From assembly GCA_964611205.1 (NCBI GenBank), contig CAZSZB010000004.1, positions 12,121 through 76,120 of the forward strand: a stretch of DNA of 64,000 nt, read 5' to 3'. This DNA comes from an uncultured Candidatus Saccharibacteria bacterium (GTDB lineage: Bacteria; Patescibacteriota; Minisyncoccia; Phycocordibacterales; UBA918). Below the pieces are notes generated by a model that was not told where the DNA came from, did no database searches, and saw only the letters and a program-made list of their open reading frames with translations. How positions within the stretch are numbered: position 1 is the stretch's first letter; the number at the start of each line of letters is the position of its first letter. The position numbers and the translations under genes were made by a program. Shown here one piece after another: positions 1 through 64,000 of this stretch.

Positions 1-31
1 AGGCGCCGGGCTTTCCTCATTGTGATCCTCT

Positions 32-1447
32 CTATTCTTTTTTGCTTTCCTCGGCTTCGGTTTCTGCTTCGGCAACTAATTCCTCAGCTTCTTCGGGAGT
101 ATCAATCTCATTGATTTCTTCAGTCTGGTCTTCATCTACTAAATCACGATCATCGGTATCCTGGTAAGCTTCTAATTCTAGTTCAGGTTTGGTAGTGGTA
201 GCATCTTCATTCTCTAGAACATCGATATCCTCACCGACTTCTGTGTCAGTTGCTACTTCTACCTCGTCACCATCGCTTTTTGCCACTTCCTCACCACCAA
301 CTGATACGATATCTATTTTCCAGCCGGTAAGTTTGGCAGCCAAACGAACATTCTGTCCACCTCGTCCAATAGCTAGTGATTGTTGGTCCGGAGAAACTTC
401 TACTATTGCGTGACCTCGAGTGTCATCAGGGCTATCTGGGTTTGGTACTGATTCTATTTTGACGGACAATACTTGAGCCGGTGATAGAGCATCTTCGATG
501 AAAGTTACTGGATCTTCACTCCATTCTATAATGTCGATTTTTTCTCCGCCGAGTTCACTCATAACAGTAGATACTCGCACACCACGTTGACCAACTAGAG
601 ATCCAACTGGATCAATATGTTCATCATGAGCGTAGACGGCTATTTTACTACGGGCTCCAGCTTCGCGAGCGATAGCTTTAACTTCTACCGCACCATTTTG
701 TAGCTCGGGAGCTTCAATAGTGAATAAACTTTCTAAGAAATTAGCGTGAGCGCGTGATAGTTTTAAGAAAATTCCTCGCGCAGTTTCATCGACGGTTAAT
801 AATAGACAACGAATCCTTTCTCCTGGTCGGTAACGTTCGCCGGGAATTTGTTCATCATAAGGCATAACACCGGTGACTCGGCCAAGATCTACATATAGGT
901 TTCCTCGTTCAAAGCGTTGTACATGTCCCATTAATATATCGCCTTCTTTTTGTCCAAACTCAGCTAGCGCTGATTCTTTTTCCGCTTCACGAATTTTTTG
1001 GATTATTACTTGTTTGGCAGTCTGGGCGGCAATACGGCCAAAATCATCTTTATTTTCAAGCGGGAATAACATTTCCTCGCCTAATTCCACATCCTTTTTA
1101 ATAAGTCGAGCAGAATCAATCAGAATGTGTTTCTCAGGATCGAAACGTATCAAACCATCTTCAGATTCAGTTTCTTCTGGTCGAGTTTCTCTCTCCTGTT
1201 CTTCTTCGTCCTCTTCAGTTTCTGGTCTCAACATTGACTCATCAACAACAATCTTGATTTGTTCAAAGTTGGTGCTTCCGGTTTCCATATCAAAAACTGA
1301 CCGGATAATTTGTCCACGTTTTCCGTATTCTTTCTTATAGGCAGTAGCTAGAGCTTGTTCAATAGCATCAAGCATGCGCGCACGAGGGATTCCCCGTTCG
1401 TTTTCCATTTCTTCTAGCACTGAGTTTATTACTTTTAGATCAAACAT
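32..1447 (-). CDS. nusA: Transcription termination/antitermination factor NusA with an acidic C-terminal tail
   Basis: The 471-aa ORF has an S1-like domain, KH domains (GRGGQNVRLA motif) and a C-terminal run of Asp/Glu. Confidence 0.9.
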   Translation of the reverse strand: MFDLKVINSVLEEMENERGIPRARMLDAIEQALATAYKKEYGKRGQIIRSVFDMETGSTNFEQIKIVVDESMLRPETEEDEEEQERETRPEETESEDGLIRFDPEKHILIDSARLIKKDVELGEEMLFPLENKDDFGRIAAQTAKQVIIQKIREAEKESALAEFGQKEGDILMGHVQRFERGNLYVDLGRVTGVMPYDEQIPGERYRPGERIRCLLLTVDETARGIFLKLSRAHANFLESLFTIEAPELQNGAVEVKAIAREAGARSKIAVYAHDEHIDPVGSLVGQRGVRVSTVMSELGGEKIDIIEWSEDPVTFIEDALSPAQVLSVKIESVPNPDSPDDTRGHAIVEVSPDQQSLAIGRGGQNVRLAAKLTGWKIDIVSVGGEEVAKSDGDEVEVATDTEVGEDIDVLENEDATTTKPELELEAYQDTDDRDLVDEDQTEEINEIDTPEEAEELVAEAETEAEESKKE

Positions 1448-1649
1448 ATGAATTTTGTTTACTTTAATATGTAGAGGTATGCCTCTTGGTTGTAATGTTC
1501 AGAATTGAATGGAGCGCACCCAAGGGGTGCGCTCCAAAACTGAATAAAGCTACTCTACCGTAGTCAATTTTAATTGTCAAAGTGTGCATTGAGATACCCT
1601 ATAATTTCTGTAGGGTACGGTATAATTATCTTTATAATAACTGGGAAGT

Positions 1650-3407
1650 TTGATCTTTTTTATGCGTATACAAGATGAACAATTAAAGCGCTTTATCACC
1701 GATGCAGGTCTGGTGTCTAAGGCTGATATAAAAAAAGCTGAACAAGTTGCTAAAGAAGAGAAACGTACCTTAGCTGAAGCTTTGATGGCTGCTGGAATGA
1801 TGAGCGAAGATGATTTACGTCGCGTGGAGTCGTATGTTCTGGGTATTCCTTTTGTTTCCCTTAAAGACACAAAGATTGATTTTTCTATACTATCCCTAAT
1901 TCCCGAACCAGTTGCTCGAAACCACAACATTATCGCTTATAAACAAAATGAAAACTCCCTTGAGGTAGCGATGCTTGATACAGCCGATTTGCCAGCCATA
2001 GATTTTATTAAGAAAAAAGTTGGTTTAAAGATTTTGCCACGCTTAACAGATGAGGGATCTATGCGCGATGCTCTGCGGCAGTACCAAAAAACTCTTAAAG
2101 CTGAATTTGGTGATATTATCGCTAAAGAATCTTCTGCTCTAAAGATTATTTCCGAAGATAGTGAAGGAGCTAGTGAAGCTGATTTAAAAAAACTGGCTGA
2201 AGATTTACCAGTTGTGAGAATCGTCGATACTTTACTCAGACACGCTATTATCCAAGGAGCCTCTGATATTCATATTGAACCGATGGAGACAGAACTACTG
2301 ATTCGTTACCGGATTGATGGAGTGTTGCGTGACGCTATGACTCTGCCTAAACATGCTGCTGCAACTATTGCTGCTCGAATTAAAGTTTTAGCTAATCTAA
2401 AATTAGACGAAAAACGTTTACCACAAGATGGTCGTTTTAAAATGGAAATGGATGGGCAGAAAGTATCTTTTCGAGTTTCGGCACTACCAATTTTCTTTGG
2501 TGAAAAAATTGTAATGCGTTTATTGCGAGAGAATCGGTCGGGCTTTAGTTTAGAGGGAGTCGGTTTCCACGGTTCGACTTTGGAAAGGGTGCAAGATGCC
2601 ACACGTCAGACTACTGGGATTATTTTAGTGACTGGTCCAACTGGCTCAGGAAAATCAACTACTCTTTATTCTGTCCTTGATTTACTCAATACACCAGAGG
2701 TAAATATCTCTACCATTGAAGATCCGGTCGAGTATCAGATGCCTCGGGTCAATCAGACGCAAGTAAAACCAGATATCGGATTTACTTTTGCGAAAGGTTT
2801 ACGTTCTCTAATGCGTCAAGATCCTGACATAATTATGGTAGGAGAAATTCGTGATCAAGAAACAGCCAGCCTAGCTATCAATGCTGCTTTGACTGGTCAC
2901 TTAGTATTGGCTACGGTACATACCAACTCTTCGTCAGCCACAGTGGCTCGTTTGCTTGATATGGGGGTAGAGAAGTTTTTGTTAGTTTCAACCCTGCGGG
3001 TAGCGGTAGGACAGCGTCTAGTTAGACGATTAAGTGACAATAGTAATTCTTATATTTTATCTGTTAAAGAGCGTGAGGCTTTAGCTAAACACGCCGATCT
3101 TGATTTAGTATTAGATACTTTGAAAGAAGAGGGGGTGGTTAAAAGTTCGGCTACTTGGAACAGTATTCCTTTTTATTACCCGTCTGAAAAAGAGGGTGGT
3201 GATGGTTATAGTGGTCGAGTAGGAATTCATGAGGTATTAGCTATGTCGCCTACCATAAAGGATTTGGTTATGGCTGATGCTACAGCTGACGATATTGAAA
3301 AACAGGCCCGTAAAGAAGGAATGCTAACTATGCTTGAAGATGGAATTTATAAAGCTGCCCGCGGCGTCACTTCAATTGAAGAGGTATTGCGTGTAATAAG
3401 CGAATAG
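1650..3407 (+). CDS. pilB: Type IV pilus / type II secretion assembly ATPase (GspE/PilB family)
   Basis: The 585-aa protein has a Walker A motif (GPTGSGKSTT) and the N-terminal domain typical of GspE ATPases. Confidence 0.85.
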   Translation: MIFFMRIQDEQLKRFITDAGLVSKADIKKAEQVAKEEKRTLAEALMAAGMMSEDDLRRVESYVLGIPFVSLKDTKIDFSILSLIPEPVARNHNIIAYKQNENSLEVAMLDTADLPAIDFIKKKVGLKILPRLTDEGSMRDALRQYQKTLKAEFGDIIAKESSALKIISEDSEGASEADLKKLAEDLPVVRIVDTLLRHAIIQGASDIHIEPMETELLIRYRIDGVLRDAMTLPKHAAATIAARIKVLANLKLDEKRLPQDGRFKMEMDGQKVSFRVSALPIFFGEKIVMRLLRENRSGFSLEGVGFHGSTLERVQDATRQTTGIILVTGPTGSGKSTTLYSVLDLLNTPEVNISTIEDPVEYQMPRVNQTQVKPDIGFTFAKGLRSLMRQDPDIIMVGEIRDQETASLAINAALTGHLVLATVHTNSSSATVARLLDMGVEKFLLVSTLRVAVGQRLVRRLSDNSNSYILSVKEREALAKHADLDLVLDTLKEEGVVKSSATWNSIPFYYPSEKEGGDGYSGRVGIHEVLAMSPTIKDLVMADATADDIEKQARKEGMLTMLEDGIYKAARGVTSIEEVLRVISE

Positions 3408-3419
3408 CTTTAATATTTT

Positions 3420-4643
3420 ATGAAATTTACATACAAGGGAAAAGATTCTAGTGGACAATCAGTTACTGAAACTGTTGAAGCCAAAGATCGTTTTGCCGTT
3501 TATGAGATAGCCAGAGAAAATGGTCATACAGTTGAAAGTGTTCATGGGGAGCGTAAATTTTCATTGTTTGGATTTCTAAATATAGAAGCTATCAATTACC
3601 ACCTGAGTCGAGTTAAAGATGACGAGTTGGTTATGATGACCAGAAACCTAGGTTCTATGTTGGTGGCTGGACTAGCTCTTTCAAGAGCTCTGTCGGTAAT
3701 CGAAAGACAGTCCAAAAACCCTAAATTAAAAGGAGTCATTAAAGATATTGAAAGTCAGATTAATAAAGGAGAAACTTTCAATACTGCTTTGGCTAAGTAT
3801 CCAAAAATATTTAGCGATCTGTATATTGCTATGGTCAGAGCAGGTGAAGAAGGAGGAAAATTATCCGAAGCCCTACACACATTAAGTGTGCAGATGGAAC
3901 AGTCTTCCGCTTTGAAGAAGAAAATTAAAGGCGCAATGATTTATCCCATTATTGTTATTGTAATTTTGGTTATCATTGGCGCCTTAATGATGATTTATGT
4001 GATGCCTTCTATCACTGGCACCTTCAAATCTTTGAATACTGAATTACCAGGCACTACTAAATTACTTATTGGGGCTAGTGATTTTATGGTTGCTCATACT
4101 GTGTCAGTGGTTATAGGAATGTTCGGATTGGTTTTTGGGTTTGTATACTTCCTTAGAACTAAGTGGGGAAAGATTACTAGTTCTTGGATAATTCCGAAAT
4201 TGCCAGTGATTGGTTATATGGCTAAAGAGGTAAATTCGGCTCGAACAGCTCGCACCTTATCGTCCTTACTTAGTTCTGGAGTAGATGTGATCCAGGCTCT
4301 TAATATTACAAAAGATGTTTTACAAAATGTTTTCTATAAAGAAATTGTGGCTGAGGCCGCTTTGCGAGTTGAGAAAGGTTTACCTTTATCTGAGGTTTTT
4401 ACAGAGCGAGATGATTTATATCCAATATTAGTAGGAGAGATGATTATGGTTGGAGAGGAGACTGGTAATATTTCTCAAATGCTAGAGCAGATGGCTATCT
4501 TTTATGAAACTGAGGTCGAGCAAAAAACAAAAGATCTCTCCACCATCATTGAACCTCTCCTAATGGTTTTTATCGGTGCCTCAGTCGGATTTTTTGCTCT
4601 AGCGATGATCGCTCCAATTTATTCTCTGTCGGATAGTATTTAA
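3420..4643 (+). CDS. pilC: Type IV pilus platform protein (GspF/PilC family)
   Basis: The 407-aa protein has duplicated T2SS-F domains and three membrane segments, and lies directly after pilB. Confidence 0.85.
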   Translation: MKFTYKGKDSSGQSVTETVEAKDRFAVYEIARENGHTVESVHGERKFSLFGFLNIEAINYHLSRVKDDELVMMTRNLGSMLVAGLALSRALSVIERQSKNPKLKGVIKDIESQINKGETFNTALAKYPKIFSDLYIAMVRAGEEGGKLSEALHTLSVQMEQSSALKKKIKGAMIYPIIVIVILVIIGALMMIYVMPSITGTFKSLNTELPGTTKLLIGASDFMVAHTVSVVIGMFGLVFGFVYFLRTKWGKITSSWIIPKLPVIGYMAKEVNSARTARTLSSLLSSGVDVIQALNITKDVLQNVFYKEIVAEAALRVEKGLPLSEVFTERDDLYPILVGEMIMVGEETGNISQMLEQMAIFYETEVEQKTKDLSTIIEPLLMVFIGASVGFFALAMIAPIYSLSDSI

Positions 4644-4647
4644 AAAT

Positions 4648-6405
4648 ATGCATTTTAAAATACCAACTTTATCTAAAACACAAAGGGGTTTTAGTTTGGT
4701 TGAGGTTATAGTAGCCGCCTCCTTACTGGTGATTATTTTTGGAGGTCTGTTTTTAGGGTTTAAATATATGATTGAGTTGGTTAGTACAACTAAAGTTCAG
4801 TCTGGAGCTTTAGCGGTGGCAACTGACGAGATGGAATATTTACGATCTTTGTCTTATAACGAACTGGGTACTGTTGGCGGTGTACCAGCTGGAAATATTC
4901 CGCAAAATAGTACTACTACCTTAAATGGCATTGTCTATACACAGGAAATTCTTATTCAGTATGTAGATGATCCGGCTGATGGTTTAGAAGGGGCTGATGA
5001 AAATTCCATTACTACAGACTATAAGCAAGTAAAAGTGAAGGCGTCTTGGGATATTAAGGGTGTACCAGGATTTATTTCGTTGGTTTCCAATATTATTCCG
5101 GCTGGCATGGAAACAACCGTCGGCGGAGGAACAATTAAAGTAAATGTATTTGATTCTAAAGTCAGTCCTTTATCTGGTATACCAGTACGTTTCGTAAATA
5201 ATACTTCGTCAACTACTATCGATACCGTTCGCTATACTAATTCAAGCGGTGTAGCTTATCTTTCGGGTGCACCAGCGGCTGCTGATTACCAAATTTTTGT
5301 AAGTGACACAGGTTATTCTACTGACAGTACATACTTAGCGACGACAGCAAACCCAAATCCTAACACTCCACCAGTTGCGGTTTTAGAAAATCAGGTCTCG
5401 ACGATGAATTTTCAGATAGATAAGTTAAGTGATTTAACAATAACCACCGTAGCTCCTAGTACCGACGAAACTTTCTCTGATAATTTTGCAGACGTATCAA
5501 AATTATCTTCACTGTCTAACACGGTGGTTAGTAGCGGTAGCTTGATGCTCGCTGGTGGTCCTGGAGCTTACGCTGTTAATGGGTTGGCTGTCAGTAATCC
5601 GGTTGCCCCCGGCACGATAAAGGAATGGCAGGCAGTTGAATTTTCTGCCACTACCAGCTCTGCAACTGGGATAAAAATTTACATAATGTCTGACCATGGA
5701 GCTGGCTTAACTCTAGTATCAGACACTGATTTGCCTGGCAATAGTTCTGGCTTTTCTAATTCACCGATTGATTTGTCTAGTTTATCAGTAACTTCTTATC
5801 CCAATTTATCTTTACAAGCTGAACTTTCTTCAAGTGATGTTAATGATACCCCTTCTATAAATGATTGGTCTTTATCATATATTAAATCCCAGTCACCAAT
5901 AGCTGGAGTTGCGGTCTCTGTTTTAGGTAATAAGACTATCGGTACAAATGAAGGGGTTCCAGTTTTAAAACATGAATACTCTGGCTCTACTAATGCCTCA
6001 GGACAAATTAATTTGTCAGATATTGAGTATGACAGATATGCCATTGTGATTAATGGGAGTAGCTATGATGTAAGTGAGGCCTGTCCGCTCGTACCATATT
6101 CTCTTAGTCCAGACACTACCGGATCTATAAAGATGACGTTGGTACCGAAGCAGAACAATAGTTTGCGAGTGAGTGTTGTCGATTCTGCCGGTCAACCTAT
6201 ACCAAATGCAGATGTTCATCTTAAGAACACGGGCATCGATGAGTTAGAATCGTCCTCCTTGTGTGGTCAAGTTTATTTTGGTAATAGCTTGTATGAATCT
6301 AGTGATTACACACTGTCGGTGGGGGCTAATGGCTATTTGTCAGAAAATTTGATCGGCCTATCAATCAGCAGCTCTTCTAATATAAGTGTTATTCTAAGTC
6401 AGTAA
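4648..6405 (+). CDS. Large protein with a prepilin-type N-terminal cleavage/methylation leader (giant pilin or pseudopilin)
   Basis: The N-terminus KTQRG|FSLVEVIVAASLL fits the prepilin peptidase motif (Gly at -1, Glu at +5) followed by a hydrophobic helix. The 585-aa protein is Ser/Thr-rich. Confidence 0.7.
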   Translation: MHFKIPTLSKTQRGFSLVEVIVAASLLVIIFGGLFLGFKYMIELVSTTKVQSGALAVATDEMEYLRSLSYNELGTVGGVPAGNIPQNSTTTLNGIVYTQEILIQYVDDPADGLEGADENSITTDYKQVKVKASWDIKGVPGFISLVSNIIPAGMETTVGGGTIKVNVFDSKVSPLSGIPVRFVNNTSSTTIDTVRYTNSSGVAYLSGAPAAADYQIFVSDTGYSTDSTYLATTANPNPNTPPVAVLENQVSTMNFQIDKLSDLTITTVAPSTDETFSDNFADVSKLSSLSNTVVSSGSLMLAGGPGAYAVNGLAVSNPVAPGTIKEWQAVEFSATTSSATGIKIYIMSDHGAGLTLVSDTDLPGNSSGFSNSPIDLSSLSVTSYPNLSLQAELSSSDVNDTPSINDWSLSYIKSQSPIAGVAVSVLGNKTIGTNEGVPVLKHEYSGSTNASGQINLSDIEYDRYAIVINGSSYDVSEACPLVPYSLSPDTTGSIKMTLVPKQNNSLRVSVVDSAGQPIPNADVHLKNTGIDELESSSLCGQVYFGNSLYESSDYTLSVGANGYLSENLIGLSISSSSNISVILSQ

Positions 6406-6406
6406 A

Positions 6407-7039
6407 GTGATTATGACTGGTTTATTTAAAATGAAAAGAGTAAGGAAGCGGGGAATGACTTTGGTTGAAGTCATGGTTTCAGTCTCATTATTCACAATAA
6501 TAATGCTAGCGGTTACCAGTAGCATTGCCGCCTTGTATAAATACAATTCTTATACTATTTCACAAACGTACCAGGTTTATCACGCTAGAAGGGGAGTAGA
6601 ATCTTTGGTGCGTGATGTGCGAGAAATGACTTTTGCTGACGACGGTTCTTTTCCTTTAGCACGGATGGAGAATAATATTATAGGTTTTTATAGTGATATA
6701 GATCGCGATGATAGTGTTGAGTATGTAGAGTATGAGTTAGCGACTACAACTATTTTGTATAAAAGAGTTTACAACGCTACCGGAACGCCAGTCACTTACA
6801 ATTTAACAGAGCCAGATGAAATTCATGTTTTATCAGAGTATGTCCAAAATATGCTTCAGGGGACATCCACTTTCTTTTATTATGATAGGTCTGGTAATCT
6901 GGCAAATAGTTCTACTCGAGTAACTGATATTGGTTTTATCAGAGTACAGGCAATAGTGAACATTGATGCCGTTAAAAACCCTGGTCAATTTATGCTTCGT
7001 GGTAGTGCTGCTTTACGTAATATAATTAATAACTCATGA
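6407..7039 (+). CDS. Minor pilin-like protein with a prepilin-type leader
   Basis: The N-terminus KRG|MTLVEVMVSVSLFTI has Glu at +5 relative to the cleavage site. Confidence 0.65.
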   Translation: MIMTGLFKMKRVRKRGMTLVEVMVSVSLFTIIMLAVTSSIAALYKYNSYTISQTYQVYHARRGVESLVRDVREMTFADDGSFPLARMENNIIGFYSDIDRDDSVEYVEYELATTTILYKRVYNATGTPVTYNLTEPDEIHVLSEYVQNMLQGTSTFFYYDRSGNLANSSTRVTDIGFIRVQAIVNIDAVKNPGQFMLRGSAALRNIINNS

Positions 7040-8451
7040 GAATTAGTCATCACAACAAGGGCGCTCTTTTGATACTAGTCCTTATATTTGGAGCTATTTT
7101 TCTTACTCTGATAGTTGGTTTTATGAGAGTTGTATTAATTCAAGTAACAGTACAGAAGGAAATGACTCACTCTGCTCAAGCTAGAGAAATAGCTGAAGCT
7201 GGTCTTGATTATTACAAGTGGCGTTTAGCTCATTATCCAGACGATTTACAAAATGGAACGAATGCACCCGGTCCTTATGTGATGGTTTATGAAGATCCTG
7301 AATTAGGTCCGGTCGGTGAATTCTCCTTGGAATTTGCTAGCACTACTTATTGTGGAGATGTGAGTTCTATTGAAATTACCTCCACCGGACATACTTATGG
7401 TAATCCGGATGTGAAGCGTACAGTCTACGGTCGCTACGCCCGACCGACGGTGGCAGAGTACGCTTATATTATAAATTCCAACGTTTGGGCTGGAGATGAC
7501 CGAACGATTATTGGACCATATCACTCAAATGGTGGAATAAGAATGGACGGAGTTAATAATTCTATAGTGACATCTGGCCAGGAGACTTGGAAGTGTGATA
7601 GCAATTATGGCTGTAGCCCGACAAAACATAACGCTAATGGAGTGATTGGGGACGGACCGAATCATGATCTATGGTCTTTTCCTAGCACCCCAATTAACTT
7701 TACTGGTTTGACAGTTGATCTGGCAAATATGCAAGATAAAGCCAAGAATGGCGGCGGCGTTTATATTCCTCCGTCAGGTAAGCAGGGTTATAAAATAGTT
7801 TTGAAATCTAACGGCACTTTTGATTTATACGTAGTAAATAAAAAAGATAATGAACCACAAGGTAACGCTTGGGGGTATCGGCTAAATAAGATTAAAAATG
7901 CAAAATATGAAGGAAACTACAACATTTCAGCTTCTTGCCCATTAGTTTTCGTTGAAGATATGGTTTGGTTGGAAGGGGAAGTCTCTGGCTTGGTTACCAT
8001 CGCTGCCGCTGACGTTGATACAGTAGGATCTGACCCCTCCATGATATTAAATAACAACATAACTTATAGTTCTGATGAAGCTGGTCTATTAGCAATAGCG
8101 GAATACGATATGTTGGTGGGATTTGATGTTCCTAATAATATGGAACTCGAAGGTATCTTTGTCGCTCAAAATGGTCACTTTGGTCGTAATTTTTATAATG
8201 CCAATGATTTACCATCTGCATGGGATCAATATGTTAAACGTAATTCCTTAACCATTAATGGCACCATAGTCTCTAATGGCAGCGTTGGAACAAAATGGAT
8301 TTGCTACGCTTGGTGGCTCGGTGAACACTATTGTTCTGGTTTTGAAACTAGATTCAATTCGTACGATCGTAATCTAGTAGATAATCCACCGCCACTGGCA
8401 CCTCGTACTTCAGATGATTTTAAATTTGTTGAATGGCTAGAGGTGGAGTAG
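7036..8451 (+). CDS. Membrane-anchored protein, possibly a pilus tip or assembly component (PilX-like); function not established
   Basis: It has an N-terminal membrane helix after NKG|ALLIL, overlaps the preceding pilin gene, and is the last gene of the pilus block. Confidence 0.4.
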   Translation: MRISHHNKGALLILVLIFGAIFLTLIVGFMRVVLIQVTVQKEMTHSAQAREIAEAGLDYYKWRLAHYPDDLQNGTNAPGPYVMVYEDPELGPVGEFSLEFASTTYCGDVSSIEITSTGHTYGNPDVKRTVYGRYARPTVAEYAYIINSNVWAGDDRTIIGPYHSNGGIRMDGVNNSIVTSGQETWKCDSNYGCSPTKHNANGVIGDGPNHDLWSFPSTPINFTGLTVDLANMQDKAKNGGGVYIPPSGKQGYKIVLKSNGTFDLYVVNKKDNEPQGNAWGYRLNKIKNAKYEGNYNISASCPLVFVEDMVWLEGEVSGLVTIAAADVDTVGSDPSMILNNNITYSSDEAGLLAIAEYDMLVGFDVPNNMELEGIFVAQNGHFGRNFYNANDLPSAWDQYVKRNSLTINGTIVSNGSVGTKWICYAWWLGEHYCSGFETRFNSYDRNLVDNPPPLAPRTSDDFKFVEWLEVE

Positions 8452-8475
8452 GTCACGATTATGCTTTAGTGGTAA

Positions 8476-8512
8476 GAAAAGAAGGGTGGCCTTTGGCCGC
8501 CCTTCTTTTCTG
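8476..8512 (+). terminator. Rho-independent terminator ending the pilus gene block
   Basis: Stem GAAGGGTGGCC, loop ttt, stem GGCCGCCCTTC, followed by TTTTC. Confidence 0.6.
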
Positions 8513-8546
8513 CATGTTACAATTATTACATTAAGAATACTGAACT

Positions 8547-9335
8547 ATGAATAAAAAACGACACACACCACTGATAATCGGTAATTGGAAATTAAATCCA
8601 ACTACTGTAGGAGAAGCCAAGCAGTTGTTTTTAAGTATAAGAAGGCAGTTAGGGAGAAGAAAAAGTGATACTCATGTATCGATAGCCCCCCCGTTTCCAT
8701 TCCTGTCTGAACTTGAGAAATTGTCCCCTTCACAGAATATTAAATTGTCAGCCCAGGATGTTTTTTTTGAAAATGCGGGAGCCCACACTGGTTTAGTGTC
8801 TTTACCTATGCTCCAAAGCGTGGGTGTCAGTTCAGTGATTGTTGGACATTCAGAATTAAGGACCAAAGGAGAGTCCGATGAAGACATTCATGAGAAGGTA
8901 AAGATTGTTTGCAAGGGTGGAAGTACCGCTATTCTTTGTGTCGGGGAAAAAGTCCGAGATCAACAGGGTGATTATTTTGGTGTTATTGAAAAACAAGTAC
9001 ACTCTGCTATCAAAGATTTACCAAAATCTAAATTAAATCAACTAGTTATTGCTTACGAACCTGTCTGGGCAATAGGAACTGGTAAGAATGCCACCCCAGA
9101 AGATGTACACGAAATGAAGTTATTTATCCAAAAAGTTTTAGTCAACATATTTGGCCGAACTGTAGTTAATAAAGTACGAATTATTTATGGTGGCTCAGTT
9201 AATGAAAGTAATGCGACTGCTTTATTAGAACAAGGCGAAGTAGATGGGTTTTTAATAGGTGGTGTTAGTTTAAAACCGACGGAATTCACTAATATAGTAC
9301 GTTTAGCAGAAAGTTATGAAAAAACTGCCGTTTAA
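8547..9335 (+). CDS. tpiA: Triosephosphate isomerase
   Basis: Motifs LIIGNWKLN and AYEPVWAIGTG are present. Confidence 0.9.
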   Translation: MNKKRHTPLIIGNWKLNPTTVGEAKQLFLSIRRQLGRRKSDTHVSIAPPFPFLSELEKLSPSQNIKLSAQDVFFENAGAHTGLVSLPMLQSVGVSSVIVGHSELRTKGESDEDIHEKVKIVCKGGSTAILCVGEKVRDQQGDYFGVIEKQVHSAIKDLPKSKLNQLVIAYEPVWAIGTGKNATPEDVHEMKLFIQKVLVNIFGRTVVNKVRIIYGGSVNESNATALLEQGEVDGFLIGGVSLKPTEFTNIVRLAESYEKTAV

Positions 9336-10458
9336 AAGTATTACAGAGTGTCAGCAACTAAAAGGAAAATACGTATTACTACGGGCTTCTACAAATGTAC
9401 CTATAAAAAATGGAGAGGTGAGTAACCAGTTTAGATTAGTTCGAGGTTTAGCAACCGTACGTTATTTAGTTTCAGAAGGGGCTAAAGTAATTATTGTTGG
9501 TCATGTCGGTAGTGACGGATCAATAAGTATTAAACCAGTTGCTGATATTTTTGCTCAACATATCAAGTCTTCATTTGTTCCGGCCATAACTGGAGCGGTA
9601 GTAAAAAATACTAGAGACAAAATGCAAGATGGTGATGTTATTTTTTTAGAAAATATTCGACGTGATCCTAGAGAAAAGGAGAATGATTCTGATTTCGCTC
9701 GCGAATTAGCTGACCTGGCAGACATTTATGTTAATGATGCTTTTGCTGCTTCACATCGAGTTCATACATCTTTGGTTGGTGTACCACTTTTGCTTCCCTC
9801 CTATGTGGGTTTGAATTTTGTTCACGAATACGAAGAGCTGACAAAGGCTAGACACCCCAAATCACCATCCCTATTTATGCTCGGTGGTGCCAAGTTTGGT
9901 ACCAAATTACCTTTAGTCGAAAAGTTCCTCGACATTTATGATTGCGTTTTTATTGGAGGAGCTTTAGCAAATGATTTTTTCAAAGCTAAGGGTTATGAAG
10001 TTGGTAGATCGATGGTATCAGAAGTAGATTTGTCTGATAGTCCATTACTTAATAATGATCGTGTTTTAGTACCAGTAGATGTGACTGTTCAAAATGGCGT
10101 CGGTGAAACCAGAGTGTGTGCACCAAATGAATTGAAAGTCGATGAAATTATTTATGATATGGGGCCAGCAACGGTTACTCTATTAAAACTAATGATTGAG
10201 AAGGCAGCCACGGTTTTGTGGAATGGTCCATTTGGTGATTATGAAAAAGGCTTTGATCAATACACAAAAGAAGTTGCTAGTTTGGTAGCGCTAGCAAAAT
10301 GCTACTCAGTGGTTGGGGGAGGAGATACAGTAGCTTCTATAGAAACCTTAGGCTTACAAGATAAATTTAATTTCATGTCGACGGCTGGCGGAGCCATGCT
10401 TACCTTTTTAGAAACAGGCACCTTACCTGCTATAGAAGCTTTGAAAAATAAAGATTGA
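9316..10458 (+). CDS. pgk: Phosphoglycerate kinase
   Basis: The 380-aa protein matches PGK over its length and overlaps the end of tpiA by 20 nt. Confidence 0.9.
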   Translation: MKKLPFKSITECQQLKGKYVLLRASTNVPIKNGEVSNQFRLVRGLATVRYLVSEGAKVIIVGHVGSDGSISIKPVADIFAQHIKSSFVPAITGAVVKNTRDKMQDGDVIFLENIRRDPREKENDSDFARELADLADIYVNDAFAASHRVHTSLVGVPLLLPSYVGLNFVHEYEELTKARHPKSPSLFMLGGAKFGTKLPLVEKFLDIYDCVFIGGALANDFFKAKGYEVGRSMVSEVDLSDSPLLNNDRVLVPVDVTVQNGVGETRVCAPNELKVDEIIYDMGPATVTLLKLMIEKAATVLWNGPFGDYEKGFDQYTKEVASLVALAKCYSVVGGGDTVASIETLGLQDKFNFMSTAGGAMLTFLETGTLPAIEALKNKD

Positions 10459-10480
10459 CGATAAAAACGGAGCTTTTTAA

Positions 10481-10888
10481 TTAGTCCTCCATAGCTGCTT
10501 GAATTTGGGTAGCTATGATAGCAAGATCGGCATCGCTTGCTTCTTTACCCTCGCTCATTACAAGGCCGAGGGCTTTATCTTTGTTGGGTAGTGGATAGAT
10601 TTTAATATGAACATGGGGTATGTCAAAACCTTCTACTACTAGACAGGTGCGAAACGGGTTGAGCGCTTTGTCGGTAGCCTGACCAACTTTCTTAGCAATA
10701 GAGAATAAATGTAAATAAGTCTCATTATCTAAATCAAAAGCATAGTCAATTTCCTTTTTTGGAATAACCAGGGACTGTCCTTTAACGGCTGGAAATTTAT
10801 CAAGAATAACAATACAAATTTCGTCTTCGTATAGGAAGTGAGCAGGGATTTCACGGTTTATGATTTTTGTAAAAATAGATTCTGACAT
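10481..10888 (-). CDS. HIT-family (histidine triad) protein
   Basis: The HVHIKIY histidine-triad motif is present in a 135-aa protein. Confidence 0.8.
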   Translation of the reverse strand: MSESIFTKIINREIPAHFLYEDEICIVILDKFPAVKGQSLVIPKKEIDYAFDLDNETYLHLFSIAKKVGQATDKALNPFRTCLVVEGFDIPHVHIKIYPLPNKDKALGLVMSEGKEASDADLAIIATQIQAAMED

Positions 10889-10945
10889 AACTGAATAGAT
10901 ATAAAAATAATGTCTGTTACGGAGGTAATGGTATCATAGACCAGT

Positions 10946-12643
10946 ATGACTAACTACCGTCTTCTAAAAACACTTAGCGATAAAGAAAAAATTGAACTGT
11001 CTGATTATTCCTCACTTCAACAACAGCTTTTAATAAACCGTGACATAAAAACTGCGACGGAGGCGGAAAGGTTCCTAAATCCTTCCTTTGCGGAGGAATT
11101 AAACGATCCTTGGCTCATGCCTGATATGAAAAAGGCAGTTAAAAGAATACTTAAAGCTATAAAAGACGACGAGAAAGTCACTATTTTTAGTGATTATGAC
11201 TGTGATGGTATACCGGGAGCAGTTATTCTTCATGATTTCTTTAAGGCAGTTGGGTTTCATAATTTTGTAAATTATATTCCCCATCGGCATTATGAAGGAT
11301 TTGGTTTTAGCCAAGAAGCTGCGGAGAAGATTTCTACTGATCAGTCAACTTTGGTTATAACTATTGATTGCGGTACTACCAGTGTGGAAGCAGTAGAGAA
11401 AGCTAATGAGTTAGGTCTTGATGTAATCATTACTGATCATCATGAAGCCGGGTCACAATTACCACCAGCAGTCGCAATTGTTAATCCTAAAATAGGAGAT
11501 TCATATCCTTTCCCTTATCTGTGTGGCGCCGGTGTAGTGTACAAACTTGTGCAAGCTTTACTTGAAGAGGGTGATTTCGAACTCAAAACCGGATGGGAGA
11601 AATGGTGGTTAGATATGGTCGGTCTGGCAACAGTGGCAGATATGGTTCCACTGACTGGTGAGAATCGAGTTTTGGCTAAATATGGTTTGGATGTTTTGCG
11701 TAAATCTAGACGACCCGGTCTACAGCAGTTGCTACGGAAGCAAAGGGTAGACCAAAGGACTTTGACCGAAGAAGATATTGGTTTCACTATTGGTCCTCGT
11801 ATAAACGCTGCTTCTCGTATGGATACGCCCGAAGATGCGTTTCATATGCTAGCTACTACAGATGAGGGTGAAGCTGGAGCTAGAGTGGATCATCTAGAAT
11901 CTTTAAATACTAAGCGTAAGACCACGGTTGCTTTGATGACTAAAGAAATACATAAGCGGATGAAAGAGTTGATAGAAGTGCCAGCAGTCATAGTGTTAGG
12001 AAACCCGAACTGGCGTCCGTCCTTGGTTGGTCTGTCGGCTGGTAAATTAGCCGATGAGTTTGGTAAACCAGCCTTTATCTGGGGGCGTGACGGTAATGGC
12101 ATAATAAAAGGCTCATGTCGTTCTGGTGGTCAAATTAGCGTCGTTAAGCTGATGGAGGAGGTGAGTGGTTCTTTAATCGAACATGGTGGCCATCATTTTT
12201 CTGGTGGTTTTAGTGTTTTAGAAAGTGAGATACATACTTTGCCAATGATATTGAACAAGGCTTACGAAAAATTGGGAGAGGAATCTTTAGTTTCAGAAGA
12301 GTTAGCCGTGGATACGGTAGTGAGATTAGAGGATATAGACAACCAGTTTATAAATGACCAAAAATCACTAGCTCCTTTTGGAGTGGATAATCCCAAACCA
12401 GTTTATTTGATTGAAAATATCACGGCCGTTAGCGTAGATCTTTTTGGTAAAACTAAAGAACATACCAAATTAGTTTTTAATACTACAGGCTTGGTCAGAG
12501 AAGCCATTGCCTTTTTTCGCTCATTTGATACTTTTACAAAAACTCCAGAAATAGGAAAGAGTGTTTCACTGCTGTGCCATTTAGAACAATCCTATTTTAT
12601 GGGTCGCTTACAAACCCGTCTTCGCATAATAGATATAATCTAA
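10946..12643 (+). CDS. recJ: Single-stranded-DNA-specific exonuclease RecJ
   Basis: The DHH motif (ITDHHEAG) and DHHA1 region are present in a 565-aa protein. Confidence 0.85.
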   Translation: MTNYRLLKTLSDKEKIELSDYSSLQQQLLINRDIKTATEAERFLNPSFAEELNDPWLMPDMKKAVKRILKAIKDDEKVTIFSDYDCDGIPGAVILHDFFKAVGFHNFVNYIPHRHYEGFGFSQEAAEKISTDQSTLVITIDCGTTSVEAVEKANELGLDVIITDHHEAGSQLPPAVAIVNPKIGDSYPFPYLCGAGVVYKLVQALLEEGDFELKTGWEKWWLDMVGLATVADMVPLTGENRVLAKYGLDVLRKSRRPGLQQLLRKQRVDQRTLTEEDIGFTIGPRINAASRMDTPEDAFHMLATTDEGEAGARVDHLESLNTKRKTTVALMTKEIHKRMKELIEVPAVIVLGNPNWRPSLVGLSAGKLADEFGKPAFIWGRDGNGIIKGSCRSGGQISVVKLMEEVSGSLIEHGGHHFSGGFSVLESEIHTLPMILNKAYEKLGEESLVSEELAVDTVVRLEDIDNQFINDQKSLAPFGVDNPKPVYLIENITAVSVDLFGKTKEHTKLVFNTTGLVREAIAFFRSFDTFTKTPEIGKSVSLLCHLEQSYFMGRLQTRLRIIDII

Positions 12644-12731
12644 ATCATAAAAGAGGTGGTTATGAATATGTTATCAATGACTATATAAGTGTTTGTTTGG
12701 AAGACAAAAATAGTGTTATAGTTAGCGGAAT

Positions 12732-13151
12732 ATGGAAAAAATAATTGTCTACACGGATGGTGGAGCGCGTGGTAATCCAGGGCCAGCAGCAATTGGGGTT
12801 CATATTGTTGATGATTCTGGTCAGGTTGTGAAAGAAGCAAAAGAAACAATTGGAAATAGTACAAATAATTTTGCCGAGTATTATGGTGTGTTGCGTGGCT
12901 TACAATTGCTAAAAGAGTTATACGGAAAAAAGACCAAAGACATGGAAATTGAATTGAGAATGGATTCGGAATTGGTAAAAAAACAACTAAATGGAGAGTA
13001 CCAAATAAAAGAACCTGGCCTGGTACCGATGTTTATGGAAATTCATAACCTGCGAGTAGCGAACTTTTCGAATCTTACCCTAACTCACATAAAAAGATCG
13101 TTAAATAAAGAAGCAGATCGCTTGGTCAATGAAGCGCTTGATGGTAAGTAG
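12732..13151 (+). CDS. rnhA: Ribonuclease HI
   Basis: The N-terminus YTDGGARGNPGPAAIGV and the acidic catalytic residues (AEY, DSELV, NKEAD) are present. Confidence 0.8.
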   Translation: MEKIIVYTDGGARGNPGPAAIGVHIVDDSGQVVKEAKETIGNSTNNFAEYYGVLRGLQLLKELYGKKTKDMEIELRMDSELVKKQLNGEYQIKEPGLVPMFMEIHNLRVANFSNLTLTHIKRSLNKEADRLVNEALDGK

Positions 13152-13159
13152 AGAAATTT

Positions 13160-13549
13160 GAATATTTATTTAGTCACCATAAGCGAGGGTTTCTTGATAA
13201 GCTGCATAACTGCATTTGACAGAGTGATAGCTAGTTTGTATCTTGGGTGCAGAGGTTATCATCAACTGGGGGATGATAATCGGCTTGTATGTTTAGACCC
13301 CAGGGAAAGGCTTCGACATGTCTAGATATCATGTTGTCACCGACACCCGTCTTCACCATGATGACAATGGAGGAGGTCACCTGGATCTACCGCACTGCTT
13401 CGAGCGCTGGAAAAGCTAGCCCCTAGCGGCTGTCCGTACGGCCATCGCAGGTCAGGATAAGAGCCAACTGGGGCCGCTTTCTAAAAGCACCAACCAGATT
13501 AAACTGGCCCTCTCCTACATTCTGCAGGAGAGGGCCTCAATTTTTTTTG
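13160..13549 (+). ncRNA. Candidate structured non-coding RNA of unknown class (~390 nt) ending at a strong terminator
   Basis: It is a GC-enriched, ORF-free stretch in an AT-rich genome. It contains several local hairpins (for example GTTATCATC/GATGATAAT and GACATG/CATGTtGTC) and ends with a terminator carrying eight Ts. Confidence 0.3.
13506..13548 (+). terminator. Rho-independent terminator
   Basis: Perfect 11-bp stem GGCCCTCTCCT/AGGAGAGGGCC with a 9-nt loop, followed by TCAA and eight Ts. Confidence 0.75.
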
Positions 13550-13572
13550 ATACACTCTATTTATATTTAAGT

Positions 13573-15183
13573 ATGAGTGGTTTTTCTTTTTATGCAGGAA
13601 TATTTGGTTTTTGTTTAGGAATTCTCGGTCATGAATTTTTAGGTTTTGATTTACTGATAAGTGTTTGGACACTACTTCTGGCACTAGCGGTGGCTTTAGT
13701 GTGGCGTAAAAATCGTTTATCGATTTTTACGCCATTTATTTTGGCTCTCTGTATTTTGTTCCTATTTTTGTCTTTTGGTATTGTGCGTACTGAGTTTGCC
13801 GATTGGTATGGAGTGAGTAATTTTCCAGACAGTGAGGTCAATCAGGAGGTTTCCTTAACAGGAGTTATCGTGCGGGAGGTAGATAGGCGGGAAAAAACAC
13901 AGCACTTATATATTAGTGATGGAGCAGAAAAGTTTTTAGTGATAACAGATAGATTTTCTGATTTTTCTTATGGTGATGAGGTCGTTGTCAAAGGTATTTT
14001 AAAACAACCAGAAGCATTTGCGACCGATTTGGGTAGGACTTTTAATTATCCTGGTTATTTGAAAACTCAAGGCGTAAATTTGATGTTTATTTATCCTGAA
14101 GTTGATAAATTATCGACTGGTAATGGAAATTATGTTTTAGCTACACTACTCAGTTTCAAACAAGCTTTTATGTCCAAGATAGAAAGTCTGATTGCTGAAC
14201 CAGCGGTTGGTTTGGGCGAGGGTTTGTTGTTGGGGGTGAAGCGAGCTTTGGGTGACGAACTGGAGTTAATATTTAGGCGAACTGGCATTATTCATATTGT
14301 AGTACTTTCTGGCTATAACGTTTCTTTGGTCATTCTTTTTGTGATGTATATCTTAGCTTACATACTACCGTATAGAGCTAGATTACTAGTAGGGATGCTC
14401 GCCATTGTAGCCTTTTGTCTTTTAGTAGGACTCTCGGCGACCGTTTTACGGGCTGGTTTAATGGCCTCGCTGATATTGTTGGCCAGATTCACTGGCCGCA
14501 CAAACTCTGTGATGAGAGGATTAATGTTAGCCGGATTTTTAATGTTACTTATTAACCCTTATTCGTTAGCTTATGACGTTGGTTTCCAATTGTCTTTTTT
14601 GGCCACTATGGCTCTAATTTTGTTAGCTAAAAAAATTGAGTCAATTTGTGGTTTTATGCCTGAAACTCTTAAGTTGCGAGAATTCTTTGTTGCTACTTTA
14701 ACTACTCAACTTTTTGTATTGCCATTACTTTTATACCAAATCGGGGAATTCTCACTGGTTTCGTTAATAGTTAATGTTTTGGTTTTGCCGATGGTGGCAC
14801 CAGCTATGCTACTAACTTTTTTAACCGGAATGATTGGTTTTGTTTCGCTATCTTTAGCCTGGCCTTTTGCTTGGTTAGCTCAATTATCCCTTGAATATAT
14901 CTTGGCGGTGGCTCGTTTCTTTGGCGGTCTGTCTTTTGCTGCTTATACAGTACCAACTTTTCCATTTTGGTTGGTAATGTTGTTTTATTCTTTATTAGCT
15001 TACGTTGTTTGGCAGCTGCTTCGAGAAAGTGCAGAACTAGACTCTGTGAAAAAGGGTGAGCCACCAATCAGACCTGATGTTAATCATTGGGAAATAGAAG
15101 ATGAGATAAGTTTGTTAAAAAAACTTAAGGAAAAAGAAATGTCACCAAATGATAATAAAGAACTACCAATATTCTTTCGCTAA
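13573..15183 (+). CDS. comEC: ComEC/Rec2 DNA-uptake channel, membrane competence domain only (no beta-lactamase domain)
   Basis: The 536-aa polytopic membrane protein has ComEC-type architecture but lacks the C-terminal metallo-beta-lactamase domain. Confidence 0.7.
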   Translation: MSGFSFYAGIFGFCLGILGHEFLGFDLLISVWTLLLALAVALVWRKNRLSIFTPFILALCILFLFLSFGIVRTEFADWYGVSNFPDSEVNQEVSLTGVIVREVDRREKTQHLYISDGAEKFLVITDRFSDFSYGDEVVVKGILKQPEAFATDLGRTFNYPGYLKTQGVNLMFIYPEVDKLSTGNGNYVLATLLSFKQAFMSKIESLIAEPAVGLGEGLLLGVKRALGDELELIFRRTGIIHIVVLSGYNVSLVILFVMYILAYILPYRARLLVGMLAIVAFCLLVGLSATVLRAGLMASLILLARFTGRTNSVMRGLMLAGFLMLLINPYSLAYDVGFQLSFLATMALILLAKKIESICGFMPETLKLREFFVATLTTQLFVLPLLLYQIGEFSLVSLIVNVLVLPMVAPAMLLTFLTGMIGFVSLSLAWPFAWLAQLSLEYILAVARFFGGLSFAAYTVPTFPFWLVMLFYSLLAYVVWQLLRESAELDSVKKGEPPIRPDVNHWEIEDEISLLKKLKEKEMSPNDNKELPIFFR

Positions 15184-15206
15184 GTAGTTTTTTGTGGTTA
15201 TAATAT

Positions 15207-15821
15207 GTGTATATGGAAAAAATTAGTATATTTAGGTCTTTAAAAGCTGGTTGGTCACATTTTGTGTTGCGACCATGGTACCTCTTCGGACTTACTATGG
15301 CAGTCATTATCATTATGATGTTTGTTACTGGTAACGCTATGATGACAGCTCTGACCAGTATCATTTATGGAGGTTATTTAATTTTATTATTTAAACATTC
15401 AGCTGGAGAGAAAGTAGAATTCGATGATCTTTTTACTATCGACAGACGTTGGATATCTCTGGCAGCAGTTTTGATTCTTAAAACACTACTTGTAGGACTA
15501 GGCTTCCTCCTCTTTATTTTGCCAGGTATCTACTTAGCTATCAGATGGATGTTTGCTGAGTATTTAGTTATTGATCAAAATATGACTCCTGTACAAGCCT
15601 TGCGCGCTAGTAGTGAACTAACTAAAGGTTACTGGTGGAAGTTGTTTGGATTTTCTTTAGTATCCGTATTGTTAGTTTTCTTAGGAACTCTAGTGTTCCT
15701 CGTTGGTTTATTTGTGGTTATTTTGGTAGTGACATTAGCCACCATTCATCTTTACCACCAATTACGAGCAATCAAAGAGACACGGACTGAATCTCTAGAA
15801 TTGTCGAATGAATCGGAATAG
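15207..15821 (+). CDS. Integral membrane protein of unknown function
   Basis: The 204-aa protein has four predicted transmembrane helices. Confidence 0.5.
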   Translation: MYMEKISIFRSLKAGWSHFVLRPWYLFGLTMAVIIIMMFVTGNAMMTALTSIIYGGYLILLFKHSAGEKVEFDDLFTIDRRWISLAAVLILKTLLVGLGFLLFILPGIYLAIRWMFAEYLVIDQNMTPVQALRASSELTKGYWWKLFGFSLVSVLLVFLGTLVFLVGLFVVILVVTLATIHLYHQLRAIKETRTESLELSNESE

Positions 15822-15829
15822 TCGATGAT

Positions 15830-15878
15830 AAAAATAAAACCGCTCTTCTTGAAGAGCGGTTTTATTTTTATTTTTTGT
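15830..15878. terminator. Bidirectional intrinsic terminator between convergent genes
   Basis: Stem AAACCGCTCTTC, loop ttga, stem AGAGCGGTTT, with an A-run before and a T-run after. Confidence 0.65.
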
Positions 15879-16435
15879 TAAACCCTTTCTGCTACTACTG
15901 CCCAGTTTAGGTTTCGGAAAAAAGCGTCGATATATTTGGCTTTCTCACTGGGTGGATAATCAAGCATATAAGAATGTTCCCACATATCTAAAGCCAGTAC
16001 GATATCGGCGTCAGGTAGTTGTCCTAATTGTTGTTCATCTACCCAAGTGGTTATTAGGTGATCTGTGGATCGGTCTACATAACACATCGCCCAACCGACT
16101 CCACGAGTGGAAGCAATGCCCTTGAACATTGTGACAAAATTATCTAAAGAACCATATTCTTTGTCGATCAAATTTTTGAAATCACCTTCTGGACATTCAG
16201 TGGCACCGCCTTCAAATTGTGAAAAATAGTATTCATGATTTTTCATACCACCAAATTCAAAGCCTAGTCGTCTCTGCATTTCTGATCGAGCATAGGGGTC
16301 GTTGATGCTGTCTAAGGTTTCTCGAATATGGTTAACATTTTTTACATAACCTTGGTATAGTCCCAAATGTTCATCGATGGTTTGTTTGGAAATGCCATCT
16401 AGTTCTCCAATGGCAAAAGTTTTAGGTATATACAT
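15878..16435 (-). CDS. Fe/Mn-family superoxide dismutase
   Basis: The C-terminal motif DMWEHSYMLDY matches DVWEHAYY of Fe/Mn SODs. The metal-ligand His residues are conserved and the family HH dipeptide is replaced by QG/Y. Confidence 0.75.
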   Translation of the reverse strand: MYIPKTFAIGELDGISKQTIDEHLGLYQGYVKNVNHIRETLDSINDPYARSEMQRRLGFEFGGMKNHEYYFSQFEGGATECPEGDFKNLIDKEYGSLDNFVTMFKGIASTRGVGWAMCYVDRSTDHLITTWVDEQQLGQLPDADIVLALDMWEHSYMLDYPPSEKAKYIDAFFRNLNWAVVAERV

Positions 16436-16479
16436 GGATAAGTTAATTTATTGTTATAGACCGATTGTATCATAAGTAG

Positions 16480-17343
16480 ATGTTTACTCAGTGGGAGAAA
16501 AAACGTTTTTTGAGTTTAATTTTATTAGGATTGTCTGCAATCTTAATTTGGTATTTACCCACTTCTGGTATTCAAAATGATTCGCCATATCTACAAGTTC
16601 ATTTTTTAGATGTGGGACAGGGCGATGCAATCTTTATAGAAACTCCAGATAATGTTCAAGTATTAGTGGATGGTGGACCAAATCAAAGGGTGCTCCAAGA
16701 GTTATCTGGAAAAATGAACTTTTCAGATTTTGGTTTAGATATGGTGATAGGAACCCACCCAGACAGTGATCATATCGGTGGATTAGTAGGCGTACTGGAG
16801 AGATACCAGGTCGATACTTTATTGGTGACAGACAATAAGGGAGATAGTCAGACTGCTGCTCTTTATAACAAATTAATTGCCGCTGAAGGAGCTGCAATAA
16901 TCTACGCGCGTCGAGGTCAAGTTTTTAGTTTAGGTGCTTCTACCACCTTGGAAGTACTGTGGCCAGAAACTGATACTACTGATATGGAGAGTAATGCTTC
17001 CTCCATCGTTTTGCGTATTATTTACGGCAAGACCAGCTTTCTTTTAACTGGTGATGCTCCTAAAAGAATAGAAGAATATCTGGTGTTAGCTGAGGGTGAG
17101 AGTTTGCAAAGTGATGTGTTAAAAATAGGACATCATGGTTCGCGTACCTCGACTGCACAAATGTTTCTAGAAGAAGTGCAACCAGAATACGCGGTCATTT
17201 CAGCTGGAGAGAATAATCGCTATGGTCACCCCCATGTAGAAGTTACTGATATGCTTTTTAATTCTAGAGTGAAAACTCTCAACACGGCCGAAGAGGGAAC
17301 TATTACATTTTTAAGTGACGGAGAAAAGGTGTGGGTAGAGTAA
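16480..17343 (+). CDS. ComEC-type metallo-beta-lactamase domain protein (the detached C-terminal domain of ComEC)
   Basis: Motifs HFLDVGQGDA and HPDSDHIGG match an MBL fold with an N-terminal membrane anchor, as in the ComEC C-terminus. Confidence 0.7.
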   Translation: MFTQWEKKRFLSLILLGLSAILIWYLPTSGIQNDSPYLQVHFLDVGQGDAIFIETPDNVQVLVDGGPNQRVLQELSGKMNFSDFGLDMVIGTHPDSDHIGGLVGVLERYQVDTLLVTDNKGDSQTAALYNKLIAAEGAAIIYARRGQVFSLGASTTLEVLWPETDTTDMESNASSIVLRIIYGKTSFLLTGDAPKRIEEYLVLAEGESLQSDVLKIGHHGSRTSTAQMFLEEVQPEYAVISAGENNRYGHPHVEVTDMLFNSRVKTLNTAEEGTITFLSDGEKVWVE

Positions 17344-17385
17344 GAAAAAAAAGCACACTAATCAGTGTGCTTTTTCTCTACTTAT
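17343..17385. terminator. Bidirectional intrinsic terminator
   Basis: Stem AGCACACT, loop aatc, stem AGTGTGCT, flanked by an A-run and a T-run. Confidence 0.6.
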
Positions 17386-17391
17386 TTTAGT

Positions 17392-17634
17392 TTATATAAG
17401 TCGAGCAGCTTTCAAAGTTTTGTAAGCTCCGTTCTTAGCTATGGTACGTAGACCTTTGGTCGAAACATTAACTGTAACTTTTTGGTCAATCTCTGGTACA
17501 TAGATTCGTTTTTTTTGCAGGTTTGGTTGACGTGAAACTTTTCCGCAAGGGTTAAACTGCGTTGCCCGAGTTCGGTTACTGTAACGCCCTCCAATTTGAG
17601 TTTTTTTACCTGTGATTTCGCATTGCTTTGCCAT
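17392..17634 (-). CDS. rpmB: Ribosomal protein L28
   Basis: The 80-aa protein starts MAKQCEITGKK and matches L28. Confidence 0.9.
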   Translation of the reverse strand: MAKQCEITGKKTQIGGRYSNRTRATQFNPCGKVSRQPNLQKKRIYVPEIDQKVTVNVSTKGLRTIAKNGAYKTLKAARLI

Positions 17635-17748
17635 ATTTGCTGTATTTAGTGGGGGTATCGTACCATAACGTAATAAAATCGCAAGGGTAATTGAATCAAT
17701 GAATATACAGATGTTGGTTGAGAATTATCATGTTATGCTAATGCCCAT

Positions 17749-18378
17749 ATGGAACAAATAGTTATTCTTGTGGCGCTAATATTATCAATCGTTATTCACG
17801 AAGTGGCTCATGGCCATGCTGCTAATTGGTTGGGCGATCCTACCGCTCGCTTACAGGGTCGTTTGTCAGCTAACCCTTTAGTACACATCGATCCTCTTGG
17901 TTCGATTATCATTCCAGCCCTACTGTTTTTTGGAAACGCTGGTATTTTGTTTGGTTGGGCTAAACCAGTACCATATAATCCGTATAATCTGCGTAATCAA
18001 AAATGGGGTGAAGCGATTGTAGCCGCCGCCGGTCCAGCGGTGAACATACTTTTGGCTGTTATATTTTCTATTTTAATTCGTTTGACCCCAGTCTTGGGTC
18101 TAGATCAGGTGATGATAAGTCTTTTTTATTACATTGTTTTCATCAATGTAGTTTTAGCATTATTTAATATGATTCCGATTCCACCACTGGATGGTTCAAA
18201 AATATTGCTAGCCATATTACCGCCTTCAGCACAGATTGGTTATCGAAATTTTATTTCTCTTATGGAAAGATGGGGTCTATTTGGTATGTTCGCCTTCATC
18301 TTCTTATTTATGACGATTTTTGCAGATTCTTTCTTCAGGTATATAGAATCTCTAGTATTGTTATTGACCGGACTCTAG
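17749..18378 (+). CDS. M50-family (site-2 protease-like) membrane zinc metalloprotease
   Basis: An HEVAHG zinc-binding motif sits within a transmembrane helix of a polytopic protein. Confidence 0.7.
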   Translation: MEQIVILVALILSIVIHEVAHGHAANWLGDPTARLQGRLSANPLVHIDPLGSIIIPALLFFGNAGILFGWAKPVPYNPYNLRNQKWGEAIVAAAGPAVNILLAVIFSILIRLTPVLGLDQVMISLFYYIVFINVVLALFNMIPIPPLDGSKILLAILPPSAQIGYRNFISLMERWGLFGMFAFIFLFMTIFADSFFRYIESLVLLLTGL

Positions 18379-18404
18379 TTATTCTGTAAAATAATTCCAG
18401 TAGT

Positions 18405-18493
18405 TGTCCTGGAGATGATGTCCACCCCTCTGCGAGGAGAGATGATTCTCCAGGATGTGGACCCGCACATCTCTCCTCGCAACAACCCTTTCG
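18405..18493 (+). promoter_or_regulatory. GC-rich structured element with interleaved (pseudoknot-like) complementarity in the rpsL 5' leader
   Basis: GCGAGGAGAGATG pairs with CATCTCTCCTCGC (13 bp). Interleaved with it, TCCTGGAGA pairs with TCTCCAGGA and GTCCAC pairs with GTGGAC. Confidence 0.3.
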
Positions 18494-18594
18494 CGAACTT
18501 TTAGTTCGCGTTTTTAATTTTCTTAATTTATTTGTTTGAGAATAAATATCTGCTTGCACAAATACTGAAATATAGTATTGTAGGCGAGCTAATT

Positions 18595-19008
18595 ATGGCA
18601 ACAATCAATCAATTAACACGCAAAGCTCGTAAAGATAAGCCTTTCAAATCGAAGGTGGCTGCTTTGCAGTCTGGCTTTAACTCTATTAAGAATAAGTCAA
18701 ATACATACAACTCACCATTTAAACGAGGAGTATGTACTCGTGTGACTACCAAGACTCCGCGTAAGCCGAACTCTGCGATTCGAAAAATCGCTCGTGTTCG
18801 TCTAAGTAACGGTCAAGAAATTACCGCTTACATCCCGGGTATTGGTCACACACTGCAAGAGCACTCAGTTGTTCTAGTACGAGGTGGACGCGTCAAAGAC
18901 ATCGGTGTGAACTACACTGTAGTACGAGGTAAATACGATGCTACCGGCGTCGATGCTCGTCGACAGGGCCGTTCACGATATGGTGCAAAAATGCCGAAAG
19001 GCGAGTAG
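18595..19008 (+). CDS. rpsL: Ribosomal protein S12
   Basis: The protein starts [15 protein letters not shown]. The in-frame upstream ATG at 18532 is rejected as the start. Confidence 0.95.
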
Positions 19009-19161
19009 AGTTAAGCGGAACTCTAAAACAAATTAATAGTTTATATTCGCTACAGATTATAGGAAGCGATTCAACCTCTCGGGGTAAGGAATCAAATTAT
19101 GCGAAGAATGAAAGAATGATTTTGTCATACTCTCATTTCTCGCTCATAACTAAAAAAAGTC

Positions 19162-19635
19162 ATGAGACGACCAATTAAAAAAAGACCAGTAGTTAAACCA
19201 GACGTTAGATACGAATCTGTGGAAGTTGAACGTTTAATCAACTACATTATGTTGCGTGGACAAAAAGAAACTGCTCGTAAGATAGTGTATGCGGCGTTTG
19301 AAGAAATAAAAAATGCTAAAGAAGGCGGTGGAGATCCAGTAGAGATTTTTAATGCAGCTGTTAGAAATGCTGGGCCACAAATGGAAGTTCGTTCACGTCG
19401 AGTAGGTGGTGCAAACTACCAAGTACCACGTGAGGTACGTCCTGAGCGCCGGCTATCATTAGCTCTTCGTTGGTTAATAGCTTCTGCTCGTAAGCAGAAA
19501 GGTCAACCAATGTTTAAAGCTTTAGCTAACGAATTGATGCTAGCAGCCCGTGAAGAAGGGGATGCTGTAAAGAAGAAGGAAGATACTCATAAGATGGCTG
19601 AGGCTAACAGGGCGTTTGCGCACTTTGCCTGGTAG
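19162..19635 (+). CDS. rpsG: Ribosomal protein S7
   Basis: The 157-aa protein matches S7. Confidence 0.95.
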   Translation: MRRPIKKRPVVKPDVRYESVEVERLINYIMLRGQKETARKIVYAAFEEIKNAKEGGGDPVEIFNAAVRNAGPQMEVRSRRVGGANYQVPREVRPERRLSLALRWLIASARKQKGQPMFKALANELMLAAREEGDAVKKKEDTHKMAEANRAFAHFAW

Positions 19636-19672
19636 AAACAGGAAAATTCAGCGACTAACTTTGTCACACTAC

Positions 19673-19720
19673 GAAAAAAGACCCTCCCTGGACTCTTGTC
19701 CCAGTCGGGTCTTTTTTCTT
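19673..19720. terminator. Intrinsic terminator after rpsG, bidirectional
   Basis: A-run, stem GACCC...GGGTC, then six Ts. Confidence 0.55.
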
Positions 19721-19817
19721 GTGCTCCGCGTTAATCATCTGAATTATCCAGTTTCTTGAGGGGTACTTGATCTCTTTTGAATAAATACTTTATATTTTGT
19801 CTTGCTTTCAAATTTAG

Positions 19818-19854
19818 AACAACAAGTTCGAGACCAGGTCTCGAACTTGTTGTT
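19818..19854 (-). terminator. Perfect 18-bp palindrome just 3' of the minus-strand gene; terminator or protein-binding site
   Basis: AACAACAAGTTCGAGACC, a single a, then GGTCTCGAACTTGTTGTT. Confidence 0.4.
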
Positions 19855-20828
19855 TAATAGGGGCGAGAGCCGAGTCGCTTGGCAATCCTGTAAAGTATGA
19901 AGAGTATTCCCAACAGAAAGACAATTTCTGTTATCACAGGAAAACCTAGAATAAAAGATAGGGCGGCCAACACCACAGTAAATAGAATAGAGAAAACATT
20001 ACCAAAAAAGGTTAAAAAATCGCCGAAAAACCCAGGGGGTTTTTCGGCACTTAATGACCGGTCTTTTTTGCTTATTCTTTCAACGTAACCAAAGCCGTCT
20101 TCATTTACCTCAATTATTCCATTCTCTCTATCTAACCTAGCTTGCCTTTGTTCCCGATAATCATCTAAATTTTCTTTTAGGTCATTTATATTATTAGTCA
20201 TTACTCCTAGTACCTGCCCAATCGGTTTATAGTTAGTAAATTGTTCTAGTCCAGGTTCGGTCTTGTTATTATCGTCGGTAGTATTCGTATCACTTATTAT
20301 TGGTGAGTCGTAGATTAGTGGGTTAGTACCAGCTTCTATTTCTTCTTTGTCACTTATACCGTCTCCGTCATCATCAGTGTCAGTCTGGTCACCGATCCCG
20401 TCTTGGTCAGTGTCTTTGTCTACAAATATTGTATCTTCAGCTAAGTTTAAGTTGGTAATAATATCGGTCCCCCTAGAGTTCGAAGTCGCCTTGAAGTGAG
20501 ATAATACAACTTTAATTGTTGAAGTTCCATAACTAGGCTGCCAATCTATCCAGCTATCAATAACTTGATCCGCCGCGGCTGTTATTGGATTTTTGCCAAT
20601 AGAATTATCATTAACAAAAAATTCTACAGTGCCGGTGAAGTCTGTTTTGGTATTGTTACGGACAGCAACATAAATTCTTGTTGGTACATCAGCCAGAATA
20701 TTTTCGGTATCGTACCAAAGACCATTAACTATTCCGACGTTAGAAGCTAATGCCAGGTTTGGAAATAGAAACACCAGAATACCTAGTGTATTTATTAACC
20801 ATCTCATTTTTTCATTATAACCTATCAA
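19854..20828 (-). CDS. Secreted and membrane-anchored protein with thrombospondin type-3-like calcium-binding repeats
   Basis: It has a signal peptide, a mid-region DKDTDQDGIGDQTDTDDDGDGISD (DxDxDG repeats), and two C-terminal transmembrane helices. Confidence 0.6.
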   Translation of the reverse strand: MIGYNEKMRWLINTLGILVFLFPNLALASNVGIVNGLWYDTENILADVPTRIYVAVRNNTKTDFTGTVEFFVNDNSIGKNPITAAADQVIDSWIDWQPSYGTSTIKVVLSHFKATSNSRGTDIITNLNLAEDTIFVDKDTDQDGIGDQTDTDDDGDGISDKEEIEAGTNPLIYDSPIISDTNTTDDNNKTEPGLEQFTNYKPIGQVLGVMTNNINDLKENLDDYREQRQARLDRENGIIEVNEDGFGYVERISKKDRSLSAEKPPGFFGDFLTFFGNVFSILFTVVLAALSFILGFPVITEIVFLLGILFILYRIAKRLGSRPY

Positions 20829-20872
20829 TATAAAAGGTCAGCTTGAAAGTCAGAAATATTTCAAGTTTTACT

Positions 20873-20901
20873 ATTGCGACAATTTGATAAATACCGTATA
20901 G
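20873..20901 (+). promoter_or_regulatory. Candidate sigma70-type promoter for fusA
   Basis: -35 TTGCGA, a 17-bp spacer, -10 TATAGT, about 150 nt upstream of fusA. Confidence 0.35.
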
Positions 20902-21053
20902 TATGCGCGTTTAGCCCACAATTAGGGCAATTTTCTATTTTGCATTTTATTTTTTGTGCACAGTAGGGAGGTTTAAAAGAACATTATTGATTTATACGTA
21001 TATTATTAAGTAAGTATAGGTGAATATAATTAAATAATTAATTAACAATTACT

Positions 21054-23228
21054 ATGGCACGAGCATTTCCACTGGATAGACTACGTAACTTCGGTATCGT
21101 TGCACACGTTGATGCCGGGAAAACAACAACATCAGAACGCATTCTTTTTTATACAGGAATGAGTCACAAAATGGGTGAGACCCACGACGGTACATCAATT
21201 ACTGACTGGATGGACCAAGAACGTGAGCGCGGTATTACTATTACTGCCGCTGCTATTTCTTGTAACTGGGCGAAAACTTTAGAGACTGATCGCACTAATA
21301 AAGACAAGATGTACAGTTTCAACATCATCGACACTCCTGGACACATCGACTTTACTGCCGAGGTAAAACGATCGATGCGCGTGCTCGACGGAGCAGTGGT
21401 TGTATTCGATGGGGCAGCAGGAGTAGAGCCACAGACTGAAACTAACTGGGGTTATGCCGACGAAGCTAGTGTGCCACGAATTTGTTTCGTCAATAAAATG
21501 GATAAATTAGGAGCTGATTTTGATGCTTCTGTAAAATCTATTGAAAATCGTCTTTCTAAAAAAGCTTGTCGTATTCAAATCCCAATGGGCTCAGAAAACA
21601 ATATGCGAGGTGTGATAGATCTGATCACTATGAAGGCCTATACTTTTGGCGGGGAAATGGGAATGGAAGTTAGCGAACAAGAAATTCCTGAAGAATTCAA
21701 AGCTGAGGCAGAAAAACGTCGCGCTGAACTTATCGAACGTGTAGTTGAACATGATGATGCTCTGATGGAAGCCTTTCTAGAAGGGAAGGAACCTTCTTTA
21801 GAGGATTTAAAGAAGACTCTTCGTAAAGCTGTTTTAGCTAACGAGATTTTCCCAGTGATGACTGGTACTGCTCTACAAAATGTTGGAGTGCAACTAATTC
21901 TTGATGCCGTGGTTGACTACCTCCCGTCGCCACTAGACCTGCCTGATACTGTAGGACATGATCCAAAAGACGAAGAAATTACATTAACTCGCAAGGCTTC
22001 TGACGAAGAACCAATGTCTGCTCTAGTTTTCAAACTCCAAGATGACAAGTTTGTTGGTCAATTAGCTTTCTTCCGAGTTTATTCTGGTGTTATTAAAAGT
22101 GGTACATATATCCTTAACGCTTCAACAGGTAACAAAGAGCGAGTAGGACGAATTGTCCGCTTGATGGCTGATAAACGGGAAGAGGTAGAAGAAGTGTATG
22201 CTGGAGAAATTGCTGCTGCCGTAGGTATTAAAGAAGTAAAAACATCACATACACTATGTGATGTCGATAAACCAATTCTACTAGAAACCATCACTTTCCC
22301 AGCTCCGGTGGTAGCAGTTCGGGTAGAACCAAAGACAAAGAACGACCAAGAAAAAATGGGTGTGGCTTTGAAGCGATTGGCTGATGAAGATCCGACATTT
22401 GTGGTCTCGACTGATGATGAAACATTAGAGACTATTATTGCTGGTATGGGTGAGTTACACCTAGACATTCTGATCGACCGTATGAAACGAGAATTTGGTG
22501 TTGAAGCAAATATTGGTCAACCACAGGTTGCTTACCGAGAAACTATTCAACGAGAAGCTGAAGCTGAACACAAATATATCAAACAATCTGGTGGTCGTGG
22601 ACAATATGGTCATGTTAAGATCCGTATTAAACCACTCGAACCCCTAGCTGAAGGGGAGACCGTAGCTAAGAATGTGACTCGCGAAGATCATTTCGAGTTT
22701 GTCAACAGTATTAAAGGCGGTACTATTCCACAAGAATATATTCCAGCAGTGATGAAGGGTTGTAGAGAGGCCATGGCTCGTGGTCAGGTAGCTGGTTATA
22801 AGATGGAAGATGTTTCCGTTGAATTGTTTGACGGTTCTTACCATGATGTGGACTCAAGCGAAATTGCCTTTAAATTGGCTGGTATTAACGCTTTCAAGGA
22901 AGCAGCTAAGAGAGCTAATGCGGTTATTCTTGAGCCGATAATGAAGGTTGAAGTGCGAACTCCAGAAGAATATATGGGAGATATTAACGGAAATATTTCT
23001 TCTAAGCGCGGACAAGTAGAGGCTTCAGAAGAATTGGGTGGAAAAACTATTGTTCACGCCAAGGTGCCTTTGTCTGAAATGTTTGGTTACACAAATACTT
23101 TGCGTTCTATGACACAGGGCCGAGCTTCAATGACAATGGAATTTGATCATTATGAAGTAGTGCCTCCAAACGTAGCCGAGGAGATTAAAAAAGCTCGAGG
23201 AGTTAAATCAGATGTTGAGACAGCTTAA
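21054..23228 (+). CDS. fusA: Elongation factor G
   Basis: The G-domain motif AHVDAGKTTTSE is present in a 724-aa protein. Confidence 0.95.
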   Translation: MARAFPLDRLRNFGIVAHVDAGKTTTSERILFYTGMSHKMGETHDGTSITDWMDQERERGITITAAAISCNWAKTLETDRTNKDKMYSFNIIDTPGHIDFTAEVKRSMRVLDGAVVVFDGAAGVEPQTETNWGYADEASVPRICFVNKMDKLGADFDASVKSIENRLSKKACRIQIPMGSENNMRGVIDLITMKAYTFGGEMGMEVSEQEIPEEFKAEAEKRRAELIERVVEHDDALMEAFLEGKEPSLEDLKKTLRKAVLANEIFPVMTGTALQNVGVQLILDAVVDYLPSPLDLPDTVGHDPKDEEITLTRKASDEEPMSALVFKLQDDKFVGQLAFFRVYSGVIKSGTYILNASTGNKERVGRIVRLMADKREEVEEVYAGEIAAAVGIKEVKTSHTLCDVDKPILLETITFPAPVVAVRVEPKTKNDQEKMGVALKRLADEDPTFVVSTDDETLETIIAGMGELHLDILIDRMKREFGVEANIGQPQVAYRETIQREAEAEHKYIKQSGGRGQYGHVKIRIKPLEPLAEGETVAKNVTREDHFEFVNSIKGGTIPQEYIPAVMKGCREAMARGQVAGYKMEDVSVELFDGSYHDVDSSEIAFKLAGINAFKEAAKRANAVILEPIMKVEVRTPEEYMGDINGNISSKRGQVEASEELGGKTIVHAKVPLSEMFGYTNTLRSMTQGRASMTMEFDHYEVVPPNVAEEIKKARGVKSDVETA

Positions 23229-23257
23229 CTACACAAGATACGATTAAGTCTGCATAA

Positions 23258-23296
23258 ACAAAAGACCAGTCGCTATTGCGACTGGTCTTTTGTTTA
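23258..23296 (+). terminator. Intrinsic terminator after fusA
   Basis: Stem AGACCAGTCGC, loop tatt, stem GCGACTGGTCT, followed by TTTGTTT. Confidence 0.7.
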
Positions 23297-23365
23297 TATT
23301 CAGTAATACACAGTCTAGGTTCTGCCTAAGTATATTTAGATCAAACACAGGTTACAATATAAGTA

Positions 23366-24367
23366 ATGTCTTCATCAACTCGGGTGTTCCTGTTTACTGT
23401 CGTAGCTTTGTTTATCTCAGCCATTGCACTTTTGTCTGTTGCTATAGCGAGTGCAGATGTTGGTCCCTTTGATCAGCCTGTGGAAATGTCTGGCTATGCT
23501 TGGAGTAGTAATGTCGGCTGGATATCCCTAAACTGCTCTAATGATAGTTCTTGTGCTACATCAGACTACAAAGTAAGAATAAACACCGATTATACAGTCA
23601 CCGGCTATGCTTGGAGCAGTAACGTTGGTTGGATTAAATTTGGTGGTCTTTCTGGTATGCCGGCTAGTGGCGGACAAGCCCAGATAAACAATGACCGAGA
23701 TCAAATGACTGGTTGGATAAGAGCTTGCTCAGCTACCGACGCTGGTGATTGTACTGGAGGATTAGACCCTGATGGTGGTGGTTGGGATGGTTGGATTTCT
23801 TTAAATTGTTCTAATAACAGCGGTTGTGCCACTTCCAATTACGCTACTACTGTAGGAGTAGGTAGTTTTGGTAATTACGCCTGGGGCGGTGATGTTATTG
23901 GTTGGGTAAGCTTTGCTACAGCTGATTTCACTCAACCATGTACCCCCGCTCTGGCTTGTAATGCTGAAAATAATGGCTATGCTATTAACAATCAATGGTG
24001 TGAATCAGAGGCGCCAGTTAGCTGTGCGGGTAATGAATATTGTTATGACACTGTAGGTTGTAAGTTAGTAGATATTAACTATCAATTTTCTGTCAATCAA
24101 TTATTAGTTAAAAAAGAAGGGAAAGTTACTTTAGATTGGTCAGTTGATGGAGCTGATGTATCACAATGTAAGGTGACTGGTAACAACAATGATTCCTGGA
24201 TTGGTCTAACTGATGAGAGCGTATCTGGTGGAGTAGCAATTGTGTCTAGTCCTTTAACTAGACAGGTAACAGCCTTTACTCTTAGTTGTGTTCCAGCCGG
24301 TGGTGGTAGTTTCTATGATTTGAAAACTATTGAAGTTAACCTAGTACCAACGATAATCGAAAGCTAA
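23366..24367 (+). CDS. Secreted Trp-rich repeat protein
   Basis: It has a signal peptide and three repeats of the type GYAWSSNVGWI(S/K)(L/F)..C.. Confidence 0.55.
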   Translation: MSSSTRVFLFTVVALFISAIALLSVAIASADVGPFDQPVEMSGYAWSSNVGWISLNCSNDSSCATSDYKVRINTDYTVTGYAWSSNVGWIKFGGLSGMPASGGQAQINNDRDQMTGWIRACSATDAGDCTGGLDPDGGGWDGWISLNCSNNSGCATSNYATTVGVGSFGNYAWGGDVIGWVSFATADFTQPCTPALACNAENNGYAINNQWCESEAPVSCAGNEYCYDTVGCKLVDINYQFSVNQLLVKKEGKVTLDWSVDGADVSQCKVTGNNNDSWIGLTDESVSGGVAIVSSPLTRQVTAFTLSCVPAGGGSFYDLKTIEVNLVPTIIES

Positions 24368-24368
24368 C

Positions 24369-24677
24369 ATGCAAATAATTCGTAATTTTTTCACAAAGTA
24401 CCAAATATCTATCCTTATTTTATCTAATATATTGATATTGATTACTATTTGTTTGGTTTTATATGGTTGGTATTATCTCTATACTTCAAACCTGACGAGC
24501 CATAAGTTTTTTGGAATAGATGACGATTCAGAATCAAGTGAGATTGAAGAAAAGACATCTCAAAAAATAACTCTTGAAGATAAAAAAGCTTTATTGGAAA
24601 AACTAGAAGGCAATCCCGATAATGTGTCAATTGAAGATAAACGAAAATTATTATCGACTCTCCAGTCGTCTGAGTAA
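24369..24677 (+). CDS. Small membrane protein with an acidic, Ser-rich tail
   Basis: 102 aa with a single transmembrane helix. Confidence 0.4.
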   Translation: MQIIRNFFTKYQISILILSNILILITICLVLYGWYYLYTSNLTSHKFFGIDDDSESSEIEEKTSQKITLEDKKALLEKLEGNPDNVSIEDKRKLLSTLQSSE

Positions 24678-24699
24678 GTTCTATTTTAAATAAAATATA

Positions 24700-24900
24700 A
24701 CCATGAAAACCCTCACCACCAGCCTCATAAAAATCTCCATCATCCTCACCATCGTCACGGTCGCTTTCGCCGTCAACTACATCCAAGCTGCTTGGTCCGC
24801 TCCACAGAACAACCCACCAGATGGCAACACCCCAGCTCCCATTAACACCGGCAGCGAAGCCCAGGTGAAAGAAGGAGCTTTATCAGTTGATGGATTAGTA
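24700..24900 (+). repeat. Copy 1 of the ~195-bp 5' module (signal peptide plus conserved stalk start)
   Basis: About 90% DNA identity to copies at 25471, 26148, 28146 and 28900. Confidence 0.8.
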
Positions 24901-25398
24901 TCCCACTCTAACAACAACATCTTTGTGGGTGCCGGGGAACAAGAATTTTATGTCAAACCCGGGTTTAAGGGTGAGGTACAGACTAGTGGATATACTACGA
25001 TAGGTACTTCTTCAGGTACTGTGTATACACCTAATGACTTTGAGGTAGGAGGTCAAGTACGAGCTAGTCAGTATTGTGATGAGAATGGGGCTAATTGTTT
25101 AAGTGGTGGGGGGTCATCAGGCGAAAATGGAGTGTTGGGAGGCGGTTGGCCAGTTTTTTTTGTGTGTGAAACACGGAGCGATTTTAAAAGTTTATTCATT
25201 TTATTAAAAATGAACCCATCGACCGTAGTATACGGGACTTTCAATGTGTCCCAAGCAGACAGAACTTCTACTTGGCATTCGTACGTTTATTTTAACAAAT
25301 TAGACAGAAACCCTACAGGATCTGGAGATTATGCCCCGCCGTCATGTGCAAAAAACATGGATACCTTGATCAGTGAAGGAAAGGCCATTTTCAATTAA
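24703..25398 (+). CDS. Paralog A of the island family: shared N-terminal module with a unique C-terminal domain
   Basis: N-terminus MKTL..IKISIIL.IVTVAFAVNYIQAAWSAPQNNPPDGNTPAPIN.G.EAQVKEGALSVDGL. Confidence 0.7.
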   Translation: MKTLTTSLIKISIILTIVTVAFAVNYIQAAWSAPQNNPPDGNTPAPINTGSEAQVKEGALSVDGLVSHSNNNIFVGAGEQEFYVKPGFKGEVQTSGYTTIGTSSGTVYTPNDFEVGGQVRASQYCDENGANCLSGGGSSGENGVLGGGWPVFFVCETRSDFKSLFILLKMNPSTVVYGTFNVSQADRTSTWHSYVYFNKLDRNPTGSGDYAPPSCAKNMDTLISEGKAIFN

Positions 25399-25461
25399 TA
25401 TTTTATTTTTAGCTAAACAGAAATCTTAAGCAAAAATCACAATATAACAGTTCATTTTAAT

Positions 25462-26142
25462 TTGATAACAACCATGAAAACCCTCCCCCACACCATCATA
25501 AAAATCTCCATCATCCTCACCATTGTCACGGTTGCTTTCGCCGTCAACTATCTCTACGCTGCTTGGTCCGCCCCACAGAACAACCCACCAGATGGCAACA
25601 CCCCAGCTCCCATCAACGCTGGTACTGAAGCCCAAGTGAAAGAAGGAGCTTTGTCGGTGGATGGGTTAACTTCGTATGCCAATAACAACATTTTTGTTGG
25701 TGCAGGAGGTCAACAATTCTCTATCAAGCCAGGGTTTAAGGGCAATACACAAACTAGTGACTATACAACAATTGGTGACGCCTCTAGTACAGTCTATATT
25801 TTAGGCAGTTTAGAAGTAGAAAATAGCAACGGTACAGGCAGTGATTATTTGTGGCGCTATGAGAATTTTGATGAAGATATTTACCCTTCTTTTTTTCCAG
25901 GTATTTGTGCTTATGGGTTGAATTGGAAATGTCCCGGCTGGGACAAAGTAATGTGGAAACAACCTCCAGCTAGTAGAGATACTTGTAATCAAAATATTAA
26001 CGGACCATACACATGCGCTGTAAATGAGAGTAAGACATGTAACGATGTAATTAAGGCGTGTGATCATTCGGGCGAACCTTGTGGTTATTCTGAAAGTATA
26101 GTGACTTGTAAAAAGTTAAAAACTCCCTACGTGATAGAATAA
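25462..26142 (+). CDS. Paralog B of the island family, with a Cys-rich C-terminal domain
   Basis: It carries the same N-terminal module; the probable start is MKTLPH at 25474. Confidence 0.7.
   Translation: MITTMKTLPHTIIKISIILTIVTVAFAVNYLYAAWSAPQNNPPDGNTPAPINAGTEAQVKEGALSVDGLTSYANNNIFVGAGGQQFSIKPGFKGNTQTSDYTTIGDASSTVYILGSLEVENSNGTGSDYLWRYENFDEDIYPSFFPGICAYGLNWKCPGWDKVMWKQPPASRDTCNQNINGPYTCAVNESKTCNDVIKACDHSGEPCGYSESIVTCKKLKTPYVIE
25471..25670 (+). repeat. Copy 2 of the 5' module
   Basis: Near-identical DNA. Confidence 0.8.
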
Positions 26143-26147
26143 TAAAT

Positions 26148-26345
26148 ATAATGATAAAAACCCTCCCCCACACCATCATAAAAATTTCCATCATTCTCGG
26201 CATCGTCACGGTAGCTTTCGCCGTCAACTACATCCAAGCTGCTTGGTCCGCCCCACAGAACAACCCACCAGATGGCAACACCCCAGCTCCCATCAACGCT
26301 GGTACTGAAGCTCAAGTGAAAGAGGGAGCTTTGTCGGTGGATGGG
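26148..26345 (+). repeat. Copy 3 of the 5' module
   Basis: Near-identical DNA. Confidence 0.8.
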
Positions 26346-26747
26346 TTGGCTGTTTTCGGAAATATGATTATTTCTGGAAGTACAATTATTGGCAGCACTA
26401 CCTTGCCGTCAAGCGACATTACCTTGGGTGTGGATGGTTCAATAGGAGCCACGTCGTATTTATATACTTCAGATAAGAACTTAAAAACAAACATTAAAAC
26501 AGTAGCTGGTCTTGATACAGTTAAACAGCTGCGCGGAGTATCCTTTAACTGGAAAAAAAATGGTAAGAAATCTGTAGGTCTTATTGCTCAGGAAGTAGAA
26601 GAAGTGTTTCCAGAATTGGTCACCACTACAGACAGTGGACTCAAATATGTTGAGTACGGAAATTTAATTGCGCCACTTATTGAAGCTATTAAGGAACAAC
26701 AAATTCAAATTAATCAGTTACAGGCAGAACTGGATACTTTGAAATAG
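26151..26747 (+). CDS. Paralog C of the island family, with a C-terminal intramolecular-chaperone domain of the phage tail-fibre/endosialidase (peptidase S74) type
   Basis: The C-terminus SDKNLKTNIKT..LRGVSFNWKK..GLIAQEVEEVFPELV..KYVEYGNLIAPLIEAIKEQQ matches the S74 auto-chaperone consensus. Confidence 0.7.
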   Translation: MIKTLPHTIIKISIILGIVTVAFAVNYIQAAWSAPQNNPPDGNTPAPINAGTEAQVKEGALSVDGLAVFGNMIISGSTIIGSTTLPSSDITLGVDGSIGATSYLYTSDKNLKTNIKTVAGLDTVKQLRGVSFNWKKNGKKSVGLIAQEVEEVFPELVTTTDSGLKYVEYGNLIAPLIEAIKEQQIQINQLQAELDTLK

Positions 26748-26750
26748 AAT

Positions 26751-28109
26751 ATGGTGAATAAAATTTTTATAAAAAAATTTATAGTTCCTATCGCTATCTT
26801 TGTTTTAATTTTACCCATTGGCGTATGGGCTTTGGGAATAGTAGAAGAGGGTTTCTTAGTCAATAATTCAGAAGTAGCAATAGATGCCCACGGTACGTGT
26901 AAAAAAGTAAAAGCTAATGATGGCCGAGAATACTTTGTTCCGACCAAAGGTATAGATGAATGGAGTTCCTTCTTAGAAAATACACCAGTTGGGATGACTC
27001 TTTCAGAATGTATTGATTTTTCTGATCAAGTTGAGTTCATTACTAGTTTTAGCTGTCCCAATCCCTATCATTATATGAGATGTGGTTTGGTGGGTGTTAC
27101 TGATTCTATTACTAGTGATGGTGGATATATATATGCTTTTGAAGATGGGTATAACGGATCATATTCTTCACAAAAATTGCACATATACAAATATAATAAA
27201 GATACAAAATCTGTTTCACTTGTGGAGACAATAAAAAATCTTGGTAATTATCCTAAATGGATAGAGAGTTTTGCTATAAACTCCGATGGTAGTCGAATTT
27301 TACTTACTAGAAGACAAGATGTCGCCGGAGGAACATCTTCATTTTATATTTATGCATTTGATGGTGTGAATGCTAATTTACTTTACACAGGTTCTTATAA
27401 GGGAGGATTTAGCCACAACGTTTCTGCTATAAATGAGGATGGTACCGTGGTGGCTTTTCAAGGAAGAATTTATGAAAAAAACGGATCTACCTATGATGAG
27501 GTGTTTGATAATGGATTTCATGGAGCATTAGCATCCAATGACCCACAACAAAGTCACATAGGTGCAAATCTATATCTTGGTGATGATAGTTTTTATCTCT
27601 TTAAAAGAGAGGGGAGGGGAGACATTGTACAAAAACAGTCTGATGGGTCATGGCAAGTTATACAGTCAATTTTACCAAGTGTAAATAACAAATGGCAGGC
27701 TAGTTTTGCTGCTGTTTCTAACGATTATTCACTTATGGCTATTAACTCAAAAAAGGATTCTTCTTCTAATTATAAATCTGATATTTATAAAAAGAATGAG
27801 TCTGGCCCTGGCTACACCAAGTTGGGCACTATCGACTTGGGAGACCTGCAAAGACATACGGTTGAATTTTCAGCTGCCGGAAGATATTTTATTTCAGCTG
27901 GAAAGACCTGGAACATAGACCCTATGTTAGAAGGTGGTTCGCCGATTGTAGTTAAATCAACGGCAAACTGGATGGATTCTTATAGTACTTCTCAGTTTGG
28001 TTATGCTCATGAGAATAGTCTAGGAGATATTGTGGTAGCAAGGCCAGATATAAATGGTGGAGCTAAATTTTCTGGAAAATTTTATATATACAAGCGACTT
28101 CCCAATTAG
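26751..28109 (+). CDS. Secreted protein with beta-propeller-like repeats
   Basis: It has a signal peptide and repeated SDGS/EDGT..V beta-strand motifs. Confidence 0.5.
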   Translation: MVNKIFIKKFIVPIAIFVLILPIGVWALGIVEEGFLVNNSEVAIDAHGTCKKVKANDGREYFVPTKGIDEWSSFLENTPVGMTLSECIDFSDQVEFITSFSCPNPYHYMRCGLVGVTDSITSDGGYIYAFEDGYNGSYSSQKLHIYKYNKDTKSVSLVETIKNLGNYPKWIESFAINSDGSRILLTRRQDVAGGTSSFYIYAFDGVNANLLYTGSYKGGFSHNVSAINEDGTVVAFQGRIYEKNGSTYDEVFDNGFHGALASNDPQQSHIGANLYLGDDSFYLFKREGRGDIVQKQSDGSWQVIQSILPSVNNKWQASFAAVSNDYSLMAINSKKDSSSNYKSDIYKKNESGPGYTKLGTIDLGDLQRHTVEFSAAGRYFISAGKTWNIDPMLEGGSPIVVKSTANWMDSYSTSQFGYAHENSLGDIVVARPDINGGAKFSGKFYIYKRLPN

Positions 28110-28145
28110 GGTATTAGTAATGTTATTATAGAACATATAAATAAA

Positions 28146-28345
28146 ATAATGAAAACCCTCCCCCACACCATCATAAAAATCTCCATCATCCTCGGCATCG
28201 TCACGGTCGCTTTCGCCGTCAACTACATCCAAGCTGCCTGGTCTGCCCCACAGAACAACCCACCAGATGGCAACACCCCAGCTCCCATCAACGCTGGTAC
28301 TGAAGCCTAAGTGAAAGAAGGAGCTTTGTCGGTGGATGGGTTAAC
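28146..28345 (+). repeat. Copy 4 of the 5' module
   Basis: Near-identical DNA apart from the C-to-T change that creates the stop. Confidence 0.8.
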
Positions 28346-28841
28346 TTCGTATGCCAACACTAATATATTCATTGGTGCTAATAATCAAAGTCTCGAAATT
28401 AAACCTGGCTCAAAAGGCTCTGTTAGTGCCGCCGGCTACACTACTCTTGATGTGGTTGGTGCCAACGGCACTCTCTACACTCCTAAAGACTTAGAAGTAG
28501 GAGGTCAGGTACGAGCTGGTCAGTATTGTGATGAGAATGGGGAGAATTGTTTGACTGGCGGGGGGCCATCAGGCGGAACTCCAATCACTTATTCTGTAAC
28601 TGTGAGGTATCCACAGGATAAGAGTGGTAGCAGTGCAACAAAGTTGATCACTTCAAATGCTGGTTTTTTCATGTGTGCCTTGACCACACACCAAACTATA
28701 TATTATGAGACTTTTGGTTCAGATAACTTGGATGAGTATTGCAAAATCACCTATAATGGAAGTTCTGATGATTGGACATTGACTGGTAGAATCGTTGATA
28801 CAGTGCAGGCTCGGATAACATGCACTATGACCTGTCGTTAA
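28149..28841 (+). pseudogene. Paralog D of the island family, interrupted by an in-frame TAA at codon 54
   Basis: At 28308-28310 the codon GAA GCC TAA replaces GAA GCC CAA (EAQ) found in the other copies. The downstream frame continues with VKEGALSVDGL. Confidence 0.6.
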
Positions 28842-28896
28842 TAAATTAATTATGTACCACTGTACATGATAAAATAAAATTACAGTCTAATCTAAA

Positions 28897-29566
28897 GTGA
28901 TAATGAAAACCCTCCCCCACACCATCATAAAAATCTCCATCATCCTCGGCATCGTCACGGTCGCTTTCGCCGTCAACTACATCCAAGCTGCCTGGTCTGC
29001 CCCACAGAACAACCCACCAGATGGCAACACCCCAGCTCCCATCAACGCTGGTACTGAAGCCCAAGTGAAAGAAGGAGCTTTGTCGGTGGATGGGTTAACT
29101 TCGTATGCCAATAACAACATTTTTGTTGGTGCAGGAGGTCAACAATTCTCTATCAAGCCAGGGTTTAAGGGTGGGGTGGAGACTGGAGGGTATGTGACTT
29201 TAGACCCGTCAGGGACAAGTAGTTCTCTTTATGTTCCTGATAATTTGGGGGTGGGAGGGCAGGTGAGAGCCGGTCAGTATTGTAATGAAGATGGTATCGT
29301 GTATTGATGGAGGGAGTGTTATAGGTACACTGTCGACTCATAATTTTACCATAAGGGGTTACGATGGTGAAAGTCAGTCTATGAATGTGGGGGAATATAG
29401 CTTCTGTGCTTTAACACGTGTTGAAATTTTTGATGATGGTGGGGCACGAGGGTGGCCAACGGAAGGATGTTATTTAAGTCGCTCCGGAAATAACTGGACA
29501 ATGACGGCAACTAATAATTACGGAGGATCGCCGGATATTACGAGATGTGAAGCCACTTGTTTTTAA
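28897..29566 (+). pseudogene. Paralog E of the island family, split by a frameshift near 29293-29295
   Basis: The N-terminal module plus ..GGQVRAGQYCNEDG then shifts frame; the next frame reads ..VSCIDGGS.., homologous to NCLTGGG of paralog D. Confidence 0.55.
28900..29100 (+). repeat. Copy 5 of the 5' module
   Basis: Near-identical DNA. Confidence 0.8.
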
Positions 29567-29646
29567 AGCAACTAATTTTTCAAATACACAAAAATTAGAA
29601 AATATACATATATTTAGGATTTTGTTCTATGAGATAAATTGATAGC

Positions 29647-29675
29647 TTGCAAAATGTGTGCATATTCTGTAATAT
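29647..29675 (+). promoter_or_regulatory. Candidate sigma70 promoter for tuf
   Basis: -35 TTGCAA, a 17-bp spacer, -10 TAATAT, about 180 nt upstream of the tuf ATG. Confidence 0.45.
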
Positions 29676-29858
29676 TGCGGACACTGCATACGGCCTTCGG
29701 TCGTGGTAGGGCAATCATAATCGCTCTTTCACACTTTTGAGTGTGCTTTGGTAACGTACTGTTCTCGTGCCGTTTCCATAACACATTCAGCCGAGGTTTT
29801 TATATTTAAAACCCAGCCGTGTGCGGTTGCATTTATAAAAATTAATCTAACTAATTTT

Positions 29859-31049
29859 ATGTCAGATTTTGATCGTTCAAAGCCGCACGTAAACGTTGGA
29901 ACTATTGGTCACGTTGACCATGGTAAAACAACTCTTACGGCTGCGATTCTAACTACCCTAAAAGCTCACGAGAGCGAGGGTTACAGTGCTAACGTTAAAG
30001 ACGTTGGTGATATTGATAAAGCCCCAGAAGAAAAGGCTCGTGGTATTACTATTTCTCTTTCTCACTCTGAGTACGAGACTCCTAATCGTCACTACGCGCA
30101 CATTGATGCTCCTGGTCACGCCGACTACATTAAGAACATGATTACTGGTGCCGCCCAGATGGATGGTGCTGTACTTGTAGTAGCTGCTACTGATGGTGCT
30201 ATGCCACAAACTCGTGAGCACGTACTATTGGCCAAGCAAGTTGGTGTACCTAGTATCATTGTTTTCCTAAACAAATGTGATCTAGTTGATGATGAAGAGA
30301 TGCTCATGCTAGTAGAAGAAGAGCTTCGTGAACTTCTAACTGCTAACAAATTTGACGGAGAAAATGCTCCGATCATACATGGTTCTGCTCTAAAGGCTTT
30401 AGAGGGAGATGCCGAATACCAAGCTAAAATTATTGAATTGGCTAATGCGATGGATTCATTCTTCCCAGAACCAGTTCGTGAGCTTGATAAACCTTTCCTA
30501 ATGCCAGTAGAAGACATCTTCTCTATTGAAGGACGCGGTACAGTAGTAACTGGTCGTGTAGAGCGAGGTAAGGTTAAGGTAGGAGAAGAAATCGAAATTG
30601 TTGGAATCAAGAATACTGTTGTCACAACTGTGACTGGTGTTGAGATGTTTAATAAACAACTTGATGCAGCTCAAGCTGGAGACAATGCTGGTATTTTGCT
30701 ACGAGGTACTAAAAAAGAAGATGTACACCGTGGTCAGGTTCTAGCTGCTAAAGGTTCTGTTACTCCACATACTGAATTTGAAGCCGAAGTGTACATACTT
30801 TCAAAAGATGAAGGTGGTCGTCACACTCCTTTCTTCTCAGGTTATAAGCCTCAGTTCTATATTCGTACAACTGACGTAACAGGAGACGTTACGCTAGCTG
30901 AAGGAACAGAAATGGTTATGCCAGGAGACACTGCAACTTTCAAAGTAAAGCTAGTATCTCCAGTAGCTCTAGAGGAACAACAAAGTTTTGCTATTCGTGA
31001 AGGAGGTAAGACAGTGGGAGCTGGTGTTGTAACCAAAATAGTCGCTTAA
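29859..31049 (+). CDS. tuf: Elongation factor Tu
   Basis: The protein starts [25 protein letters not shown]. The ORF-track start at 29748 is an in-frame upstream extension. Confidence 0.95.
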
Positions 31050-31118
31050 GCGATTTAAACCACCTTGTCTCCCTCAAATTAACAGAGAGGAAAGATGAGG
31101 TAGTAAATTGAAAATATT

Positions 31119-31475
31119 ATGGCAACACAATCTACATCAAAAAAAGATAGCAAAGAGGCAGCTGGAGAAATCCAGAAACTACGTATCCGTGTTCGTGCTT
31201 ACGAACATAAGATATTGGACGCTTCAGTGAAACAAATCATTGATACGGCTATGCGTTTCGACGCTAAAGTGGTTGGTCCGATTCCATTACCGACAGAAAT
31301 AAAAAAATATACAGTTAACCGCTCATCATTCGTGTACAAGGATGCGCGAGAACAGTTCGAGATGCGTATGCATAAACGCGTTATCGACATCCATAGTCCA
31401 AGTGCAAAGGTGATTGAGGCATTAACTAATTTATCTCTGCCGTCTGGAGTGAACATCGATGTAAAAATGATCTAG
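31119..31475 (+). CDS. rpsJ: Ribosomal protein S10
   Basis: 118-aa S10 with an N-terminal extension. Confidence 0.9.
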   Translation: MATQSTSKKDSKEAAGEIQKLRIRVRAYEHKILDASVKQIIDTAMRFDAKVVGPIPLPTEIKKYTVNRSSFVYKDAREQFEMRMHKRVIDIHSPSAKVIEALTNLSLPSGVNIDVKMI

Positions 31476-31591
31476 AGAAGTTAACTGATATAAATTATAT
31501 TTGTTAAATAGATTATATTCTTTATTCTAATTTGGATATTAAGATAGATAATCTAGCTTTGAAAATCATTTCTTTTCTCATTGCCATATAA

Positions 31592-31627
31592 CAAAAGACC
31601 GGCGCCTTTGGCGCCGGTCTTTTGTTA
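31592..31627. terminator. Strong intrinsic terminator directly after rpsJ
   Basis: Stem GACCGGCGCC, loop ttt, stem GGCGCCGGTC, followed by TTTTGTT. Confidence 0.75.
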
Positions 31628-31697
31628 TAAACATAACCCTATAAAACCTTTCTTATTTCAAGTTATGCTAAATAAATAGACTAAAATAAAGCAAATC

Positions 31698-31910
31698 ATG
31701 AATTTTGAAAATCAACACAATCTCACCCCTGAAGATGAAGCCTTAATTAAAAAGGTTATAGAAGAAGCAGTAGAAGAAATTCCTGAAATTACTCCAGTAA
31801 AAAGATCACGACCGGCTGAATTAGGAGAAGATGACAACCAACATCCATTAAAATCAGAAGATGAGATAGAAAGGTCTTTAAATCCTCATGGTTTCGAGGA
31901 ATTAAAATAA
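31698..31910 (+). CDS. Small acidic hypothetical protein
   Basis: 70-aa ORF with no recognizable domain. Confidence 0.35.
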   Translation: MNFENQHNLTPEDEALIKKVIEEAVEEIPEITPVKRSRPAELGEDDNQHPLKSEDEIERSLNPHGFEELK

Positions 31911-31956
31911 ACTACAAAAATATTTTCAACACACAATACTCCAGTTAACTGGAGTA

Positions 31957-32274
31957 TTATTGTTCAGGTTTACGCTCGCGGCTCTTAAACACAAAGTCTT
32001 TTAAGGACTTTGTGTTTTTAAGTAATTGATAAATAGCTTCTGGTTGTTCAGTGTGGACCGATATTTTTTGGATACTTTGACCAGATATAAGGAGTTCAAA
32101 ACCGGCGTTTGTATAAACACAGGTCAAAAATCTCTTTCCAGATCCTTTTTTGCTGTTTACTTTAATTTCACCAGGAGCAATCATTTTTATGCCTGGTATT
32201 TTTTTTAATTCACGAACGACGGTCTGAGCAGTTTCAGTTAGAGTAGTATGTTCACGTCCTCGAGCTTTAGTCAT
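31957..32274 (-). CDS. Hypothetical protein
   Basis: 105 aa starting at MTKARG. The first 11 codons of the ORF-track version overlap the terminator T-run and are rejected. Confidence 0.45.
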   Translation of the reverse strand: MTKARGREHTTLTETAQTVVRELKKIPGIKMIAPGEIKVNSKKGSGKRFLTCVYTNAGFELLISGQSIQKISVHTEQPEAIYQLLKNTKSLKDFVFKSRERKPEQ

Positions 32275-32289
32275 TATGAGGAGAATAGC

Positions 32290-32320
32290 ATAAAAAGAAA
32301 AAGGCACCTAAGTGGTGCCG
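32290..32320 (-). terminator. Intrinsic terminator on the minus strand
   Basis: Stem GGCACC, loop acttag, stem GTGCC, then TTTTTCTTTTT when read on the minus strand. Confidence 0.5.
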
Positions 32321-32331
32321 AGTCCCCCTCC

Positions 32332-32535
32332 TTAGAAGCTGTCATAATCCCCCGGAGGGTATTTTCCCGTCCAGCCTTGAGTAGCCAAGGGAGGGCGGTT
32401 CGATCCGAACTGTTCCGTCTTGGCTAACCATTGAGCGAATTCGTGCCCATCAGTTTGCAGCCGTGATTCGGAGTGTTCGTTTGGACCAGGTGAAGTTCCG
32501 TCACCTTGTGGTCCATCATTGTGCATAATCAACAT
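32332..32535 (-). CDS. Small hypothetical protein in a GC-rich segment
   Basis: 67 aa starting MLIMHNDGPQGDG, with an AGGAGG ribosome-binding site 8 nt upstream. Local GC is about 55%. Confidence 0.45.
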   Translation of the reverse strand: MLIMHNDGPQGDGTSPGPNEHSESRLQTDGHEFAQWLAKTEQFGSNRPPLATQGWTGKYPPGDYDSF

Positions 32536-32593
32536 ATTTTTCACCTCCTCATTATTTGTACCACACAATAATTAACTATTTTATATTTTTGAA

Positions 32594-32640
32594 CACAAAA
32601 ACCGGTACCCCCTCATTTGGGAGTACCGGTTAGTTTTTTC
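32594..32640. terminator. Bidirectional intrinsic terminator
   Basis: AAACCGGTAC, loop cccctcatttgggA, stem GTACCGGTT, then AGTTTTTT. Confidence 0.6.
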
Positions 32641-32670
32641 TGCACGCTTCACTACCTCGTGTGACTGGCC

Positions 32671-32883
32671 TTAACCTTTGGTCAGTGCATCCAGGGTTTC
32701 TTTAGCGAGGTTGTCAAGAGATCCCTTGACCAACTTCTGAGTCAGCCGGATTTTGCACTGCTCAGTGGCACAGTACAGTTTGTAGCCCTTGGCAGAAACA
32801 TACAGAGCGCTGCCCAGGCCGTCAACTACGACTTCTCGACCGCACCCGCAAGCACACGGCACCGTGACATTTGAATGTTCCAT
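32671..32883 (-). CDS. Small zinc-ribbon protein (CxC...CxxC), GC-rich
   Basis: 70 aa starting MEHSNVTVPCACGCG, with a second Cys pair YCATEQC, and an AAGGAGA ribosome-binding site 7 nt upstream. Confidence 0.5.
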   Translation of the reverse strand: MEHSNVTVPCACGCGREVVVDGLGSALYVSAKGYKLYCATEQCKIRLTQKLVKGSLDNLAKETLDALTKG

Positions 32884-33107
32884 GATCGTCTCCTTGTTGA
32901 GTATCGTCAGTACTCTGACAAAAAAATGTAATTTTGGCAAGTTTTTGTTGACTTTGACTTTTATTTCCCGTATTATAGCCGCGTTCTAACCTCGTTATAT
33001 ATGTCCCCTGGTAGGGAGATATAAAACAACAAACCGTTACAGAAGAAGTCACAGCATTCAGCCGAATGTTGTCTTATTATTTATTCAATTAAGTTTCACT
33101 GATCTAT

Positions 33108-33440
33108 ATGTCACGATCTCTATATAAGGGACCGTACGTGGAGGAAAGAATTCTTAAGAAAATCGAAGGTAAAAAACCCGAGCAAGTAAAAGCTCCAATC
33201 AATATTTGGGCTCGCGCTTCGGTTATCTCGCCAGAGATGGTGGGGTTCACCTTCGGGGTTCATAATGGTAAAGAGCATATTGCGGTTCTCGTAACTGAAG
33301 ATATGGTCGGTCACCGTTTTGGTGAGTTTTCGCCAACTAAGAAATTCTACCGCCATGGAGGTAAGATGCAGAAAGAACTTGATCAGAAGAAGAAGGAAGC
33401 AGAAATTGCAGCTGCTAAAGCTGCTAAAGCTGCCTCTTAA
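33108..33440 (+). CDS. rpsS: Ribosomal protein S19 with a Lys/Ala-rich C-terminal extension
   Basis: The protein starts MSRSLYKGPYVE. Confidence 0.9.
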   Translation: MSRSLYKGPYVEERILKKIEGKKPEQVKAPINIWARASVISPEMVGFTFGVHNGKEHIAVLVTEDMVGHRFGEFSPTKKFYRHGGKMQKELDQKKKEAEIAAAKAAKAAS

Positions 33441-33455
33441 ACTTAACGCTTAGAT

Positions 33456-33773
33456 ATGAAAGCAGTTTTAAAAAACTACCGACAATCACCGCGTAAAGTT
33501 CGTCTTATCGCTGGTCTTGTTCGAGGGAAGAAAGTTAAAGACGCGTTAGCAACACTACAATTTGTTGAGAAGCGTGCAGCGGAACCATTTGCAAAAGTGA
33601 TCCGCTCAGCAGTTGCCAACGCAACTCAAGCTGGTGCAAATCCAGACAATCTAATTATTAAGAAAGTGGCCGTTGACAAGGGTACTGTGATTAAAAGACA
33701 CATGCCTCGAGCGCGAGGTTCTGCCTCACCGATCAACAAACGCAACAGTCACATTACCGTTGAACTCGGTTAA
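33456..33773 (+). CDS. rplV: Ribosomal protein L22
   Basis: 105-aa L22. Confidence 0.9.
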   Translation: MKAVLKNYRQSPRKVRLIAGLVRGKKVKDALATLQFVEKRAAEPFAKVIRSAVANATQAGANPDNLIIKKVAVDKGTVIKRHMPRARGSASPINKRNSHITVELG

Positions 33774-33790
33774 ATTAAGTAAGGAATTCT

Positions 33791-34504
33791 ATGACACACG
33801 TAGCACATCCATACATACAGCGACTGGGTATCAATCGTGATTGGCGCAGCCGCTGGTTTGCCGTATCGCCTAAGCAGTACCGAGAGTTTATTCGGACTGA
33901 TCATGCGATTCGTAAACTACTAGAAAAAAAGCTCAAAGGCATGTCAATTGATGCTATTGAGATTGAGCGTGATGAAAAAGCACTTCGTATCCTTATAAAA
34001 ACTGCCCGTCCTGGTCTAGTGATTGGACGTAGTGGTGAAGGAGCAACTCAACTTCGCAAAGATGTTGATCTACTTTTACGAAAATTAAAATTATCTGAAA
34101 AACCTGAAATCAAGATTGATGTTGAGGAGATTCGTTCTGTAGAAAGTAGTGCCGCAATCGTAGCTCAAATGATAGTTGAAGGACTTGAAAAAAGAATGCA
34201 ATTTCGTCGAGTTTTAAAACAGACAGTCGAAAAAGCAATGGCTAACCGTGACGTAAAAGGTGTTCGTATCATCGTGTCAGGACGACTCGGTGGCGCTGAC
34301 ATGGCTCGTCGCGAGGAGCTAAAAAAAGGTCGAATCCCACTCCAGACTCTCCGTGCAGATATTGATTTTGCTCGTGAGCGAGCCAATCTACCTTACGGTG
34401 TGATTGGTATTAAAGTTTGGATTTATCGAGGTGATGTTTTTGGTGATCGTAATACAGAAAAAAGCGATAACAAGCCAGCTCGTCACAACAGTCGTAATGC
34501 ATAA
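33791..34504 (+). CDS. rpsC: Ribosomal protein S3
   Basis: 237-aa S3 with a KH domain. Confidence 0.95.
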   Translation: MTHVAHPYIQRLGINRDWRSRWFAVSPKQYREFIRTDHAIRKLLEKKLKGMSIDAIEIERDEKALRILIKTARPGLVIGRSGEGATQLRKDVDLLLRKLKLSEKPEIKIDVEEIRSVESSAAIVAQMIVEGLEKRMQFRRVLKQTVEKAMANRDVKGVRIIVSGRLGGADMARREELKKGRIPLQTLRADIDFARERANLPYGVIGIKVWIYRGDVFGDRNTEKSDNKPARHNSRNA

Positions 34505-34514
34505 CTAGAGACTT

Positions 34515-34949
34515 ATGTTATTTCCTAAAAAGGTAAAACACCGCAAGTGGCAGGTGATGCGCAGACATCCTGATAAATTCAAACGACCAGATACACGAGG
34601 GGTAACAGTAGATTTTGGTTCTTACGGATTAAAGGCTACGACCCAATCTCGCGTCAAGTCTAATCAGATTGAAGCAGCACGACGAGTCATTAGTCGTACT
34701 ATGGGAAAATCTGGAAAAATGTGGATTCGTATTTTCCCAGACCGTCCGGCAACTAAGAAAGCTGCCGAAGTACCGATGGGTAAGGGTAAGGGTGATCCAG
34801 AGTACTTTATGTTTGAAGTTTATCCCGGTCGAATATTATTCGAAATTGAAGGTGTTCCTGAAGAGGTGGCTCGTGAAGCGCTTCGCAAGGCGACAGCTAA
34901 GCTGCCTGTAAAGGCCAAGTTTGTTCGTCGTGAGGATACCCGCGTGTAG
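34515..34949 (+). CDS. rplP: Ribosomal protein L16
   Basis: 144 aa. Confidence 0.95.
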   Translation: MLFPKKVKHRKWQVMRRHPDKFKRPDTRGVTVDFGSYGLKATTQSRVKSNQIEAARRVISRTMGKSGKMWIRIFPDRPATKKAAEVPMGKGKGDPEYFMFEVYPGRILFEIEGVPEEVAREALRKATAKLPVKAKFVRREDTRV

Positions 34950-34961
34950 TTAAGTAATTAT

Positions 34962-35174
34962 ATGAGTACATATAAAGACATTCAGAAGAAAGACGATAAA
35001 TCACTAGTAGAACTAGTTAAGGAGAAGCGAGAAGCCATTCGGTCTTTTCGGTTTAGCAATACTGGTAGCGCTACTCGTAATGTACGTCAGGTAAGAGCAG
35101 ATAAGAAAGCTATTGCCCAGGCTTTGACTGAACTTAACGCCCGTCAGAAAGACCTAGCTAACGAAACTAAATAG
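34962..35174 (+). CDS. rpmC: Ribosomal protein L29
   Basis: 70 aa. Confidence 0.85.
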   Translation: MSTYKDIQKKDDKSLVELVKEKREAIRSFRFSNTGSATRNVRQVRADKKAIAQALTELNARQKDLANETK

Positions 35175-35443
35175 TGAATATGGAAGAAAAAAACACTAAA
35201 GACGTTGCAACTACTGGTGGTCGAGTGCTGAAAGGTACTGTGGTAGCTAGTAAAATGCAGGATACTATTACTGTAGCAGTGGAACGTTACACTAAGCATC
35301 CAAAGTACAAAAAGTATATGCGTCGCACCAAAAAATTCTTAGTTCATGATGCTGGTAACACAGCACAAGTAGGGCAAAAGGTCGAGATTAAGGAAACACG
35401 CCCGATGAGTAAACGAAAACGTTTTACTCTCGTTAAAGCATAA
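35174..35443 (+). CDS. rpsQ: Ribosomal protein S17
   Basis: 89 aa. Confidence 0.9.
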   Translation: MNMEEKNTKDVATTGGRVLKGTVVASKMQDTITVAVERYTKHPKYKKYMRRTKKFLVHDAGNTAQVGQKVEIKETRPMSKRKRFTLVKA

Positions 35444-35450
35444 TAATCTT

Positions 35451-35822
35451 ATGATTCAACCACAAACAATCGTGAAGATTACAGACAACTCCGGAGGAAA
35501 AGTAGGTCGTGTTTTCAAGGTCCTTGGTGGATCTAAAAAGCGCTACGCGGAACTCGGAGAGTTGGTAATACTATCAGTACAAATTGCTGAACCACGGAAG
35601 AACGTAAAGAAAAAAGATGTTGTGTGTGGAGTCGTTGTGCGACAGCGTAAACCATACCGACGAAAAGATGGTTCTTATGTAAGTTTTGACGACAACGCTG
35701 TTGTCCTAATTGATAAAGAGAAAAAAGAACCAAAAGCCAACCGTGTGTTTGGTCCTATCCCACGCGAATTATCAGAAGCTGGTTTCCAGAAAATTGTATC
35801 ACTTGCTCCAGAAGTAGTTTAG
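35451..35822 (+). CDS. rplN: Ribosomal protein L14
   Basis: 123 aa. Confidence 0.95.
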   Translation: MIQPQTIVKITDNSGGKVGRVFKVLGGSKKRYAELGELVILSVQIAEPRKNVKKKDVVCGVVVRQRKPYRRKDGSYVSFDDNAVVLIDKEKKEPKANRVFGPIPRELSEAGFQKIVSLAPEVV

Positions 35823-35962
35823 TAAGTCTTATGAGTAAAACGAATTAGAACTACTTAACCCAGCCCTACTTTTGTTGCCAATATTCTGTTGATACAAAAA
35901 GTAACAAAAGTAGAGCTGGATAGGATTGTTTCTAAGCTCGTAAACTCGCTAAAAAAAATCAT

Positions 35963-36262
35963 ATGAAAATCAAAAAAGGAGACACTGTGAAAATAATTGC
36001 TGGAAAGGATAAGGGTAAGACTGGTAAAGTAGAAGAAACTTTCGCTAAAATAGAAAAAGTTGTAGTAGAAGGAATCAATATTGCTACTAGACACCAGAAG
36101 AACCGCCAAACTGGATCACAGGGTCAAATAGTTGAAAAATCAATGCCGATACATGTTTCTAATGTGTCTATTATGGAAGGAAAGAAACCAGTTCGGGTTG
36201 GTTATAAGGTCGAAGATGGAAAGAAAGTAAGGGTGGCTAGGCCATCAGGTAAAAATATTTAG
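35963..36262 (+). CDS. rplX: Ribosomal protein L24
   Basis: 99 aa with a KOW motif. Confidence 0.9.
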   Translation: MKIKKGDTVKIIAGKDKGKTGKVEETFAKIEKVVVEGINIATRHQKNRQTGSQGQIVEKSMPIHVSNVSIMEGKKPVRVGYKVEDGKKVRVARPSGKNI

Positions 36263-36303
36263 GAAATTAATAAGTAATAAATTACGATTAAGATTTCTAA
36301 GTA

Positions 36304-36882
36304 TTGTCTACTCAAAAAATTATGACTACAACAATGAAAGAAAAAGTTGCCGGTTCATTTGAAGCCCTAAAAGGCGCCTTCAATTACAAAAATGTAAACC
36401 AGGCACCAAAGATTGAGAAAGTTATTGTTTCTACTGGTACTGGCAAGATTGAAGATAAGAATAGGCTCGAGCTTATTCAAGATCGTCTAGCTAGAATTAC
36501 TGGTCAGAAATGTTCACCACGGCCAGCTCGTCTTTCCATTGCTTCATTTAAATTGCGAGAAGGAGATATCGTTGGTTACCAAGTAACTTTACGAGGATCT
36601 CAGATGTATAACTTTTTAGATAAGTTAATTCACATCGCTTTACCGCAGACTCGAGATTTTCGAGGTTTGAAAGTTTCTGCAATTGATGAGATGGGTAATA
36701 TAACTCTTGGTATTAAAGAAAGTTCTATTTTTCCAGAAACTCATGATGAAGATCTAAAGGACGTATTTGGCTTAGCTGTTACTATCGTAACTACAGCCAG
36801 AAGTAGAGAAGAGGCTGAAGCTCTACTCCGATTCATTGGCTTGCCGTTGCAGAAGCCAGAAGTAGTTGAAGCTAAAGAATAA
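36304..36882 (+). CDS. rplE: Ribosomal protein L5
   Basis: 192 aa. Confidence 0.9.
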   Translation: MSTQKIMTTTMKEKVAGSFEALKGAFNYKNVNQAPKIEKVIVSTGTGKIEDKNRLELIQDRLARITGQKCSPRPARLSIASFKLREGDIVGYQVTLRGSQMYNFLDKLIHIALPQTRDFRGLKVSAIDEMGNITLGIKESSIFPETHDEDLKDVFGLAVTIVTTARSREEAEALLRFIGLPLQKPEVVEAKE

Positions 36883-36939
36883 ATAACCAAAACGTAACGG
36901 TTGAGGTAATCTATATATCGTAAATCTGCGATAAAATAC

Positions 36940-36973
36940 CAAAAGGGCGGCACCCAAGTGCCGCCCTTTTGGT
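36940..36973. terminator. Intrinsic terminator after rplE
   Basis: AAAA, stem GGGCGGCAC, loop ccaa, stem GTGCCGCCC, then TTTT. Confidence 0.65.
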
Positions 36974-37259
36974 TGTCTAGCTAATAATTCTTAGTCTTCG
37001 TATTTAGATAAATTTATTTCATAGGATTCTGGTTTTACCCTTGTATTTTCCATATTTTCACGTATAGTAGTGACCAATATAAACTCAATAGTTAGGTGTT
37101 TGGGTTTGTAGAAGACAGGCGCTACCTGGTGCTTAGTCGGATTTATAAGGTAGAAAGGTCGTGGCATCTACACGAAACCGCTACAAAATTTAATATATGA
37201 TACCGAAACGAGTGTCGTTTTAGTCACTCTGCTCGTTGTTTCATTTAATTTTTAAAAAA

Positions 37260-37445
37260 ATGGCACGAAAGTCAATTATCGCTCGGTCCCTACGAGTACC
37301 AAAATTCAAATCTCGTGTTGTACGTCGTTGTAATCGGTGTGGTCGCGCGCATGGCTACTTACGAGACTTCGATCTATGTCGTATCTGTTTCCGTGAAGCG
37401 GCGCATGAAGGACATATTCCAGGTGTAAAAAAATCATCATGGTAG
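37260..37445 (+). CDS. rpsZ: Ribosomal protein S14, short zinc-binding (type Z) form
   Basis: 61 aa starting [10 protein letters not shown], with CNRCGR...CRIC cysteines. Confidence 0.85.
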
Positions 37446-37834
37446 GAGATACAGTAGGAGATTTCATCATCCAGCTAAAAAATGCTGGTATGGTAGGGAA
37501 GAAAGAAGTACGTTTACCGTACTCAAAACTAAAGCATTCAATAGCGGATGTTTTAAAGAAGGAAGGTTATATTGCCGAAGTGGCAACTGAAGGTGAATCT
37601 GCTAAGAAACAATTAGCTGTTAGCCTTAAATACAGTGAAGCTGGCACTCATAAAATTGTAGATGTGAAGCGAGTCAGTAAACCAGGTCGAAGAACGTATA
37701 CCAAAGCGTCAGAAATTTATCCAGTAAAGTTTGGTAAAGGTCGTGTAATTTTCTCTACCCCTGCCGGTATATTAACTGGCGAGGAAGCTCGTAAACAAAA
37801 CGTAGGTGGAGAACAGTTATTCATGATTTGGTAA
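37439..37834 (+). CDS. rpsH: Ribosomal protein S8
   Basis: 131 aa. Confidence 0.95.
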
Positions 37835-37838
37835 TAAT

Positions 37839-38372
37839 ATGAGTCGATTAGGAAAACAACCAATTGAGTTACAGTCTGGGGTAGAGATGTCCCTTTCTGG
37901 TGACGTAGTTACTGTTAAGGGTCCCAAAGGCTCATTATCTTTAACTGTTAAAGATAATATCAAGATAAATATTGATGGTTCTACCGTCACTCTTGAGCCA
38001 GTTAATGATGCTAAGGAAACCTTAGCTATGTGGGGTACTTACGCTTCTATTTTACGAAACTTTATCATTGGAGTAACTGAAGGTTACGAGAAAAAGTTAG
38101 AGATTGAAGGAGTTGGTTACCGAGCTGAAGCAGCTGGTCAGAAACTGACTATTAACGTTGGATATTCACACCCAGTCATTATGGAAGTACCAGAGGGTAT
38201 CACCTGCATAGTTGAAAAAAACGTTGTTACAATCTCCGGGATTGATAAACACGCTGTTGGACAATTTGCAGCCAATGTTCGTAAGGTGAAAGAACCAGAA
38301 CCATACAAAGGTAAAGGTATACGTTACCAAGGTGAGTATATTATTCGTAAGCAAGGTAAGAAAGCAGTATAG
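37839..38372 (+). CDS. rplF: Ribosomal protein L6
   Basis: 177 aa. Confidence 0.95.
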   Translation: MSRLGKQPIELQSGVEMSLSGDVVTVKGPKGSLSLTVKDNIKINIDGSTVTLEPVNDAKETLAMWGTYASILRNFIIGVTEGYEKKLEIEGVGYRAEAAGQKLTINVGYSHPVIMEVPEGITCIVEKNVVTISGIDKHAVGQFAANVRKVKEPEPYKGKGIRYQGEYIIRKQGKKAV

Positions 38373-38405
38373 AGTTAATATTGCTTTATCTTAAGTAGAA
38401 ATACT

Positions 38406-38756
38406 ATGAAAAAAACACAAGCTAAAACAGATACTCGCATACGAAGACACAATCGTATCCGGGCAAAGATATTTGGCACCGCTACTAAGCCTCGCCTTGC
38501 TGTCTTTAAGAGTAATACAGCTTTGTATGCGCAGCTGATAAATGATGATACAAATCAAACTATCGCTGCTGCAGATACCCGAAAGGCTGTCGGCGCTAAC
38601 CTAACAGAAAAGTCTGCAGCCGTAGGTAAAACTATCGCTGAAGCCGGAAAGAAAGCAGGGATAGAAACCATTGTTTTCGACCGTGGAGGATTTAAGTATC
38701 AGGGTATAATTGCTGCTTTAGCAGACGGAGCCCGTGAAGCTGGACTTAAATTCTAG
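38406..38756 (+). CDS. rplR: Ribosomal protein L18
   Basis: 116 aa. Confidence 0.9.
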   Translation: MKKTQAKTDTRIRRHNRIRAKIFGTATKPRLAVFKSNTALYAQLINDDTNQTIAAADTRKAVGANLTEKSAAVGKTIAEAGKKAGIETIVFDRGGFKYQGIIAALADGAREAGLKF

Positions 38757-38782
38757 TGTAATTAAAAATAAATCTAATTAAA

Positions 38783-39445
38783 ATGTCAGAACAAAAAAAG
38801 CAGGAAGCTACAATGGAAGTCGAGACTGCGAACAACGCAGTTCCTACTCCAGACACTGATACAAAGACTGTATCGACTGATGCACCCGCTGCTGACGAGT
38901 CTAAGCAGAGTGCGAGACCACAGCGAGGACGCGGCGGTAATCGAAGTGGGGGTGATAATCAACGCAATCCACGTCGTCCTCGACGAGGTGGTCGCGGAGG
39001 AGAGCGAGTTCGCCAAGAATTTGATCAAAAAATCGTTAGTATCCGTCGCGTAACTCGTGTTATGGCAGGAGGACGACGTTTCTCCTTCTCAGTTTCGATG
39101 GTTATTGGTGATAAGAAGGGAAGAGTGGGAGTTGGTATTGGAAAAGCTGGAGATACTCAATTAGCTATTGAAAAATCAGTTCGTAATGCTAAGAAAAATA
39201 TGATCACTGTTCCTCTTAACAAAGATGGACACATACCACACGATGTACACACAAAAATTTCTTCTAGTGAAGTTATGATAATACCGGCTCCAGGCCGCGG
39301 TTTGGTTGCTGGTTCTTCTGTCCGTACAGTTTTGGAATTGGCGGGAGTAAAAGATGTTACAGCAAAGATATTTTCTCGCAGTAAGAATAAACTTAATAAC
39401 GCTCGTGCTACTGTCGAAGCACTTAAGCAATTAAAGAACGAATAA
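38783..39445 (+). CDS. rpsE: Ribosomal protein S5 with a ~75-aa Arg/Gly-rich N-terminal extension
   Basis: The S5 core begins near IVSIRRVTRVMAGGRRFSF. The preceding tail is low-complexity RGG/RRPRR. Confidence 0.9.
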   Translation: MSEQKKQEATMEVETANNAVPTPDTDTKTVSTDAPAADESKQSARPQRGRGGNRSGGDNQRNPRRPRRGGRGGERVRQEFDQKIVSIRRVTRVMAGGRRFSFSVSMVIGDKKGRVGVGIGKAGDTQLAIEKSVRNAKKNMITVPLNKDGHIPHDVHTKISSSEVMIIPAPGRGLVAGSSVRTVLELAGVKDVTAKIFSRSKNKLNNARATVEALKQLKNE

Positions 39446-39447
39446 GT

Positions 39448-39897
39448 ATGCAGTTACACGAATTAAAACCAACCAAAGTTCGCAAAGTGGCCAAGCGTGT
39501 TGGTCGTGGTGGTAAACGCGGAAAAACTTCTGGCCGTGGTCATAAAGGTCAGAAAGCTCGTGCTGGTAACAGTACTCGTCCTGAAATGCGAGACTTCATT
39601 AAGAAATTACCTAAGTTGCGAGGACATGGTATCAACCGAGCTAAAACTGTAAACGCAGATAAGTTATCTATAACGGTAGTTAATCTAAGTCGTTTAGAAG
39701 CCATGTTAGAAAACAATTCACCCGTAAATCCTAAGTCTTTAGTGACTGCAGGCGTAGTTGCTTCAGTTAGAAAAAAAGCTCCTGTAGTTAAGATTTTGGG
39801 AAATGGTGAAGTTACCAAAAAATTCATAGTTACTAATTGTCAGGTCTCTGCGACAGCTAAAGAAAAGATTGAAAAGGCTGGAGGAAGCGTTGCTTAG
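39448..39897 (+). CDS. rplO: Ribosomal protein L15
   Basis: The protein starts MQLHELKP and starts 3 nt after the rpsE stop. Confidence 0.9.
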   Translation: MQLHELKPTKVRKVAKRVGRGGKRGKTSGRGHKGQKARAGNSTRPEMRDFIKKLPKLRGHGINRAKTVNADKLSITVVNLSRLEAMLENNSPVNPKSLVTAGVVASVRKKAPVVKILGNGEVTKKFIVTNCQVSATAKEKIEKAGGSVA

Positions 39898-39915
39898 TGT
39901 TAAAATAAAATAACT

Positions 39916-41190
39916 ATGCAAAAATTAATCCACAAACTGAAGATAATGGTAACCGACAAAGCGATTCGTAATCGGATTCTCTTTGTCTTGGGAGCGCTTG
40001 TAATTTTCCGAGCTTTAGCTACGATTCCAATTCCTGGTGTTGACCAAATAGTCCTCAATCAGTTTTTTGCTAACAACCAATTTTTAGGCTTGTTAAACAT
40101 TTTCTCTGGTGGTGGCCTATCAAACCTGTCCATTATGATGCTTGGAGTGGGTCCTTACATTACTAGCTCCATTATTATGCAGCTATTGACTGTAATGTCA
40201 CCGAAAATTAAAAGTCTCTACTCCGAAGAAGGAGAGGCTGGACGGGCTAAATTTCAGCAATATAGTCGCTTACTAACTCTTCCGTTAGCTATTCTACAAG
40301 CTTTCGGTTTCTTGACTCTATTACAAAGTCAGGGAGTGTTGGCTGGATTATCTACTTTTGATTTCGCAATCAACATTGTTTTGGTAGTAGCAGGATCATT
40401 ACTACTGATGTGGATTGGTGAATTAGTAACCGAGTTTGGTATTGGAAACGGTGTTTCCATCATCATCTTTGCTGGTATCGTAGCCGGTATTCCACAAACA
40501 GTTAGCCAATTATCTTACGCTTTTGCAGACCCTTCACAATTACCACTTTATATTGGATTCGTGTTGGTGGCTCTAGCAGTGACTTACGCGGTAGTCTTTA
40601 TGACTGAAGCTGAGAGGCCTGTACCGATTACTCACGCTAAACAAAGTCGAGGTACTAGTACTTATGGTGGTAGTCAATCTTACCTACCTTTGCGACTCAA
40701 TCAAGCTGGAGTGATTCCTATCATCTTCGCACTATCAATCCTACTGTTCCCTCAGATGATACTGAATATTCTCTCCGCCTTTGATTTTTCATGGGTAGCA
40801 GGAGCAACAGCTATAGTGACTGGTTTCTTAAATAATCAGTTTTATTATGGTATTGCGTACTTTATCTTGGTATTCCTTTTCACTTACTTCTATACGGCTG
40901 TAACATTCGATCCAGAGCAAGTGGCCAAGAATCTACAACGCAATGGTGCCTTTATTCCGGGTATACGTCCTGGTGGTCACACGTCTGAATATTTAGGCAA
41001 TATCATCACTAGACTGACACTAGTTGGTGCGACATTCCTCGGTATAGTAGCGGTCTTCCCAGTGGCTATGCAGATGGTAACCGGAATTGCTTCACTGGCG
41101 ATTGGTGGTACAGCATTACTGATTGTTGTGAGTGTGGTTTTGGACTTGATTCGTCGTGTTGATGCTCAGGTCAGTTTGCGAGAATACTAA
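39916..41190 (+). CDS. secY: Preprotein translocase SecY
   Basis: 424 aa with 10 transmembrane helices. Confidence 0.95.
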   Translation: MQKLIHKLKIMVTDKAIRNRILFVLGALVIFRALATIPIPGVDQIVLNQFFANNQFLGLLNIFSGGGLSNLSIMMLGVGPYITSSIIMQLLTVMSPKIKSLYSEEGEAGRAKFQQYSRLLTLPLAILQAFGFLTLLQSQGVLAGLSTFDFAINIVLVVAGSLLLMWIGELVTEFGIGNGVSIIIFAGIVAGIPQTVSQLSYAFADPSQLPLYIGFVLVALAVTYAVVFMTEAERPVPITHAKQSRGTSTYGGSQSYLPLRLNQAGVIPIIFALSILLFPQMILNILSAFDFSWVAGATAIVTGFLNNQFYYGIAYFILVFLFTYFYTAVTFDPEQVAKNLQRNGAFIPGIRPGGHTSEYLGNIITRLTLVGATFLGIVAVFPVAMQMVTGIASLAIGGTALLIVVSVVLDLIRRVDAQVSLREY

Positions 41191-41211
41191 TTTAGTCTTT
41201 CTAGACTATTA

Positions 41212-41250
41212 GAAAAAGACCACTAGCCTTTGGCTAGTGGTCTTTTTCTG
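41212..41250 (+). terminator. Strong intrinsic terminator after secY
   Basis: Stem AGACCACTAGCC, loop ttt, stem GGCTAGTGGTCT, followed by five Ts. Confidence 0.75.
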
Positions 41251-41333
41251 TTTAGTTAAAAGTGAAAATCAAAACCCGAAGGTTTTGATTACAAAAGGGG
41301 CGACTGGGCCAGAATATTTGCGGCCCAGTCATC

Positions 41334-41474
41334 TTAGCGTTCGGATTCAACCATTGTTTCGGATTGGCTAGCGTCGGCCGTGACAGTCTCAAAAATAAGA
41401 CTGAAGGTAGCAATGGTTAATCCGATGATGGCAATCATCTGCCAGACTTGGAGTTTTCTTGCGTAAAAAAACAT
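41334..41474 (-). CDS. Candidate 46-aa single-helix membrane peptide, below the 60-aa ORF-track cutoff
   Basis: The peptide MFFYARKLQVWQMIAIIGLTIATFSLIFETVTADASQSETMVESER is followed on the minus strand by a hairpin (GACTGGGCC/GGCCCAGTC) and a T-run. Confidence 0.3.
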   Translation of the reverse strand: MFFYARKLQVWQMIAIIGLTIATFSLIFETVTADASQSETMVESER

Positions 41475-41546
41475 TTGTCCCTCTTGGTTTATTGGTCTCT
41501 GTAGGTAATAGAAACATTTAGGGCGCTGGAAGTCAAATAGTAGATT

Positions 41547-42125
41547 CTATGATTTTAGCCAGTTATGATAACCAGTGATTATTTTTTCAACTACGCTGGG
41601 AATATCATTCTCTGAAGTATTTATTACTAAATCATAATTTTCTTTATTGTACGGATCGATGTTGTAAAGACAAGAGTAACGCTTCGTCTCGCTGGCTAAT
41701 CGCTTCTCTAACTCTTTAACATATTCACTAACGGTCTCTGGTATGTGCTCAGCTTCCATTCTGCTTTTATCAATATTTGAGATAATACGCTCAGCAGCAG
41801 TTTCCAAGTCCAAATCTAAATAAACTTTAAAGGATTGTGGTATCCAGTGCCAGGCTGTCCGAGAGTCGATTACTATTTCATTTTCGTTTTCTCCTAATTC
41901 TTCAAGTTTGCTATCTACCCGATGATCAATGGTGTTTTCATTTTCAGCGGTTTTATTGGCTTTAAGTAAATCGATACCCATTTCTTTACCAATTGCTCTA
42001 AAAAGGTCTCCGGAAGAAAAATGCTTGTAGTTTAGTTCAGAAGCTACTTTTTTAGAAGTAGTGGATTTGCCGCTACCAGGCTTGCCTGCAATTGTGATTA
42101 TATTTTTCTTTAGCATAGTCATCAT
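41547..42125 (-). CDS. cmk: Cytidylate kinase-like P-loop nucleotide kinase
   Basis: A Walker A motif (GKPGSGKST) and colinear similarity to short-form Cmk. Confidence 0.55.
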   Translation of the reverse strand: MMTMLKKNIITIAGKPGSGKSTTSKKVASELNYKHFSSGDLFRAIGKEMGIDLLKANKTAENENTIDHRVDSKLEELGENENEIVIDSRTAWHWIPQSFKVYLDLDLETAAERIISNIDKSRMEAEHIPETVSEYVKELEKRLASETKRYSCLYNIDPYNKENYDLVINTSENDIPSVVEKIITGYHNWLKS

Positions 42126-42176
42126 ACGATACCATCATCTTGTAATTTTGTGTAACTAAAGTAAACTGCTCATATT

Positions 42177-42773
42177 ATGCGACCAAAAACAGTTATTTTC
42201 ATTGGACCTCAGGGTAGTGGTAAGGGAACACAAATTGTTGAATTAGATTCAATTTTGAAGAAAATTGATCCAACAAGAAGAGTGGTAGATATCCAGACTG
42301 GAAGGAGATTTAGAGCCATGGCTGCTTCAGGCGAGGGTTATACAGAAAGACACATTAGCAAGACACTGGATGAAGGTGTGTTGCAGCCGTTATTTCTCTC
42401 TACTGTCCTCTGGGGGGACGCTATGAAGGTTCATGTAGATGAAGATTGTCATTTACTAGTTGATGGTTTCCCGCGCATTGTAGATGAAGCAAGGGTTCTG
42501 GAATCCGCTTTGGATTTTTATAAGAGGGAGTATCTTGATATCATCAATTTAGATACACCGGAGGCTGTTGTTCGTGCCCGGATGGAAGAACGAGCGCGAC
42601 CAGACGATACTAAAGAATCTATCGAGGAACGATTGCGTTGGTACCGAGAAGAGACTTTACCAGTAGTTGAATATTATAGAAAAAGAGCTAACACAACTGT
42701 TCATGATATAGATGGAACAGACACTATTAGTGGAGTTCATACTGCTATATTGCAAGCGTTAAATATTAACTGA
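42177..42773 (+). CDS. adk: Adenylate kinase family protein
   Basis: GPQGSGKGTQ P-loop and DGFPR motif. Confidence 0.75.
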   Translation: MRPKTVIFIGPQGSGKGTQIVELDSILKKIDPTRRVVDIQTGRRFRAMAASGEGYTERHISKTLDEGVLQPLFLSTVLWGDAMKVHVDEDCHLLVDGFPRIVDEARVLESALDFYKREYLDIINLDTPEAVVRARMEERARPDDTKESIEERLRWYREETLPVVEYYRKRANTTVHDIDGTDTISGVHTAILQALNIN

Positions 42774-43543
42774 TGAGTATTACAATAAAAACTGCTGAAG
42801 ATATTAAAAAGTTGCGCAAAGGAGGAAAGATACTCGCGTCTATTCTCGACGATTTAGAGAAATTAGTGGTGCCTGGTAATACGACCCTGGATATAGAAGA
42901 CGAAGCGATGGCTCTAATTGAAAAGCATGGAGTTGAGCCAATGATCCTTGGTTACCAACCAGGTTTTGCACCACGTCCTTATCCGGCTGCTACTTGTGTG
43001 TCTATCAATGATGTTTTGGTACATGGAATTCCAAATGAGCATCCAGAGGAATTTATAGCTGGAGACGTTGTTTCCATTGATACAGTGATCGCTTATGAAG
43101 GGTTAGTGGTTGATGCAGCTCGCACGGTAGCGGTAGGAGAAGCTAGTGAAGAAGTAAAACGCCTACTTGAGGTAACAAAGGAAGCTTTAAAAGCCGGAAT
43201 TAAAGCAGCTAAGGCGGGCAATTATACCCAGGACATCGGCCGAGCAGTTACTGAATCAGTACCAGCTGGTTTTGGTATTGTGGAAAGTTTTTGTGGTCAC
43301 GGTTTGGGCTATGATTTGCATGAGGAACCAAATGTGCCTAACTTCATAACTAAAGATAAAGGAGCCAAATTAAAACCAGGTATGGTTATAGCAATTGAGC
43401 CAATGATTACTTTGGGTAGTAAAGAAGTAGAAGTATTACCCGATGGTTACACCGCGGTTACAGTAGACGGTTCTCTATCCGCTCATATGGAGCACACAAT
43501 TTTAATCACAGAAGATGGTCCAGAAATATTGACTATTAACTAA
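42773..43543 (+). CDS. map: Methionine aminopeptidase type I
   Basis: 256-aa pita-bread-fold protein with a start/stop overlap with adk. Confidence 0.9.
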   Translation: MSITIKTAEDIKKLRKGGKILASILDDLEKLVVPGNTTLDIEDEAMALIEKHGVEPMILGYQPGFAPRPYPAATCVSINDVLVHGIPNEHPEEFIAGDVVSIDTVIAYEGLVVDAARTVAVGEASEEVKRLLEVTKEALKAGIKAAKAGNYTQDIGRAVTESVPAGFGIVESFCGHGLGYDLHEEPNVPNFITKDKGAKLKPGMVIAIEPMITLGSKEVEVLPDGYTAVTVDGSLSAHMEHTILITEDGPEILTIN

Positions 43544-43554
43544 TTTTATTTAGA

Positions 43555-43592
43555 CAAAAATCATAAAATGCGTTGCATTTTATGATTTTTGT
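43555..43592 (+). terminator. Intrinsic terminator after map
   Basis: 15-bp stem AAAATCATAAAATGC, loop gtt, stem GCATTTTATGATTTT. Confidence 0.7.
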
Positions 43593-43633
43593 CGCTATAC
43601 TTCGGCGGTTAGATAACTAAAAATTTATTAAAT

Positions 43634-44239
43634 ATGGGACAACAATTACATCAAGAACGTTCACTCGTGATACTTAAACCAGACTCAGTTCAACGAAGTT
43701 TGGTTGGGGATATTATTCAGCGTTTTGAACGAACTGGTTTAAAAATTTCAGCTATGAAAATGATAGTAGCTACTGAGCAACAGCTGCTAGAACATTACAA
43801 TAAAGATGATGAATGGTTTCAGAAAAAGGGTGAAGGCATTATCAGAGATATGGAAGCTCAAAATCTGCCAGTTGAAAAAGAGGCAATTGAGTATGGTAAA
43901 GATATCGTCCGCAACCTTGTAACTTATATGACAGCTGCTCCAGTGGTAGCTATGGTGATGGAAGGAAATCAGGCTGTCGCCGTTGTGTCTAAGATTGTAG
44001 GAACTACCGAACCTTGTACTTCTGATGTCGGTACAATAAGAGGAGATTATACAGTAGATTCATATTCTCACTCTACACTCGAGAATCGTGGAGTTCGAAA
44101 CTTGGTCCATCAATCAGAATCACCAGAAGAAGCAGCTCGAGAGATACCACTATGGTTTAAGCCAGAAGAAATCATGAATTATGTTACAGCTCAAGAGCGC
44201 ATAATGTATGATGTTAACTTTGATGGAGTAAAAGACTAA
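43634..44239 (+). CDS. ndk: Nucleoside diphosphate kinase, long form with an insertion
   Basis: Motifs ILKPDSVQRSLVGDIIQRFE and NLVHQSES; the active-site His is retained. Confidence 0.75.
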   Translation: MGQQLHQERSLVILKPDSVQRSLVGDIIQRFERTGLKISAMKMIVATEQQLLEHYNKDDEWFQKKGEGIIRDMEAQNLPVEKEAIEYGKDIVRNLVTYMTAAPVVAMVMEGNQAVAVVSKIVGTTEPCTSDVGTIRGDYTVDSYSHSTLENRGVRNLVHQSESPEEAAREIPLWFKPEEIMNYVTAQERIMYDVNFDGVKD

Positions 44240-44275
44240 ACAGCTCAACACAAAGTATATTTTTTAAAAAATTAC

Positions 44276-44312
44276 AAAAGACCTAGCAATTATCCGCTAG
44301 GTTTTTTGTTTT
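44276..44312 (+). terminator. Intrinsic terminator after ndk
   Basis: Stem ACCTAGC, loop, stem GCTAGGT, then TTTTTTGTTTTT. Confidence 0.65.
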
Positions 44313-44364
44313 TAAAGTTACAAAATAGAAAATTTGAAGGAGAGAGTAACATTTTTTAAGTTTG

Positions 44365-44373
44365 TGATATAAT
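44365..44373 (+). promoter_or_regulatory. Extended -10 promoter element (TGaTATAAT) for the downstream small RNA
   Basis: TG at -15/-14 with a perfect TATAAT. No good -35 is present. Confidence 0.4.
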
Positions 44374-44380
44374 CGATATT

Positions 44381-44566
44381 GGAACCACTTATTTCGTATG
44401 TTCCGCTTAAGTCATTGTTCAGGGCTGCCTATAGCTGCAGGGAGTAATGAGAACTCGCAAGAGATTTCAGACACGACCTGAGAAGGGTGCCCACCTGGAA
44501 ACCCCGGGAGCATACGACTTGTTGTGGTTCCGTGAAAGAATACCTCACTTAGAGGTATTTTTTCTT
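44381..44566 (+). ncRNA. Candidate ~186-nt small RNA with its own promoter and terminator (6S-like size and architecture; class unassigned)
   Basis: The 5' GGAACCAC pairs with the 3' GTGGTTCC, then CGTATG/CATACG and TTCC/GGAG extend a long imperfect closing helix. The body is GC-rich and it ends with a terminator hairpin (AATACCTC/GAGGTATT) plus six Ts. Confidence 0.4.
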
Positions 44567-44585
44567 ATCTACCGGTAAAGTTGAC

Positions 44586-44981
44586 GTGCTATTATATATA
44601 CATATGTTACAACTGACGACAGTATTATTTCTAATTGCAGGCTCTATATTGGCGGTAGTTCACGCTATTGCTATGAAATTATATTTATATTGGAATCTTT
44701 GGTGGTTTGATTTACCAATGCACTTTTTAGGGGGAATAGTAGTGGCCTTGTTGGTTTTTACTCTGAAAGATTTACGGTTGGTTTCAAGACAGTTACTCAA
44801 GCCTTTTAAAGTAATAATTATCGTTTTCTTGGTAGCTGTAACTTGGGAATTATATGAGCTTTGGGCAGGAACCTTAATGGAAAGTAATTATATTTTTGAT
44901 ACAGCTCTCGATCTTATAATGGGCTTGTTGGGAGGAATTGTAGGTTATTTAGTCGCTAATAGTATTCGTCGATTAACTTAA
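44586..44981 (+). CDS. Small polytopic membrane protein
   Basis: 131 aa with four transmembrane helices. Confidence 0.5.
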   Translation: MLLYIHMLQLTTVLFLIAGSILAVVHAIAMKLYLYWNLWWFDLPMHFLGGIVVALLVFTLKDLRLVSRQLLKPFKVIIIVFLVAVTWELYELWAGTLMESNYIFDTALDLIMGLLGGIVGYLVANSIRRLT

Positions 44982-44990
44982 TCTCTGTTT

Positions 44991-46352
44991 ATGTCTTCCA
45001 TTTTAAATTTTTACGGTGGCGTTGGTAGTGTAACAGGAGCAAATTTTGTACTTAATACCGGAGAATTAAATATCGCAGTCGATTGTGGTTTGATACAAGG
45101 TGATCGTTTTGCTCAAGCTGCTAACGCAGAGCCTTTTGCTTACAATCCGGCAGATATAGATGTGCTGTTTGTTACTCACGCTCACGCTGATCATATTGGA
45201 CGTATCCCCAAATTAGTACGTGAAGGATTTTCTGGTGTTATCTATTCGACGACCCCGACCAAAGAGCTGGCAGACATTATGATGCGGGATGCTCTTAAAG
45301 TAATGCAATATGAGAAAGAACGTTACGGAATAGAAATACTTTATGAGACGAAAGACATAGATGCGGCCATGGCTTTATGGCGGACGTTAGCTTATGAAGA
45401 AACAGTTAAGCTACAAGATAATGTGGAAGCTTATATAACAGACGCTGGTCATATACTAGGTTCAGGTATGATTCATCTTAAAAGGGGAGACAAAAAAATC
45501 GTCTTCACAGGAGATATCGGCAACATCCCGCAACCCTTACTAAATCCGCCAGTTGTGCCCACTGACTACGACTATATAGTAATGGAGAGTGTTTATGGCG
45601 ACCGGTTACACGAAGAGGTGGAGGAAAGAACAGAATTACTCCAACACTATATAGAGGATATACAAAGAAAAAATGGGACTCTAATAATTCCAGCTTTCTC
45701 TCTTGAGCGTACCCAAGGGATGCTCTATGAAATAAATAACATGGTCGAATCAGGAGCTATCAAACCTCTGCCCGTCTTCCTAGACTCACCACTAGCTATT
45801 TCAGTTACAGAGATTTATCGTCGACATATCGGTTATCTAAAAAACGATGTGCAGAAGCAGATTAAAGCAGGTGATGATATTTTTGATTTCACCGGCCTTT
45901 CCTTTACCCGAACAGTCCATGACTCTGCAGAGATTGCGAAAGAAAAAGGTGCCAAGATAATCATCGCCGGTTCAGGTATGAGTCACGGAGGACGCATTAG
46001 GGGACATGAGCAACGGTATTTAGATGAAAAAAATACGACGTTACTATTAGTTGGTTACCAGACAGTAGGAAGTCTTGGTCGGTTGCTCGCTGATGGAGCA
46101 AAAAAAGTACGGATAGATAAAATGGATGTAAAGGTTAAGGCAAAAATAGCCAGGATACGAGGTTACTCCGGACATGCTGATAGAGATCAATTAGTTGATT
46201 TAATCGCCCAAGGCGGAGATAAGGTAAAACAAGTGTTTGTCACGATGGGAGAGGAAAAATCATCTTTATTCCTAGTACAACGATTACGAGATTATTTGGA
46301 CATAAATGCCACCGCGCCAGCTCTAGACCAAAAAGCAGAAATAGATTTTTAG
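44991..46352 (+). CDS. Metallo-beta-lactamase / beta-CASP family ribonuclease (RNase J-like)
   Basis: HAHADH motif in a 453-aa MBL plus beta-CASP architecture. Confidence 0.7.
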   Translation: MSSILNFYGGVGSVTGANFVLNTGELNIAVDCGLIQGDRFAQAANAEPFAYNPADIDVLFVTHAHADHIGRIPKLVREGFSGVIYSTTPTKELADIMMRDALKVMQYEKERYGIEILYETKDIDAAMALWRTLAYEETVKLQDNVEAYITDAGHILGSGMIHLKRGDKKIVFTGDIGNIPQPLLNPPVVPTDYDYIVMESVYGDRLHEEVEERTELLQHYIEDIQRKNGTLIIPAFSLERTQGMLYEINNMVESGAIKPLPVFLDSPLAISVTEIYRRHIGYLKNDVQKQIKAGDDIFDFTGLSFTRTVHDSAEIAKEKGAKIIIAGSGMSHGGRIRGHEQRYLDEKNTTLLLVGYQTVGSLGRLLADGAKKVRIDKMDVKVKAKIARIRGYSGHADRDQLVDLIAQGGDKVKQVFVTMGEEKSSLFLVQRLRDYLDINATAPALDQKAEIDF

Positions 46353-46384
46353 AAAATAGGTAGTCCAATTGTGATTACAGAACA

Positions 46385-46422
46385 AAAAAGACGGGCCCCT
46401 TACCGGGGCCCGTCTTTTTTTG
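46385..46422. terminator. Strong bidirectional intrinsic terminator
   Basis: Stem GACGGGCCCC, loop ttacc, stem GGGGCCCGTC, with a six-A run before and a seven-T run after. Confidence 0.75.
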
Positions 46423-46438
46423 TGACAAAACTTTATAT

Positions 46439-46786
46439 TTATTTACTCACTGTCTCTACTACTGTTTTGAAAGCCTCCGGTCGGTCCTTAGCTAGAGTAG
46501 CTAGCACTTTGCGGTTTAGCTTGATGTTTTTATCAGACAAAGCTTTGATGAAACGACTGTACTTCATTTCAAAAGGTCGTAGACCAGCGTTGATACGAGT
46601 AATCCATAATTTACGGAAGTCACCTTTTTTATCACGACGGTGGTCGAAAGCGTGCAGTTGAGCATGAAAAATCGCTTCACGAGCTTCTCGCTTTTTCTTT
46701 GAGCGACCAAAACGGTAGCCTTTTACTTGTTCGAGGATATATTTGCGGCGTTTGTTAGCCGTCACTCCTCCTTTTACACGTGCCAT
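46439..46786 (-). CDS. rplT: Ribosomal protein L20
   Basis: 115 aa. Confidence 0.95.
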   Translation of the reverse strand: MARVKGGVTANKRRKYILEQVKGYRFGRSKKKREAREAIFHAQLHAFDHRRDKKGDFRKLWITRINAGLRPFEMKYSRFIKALSDKNIKLNRKVLATLAKDRPEAFKTVVETVSK

Positions 46787-46874
46787 AAATTATTTCAGTT
46801 AATTATAATCTAAATATCAGGTATTATATTTCTTTCGAGTTATAAAATTGCAGCAGCTGCGACAATTTTATAAG

Positions 46875-47066
46875 CTAGGCGCCTGATTTAGGGAGAAAAC
46901 GTCGAGTAACTCTTTTTGACAAATTCAAAAGCTGAGTACGTTTACGACGCAATCTTTGTTGTCCTGTTTGACGAGCGTTAAAGTGGTTCTGACCAATTCG
47001 GCGAGCTACCAGTTTTCCGTTCTTAGTCACTTTAATTCTTTTCGTATATGATTTGTTTGTTTTCAT
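46875..47066 (-). CDS. rpmI: Ribosomal protein L35
   Basis: 63 aa. Confidence 0.9.
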   Translation of the reverse strand: MKTNKSYTKRIKVTKNGKLVARRIGQNHFNARQTGQQRLRRKRTQLLNLSKRVTRRFLPKSGA

Positions 47067-47167
47067 ATTGTTTTTTTGATCGGGCCTTGCCCAAAGGGAC
47101 AGGCAAAGTGGGCAAAATATACCTTATTTGGACGCAAATGTCCAATGGATTTTATGGTTTATAATAT

Positions 47168-47860
47168 TTAAATCAAGCCACCTTCTATATCCAAGAGTTC
47201 ATCTAGATCTTTCTTTTTCTTCTTAGCTATTTCTTGTTCTGCTTTAGGCGCCTTTTTCTTAGTCACTGGCTTTTCTTCTTCTATAAGTTTAGGTCCTTTT
47301 ACGCTCTTCCCAACTCGTTCGATGGTTGTCGTGAAGCCTTTTGGACTTTTCTTTATATCTTCAGCCAACTTATAGTCAGCGGGAATAATTTTTAGGAACC
47401 TTTCCAGTCTTTCTTTTAGGAAAGCTGGTTCCATGTACTTATAGCGACCCCAAAGGAACAAATCCACTTTTACTCGATGTCCTTCGTTAAGCCATTCCGC
47501 AGCTCGTTTGGCTTTGAGATTTTGGTCATGTTCTCCAGTTCCAATTTTAACTTGGACGCTTTTAGTTTCAGTAACATGTGATTTAGCTTTTACTTCACTA
47601 GCTTTACGTTTTGTTTCGTAACGATACTGACCGTAGTCCATTATTTTGGCTACTGGTGGTTTTGCGTTAGGGGAGATTTCAATCAAGTCTAGCTTAGCTT
47701 CTTCGGCAGCTTTTTTAGCTTCGGACACGGTCAGAACTCCCAGGTTTTCACCCTCGGCTCCGATAACTCGTAACTCTTTGGCTCGTATCGCGTCGTTGAT
47801 ACGAGTTTTTGCTTTATAGCTGTATGGTTTAAATGTTTTATTCAGATTTATTGGTCTTAT
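47168..47860 (-). CDS. infC: Translation initiation factor IF-3 with a non-AUG start
   Basis: The ORF-track GTG start at 47728 cuts off the N-domain. The in-frame upstream sequence reads ..KTRINDAIRAKELRVIGAEGENLGVLTVSEA.., which matches the IF3 N-domain, and the frame opens directly after a TAG with ATA/ATC/CTG codons and no ATG. Confidence 0.8.
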   Translation of the reverse strand: MRPINLNKTFKPYSYKAKTRINDAIRAKELRVIGAEGENLGVLTVSEAKKAAEEAKLDLIEISPNAKPPVAKIMDYGQYRYETKRKASEVKAKSHVTETKSVQVKIGTGEHDQNLKAKRAAEWLNEGHRVKVDLFLWGRYKYMEPAFLKERLERFLKIIPADYKLAEDIKKSPKGFTTTIERVGKSVKGPKLIEEEKPVTKKKAPKAEQEIAKKKKKDLDELLDIEGGLI

Positions 47861-47951
47861 CTAATAATCAGTGTGTTGCACTAGAGCTGATTATTTGTGC
47901 GAACTATACCACGAAGGTCAGAAAAAGTGAATTAAATCAACCCGAATTGTG

Positions 47952-48380
47952 CTAATTATTTTTAGCCAGACAGACGGCACACTTGCAGCCACCAGCCTGA
48001 ATGAAGTCAGATGAAGTGTAGTCATTACCATAATCAATAGTGATTTCTTCACCAGCTTTTATATTTTTGCTGGCTCGCATATAAATTCGATTTTCTGTTA
48101 TCTCATGTTCAGCTTCAGCGTTAGGTCCACAACTGTGATTAATATAGCGAGCAATGTTACTCCGGTCTTTTCCATCGATAACCAAGTCCTCATTAACAGT
48201 GAAAAGATAGCGACCTCCTCTCTGGTCGGCTTCCTCTGCGTTTATACGATCACCAGTGTACTCAATTATTAGTTGATCTCTTTTAATATCTTCTCCTGCA
48301 AATAGACCTAACCCAGCACTAGATTTTTTAACTGTGACTGAGGGACGATAGCTAGGGTATTCGACTTCTTCTATTACCAT
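47952..48380 (-). CDS. SET-domain protein (putative lysine methyltransferase)
   Basis: NHSCGPN motif, ELTFDYG-like region, and a post-SET Cys cluster (GGCKCAVC). Confidence 0.75.
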   Translation of the reverse strand: MVIEEVEYPSYRPSVTVKKSSAGLGLFAGEDIKRDQLIIEYTGDRINAEEADQRGGRYLFTVNEDLVIDGKDRSNIARYINHSCGPNAEAEHEITENRIYMRASKNIKAGEEITIDYGNDYTSSDFIQAGGCKCAVCLAKNN

Positions 48381-48520
48381 AATTGATTGCTAGTATAACT
48401 GTAATTAGCTACTTAACAAAACTTTTGGAAAAATAGTTATTTATTAATCGCGACTCATAAGTGATTATTATTTTAGGAGGAGTATAATATTAGATATTAG
48501 TAGTTTAAAACCTCCCATAT

Positions 48521-48721
48521 ATGAAAATCTTTAGAGATTATGTCATGACTTGGTGGCAAGTCGGACTGCTCAAAGCCTACGTGTTTATTGTTGGTTTAAT
48601 CATCGGTTCATACTTTGCAGATTTATTTGTTCAGTATATAAAACTGATGTTGGTGGTAGCAATTATTCTAGCCATTTATTTCTTATATAAGATGTTTTCA
48701 GATGGTTTTAAGCCGGGGTAA
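48521..48721 (+). CDS. Small membrane protein
   Basis: 66 aa with two transmembrane helices. Confidence 0.4.
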   Translation: MKIFRDYVMTWWQVGLLKAYVFIVGLIIGSYFADLFVQYIKLMLVVAIILAIYFLYKMFSDGFKPG

Positions 48722-48742
48722 GCTAGAGGCCAATTCTCTGAA

Positions 48743-48774
48743 CAAAAAACACTCGTCACGAGTGTTTTTTGTTG
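48743..48774 (+). terminator. Intrinsic terminator
   Basis: Stem AACACTCG, loop tca, stem CGAGTGTT, followed by six Ts. Confidence 0.65.
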
Positions 48775-48964
48775 ATTGGTGAAATTCAACAAATGTGCTG
48801 GTTAATATTTGATGACCAAAGGTTCTGTAGAAGGGGAGATTTTCGGTCAAAAATATGTTTTTAAACTAATTTATACACCACATTTCATTGTATTAGTCAA
48901 TTGATTTAAACAAGACATTTCATTAATGTAAAGCCCCATTTGGATTGGATAGGAGGATAATCCA

Positions 48965-49336
48965 ATGAAGAAGTTCTTTTCGGCGGCAGCTGTCTGTCTG
49001 CTTACCCTTACGGGAGCTGCCTATGCTGATCATCTTCATGAAGGTGACAGCTTCGTAGGGGGCTGGCAATTCTACAACAGCAACCCCGGCAACATCAAGA
49101 TCGGAGACGGCAACGGCTGGGCTCTGGACTTGCGGGGTACTGATCGGTACTGCGTCTCGCCTGGTGCCGGCTACAGCACCATGACCAGCTACATCAGCAG
49201 CAACTACCCCAGCCACGTCTCGTGGTTCGTGGATGAGATCTGCACTGATGGGTATGTGCGGATCTGCGTCTACTCCGGGAGCGGCAACCTGGCCTGTTCC
49301 ACTTACTGGGACAATGGCTGGGTGAGACTCGATTAG
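48965..49336 (+). CDS. Secreted Cys-containing small protein with atypical composition (about 58% GC against a ~40% background)
   Basis: It has a signal peptide (MKKFFSAAAVCLLTLTGAAYA), a GGAGG ribosome-binding site, and strongly GC-rich codon usage. Confidence 0.6.
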   Translation: MKKFFSAAAVCLLTLTGAAYADHLHEGDSFVGGWQFYNSNPGNIKIGDGNGWALDLRGTDRYCVSPGAGYSTMTSYISSNYPSHVSWFVDEICTDGYVRICVYSGSGNLACSTYWDNGWVRLD

Positions 49337-49361
49337 GAGTCGCGAACTCTCTTCGCACACT

Positions 49362-49400
49362 CAAAACGGCGGCTTCAAAAGAGCCGCCGTTTTCTATTTG
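49362..49400 (+). terminator. Intrinsic terminator
   Basis: Stem AACGGCGGCT, loop, stem AGCCGCCGTT, then TTTCTATTT. Confidence 0.65.
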
Positions 49401-49426
49401 GGGTATGGAGGAATTGGCATTTAACT

Positions 49427-49484
49427 CTTCACGAATAAAAATGGCCCAACCAAAATGGTTGGGCGATTTTTATACTCGTGGAAG
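49427..49484. repeat. Copy 1 of a ~58-bp palindromic repeat element
   Basis: cttCACGAATAAAAATgGCCCAACCA aaa TGGTTGGGCgATTTTTATaCTCGTGgaag. Confidence 0.7.
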
Positions 49485-49614
49485 ACTTTGCACCAAGTTG
49501 ACCTAGTTTTTAATGACTGGAAGGAATATAAAAACGGAAATACTCTGGTGGTGAAAACCTCTTTGATTGAAATGGAGTGTGCTAATTTTCTTAAAATAGT
49601 AGACTTGTGGTGAT

Positions 49615-50187
49615 TTAAAAGCCAACCTCAGATTTTACTTTCTCAAACATTTTTTGATATCCAGCCGCGTTGGGATGTAAACCATCGGCTAAGTCAGTAA
49701 TTGGGTCCACTACATCAATGACGGAGATGAAATGATAGTTATGCTCATCGGCTACTTTCTTGATTATAGAATCGTATTTTTCTATTTCCTCGTTTAAAAA
49801 TCTACTTCCACGAACTGACCTCCATTCATCGTCTACTCTGGTAAGTCCCACAAGTGTGATTTGGTCTGTGTAATTTTTGGCTTGTTGGAGTAGTTTATTT
49901 AGGTTTTGTTCAAATTCTGCGGGAGGAATTTTGTTTATATATGATTCACTAGGGAATTTGGAGTCATTTATACCGATGGCAAAAACAACCTTATCTGGTC
50001 CAATTGCCTTGGCTTCAATATTAAAACGTTCTAGCAAGTCTTCTGACGTCTCACCACAGATGCCAAAATTATATAGCTGGTTGTAGTCGTCAGCCGGTAG
50101 TGTTTTCCTAAGTCTACCAGCCCAACCAAGTGCTTCTGAATCACATGAGCCAAAAGTAATACTATCTCCCCAAATTCCTATTTCCAT
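49615..50187 (-). CDS. SGNH/GDSL-family hydrolase (lipase or esterase)
   Basis: GDSIT block near the N-terminus; 190 aa. Confidence 0.7.
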   Translation of the reverse strand: MEIGIWGDSITFGSCDSEALGWAGRLRKTLPADDYNQLYNFGICGETSEDLLERFNIEAKAIGPDKVVFAIGINDSKFPSESYINKIPPAEFEQNLNKLLQQAKNYTDQITLVGLTRVDDEWRSVRGSRFLNEEIEKYDSIIKKVADEHNYHFISVIDVVDPITDLADGLHPNAAGYQKMFEKVKSEVGF

Positions 50188-50197
50188 GCAGGTATTC

Positions 50198-50234
50198 TAC
50201 CAAAAAAACAAAAAGCTTACTCAGTCTGAGTAAA
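50198..50234 (-). terminator. Intrinsic terminator on the minus strand (upstream of the hydrolase gene)
   Basis: On the minus strand: stem TTACTCAG/CTGAGTAA followed by GCTTTTTGTTTTTTT. Confidence 0.5.
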
Positions 50235-50267
50235 CTTCCATATTCTTCCACATATTTCTATGTTCTA

Positions 50268-50419
50268 GTGGAGATAGGGGAACCCGCTTTTTCTAATTCG
50301 TTACACTCATAAGAACGCTGGTCGCAGCTCGCTTGTTTTCTTTTTAGGGGGAAAAGAAAACATAGCTCCGCTGGTTCAACTCCCCACGAAAGCAAAGCAG
50401 TTTGCTTTCTCCATCTCCA
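50268..50419. repeat. Cluster of partial copies of the tmRNA 3' terminus (att-like scars), closed by an 8-bp GTGGAGAT/ATCTCCAC pairing
   Basis: At 50268-50287 gtggagatAggggaacccgc is a degenerate direct copy. At 50373-50419 ggttcaactcccc..ccatctccac is an inverted copy with an inserted hairpin. Confidence 0.55.
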
Positions 50420-50474
50420 CGAATAAAAATCGCCCAACCAAAATGGTTGGGTGATTTTTATACTCGTGGAGATG
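50410..50474. repeat. Copy 2 of the palindromic element, extended by ccatctcc/ggagatgg
   Basis: ccatctccacgaataaaaatcgcccaaccaaaatggttgggtgatttttatactcgtggagatgg. Confidence 0.7.
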
Positions 50475-50483
50475 GGGGGAGTT
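50465..50483 (-). repeat. 19-bp direct repeat of the tmRNA 3' end (att-like)
   Basis: gtggagatggggggagttg is identical to 50664-50682. Confidence 0.7.
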
Positions 50484-50664
50484 GGTCACGTATTACTAAG
50501 TATATTATTTCGCTTTGCTCATAATTTACTAAGTGTTCTCGACCCGGCCTCGCCGACAAGCACTCCCTTCGGTCGTCTTGTGTACCGGCTCCGGCTTTCA
50601 ACTCCCCTCATACTCTCACAAACGCAAAGACTCCAAAAGCTTACACTTTTGGAGTCTGCGTATT

Positions 50665-51060
50665 GTGGAGATGGGGGGAGTTGAACCCCCGTCCGAATTG
50701 ATGTGTTAAGGTGCGTCTACAGTGTATAGTCAACTCTTTGGTTTAAAGTAGGTAGCTAAAGATATGACGAGACATTACCTACTCGAGTCCGCAGAATTTC
50801 ACTTCTCTTTGCAGACAAAAAGGGAAGTATATTCTCATGATATTACACCAACATTCTCTTATGAGAACTCAGAAAAGTTGATGTCGTCATCGGCGAGCGA
50901 GTAAAACTACGCTGTCGCGAATGCGAAGTCCTTTGCAGTGAAGAAAGGACTTTTTACGCTATTCTTTGCACGTAAAAGTGACCAAATTTTAACGCAGGTC
51001 TTGGTCAACTGCGACACTGCACACAATAACAGAGCATCAACCGTCGATGCCTGGCATCCC
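50665..51060 (-). ncRNA. ssrA: tmRNA (SsrA), standard one-piece form
   Basis: The 5' GGGGAUGCCAGGCAUCGACGG matches the conserved GGGGnnG..GGAUUCGACGGG. The 3' GGACGGGGGUUCAACUCCCCCCAUCUCCA(A) is a tRNA-like T-arm plus acceptor. The acceptor GGGGAUG/CAUCUCC has a G3-U wobble (the Ala identity element), and CCA is not encoded. A putative tag reading frame GCA AAG GAC UUC GCA UUC GCG ACA GCG UAG follows a CGUAAAAAG..-like leader. Confidence 0.8.
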
Positions 51061-51269
51061 CCAGCCGTGCTTTTTGTAAATATATAGCTAGTTTTAAAAA
51101 TAGCTAAGTCATCTGTTAAGTGCATAAAAAATGTGATTCGAATTACAAAAAGTACGGCTGGGGAAGTATGTGCTGATTTGGATACAGAGAGATGGTGCGC
51201 AACCTGACGAGGATTGTCTGGTTGCGCAAAGGTGTGCGAAGAGCGTCTAGCTAGGACCGCTCCTGATGG

Positions 51270-51593
51270 TTATAGGCCGTAGGCTTCACGGACGATATCT
51301 TCGTTATCCGCCTTATGCTCTCCCAGCCACTGCTTCATGACGCCGATCATGGCGTCAAGCAGTTCTTCTCGGATATCATTTCCGAGATTGTTATGGGAAG
51401 CCCGACAAGCAGCTTCACCAGCGGTTTCGAACACCGCCTCGAGCAGGTCGAAAAATTGTTCAGTAGAGGCTTCCGCAAAAGCCTCATCGAACTCCTCCTG
51501 GTTGTTGTTGAAGACTTCGACCAGAACCTTTTCCCGGTAGGAATCGAATTCGGTCTCGACTTTCTTCTCAAAACTAATAATACTCGACATCAC
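51270..51593 (-). CDS. Acidic hypothetical protein in a GC-rich (~52%) segment
   Basis: 107-aa ORF with composition atypical for this genome. Confidence 0.45.
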   Translation of the reverse strand: MMSSIISFEKKVETEFDSYREKVLVEVFNNNQEEFDEAFAEASTEQFFDLLEAVFETAGEAACRASHNNLGNDIREELLDAMIGVMKQWLGEHKADNEDIVREAYGL

Positions 51594-51681
51594 AGCCCCT
51601 TTTTAATTGCCACACAAGCACCACGCAAGTGTGGGATGGTTTCCCACCTTTCTGTATCCAAATTATTAAATTGTTAATGTA

Positions 51682-52128
51682 CTAACTTCGCTTGAGAAGG
51701 CGATCTATCATTCGTTTATTATCGCGCTCTTTAATAGTCTCTCGTTTATCTGCCTTCTTTTTACCACGAACAAGAGCTATTTCAAGTTTGATTTTACTCT
51801 TTTTATTATACCACGAAATAGGGACTATTGTCAATCCAGCAGTGTTTAGTTCTTTTCTAAGTTTATTAAGTTCTTTTTGTGATAAAAGTAATTGACGTTC
51901 TCGTTCTGGATTGTAATTGTCAGGAGCATTAGCTTCTTGATATGGTGGAATAGTAGCTCCTTTTAGATAAGCTCCATCATCTTTCAATATTATGTATGAA
52001 CCAACTAAACTAGCCTTACCCTTGCGGATTGATTTTACTTCAGTGCCACTAAGAACGGCTCCCGCTTCAAACGTTTCTAGGATTTCGTAATTAAAGGTGG
52101 CTTTTTTGTTACGGGTGTAAGTTGTCAT
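51682..52128 (-). CDS. smpB: SsrA-binding protein SmpB
   Basis: Motifs ..NKKATFNYEILETFEAG.. and ..GTEVKSIR.. with a KR-rich C-terminal tail. Confidence 0.9.
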   Translation of the reverse strand: MTTYTRNKKATFNYEILETFEAGAVLSGTEVKSIRKGKASLVGSYIILKDDGAYLKGATIPPYQEANAPDNYNPERERQLLLSQKELNKLRKELNTAGLTIVPISWYNKKSKIKLEIALVRGKKKADKRETIKERDNKRMIDRLLKRS

Positions 52129-52253
52129 ATTTACTTAACTGATACTATAACCCGCAGAGGTTGTTTTATCTAGATTTATTGTTTTGAAAAGATTCAAAAA
52201 TAAGTCATTATTTTATAGCTTTCAACGACTTTTTCTGTATAATAGCCAGCAAT

Positions 52254-54326
52254 ATGTCTGAACAAGAAAAAAACCAAAATTCTTTTAAAAGAGAGAAAAA
52301 GAATGATAATAAAGGGGTAGAAAATGGTAAAAATAATAAAAAGGGAATGAAGATTCCTAAATTTAAAGAAGTTCGAGTAGCCGGAAGGAAAATGCCTGTT
52401 GGACCGGGTAATTTCTGGAACAACCTACTCTCAACCATTTTGCTGTTGATTTTTATGACAGCCACGTATTCGTATTTGGTTAACAACAATACTAAACCTG
52501 ACGAGATATCAATTTCGCAAATTGTTAGAGAAGTACAAAATGGGGAAGTTAAAGAAATTATTGTTCGTGGTAGTGAGCTTGAAGTTAATTATGTCGACGA
52601 ATCACGCAATAGTGGAAAAGCTAAGAAAGAGACTGATGCAGCTATTTCTGAAACGTTAACTAATTTAGGTGTATCAATTGAACAATTATCGGCGGTCAAA
52701 CTTGATGTCCGTAACCCAACTGGTTTTAATTACTGGCTGTCTAATCTAGCACCATTCTTGTTCCCGTTACTTTTCTTAGGATTAGTGATTTGGTTTTTCA
52801 CTCGTTCTGTTAAAGGAGCTGGTATGCAAGCAATGAGTTTTGGAAGTAGTAAGGCCCGGATGATTGATCCTAACGATCTAAATCAAAAAGTCACATTTAA
52901 AGATGTGGCCGGCGCTAAAGAAGCTAAACAAGAACTTGAAGAAATTGTAGACTTCTTAAAAAATCCAAAAAAGTTTCTTGATATCGGTGCCGAAATCCCA
53001 AAGGGCGTCATGATGATGGGAGCTCCAGGAACTGGTAAGACTTTATTGGCGCGAGCGGTAGCTGGAGAGGCAGGGGTACCATTCTTTTCAATTTCAGGTT
53101 CTGAATTCGTAGAGATGTTTGTTGGTGTTGGAGCGAGTCGAGTACGTGATCTTTTCCAGATGGCAAAAAAGAGTGCCCCGTCAATCATCTTTGTAGATGA
53201 GATTGATGCAGTAGGAAGAGTGCGCGGAACTGGTATAGGTGGTGGTAACGATGAGCGAGAGCAAACACTCAATCAGATCTTAGTGGAGATGGATGGTTTT
53301 GAACCAAACGCAAAAGTGATTGTGATCGCCGCCACTAACCGGCCAGATGTATTGGACCCAGCACTGTTACGCCCTGGTCGTTTTGATAGACGAGTAACTA
53401 TCGATCTTCCAGACCGTGAAGACCGAAAGGCTATACTTGAAGTACATGCACGCAAGAAGCCCTTGCAAGAAGATGTGAATCTAGAAATAATTGCTCAACG
53501 TACTCCTGGTTTTTCTGGGGCAGATCTTTATTCACTTATGAATGAAGCAGCCATCTTGGCCGCTCGAGAAAGTCGTAAAAAAGTTGGCCAGTTCGATTTA
53601 ATTCGTTCAATTGAAAAAGTCATGCTTGGTCCAGAACGAAAAAGTCATGTCTTATCTAAGAAAGAAAGATTGGTAACGGCTTACCATGAAGTAGGGCATG
53701 CCTTGGTTGCTTCAGTACTACCATACGCTGATCCGGTGCAGAAGATTTCTATTATTTCTCGCGGTCGAGCAGCTGGGTACACTCTGAAATTACCTGATGA
53801 AGATCGTAAGATGCAAACTCGAAAAGAGTTTATGGATGACATCGCCATGACTTTAGGAGGTTATGTGACAGAAGAAATAGTGTTCGGAGATTTAACTACT
53901 GGACCAAGTAATGATCTTCAGGTGGTAGCAAACCTAGCTCGTGATATGGTTACCAAATATGGCATGAGTGACATTGGGCCGATTGCTTTAGAAGGAACGG
54001 GAGGTCGCATGATTGGTGGCGGTATGAGCGAAGATCGCGGTTACTCACCACAAGTCGCTAAACAAATTGATGATGAGGTAGCTAAGATTATCGAAGAAGG
54101 AAAAGAAAAAGCTCGTGACATTATCAACTCTCACCGCAAGGCTCTAGATGCGATTTCAGCTAAGTTAGTAGAGCTAGAAACCTTAGAAAGAGAAGAGTAT
54201 GAAGCGTTACTTAAGCAAGAAGGAGTAGTGATAAAAGATGCTTATAGAGAAGAGCGAGAGCTGGAAGAAAAGTTGGGAGATCCTACAAAAGCTTTAGAAA
54301 GTAAAGTAAACAAAGAAAATCTCTAA
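52254..54326 (+). CDS. ftsH: ATP-dependent zinc metalloprotease FtsH
   Basis: AAA motif [30 protein letters not shown] zinc site, and an N-terminal membrane anchor. Confidence 0.95.
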
Positions 54327-54337
54327 AGAGGATGAAC

Positions 54338-54376
54338 AAAACCGAGCGACCAGATAAGGTCGCTCGGTTTAGTTTA
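54338..54376 (+). terminator. Intrinsic terminator after ftsH
   Basis: Stem ACCGAGCGACC, loop agataa, stem GGTCGCTCGGT, then TTAGTTT. Confidence 0.6.
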
Positions 54377-54427
54377 TCCACAATGATAGATTGTTTAAAT
54401 TCAAGCGACAGGTATATTAAGACGTAA

Positions 54428-54466
54428 AGGAGGCCGGCACCCAATGGGTGCCGGCCATTTCCGTAT
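54428..54466. terminator. Second GC hairpin (terminator-like)
   Basis: Stem GGCCGGCACC, loop aatg, stem GGTGCCGGCC, then ATTTCC. Confidence 0.45.
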
Positions 54467-54496
54467 TTATTAAACCAATTATTAACACAAGCGAAT

Positions 54497-55792
54497 ATGA
54501 GTAAGGTATCAAATTTATTAAGTATTCAAAAAAACATCACTAGTCTAATGATCTTGTCGGTGATGTTTTTTGGAATGATGGCTTTTGCCAATACTGCTGA
54601 AGCTAATGATGATTCAGCAACTATTGATGAGCTTAAAACCAAAATTGAAGAACTAACTAAACAAATCACTTCATTAAAATCTCAAATCGGAAATAAAAAT
54701 TATGATGTTGTTGACGTAGTTCCCTCTGGTAACTCTTGGAGTGAGATAACTAGATCGGTTAGTAGGGGAGAAAAAGATAACACTAGAGATAGAAATGTTT
54801 ATAAATTACAAAGTTGTCTCACTATCACTGGTGATTATGATGAAGAGGTGACCGGGTTCTTTGGCCCTGCTACCGAGGCAGCTGTTAAGCAATTTCAAGC
54901 TCGAGAAGGAATTGTTTCTACAGGTAACGCGCTAGCCACAGGCTTTGGTCATGTCGGTCCGCGTACCCGTTCTCTTATGAATAACATATGTAAGGACATA
55001 ACAAAATCATCAATTCAAACTGAATCTACTGAAGCAGTTAGTCAATCAAATAGGTGGGAAAAATCAGACCCGAATCATAAGAGGTCTGATAAAGAAGTAC
55101 AAAGAGAGTTGGGGGAAAATAAACCGTTAGAAAAACGTTCAGACTATTCAAGAGTAATCGATTCATTTTTAGGTAGTCCTTCTAAAGCAATTCAATCAGA
55201 ATCTGTTAAAAAATATGCTGCTCCAGCAAAAAAGAAAACTGACGTACCAGTAGAATCAAATGACTCCGCTGAGCAATCATCAACTAGTTCAGATCAGGAT
55301 CATAGCTCGAGACCAGCTGTTAAGAGTGACAATACTCTTTGTTCATCTGTTCAATACACATCAAGCGGAAAGTACAGGATAGTTTGTGAAGATAATTCAT
55401 CTACTTTTACACAGCGAAAGTCTATAAGTGATATTGAAACTTCTAGTCAAGGTATCCCTGCTAAAGGTGGTGCTGATGCAAAAACAACGGCTGAATTGAA
55501 ATCTGACATCGAATTGATGTTTGAAAAAGTTGGTGCCTTAGAGCGTCGTGCTAAAAGTCTAAATATCAACAGGTCTTGGTTTTCTGATACCAGAACAGAA
55601 GTTACTAACTCTGGTTCAAGTAGCACAAGTCCTGCTCAATATAAAGGACAAGGACGATGGAATTCAGGGACACCAAGTTCTAAAGGAGGTCAGGTCAGAG
55701 GAGTATCTACTTCTAATCCAATGGCCGAACTAGCAGAAAAATTTACTGAACTCGGAATAGCCTTGTCTGAATTAGAAGAAACATTGAAATAA
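54497..55792 (+). CDS. Secreted coiled-coil protein with a peptidoglycan-binding domain (PG_binding_1-like)
   Basis: It has a signal/anchor sequence, a coiled coil, the VYKLQSCL..GDYDEEVTGFFGPATEAAVKQFQAREGI motif, and a Ser-rich tail. Confidence 0.6.
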   Translation: MSKVSNLLSIQKNITSLMILSVMFFGMMAFANTAEANDDSATIDELKTKIEELTKQITSLKSQIGNKNYDVVDVVPSGNSWSEITRSVSRGEKDNTRDRNVYKLQSCLTITGDYDEEVTGFFGPATEAAVKQFQAREGIVSTGNALATGFGHVGPRTRSLMNNICKDITKSSIQTESTEAVSQSNRWEKSDPNHKRSDKEVQRELGENKPLEKRSDYSRVIDSFLGSPSKAIQSESVKKYAAPAKKKTDVPVESNDSAEQSSTSSDQDHSSRPAVKSDNTLCSSVQYTSSGKYRIVCEDNSSTFTQRKSISDIETSSQGIPAKGGADAKTTAELKSDIELMFEKVGALERRAKSLNINRSWFSDTRTEVTNSGSSSTSPAQYKGQGRWNSGTPSSKGGQVRGVSTSNPMAELAEKFTELGIALSELEETLK

Positions 55793-55809
55793 AACTTTAA
55801 TAGATAAAA

Positions 55810-55848
55810 ATAAAAACGACCTAGTGAACTAGGTCGTTTTTATTTTAT
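55810..55848 (+). terminator. Intrinsic terminator
   Basis: Stem AACGACCTAGT, loop gaa, stem CTAGGTCGTT, then TTTTATTTT. Confidence 0.7.
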
Positions 55849-55925
55849 GATTTATTACCAACAGTGGTATTAGTTTGTTTATTACAACTAAAGACTACAG
55901 AGGTAGCTAAGTTAAACAATACTTT

Positions 55926-55998
55926 GTCCGCCGGCTTGGACTCGAACCAAGGACCACGGAGGTATAAGCTCCGCGCTCTACCAACTGAGCTACCGGCG
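55926..55998 (-). tRNA. tRNA with anticodon UAU (reads AUA; tRNA-Ile(UAU) type)
   Basis: Read on the minus strand: CCGCCGG-UA-GCUC-AGUUGGUA-GAGC-G-CGGAG-CUUAUAC-CUCCG-UGGUC-CUUGG-UUCGAGU-CCAAG-CCGGCGG-A. All stems are perfect, U33 and A37 are present, and CCA is not encoded. Confidence 0.75.
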
Positions 55999-56173
55999 GA
56001 CAAAATATTTTTTAAATTTATACAATTCTTGATTTTGTCTCATCTAAAAGCTCAAATAGAGCTATTCGAATCGAACAATAAGCATTGATTCCCAACTGTG
56101 CTACTGGAGCATCAGTTGGTGCACAAAACTATACCTTGTGGCAAAATTTTTTGCAAAAATTTTGCCACCTACA

Positions 56174-56902
56174 CTAATAACCCTTAAAGGGATCACTAAC
56201 TATTTTTTTGATTTCTATTTGCTTACATTTCTTACGTAAAGCCTTGATCATATTTGGTGATCCAGATATATAATAGTCAGCTTCATTGCCATAAATATCC
56301 CGTTGCGCTTCGAGTGCTTGGTTGACCTCCTCCGGAGTATTGGTGTAGATGATTCTTAGTCGCTCAGTTAAGCTGGTCCAATTATCTAGGTCAGACTTAT
56401 AAGGATGATTTTCTTGAGCAGAAAAGATAAGTGTTAAATCTGTTTCTGGTAGGTGTCCATGACTTATTTCATAAGCTAGAGACCGGAAAGGGGTAATCCC
56501 GATACCGCCGGCAATACCAACTATTTTTTGTGTTTCTCCACTGGCATGGAATTCACCAAAAGGCCCACGTATTTTTATTTGTTCACCAGGATTTAGATCC
56601 ATTAATTTCTTCTTAAAATCACTAGGTTCTTTTGGAAAAGATGTCCCGATTCTAATCACACCTTCGTGAGGAGAAGAGGCAATAGAAAAAGCCCGCCACG
56701 TTTTACCCTGAACATCTTTGTCTGGTAGAGTAAAAATCGCGTGTTGACCAGCCTGCCAAGAAAAAGGTTTTGGCATAGAAAAAATAAAAGAAAAGACTCC
56801 TGGAGTCTCTTCTATTTTTTCTTCAAATATAAGTTCACGTACTTTTAATACTCCACTATATGAAACGGGGTGGATTATCGCCCGAAAAAATAAATTGTAC
56901 AT
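56174..56902 (-). CDS. Ferredoxin-NADP reductase-like FAD/NAD(P)-binding oxidoreductase
   Basis: RAFSIAS (FAD-binding RxYS-type) and GGIGITP (NAD-binding) motifs. Confidence 0.65.
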   Translation of the reverse strand: MYNLFFRAIIHPVSYSGVLKVRELIFEEKIEETPGVFSFIFSMPKPFSWQAGQHAIFTLPDKDVQGKTWRAFSIASSPHEGVIRIGTSFPKEPSDFKKKLMDLNPGEQIKIRGPFGEFHASGETQKIVGIAGGIGITPFRSLAYEISHGHLPETDLTLIFSAQENHPYKSDLDNWTSLTERLRIIYTNTPEEVNQALEAQRDIYGNEADYYISGSPNMIKALRKKCKQIEIKKIVSDPFKGY

Positions 56903-56920
56903 AACAAGTATGATAACAGA

Positions 56921-59101
56921 CTACTCCATATGTAGCTCAGCTTTAATACCGGCTACCCTGTGGGCAATTAGAGGGTATGTTTGTGTAAAGTTTGAAGATT
57001 TTTCTACTAGTTTATGAGCTTCGTTACGAGCCGCTTCTACTAGTTTAAGATTTTTGATGGCTTCCATTCCAAGATCGGTCAAGCCAGATTGTTTGGCTCC
57101 GTAGAGCTCTCCAGAACCTCTGAACTGGAGGTCGTGTTCAGCTAATTCAAAGCCGTTCTTGGCTGTCACTAGAGCCTTAAGACGATCTCTTGTTTTCTCA
57201 CTCTTACTCTCAGTCACGGCAAAACAGTAAGGTTGGTGTGTACCACGAATGACACGACCACGTAGTTGGTGCAACTGTGATAGTCCAAATCGCTCAGCTC
57301 CTTCAATAATTATGTTGGTAGCGTTTGGTATATTGACACCCACCTCTACCACTGAAGTTGCTACGAGGATGTCTATTTTATGATCAGAGAACTCTTTCAT
57401 GACTTTATCTTTTTCACTGGGTGTCATCTTGCCGTGTAGTAAGCCAATCTTATATTCGGGGAAGACATCTTTTTCTAACCTCTCTGCTTCAGCCTTAACA
57501 CTTTTAAGGCGCAGAGCTGTGGCTTTATCAGGATCAGGTTCATCGATACGAGGGCATATGACGTAGGCTTGCCGGCCGGTACTTAACTCCTCTCGCACAT
57601 GGTCATACATTTCTTTCTGTTGGCTAGGTCCAATGATTTTAGTGATGATAGTTTTTCGTCCGCTAGGCATTTCATCTAGTAGTGTTATATCTAGGTCTCC
57701 ATATATGGTTAAGGCTAGAGTCCGTGGAATAGGAGTGGCTGTCATAGAAAGTAGGTGTGGCATTCGGGAGTCTTTTTTAGCGAGTTGTTTGCGCTGATTG
57801 GTACCAAAGCGGTGTTGTTCGTCGATAATTACATAAGCCAAGTGTTTAAATTCTACACTTTTATAGATGAGAGAATGAGTACCAATCAGAATCGGAATTT
57901 CACCATTTTTTACCCATTTTAGTAATTGTGCTTTGGATATTTTAGTTGGTTTAGTAGGATCGACTTTGCTCGGAAATTTCATACAACCACTGCCGGTAAT
58001 CAAACCAATTTGGATAGGTAAGTGATGAAAATATTCAATGAAACTTTCGAAGTGTTGTTTGGCAAGAATCTCGGTCGGTGCCATGTAGCCAACTTGAAGG
58101 TTCCCGTATTCGAGCTTTTTGCCGGCCGCCTCCGGCGGCCGGCTCGTGGCTACCGCATAAGCAGTTGTCGCAGCGACCGCTGTTTTGCCGCTACCAACAT
58201 CGCCTTCAAGCAGTCTACTCATGGCGTGACTTCCAGAGAAGTCTTGAAGAATTTCAGTAATAGATTTGTCTTGGCTTTTGGTTAGCTGAAAGGGGAAACG
58301 CTCGGTAAACTCTCTTAAGTGTTTGTCGTCGGTTTTAAACTGATAGGTAGTGGCAGCATTAGCGGCGGCACGATTTAAAGCATTTTGGATTTGGATATAA
58401 AAAACTTCCTCGAAGGCAAACCGCTTCCTCGCACTTTTGGCGTGGTCAGCTTTTTTGGGAGAGTGTATCCACACTAGAGCAGTCTTTAGTTCTGGTAGAT
58501 TATATTTCTCTAGCATGTCTAAGGGTAGAGGGTCATTTAAGGTTTCTAAGATTCCTTTTTCAAAACATTTCAAAACTGTATGGTAGAGCCATTTGCTAGT
58601 GATGCCTTTGGTTTCCCGATAAACAGGATATAGGGTGTCATCGGCTTCGGCGTCAGTCCCAACAAAGAGTGAATCGTGACGATCGATTGGTAGGGAGTCC
58701 AGCTTCTCGACTTCAGGGTTAGCAATATATAACTTGTCACCACTGCCGGTGACTTTTCCCGCTATCTTAACGTACATTCCATCACTATACATTTTTGCTA
58801 GATAGGGCTGGTTAAACCACATTATCTTTATCTTGGCCGAACCGTCCTCAATATAGCCTTCAGCAATCGGTTTCCGACTCTTCCAGGCTTTACGGCTCCT
58901 GAGGCCTGATAACTGACCATAGACAACGGCTTCCTGACCTTTCTCTAGTCCGGCAACGGATTGAACATCACTAATATCTTCATAACGAGCAGGTAGATAA
59001 TAGAGTAGGTTCTCTACCGTCTTAATACCTAAACGTTTGAGAGCTTTTTGGTGGGGTAAATCTATTTTAAAGTGACTGGTCAGTAAATCGGTGGGTTTCA
59101 T
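56921..59101 (-). CDS. recG: ATP-dependent DNA helicase RecG
   Basis: 726 aa with GDVGSGKTAVA and DEQHRFG helicase motifs and an N-terminal wedge domain. Confidence 0.9.
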   Translation of the reverse strand: MKPTDLLTSHFKIDLPHQKALKRLGIKTVENLLYYLPARYEDISDVQSVAGLEKGQEAVVYGQLSGLRSRKAWKSRKPIAEGYIEDGSAKIKIMWFNQPYLAKMYSDGMYVKIAGKVTGSGDKLYIANPEVEKLDSLPIDRHDSLFVGTDAEADDTLYPVYRETKGITSKWLYHTVLKCFEKGILETLNDPLPLDMLEKYNLPELKTALVWIHSPKKADHAKSARKRFAFEEVFYIQIQNALNRAAANAATTYQFKTDDKHLREFTERFPFQLTKSQDKSITEILQDFSGSHAMSRLLEGDVGSGKTAVAATTAYAVATSRPPEAAGKKLEYGNLQVGYMAPTEILAKQHFESFIEYFHHLPIQIGLITGSGCMKFPSKVDPTKPTKISKAQLLKWVKNGEIPILIGTHSLIYKSVEFKHLAYVIIDEQHRFGTNQRKQLAKKDSRMPHLLSMTATPIPRTLALTIYGDLDITLLDEMPSGRKTIITKIIGPSQQKEMYDHVREELSTGRQAYVICPRIDEPDPDKATALRLKSVKAEAERLEKDVFPEYKIGLLHGKMTPSEKDKVMKEFSDHKIDILVATSVVEVGVNIPNATNIIIEGAERFGLSQLHQLRGRVIRGTHQPYCFAVTESKSEKTRDRLKALVTAKNGFELAEHDLQFRGSGELYGAKQSGLTDLGMEAIKNLKLVEAARNEAHKLVEKSSNFTQTYPLIAHRVAGIKAELHME

Positions 59102-59216
59102 ACTGTATATAGTAGCAGACTAGACATTGTATACGATAAAGTCCCAATATTGACATTTAATTATTTTAGTACATAATCTTGGCCAGAACTGAATTATGTA
59201 GAAGAGGGGATACAGG

Positions 59217-59741
59217 ATGGATAATCCTACAGACTATCTGAAGAAATACATGAAGAAACATCATCCGAAGCTGGAGATGAGTCTCGTGTACTCCCAGAGT
59301 CGGGACAAGGCAGTGTATGGCTGGGGCCATACGAAACTGAGAAGTGGTTTTTGGGATTTCCGGATGATGATACCCCGAAGTGCCCCAGAAAACGGCCGTC
59401 CGCTTTGCAACGTGGTGAAGTATAATATGGAAATTGTCTGGCAGTTCGAAGAGGACAGCCAGCAGTATCAGGGCCTTTGGAGGAAAGAACGGGTTCATCT
59501 TTACGAAAAAGATGTCGATGGCCAAGCCTATTTCTTTTTGGTGAATGTTCTGGAAGGAACTCCAGATTTCATTCATCGTGTCTTCCGGCCTAACGGCGAT
59601 GAGCTTTCTCTAGAGGTGGAGGTCTTGCTTAAGGAAGAGCTGCGAAAGTGGGGGATGGAGGTGACACTCTCCCCTGAAGAAAAACTGACCTGGGATAGGT
59701 TGATGAATCCCAAGACCAAGGCCAAAAGCCGGGCAGGGTAA
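59217..59741 (+). CDS. Hypothetical protein in a GC-rich (~50%) segment
   Basis: 174-aa ORF with atypical composition and its own strong terminator. Confidence 0.45.
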   Translation: MDNPTDYLKKYMKKHHPKLEMSLVYSQSRDKAVYGWGHTKLRSGFWDFRMMIPRSAPENGRPLCNVVKYNMEIVWQFEEDSQQYQGLWRKERVHLYEKDVDGQAYFFLVNVLEGTPDFIHRVFRPNGDELSLEVEVLLKEELRKWGMEVTLSPEEKLTWDRLMNPKTKAKSRAG

Positions 59742-59767
59742 TCCGACCTGCTTTCCGTCGCACTTGC

Positions 59768-59810
59768 AACACCCGCCGTTTCGAAGGAAACGGCGGGTGA
59801 ATTTTTATTA
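59768..59810 (+). terminator. Strong intrinsic terminator
   Basis: 13-bp stem CACCCGCCGTTTC, loop gaag, stem GAAACGGCGGGTG, then AATTTTTATT. Confidence 0.75.
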
Positions 59811-59878
59811 TATTTTTAAAAGCAGTAATGGCAGGTTATACTATGGTCTGTTTATTTCGTTAGATTTTATTTGCACCC

Positions 59879-61027
59879 ATGGCACAAAAAAAAGATTACA
59901 ATAAAATGGCTTTAGCTTTGCATAAGAAAATGCGCGGAAAGCTTGGTGTGGTTAGTAAGGGAAAGTTAAAAACCAAAGATGATTGGAGTACGATGTATAC
60001 TCCAGGAGTAGCTGCAGTTTCTTCACATTTGGCTCAAAACCCCGCCGATACCCCTAAATACTCTATGAAAGGCAATACTGTAGCGGTAGTGTCGGATGGT
60101 TCAGCTGTCTTGGGGTTGGGAAATATCGGACCTTTAGGCGCGCTACCGGTAATGGAAGGTAAGTGCGTTATTTTCAAAGAGATGGCTGGAGTTGATGCTT
60201 GGCCACTGGTGCTTGATACACAAGATACTGAGGAGATAATAAAGGTAGTAAAAGCGATTGCTCCGGGTTTTGGCGGCATAAATCTCGAAGACATTAGTGC
60301 TCCTCGTTGTTTTGAAATAGAGGAAAGGTTAAAAAAGGAATTAGATATTCCAGTTTTTCACGACGATCAACACGGCACAGCGATTGTTGTCACGGCTGGT
60401 CTGATAAATGCTGCTAAGGTAATAGGGAAGAAGTTTGAGACTTTAAAAGTAGTAATTGTAGGAGCGGGAGCGGCTGGTAGAGCTATTGCTTTGCTTTTGA
60501 GTAAAGCAGGAGTAGAAAATTTAATGGTAACAGATAGCAACGGCATAATTTATGAAGGGAGGACTGGCCTTAATAATTTCAAAAAAGAGTTAGCCAAAAA
60601 AATAAATCACGATAAGATAAAAGGCGATGTTCTAACCGCCGTCACTGGAGCTGATGTAATAATCGGAGTCTCTGGTCCAGGTACAATTAGTAAACATCAT
60701 ATCGAAATGATGGCTGAGAAACCGATTGTGTTTGCTTTAGCCAACCCTATTCCAGAAATTAAGCCAGAGGATGCTAAACAAGCTGGAGCGGTGGTAGTAG
60801 CCACTGGTCGTAGTGACTATCCAAACCAGGTTAATAATTCCTTGGTCTTTCCAGGTATTTTCCGTGGGGCTCTAGACAAAGGAGTTAATGATATAACTGA
60901 TGATATGAAATTAGCAGCTGCTAAAAATATCGCCGCCCTTGTGAAAAAACCAACCGCCAGTGAGATAATTCCTAGTGTCAATCATCCGGATTTGGTGAAG
61001 CGAGTAGCCAGTGCTGTGAAAAAGTAA
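59879..61027 (+). CDS. NAD(P)-dependent malic enzyme, short form
   Basis: 382 aa with malic-enzyme N-terminal and NAD-binding domains (VIVGAGAAG). Confidence 0.85.
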   Translation: MAQKKDYNKMALALHKKMRGKLGVVSKGKLKTKDDWSTMYTPGVAAVSSHLAQNPADTPKYSMKGNTVAVVSDGSAVLGLGNIGPLGALPVMEGKCVIFKEMAGVDAWPLVLDTQDTEEIIKVVKAIAPGFGGINLEDISAPRCFEIEERLKKELDIPVFHDDQHGTAIVVTAGLINAAKVIGKKFETLKVVIVGAGAAGRAIALLLSKAGVENLMVTDSNGIIYEGRTGLNNFKKELAKKINHDKIKGDVLTAVTGADVIIGVSGPGTISKHHIEMMAEKPIVFALANPIPEIKPEDAKQAGAVVVATGRSDYPNQVNNSLVFPGIFRGALDKGVNDITDDMKLAAAKNIAALVKKPTASEIIPSVNHPDLVKRVASAVKK

Positions 61028-61034
61028 CGACCTA

Positions 61035-61080
61035 AAATCAAGTACGTACCATAGTACGTACCATGGTACGTACTTGATTT
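61035..61080. repeat. Perfect 18-bp inverted repeat built from GTAC-containing 12-mers
   Basis: AAATCAAGTACGTACCAT, then agtacgtacc, then ATGGTACGTACTTGATTT. The 12-mer agtacgtaccat is tandemly duplicated. Confidence 0.6.
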
Positions 61081-61408
61081 GGAAGCTCTGGGATTAAGCT
61101 TTAACTTCGTCTTAATTTCATTCTTTTTTACTCTGTTAAATTATGGTATTGTACTGGCCAGACAAGTGAAAAATAGCCAGAACGTTTTTTTAAAAACACG
61201 TTGGTCAAAGTAATATTGTCTAGTGAATGTTTATACAAACAAAAATACACAAAGTTGGCTAAGTGAATGAAAAGCAAACTGCTTTGCTTTTCATCCGGTT
61301 TGCAAACCTGAGAGCAAAAAGGCCGTTGTGAGCGAATGCGAACAGGTCAAAGGAGGAAACGTAGCCGAACGCCCACTGAAGAACAAGCGTTCTTACAAAA
61401 CAAATAAC

Positions 61409-61495
61409 GGAGAGTTGGCTGAGTGGTCGAAAGCGCCTCACTGCTAACGAGGTAAGGTGTAAAAGCCTTCAAGGGTTCGAATCCCTTACTCTCCG
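61409..61495 (+). tRNA. tRNA-Ser (anticodon GCU), class II with a long variable arm
   Basis: GGAGAGU acceptor stem, anticodon loop CUGCUAA, a 19-nt variable arm, T-arm AAGGG-UUCGAAU-CCCUU, and discriminator G. Confidence 0.8.
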
Positions 61496-61499
61496 CGAG

Positions 61500-61535
61500 T
61501 ACCAAAACCCAAAGCATACCTTTGGGTTTTGCTGT
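61500..61535 (+). terminator. Intrinsic terminator after tRNA-Ser
   Basis: Stem CAAAACCCAAAG, loop catacc, stem TTTGGGTTTTG. Confidence 0.6.
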
Positions 61536-61560
61536 ACCTCGCGAGAGAGTAAGGGATTCG
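61533..61560. repeat. Inverted partial copy of the tRNA-Ser 3' end
   Basis: ctcgcgagagagtaagggattcgaa is the reverse complement of ttcgaatcccttactctc(c)gcgag. Confidence 0.6.
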
Positions 61561-61584
61561 AAAAGCTTTTGAGCTATTTTCAAG

Positions 61585-62064
61585 ATGGCGCAGAAAATAG
61601 CCAAAAGGTATACTGCTCGTGTAACGAGGGGATCCCTTACTCTCCACAAAATCGAGCTAGCGTGGGACAGCGGTAAATATAATTACAAAGATATGAATGA
61701 AATTGAAGCTAAAAAATTTTACGATTTGGAAACAGCACTACATAAAAAAGAAGTACGTAATTCAAGAGAGCAAGTATCTGCATTAATTGCAGATGACTTC
61801 TTAGAGTTCGGAAAGTCAGGTGGTAAGTTTGATAAACAAGATATTCTTACCGGGCTTGAGCAGGAAGCTATTGATTTACAGATTATTGTGTCGGACTTGA
61901 ATGCAAAGGAGCTATCAAAGGATATTGTGCTTGTGACTTATGTAGCCTCAATGCTTGATGAGGATAATTCGACTACTATTTTGACAAACAGAAGTTCTGT
62001 TTGGATGCTACGAGATGGAAATTGGCAGATGGTATTTCATCAGGGTACGAAGAAACAAGACTAA
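61585..62064 (+). CDS. NTF2-like / DUF4440-like small protein; start uncertain
   Basis: The C-terminal ..WMLRDGNWQMVFHQGT.. is typical of SnoaL/NTF2-like folds. The first ~36 codons overlap the tRNA-derived repeat, so the real start may be M37 at 61693. Confidence 0.45.
   Translation: MAQKIAKRYTARVTRGSLTLHKIELAWDSGKYNYKDMNEIEAKKFYDLETALHKKEVRNSREQVSALIADDFLEFGKSGGKFDKQDILTGLEQEAIDLQIIVSDLNAKELSKDIVLVTYVASMLDEDNSTTILTNRSSVWMLRDGNWQMVFHQGTKKQD
61634..61650 (+). repeat. Direct partial copy of the tRNA-Ser 3' end (att-like)
   Basis: gatcccttactctcc compared with the tRNA's aatcccttactctcc. Confidence 0.5.
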
Positions 62065-62118
62065 TTGCATGCGATACACCATTGTATGCTAAGTTTCGCT
62101 ATAATTTTGGATGTACCC

Positions 62119-63645
62119 CTAACGATGTCTATATACCTGTCCAGCGTTTAAAGGTTTTCTCAATAGGTCACCGACGGTAACGAAAGTAAATCCTTGTTTT
62201 CTAAGTTCCGTTATCACTTCGGGAATAGCGGCTACAGTCGGCCCATGAATATCGTGGGCTAAAATGATAGCTCCGCTTTGTGGGGAAGTCATACGTCTAA
62301 CTAACTCAGCATGAGGTGGCAGTTTCCAGTCTTCGGGGTCAACGCTCCAAAGAATAATTGGTCGGTCCACGTGTTTCAGTACTTCGTCATTGAAGGCTCC
62401 ATAAGGTGGACGGAGGTATCGTGGTTTAATCCCTACAATCGAATACAAGAGCTCATCGGTTTGGTGTAGTTGTGCGTCAATGGCGGAGCCTCCCAGTGTC
62501 CGTAAATCTTTGTGGTCCCAAGTGTGATTGCCTAGCTCGTGACCCTCAGCCACAATGCGACTGATAGTATCGGGCTGAATTTTGGCTGATCGACCTAATA
62601 CAAAAAAAGTAGCCGGTACATTATATTCTTTTAGTGTGTTAAGTAGAGTGCCTGTGTAGACGGACGGACCGTCGTCGAAGGTCAGGGCGACGCATTTAGT
62701 TTCGTCGCAGTTTACCTGGCCAGCTGAACTGACATCAGGTATTGTCTGTGGTCTTGGGGCTACCGGGGCCGGCTTCTTTTCTTTTGGTTTAGGTATAGAA
62801 AAAACTTCTTTTACCTCGGGTGCTAGCATATCGGCTACTTGCTCGAGCGGAATCTCCACACTAAGGATACCTTCAGAACCGGCAGCTACTTGATACTTAT
62901 CAAAATAAATAGTCAGTATGCCGTCGTCACTAATTACTAAACTATTGAAGTTTTCAGCTAATGGTTTAGTACCTTCGGTAATGGATTCTTTATTATTTTT
63001 AATATATTCGGCGATGGCTTGTTTTGAACCATCGAGGGTCTCGGCTTTCTCAAGCATGCGAGCAATCAGCACCTCTCGGGAGATTTTTGATAATCTTTCT
63101 AAATAAGATGAATCGGTAAATAAATCTTTAATAGGAATCTCAGCACCAGTTTGACGATTGAAGATCATGGCGAAAGTGTTATCCAGGCCAGTACCGCCGG
63201 TGCTTTGGTATTGATAAAATACAAACGACACATACTTTTCATTGGCGAAGGACACATCGAAGTGTTGTGTATAGTCGGTTACGATAGTATTTGATACTAG
63301 TCCTGTTTCTGTGAGGTATTCTTGGTAGGCCTGTTCTTGACTGAGAGCTGTTTCTGTAAATGATGCGATAAAGTCTAGTGAGAGTTCTTCAAGCGCTTGG
63401 TTGATTTTTGAATTCTCTGTAACGGGATAAGCGACGTTTAATAATGAACGATTATCATTTTCGCGTCGTTCAATCGTTTTTACATTGATGTTGTCGTATT
63501 TGGATGTTTCGGTAGTGGTTACGTCTATGTCTTTTAACGATGGATTATCGCCCACTAAGAAGTAGTTAAAAGCACCCCAACCCAATGCACTCGTAACAAG
63601 CAGTAAGGTTAAAATTAAAGCCAACAGCATCAAGATTTTTTTCAT
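62119..63645 (-). CDS. Polysaccharide deacetylase (NodB-homology, PgdA-like) with an N-terminal secreted domain
   Basis: Motifs ALTFDDGP, HELGNHTWDH and a later H motif, plus a signal peptide. Confidence 0.8.
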   Translation of the reverse strand: MKKILMLLALILTLLLVTSALGWGAFNYFLVGDNPSLKDIDVTTTETSKYDNINVKTIERRENDNRSLLNVAYPVTENSKINQALEELSLDFIASFTETALSQEQAYQEYLTETGLVSNTIVTDYTQHFDVSFANEKYVSFVFYQYQSTGGTGLDNTFAMIFNRQTGAEIPIKDLFTDSSYLERLSKISREVLIARMLEKAETLDGSKQAIAEYIKNNKESITEGTKPLAENFNSLVISDDGILTIYFDKYQVAAGSEGILSVEIPLEQVADMLAPEVKEVFSIPKPKEKKPAPVAPRPQTIPDVSSAGQVNCDETKCVALTFDDGPSVYTGTLLNTLKEYNVPATFFVLGRSAKIQPDTISRIVAEGHELGNHTWDHKDLRTLGGSAIDAQLHQTDELLYSIVGIKPRYLRPPYGAFNDEVLKHVDRPIILWSVDPEDWKLPPHAELVRRMTSPQSGAIILAHDIHGPTVAAIPEVITELRKQGFTFVTVGDLLRKPLNAGQVYRHR

Positions 63646-63689
63646 GTCACCAGGTTAGCATATAAACGCTATTCTGTACGGGGCTTCAG

Positions 63690-63929
63690 CTACTTTTTAG
63701 AACGGAGAAGATGCAAGTATAGAATTATCAGGAAGGCAAACAAGACCCCAGACAGAAATGGAAATGTGACAAAGCCAAATACTTCCATAACTTTCTTGGA
63801 GCAATCTGCGCTACCGTCAGCTAAGCATGGTACAACACCACTCTGGATTAGTTCCTGGGGTAATGCTTGATAAATATATTGGTAGATAGCGACGAGAAGA
63901 CCAAAGATAGATAACACGATACCGTACAC
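63690..63929 (-). CDS. Small membrane protein with paired Cys (CLADGSADC); function not assigned
   Basis: 79 aa with two transmembrane helices. Confidence 0.35.
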   Translation of the reverse strand: MYGIVLSIFGLLVAIYQYIYQALPQELIQSGVVPCLADGSADCSKKVMEVFGFVTFPFLSGVLFAFLIILYLHLLRSKK

Positions 63930-64000
63930 AGGGAAGTGTTGGGCATCCTTGAGTTTGAAAGCAGTTAGAGATAGAAAGACCTGTGAATAAAGCGCTACTC

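Follow-up and report, generated by a model that had tools for sequence, protein, structure and literature searches.

TilS, the enzyme that modifies tRNA-Ile2(CAU), is regarded as nearly universal, essential and specific to bacteria. In 2013, nine species from three clades were listed as tilS-less bacteria that carry a tRNA-Ile with a genomically encoded UAU anticodon, and a few more were found to have both systems (PMC3575796). In Mycoplasma mobile, tRNAIle2(UAU) has an unmodified U34; IleRS uses Arg865 to recognize it, and rejection of AUG is a property of the cognate ribosome (Taniguchi et al. 2013, PMC3575796). In Bifidobacterium and Neorickettsia, the tRNA-Ile(UAU), designated "Ile3", occurs with an IleRS2 of eukaryote/archaeal type and without tilS (PMC3575796; PMC8450103). 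Both tilS and a TAT tRNA gene are present in Lactobacillus casei/plantarum, Cyanothece PCC 7424 and Ferrimonas balearica, for which a transitional state has been proposed (PMC3575796). As for surveys, tRNADB-CE holds a TAT tRNA gene in 19 species (PMC4013482), and tRNAscan-SE 2.0 reported 17 bacterial genomes (Bifidobacterium, Mycoplasma and Neorickettsia) with Ile3(UAU) instead of Ile2(CAU) (PMC8450103). Moreover, a tilS deletion in Bacillus subtilis can be rescued by a G34-to-U34 change in tRNAIle1, in which U34 is unmodified (Fabret 2011; Kohrer 2014, PMC3919564); the suppressor tRNA shows strong binding to AUA and weak binding to AUG, and the cells grow almost normally (PMC3919564).

Here we analyzed a tRNA-Ile(UAU) gene in a stretch of 64,000 nucleotides (hereafter the window) from an uncultured member of the Patescibacteria (CPR), and compared it with these systems. 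It shares with that of M. mobile a genome-encoded UAU for AUA in a bacterium with a small, reduced genome and frequent AUA. However, M. mobile belongs to the Mollicutes, which are unrelated to Patescibacteria, and its tilS absence, U34 state, IleRS Arg865 and AUG rejection have been demonstrated; the CPR tRNA also differs by a C1-G72/C2-G71 acceptor end and an invariant C38. As in Bifidobacterium and Neorickettsia, the UAU tRNA is a fixed trait of an entire group of species and no peculiarity of single strains, but the known Ile3(UAU) set of the tRNAscan-SE survey comprises 17 genomes, while the CPR clade alone adds at least 61 species genomes. The clade would match the bacteria with both systems if tilS lies elsewhere in the genome; those cases, however, are individual species or strains (PMC3575796), and the CPR tRNA is found in every informative genome. 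The B. subtilis suppressor indicates that, on bacterial ribosomes, an unmodified UAU is efficient on AUA and poor on AUG, and can stand in for TilS; this suppressor, however, is a laboratory mutant of tRNAIle1(GAU), and the CPR tRNA may stem from Ile1, Ile2 or another tRNA.

The tRNAIle2(CAU)/TilS system itself is similar in its AUA-only task and in the tRNA body, with C4-G69/C5-G68 in most members of the CPR family, and CAU tRNAs that adjoin tilS in metagenome contigs have the same CU-N-AUAC loop with C38; the difference is the wobble base 34, which is T in the DNA of the CPR gene. Outside Bacteria, tRNA-Ile3(UAU) of Nanoarchaeum equitans and Korarchaeum cryptofilum likewise has an encoded UAU instead of the modified-C system, and Nanoarchaeum is an ultra-small episymbiont, like CPR. 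The eukaryotic tRNA-Ile(UAU), which also replaces the modified-C system, has a pseudouridine-A-pseudouridine anticodon made by intron-directed pseudouridylation. These tRNAs come from other domains, whose synthetases and modification enzymes differ from the bacterial ones.

The tRNA gene and its surroundings

The gene, its parts and its neighbors are listed in Table 1. The 73-nt gene reads, from 5' to 3', CCGCCGG, UA, GCUC, AGUUGGUA, GAGC, G, CGGAG, CUUAUAC and CUCCG, followed by UGGUC, CUUGG, UUCGAGU, CCAAG, CCGGCGG and A, so that its stems measure 7 bp (acceptor), 4 bp (D), 5 bp (anticodon) and 5 bp (T), with a variable loop of 5 nt. Position 1 corresponds to 55999 and the discriminator A73 to 55927. 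CCA is not encoded; the base after A73 is a C (55926), which is included in the ARAGORN call. An earlier note, made from the letters of the window, had described exactly these arms (7-bp acceptor, GCUC/GAGC, CGGAG/CUCCG and CUUGG/CCAAG) and the loop CUUAUAC, and all of them are found; its span of 55926-55998 located the tRNA properly and missed the 5' end by one base. Its central claim, a tRNA with a genomically encoded UAU, is borne out by two scanners. ARAGORN calls a tRNA-Ile with the anticodon tat at position 34, and the Rfam tRNA model RF00005, which agrees on the position of the anticodon, is matched over its full length (1-71/71) with 69.6 bits (gathering score 29) and E = 4e-13. A single-sequence MFE fold did not recover the cloverleaf, a frequent outcome for tRNAs that does not count against the comparative data.

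Table 1. Coordinates of the tRNA-Ile(UAU) gene, its parts and neighboring features in the window, and of the 3' tRNA duplications on the contigs of four relatives
Feature	Position	Strand	Basis or remark
ftsH (synteny anchor)	52254-54326	+	Pfam
Secreted protein with peptidoglycan-binding domain	54497-55792	+	
Bidirectional terminator-like hairpin, 18 pairs, T-runs on both strands	55807-55846		about 80 nt past the tRNA 3' end
tRNA-Ile(UAU) gene, 73 nt	55999->55927	minus	ARAGORN, Rfam, sequence, covariation
Acceptor-end strands of tRNA-Ile(UAU)	55993-55999 with 55928-55934		C1-G72/C2-G71
Anticodon loop C32-U-U-A-U-A-C38 (CTTATAC)	55968-55962	minus	
Anticodon T34 A35 T36	55966-55964	minus	reads ATA on the + strand
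Sigma-70-like promoter candidate TTGCAA-17-TATAGT	56157-56128	minus	consensus scan, 9/12 matches
FAD/NAD-binding oxidoreductase gene, directly upstream of the tRNA	56174-56902	minus	Pfam
recG, upstream of the oxidoreductase gene	56921-59101	minus	Pfam
tRNA-Ser(GCU)	61409-61496		
3' tRNA duplication, direct orientation	L014 8444-8670		copy miscalled tRNA-Gly(ccc) by ARAGORN
3' tRNA duplication, direct orientation	L047 9642-9934		
3' tRNA duplication, direct orientation	L052 15788-16110		
3' tRNA duplication, direct orientation	L080 7639-7770		

Several features are of the Ile type, including A37, A73, U12-A23 and C4-G69. The acceptor end with C1-G72/C2-G71, in contrast, is atypical for bacterial elongator tRNAs, tRNA-Ile among them; the tRNA-Ser(GCU) of the same window begins with G1. 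This acceptor end, together with a C38 in place of the A38 that is used by E. coli IleRS, could speak for a pseudogene, for another identity (for example, Met charging with AUA recoding) or for a mis-assigned anticodon. The full-length model match and the agreement of ARAGORN and Rfam on the anticodon position argue against this explanation, as do the conservation and codon data given below, and we consider it very improbable.

Within the window the tRNA-Ile(UAU) gene is single-copy, and the only two other RNA genes are the tRNA-Ser(GCU) and a tmRNA. The recG/oxidoreductase/tRNA arrangement is repeated in other assemblies of the same organism, and proteins identical to those of the window were found in several metagenome assemblies, in contigs of up to 224 kb. 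The candidate promoter is located about 129 nt upstream of position 1 of the tRNA, within the 174 nt that separate the tRNA from the oxidoreductase gene, and use of this promoter and co-transcription with recG and the oxidoreductase gene are equally possible. The terminator-like hairpin is also situated 3' of the convergent gene for the peptidoglycan-binding protein.

Other parts of the window encode type IV pilus genes, many pilin-like paralogues, a ribosomal protein cluster, smpB, ftsH and recG. The tmRNA (50663-51061, minus strand; tag peptide AKNSVKSPFFTAKDFAFATA; 116.9 bits in Rfam) is located near smpB (51682-52128, minus strand), which lies directly upstream of ftsH and is divergent from it. 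A run of paralogous genes (24703-29307, plus strand) sits between fusA and a downstream tuf and breaks the usual order of the str operon; their N-termini are near-identical (MKTLPHTIIKISIIL(T/G)IVTVAFAVNY(I/L)(Q/Y)AAWSAPQNNPP), which suggests pilin-like or secreted proteins.

In infC (47168-47860, minus strand), the stretch from the preceding in-frame stop to the conserved N-terminal motif RINDAIRAKELRVIG contains no ATG, GTG or TTG. Past the stop, the frame opens with the codons ATA AGA CCA ATA AAT CTG AAT AAA, and initiation at the earliest canonical start, the GTG at 47728, would cut into the conserved N-terminal domain. The start of infC is thus likely to be non-canonical, of the ATA or CTG type; that of E. 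coli infC is AUU. The earlier note had connected this start with the tRNA-Ile(UAU), but such a start would be read by the initiator tRNA and not by an elongator.

Conservation of the tRNA among relatives

We collected relatives through FtsH and obtained 80 species-representative GTDB genomes, in which the longest tblastn segment of FtsH is 76-89% identical. Almost all are MAGs, and their labels include Kaiserbacteria, Nomurabacteria, Paceibacteria/Parcubacteria, Minisyncoccia, Patescibacteria group and "uncultured Candidatus Saccharibacteria"; three of the 80 (L009, L019 and L052) bear non-CPR names. By the labels of these FtsH relatives, the organism is placed among uncultured Patescibacteria/CPR, in the Paceibacteria branch (Kaiserbacteria/Nomurabacteria-like).

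ARAGORN found a tRNA-Ile(tat) in the ftsH loci of 61 of the 80 relatives, in all 61 cases downstream of ftsH, at a distance of 110-8897 nt (1.6 kb in the window). One of these loci, L042, belongs to the complete chromosome CP060229.1 of Ca. Nomurabacteria HK-STAS-PATE-25. In the other 19 loci the sequence ends 2-5008 nt past ftsH, so none of them counts as an informative absence, and the tRNA is present in every informative genome among these relatives. Position 34 is T in the window gene and in all 61 orthologues, where a tRNA-Ile2(CAU) would have C34; therefore, TilS has no cytidine to modify in this tRNA.

The 61 genes gave 47 distinct ARAGORN sequences, and after CCA trimming, which merged two pairs, and addition of the window's own gene, 46 sequences were aligned. 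On the standard cloverleaf, 99.8% of the 966 pair cells are paired, and double-sided (compensatory) changes occur in 16 of the 21 stem pairs (153 cells). None of 500 shuffles reached the observed pairing and covariation, and when the 3' partners were slid by 1-3 columns as a control, pairing was only 30-47%. The invariant positions comprise T8, A9, A14, G18 and G19; G10, C11, U12 and C13 of the D stem, with the pairs C11-G24 and U12-A23; G53-T54-T55-C56 and A58; and the whole loop C32-U33-U34-A35-U36-A37-C38, A73 and the following C74. C4-G69 is present in 34 of the 46 sequences, and pair 29-41 varies. C1-G72 and C2-G71 are found in 45 of the 46, with L021 as the exception. We read the covariation of the stems and the invariance of the loop, A73 and C74 as functional constraint: the pattern is the one that an expressed, functionally constrained tRNA would leave, and not that of a pseudogene.

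The gene of L021 (12840-12916) shares the tRNA body and loop, but it has a G1-C72 stem (GGGCGCA/UGCGCCC) and an encoded CCA; a foreign copy may have taken the place of the original gene, or this form may be ancestral. Encoded CCA is rare in the family, being present besides in L032 and L053 and absent from nearly all others.

We also considered that the tRNA might be a recent passenger of a phage or integrative element that boosts AUA reading and stands outside the core translation set. Phage tRNA arrays often include a tRNA-Ile(TAT), for example in contigs L155 and L180, and in four relatives a 36-41-nt 3' part of the tRNA is duplicated 58-250 nt away (Table 1), in the manner of att scars. 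These duplications look like scars of integration and excision at the tRNA-Ile(UAU) gene, but such scars mark the tRNA as an integration target and not as cargo. Furthermore, the synteny with ftsH is kept in 61 species, the tRNA sequences diverge in step with their hosts, and the neighbors are housekeeping genes. We rejected a mobile-element origin, which seems highly unlikely: no integrase or phage gene was found among the neighbors in the window, the phage collection gave no match, and neither half of the tRNA is repeated in the window.

AUA usage and the search for the lysidine system

Codons were counted in 64 non-overlapping ORFs of the window (17,368 codons). ATA occurs 343 times, or 19.75 per 1000 codons, and accounts for 27% of the Ile codons, in agreement with the many AUA codons expected in the earlier note; the genome, which that note had called AT-rich, proves only moderately so, with about 40% GC in the window. 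AUA is used at 10.6 per 1000 in genes for ribosomal proteins and elongation factors versus 22.0 per 1000 elsewhere, as is typical of a minor codon that is served by a single-copy tRNA.

We then aligned 11 proteins of the window with their orthologues in the related loci (up to 80). ATA codons of the window correspond to ATT in 28.6%, ATC in 20.2% and ATA in 10.7% of cases, and to Val in 18%, Leu in 9% and ATG in 5.8%; by residue, 59.6% are I, 18% V, 9% L and 5.8% M. ATG codons of the window align to ATG in 73%, and the profile of ATA resembles those of ATT and ATC instead. Since this substitution profile is Ile-like and not Met-like, AUA is taken to be isoleucine here, as in the standard code. 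In a codon-reassignment screen of more than 250,000 genomes, including CPR, AUA is nowhere mentioned in the main text (PMC8629427). Together with the Rfam score and the strong purifying selection with covariation, the Ile-like profile led us to reject a pseudogene or AUA recoding.

For the lysidine system, the part of the organism that was covered amounts to about 84 kb, namely the 64-kb window and 10 kb on each side, the flanks being reached via exact matches to window proteins in the same organism. In the window, in the 10-kb flanks and in the relatives' 80 ftsH loci, a motif scan found no ORF with the PP-loop SGGxDS, and neither a gene with Pfam ATP_bind_3 (PF01171) nor a CAU tRNA was found; the motif scan, which also took in three further loci (L001-L003), was negative there too. 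No tilS adjoins ftsH in the window or in the 80 loci. Commonly, tilS and hpt are the upstream neighbors of ftsH; neither is at that position in the window. An IleRS gene (ileS) was likewise not found in the window, the flanks or the relatives' loci, where no ORF of at least 400 aa has a KMSKS motif.

An unrelated metagenome contig, L144 (3293-6260), shows the order tRNA-fMet, tRNA(CAU), tilS, ftsH. CAU tRNAs with the loop CUCAUAC (C38) adjoin tilS in this contig and also in L091, L092, L101, L138 and L169, and they probably represent tRNA-Ile2 genes whose modifying enzyme is encoded beside them. The C38 loop would fit a descent of the tRNA-Ile(UAU) from Ile2, but says no more than that. As tilS stands next to ftsH in L144, the ftsH neighborhood is a place where tilS can occur; that of the clade, with a UAU tRNA and no tilS, is suggestive of TilS loss without being decisive.

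We further searched metagenomes for a CAU sibling by the same D arm and the loop CTCATAC. None of the at least 119 CAU tRNAs listed, which come from unrelated bacteria and phage arrays, has the CC...GG-A-C ends. A tRNA-Arg(UCU) in L090 (648-722) has a similar acceptor, CCGUCUG...CAGGCGG-A-C, without CCA; its contig encodes MeaB-like and B12-binding proteins and an SDR and is by eye not CPR-like, and the likeness is probably coincidental.

The main alternative is that the tRNA-Ile(UAU) is functional but redundant, with tilS and tRNA-Ile2(CAU) kept and the LAU and UAU anticodons sharing AUA. Almost all bacteria have TilS, the coexistence of tilS with a TAT tRNA is documented (PMC3575796), and with only about 84 kb of the organism covered, tilS and tRNA-Ile2(CAU) may well lie elsewhere. 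Against redundancy, the tRNA looks indispensable, as no informative locus is without it, its loop is invariant and its stems change only by compensation; tilS is absent from beside ftsH in 80 species, though it lies directly upstream of ftsH in L144; and none of the 80 loci has a CAU tRNA. None of these points is decisive, and we give redundancy somewhat less than an even chance. That the tRNA-Ile(UAU) would have replaced the TilS/tRNA-Ile2(CAU) system in the clade, and not merely duplicated it, we rate at about even, or very slightly better. The wider reading is more tentative and somewhat short of an even bet: a large branch of the CPR at class level, the Paceibacteria related to Kaiserbacteria and Nomurabacteria, would be without TilS and tRNA-Ile2(CAU) and would read AUA solely by its tRNA-Ile(UAU), with the C1-G72/C2-G71 acceptor end and the invariant C32/C38 loop as lineage-specific features.

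Proposed decoding and its significance

From the comparative evidence, we infer with good confidence that the tRNA-Ile(UAU) serves as a functional elongator and the standing AUA decoder in this Paceibacteria (Patescibacteria/CPR) lineage. By general tRNA biology and the two bacterial precedents, decoding may proceed as follows. First, the transcript would be trimmed, CCA would be supplied by a CCA-adding enzyme, and A37 would probably be made t6A. Second, the IleRS of the clade would accept U34, either as an archaeal/eukaryote-like IleRS2 or as an IleRS1 with a basic residue, Arg or Lys, at the position that contacts the wobble base, which corresponds to Trp905 in E. coli and Arg865 in M. mobile. 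Third, U34, probably unmodified, would pair with the A of AUA. Misreading of AUG would be kept low by the weak U-G pairing of an unmodified U34 and by competition from tRNA-Met, and it may be further limited by the tRNA body (the invariant C32/C38) and the ribosome.

According to Nureki and co-workers in 1994, the determinants of E. coli IleRS are reportedly the anticodon, t6A37, A38, A73, C4-G69, U12-A23 and C29-G41. Of these, A73 and U12-A23 never vary in the CPR family, A37 is kept and C4-G69 is found in the 34 sequences mentioned above; A38 is not kept, being replaced by the invariant C38, nor is pair 29-41. Given this C38 and the variable 29-41 pair, either the IleRS of the clade must read the tRNA somewhat differently, or C32/C38 and C1-G72/C2-G71 may serve decoding accuracy or identity. 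For C1-G72/C2-G71, a part in IleRS identity, in RNase P processing or in another step is conceivable. In glycine tRNAs, a C32 beside an unmodified U34 widens wobble (discussed in PMC3919564), and this effect, if applicable here, would raise AUG misreading. The earlier note had held that U34 must be modified to avoid AUG; because both studied bacterial UAU tRNAs, those of M. mobile and the B. subtilis suppressor, carry an unmodified U34 (PMC3575796, PMC3919564), this requirement is unsupported.

An encoded UAU tRNA-Ile is already known in bacteria, and the present one adds no new mechanism, but it has clean comparative support. A large Patescibacteria lineage with such a tRNA appears not to have been reported previously, and our full-text literature searches found no paper that joins Patescibacteria/CPR with tilS, lysidine or a UAU tRNA-Ile. 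With a UAU tRNA-Ile fixed in at least 61 species of an abundant uncultured lineage, the set of known cases is greatly enlarged. If TilS is present, the gene would be an ordinary tRNA annotation, albeit with unusually clean comparative support. If TilS is absent, annotation pipelines and estimates of completeness would be skewed for these genomes where they count on TilS or tRNA-Ile2, and many independent CPR sequences would be available in which to find the features of the tRNA body, IleRS and ribosome that bar AUG. Should a clade-wide loss of TilS be true, the UAU tRNA gene would occupy the ftsH neighborhood, which is the site of tilS in L144; the lineage would represent an independent (fourth or later) origin of the UAU decoding solution, and it would be by far the largest natural TilS-independent radiation of bacteria.
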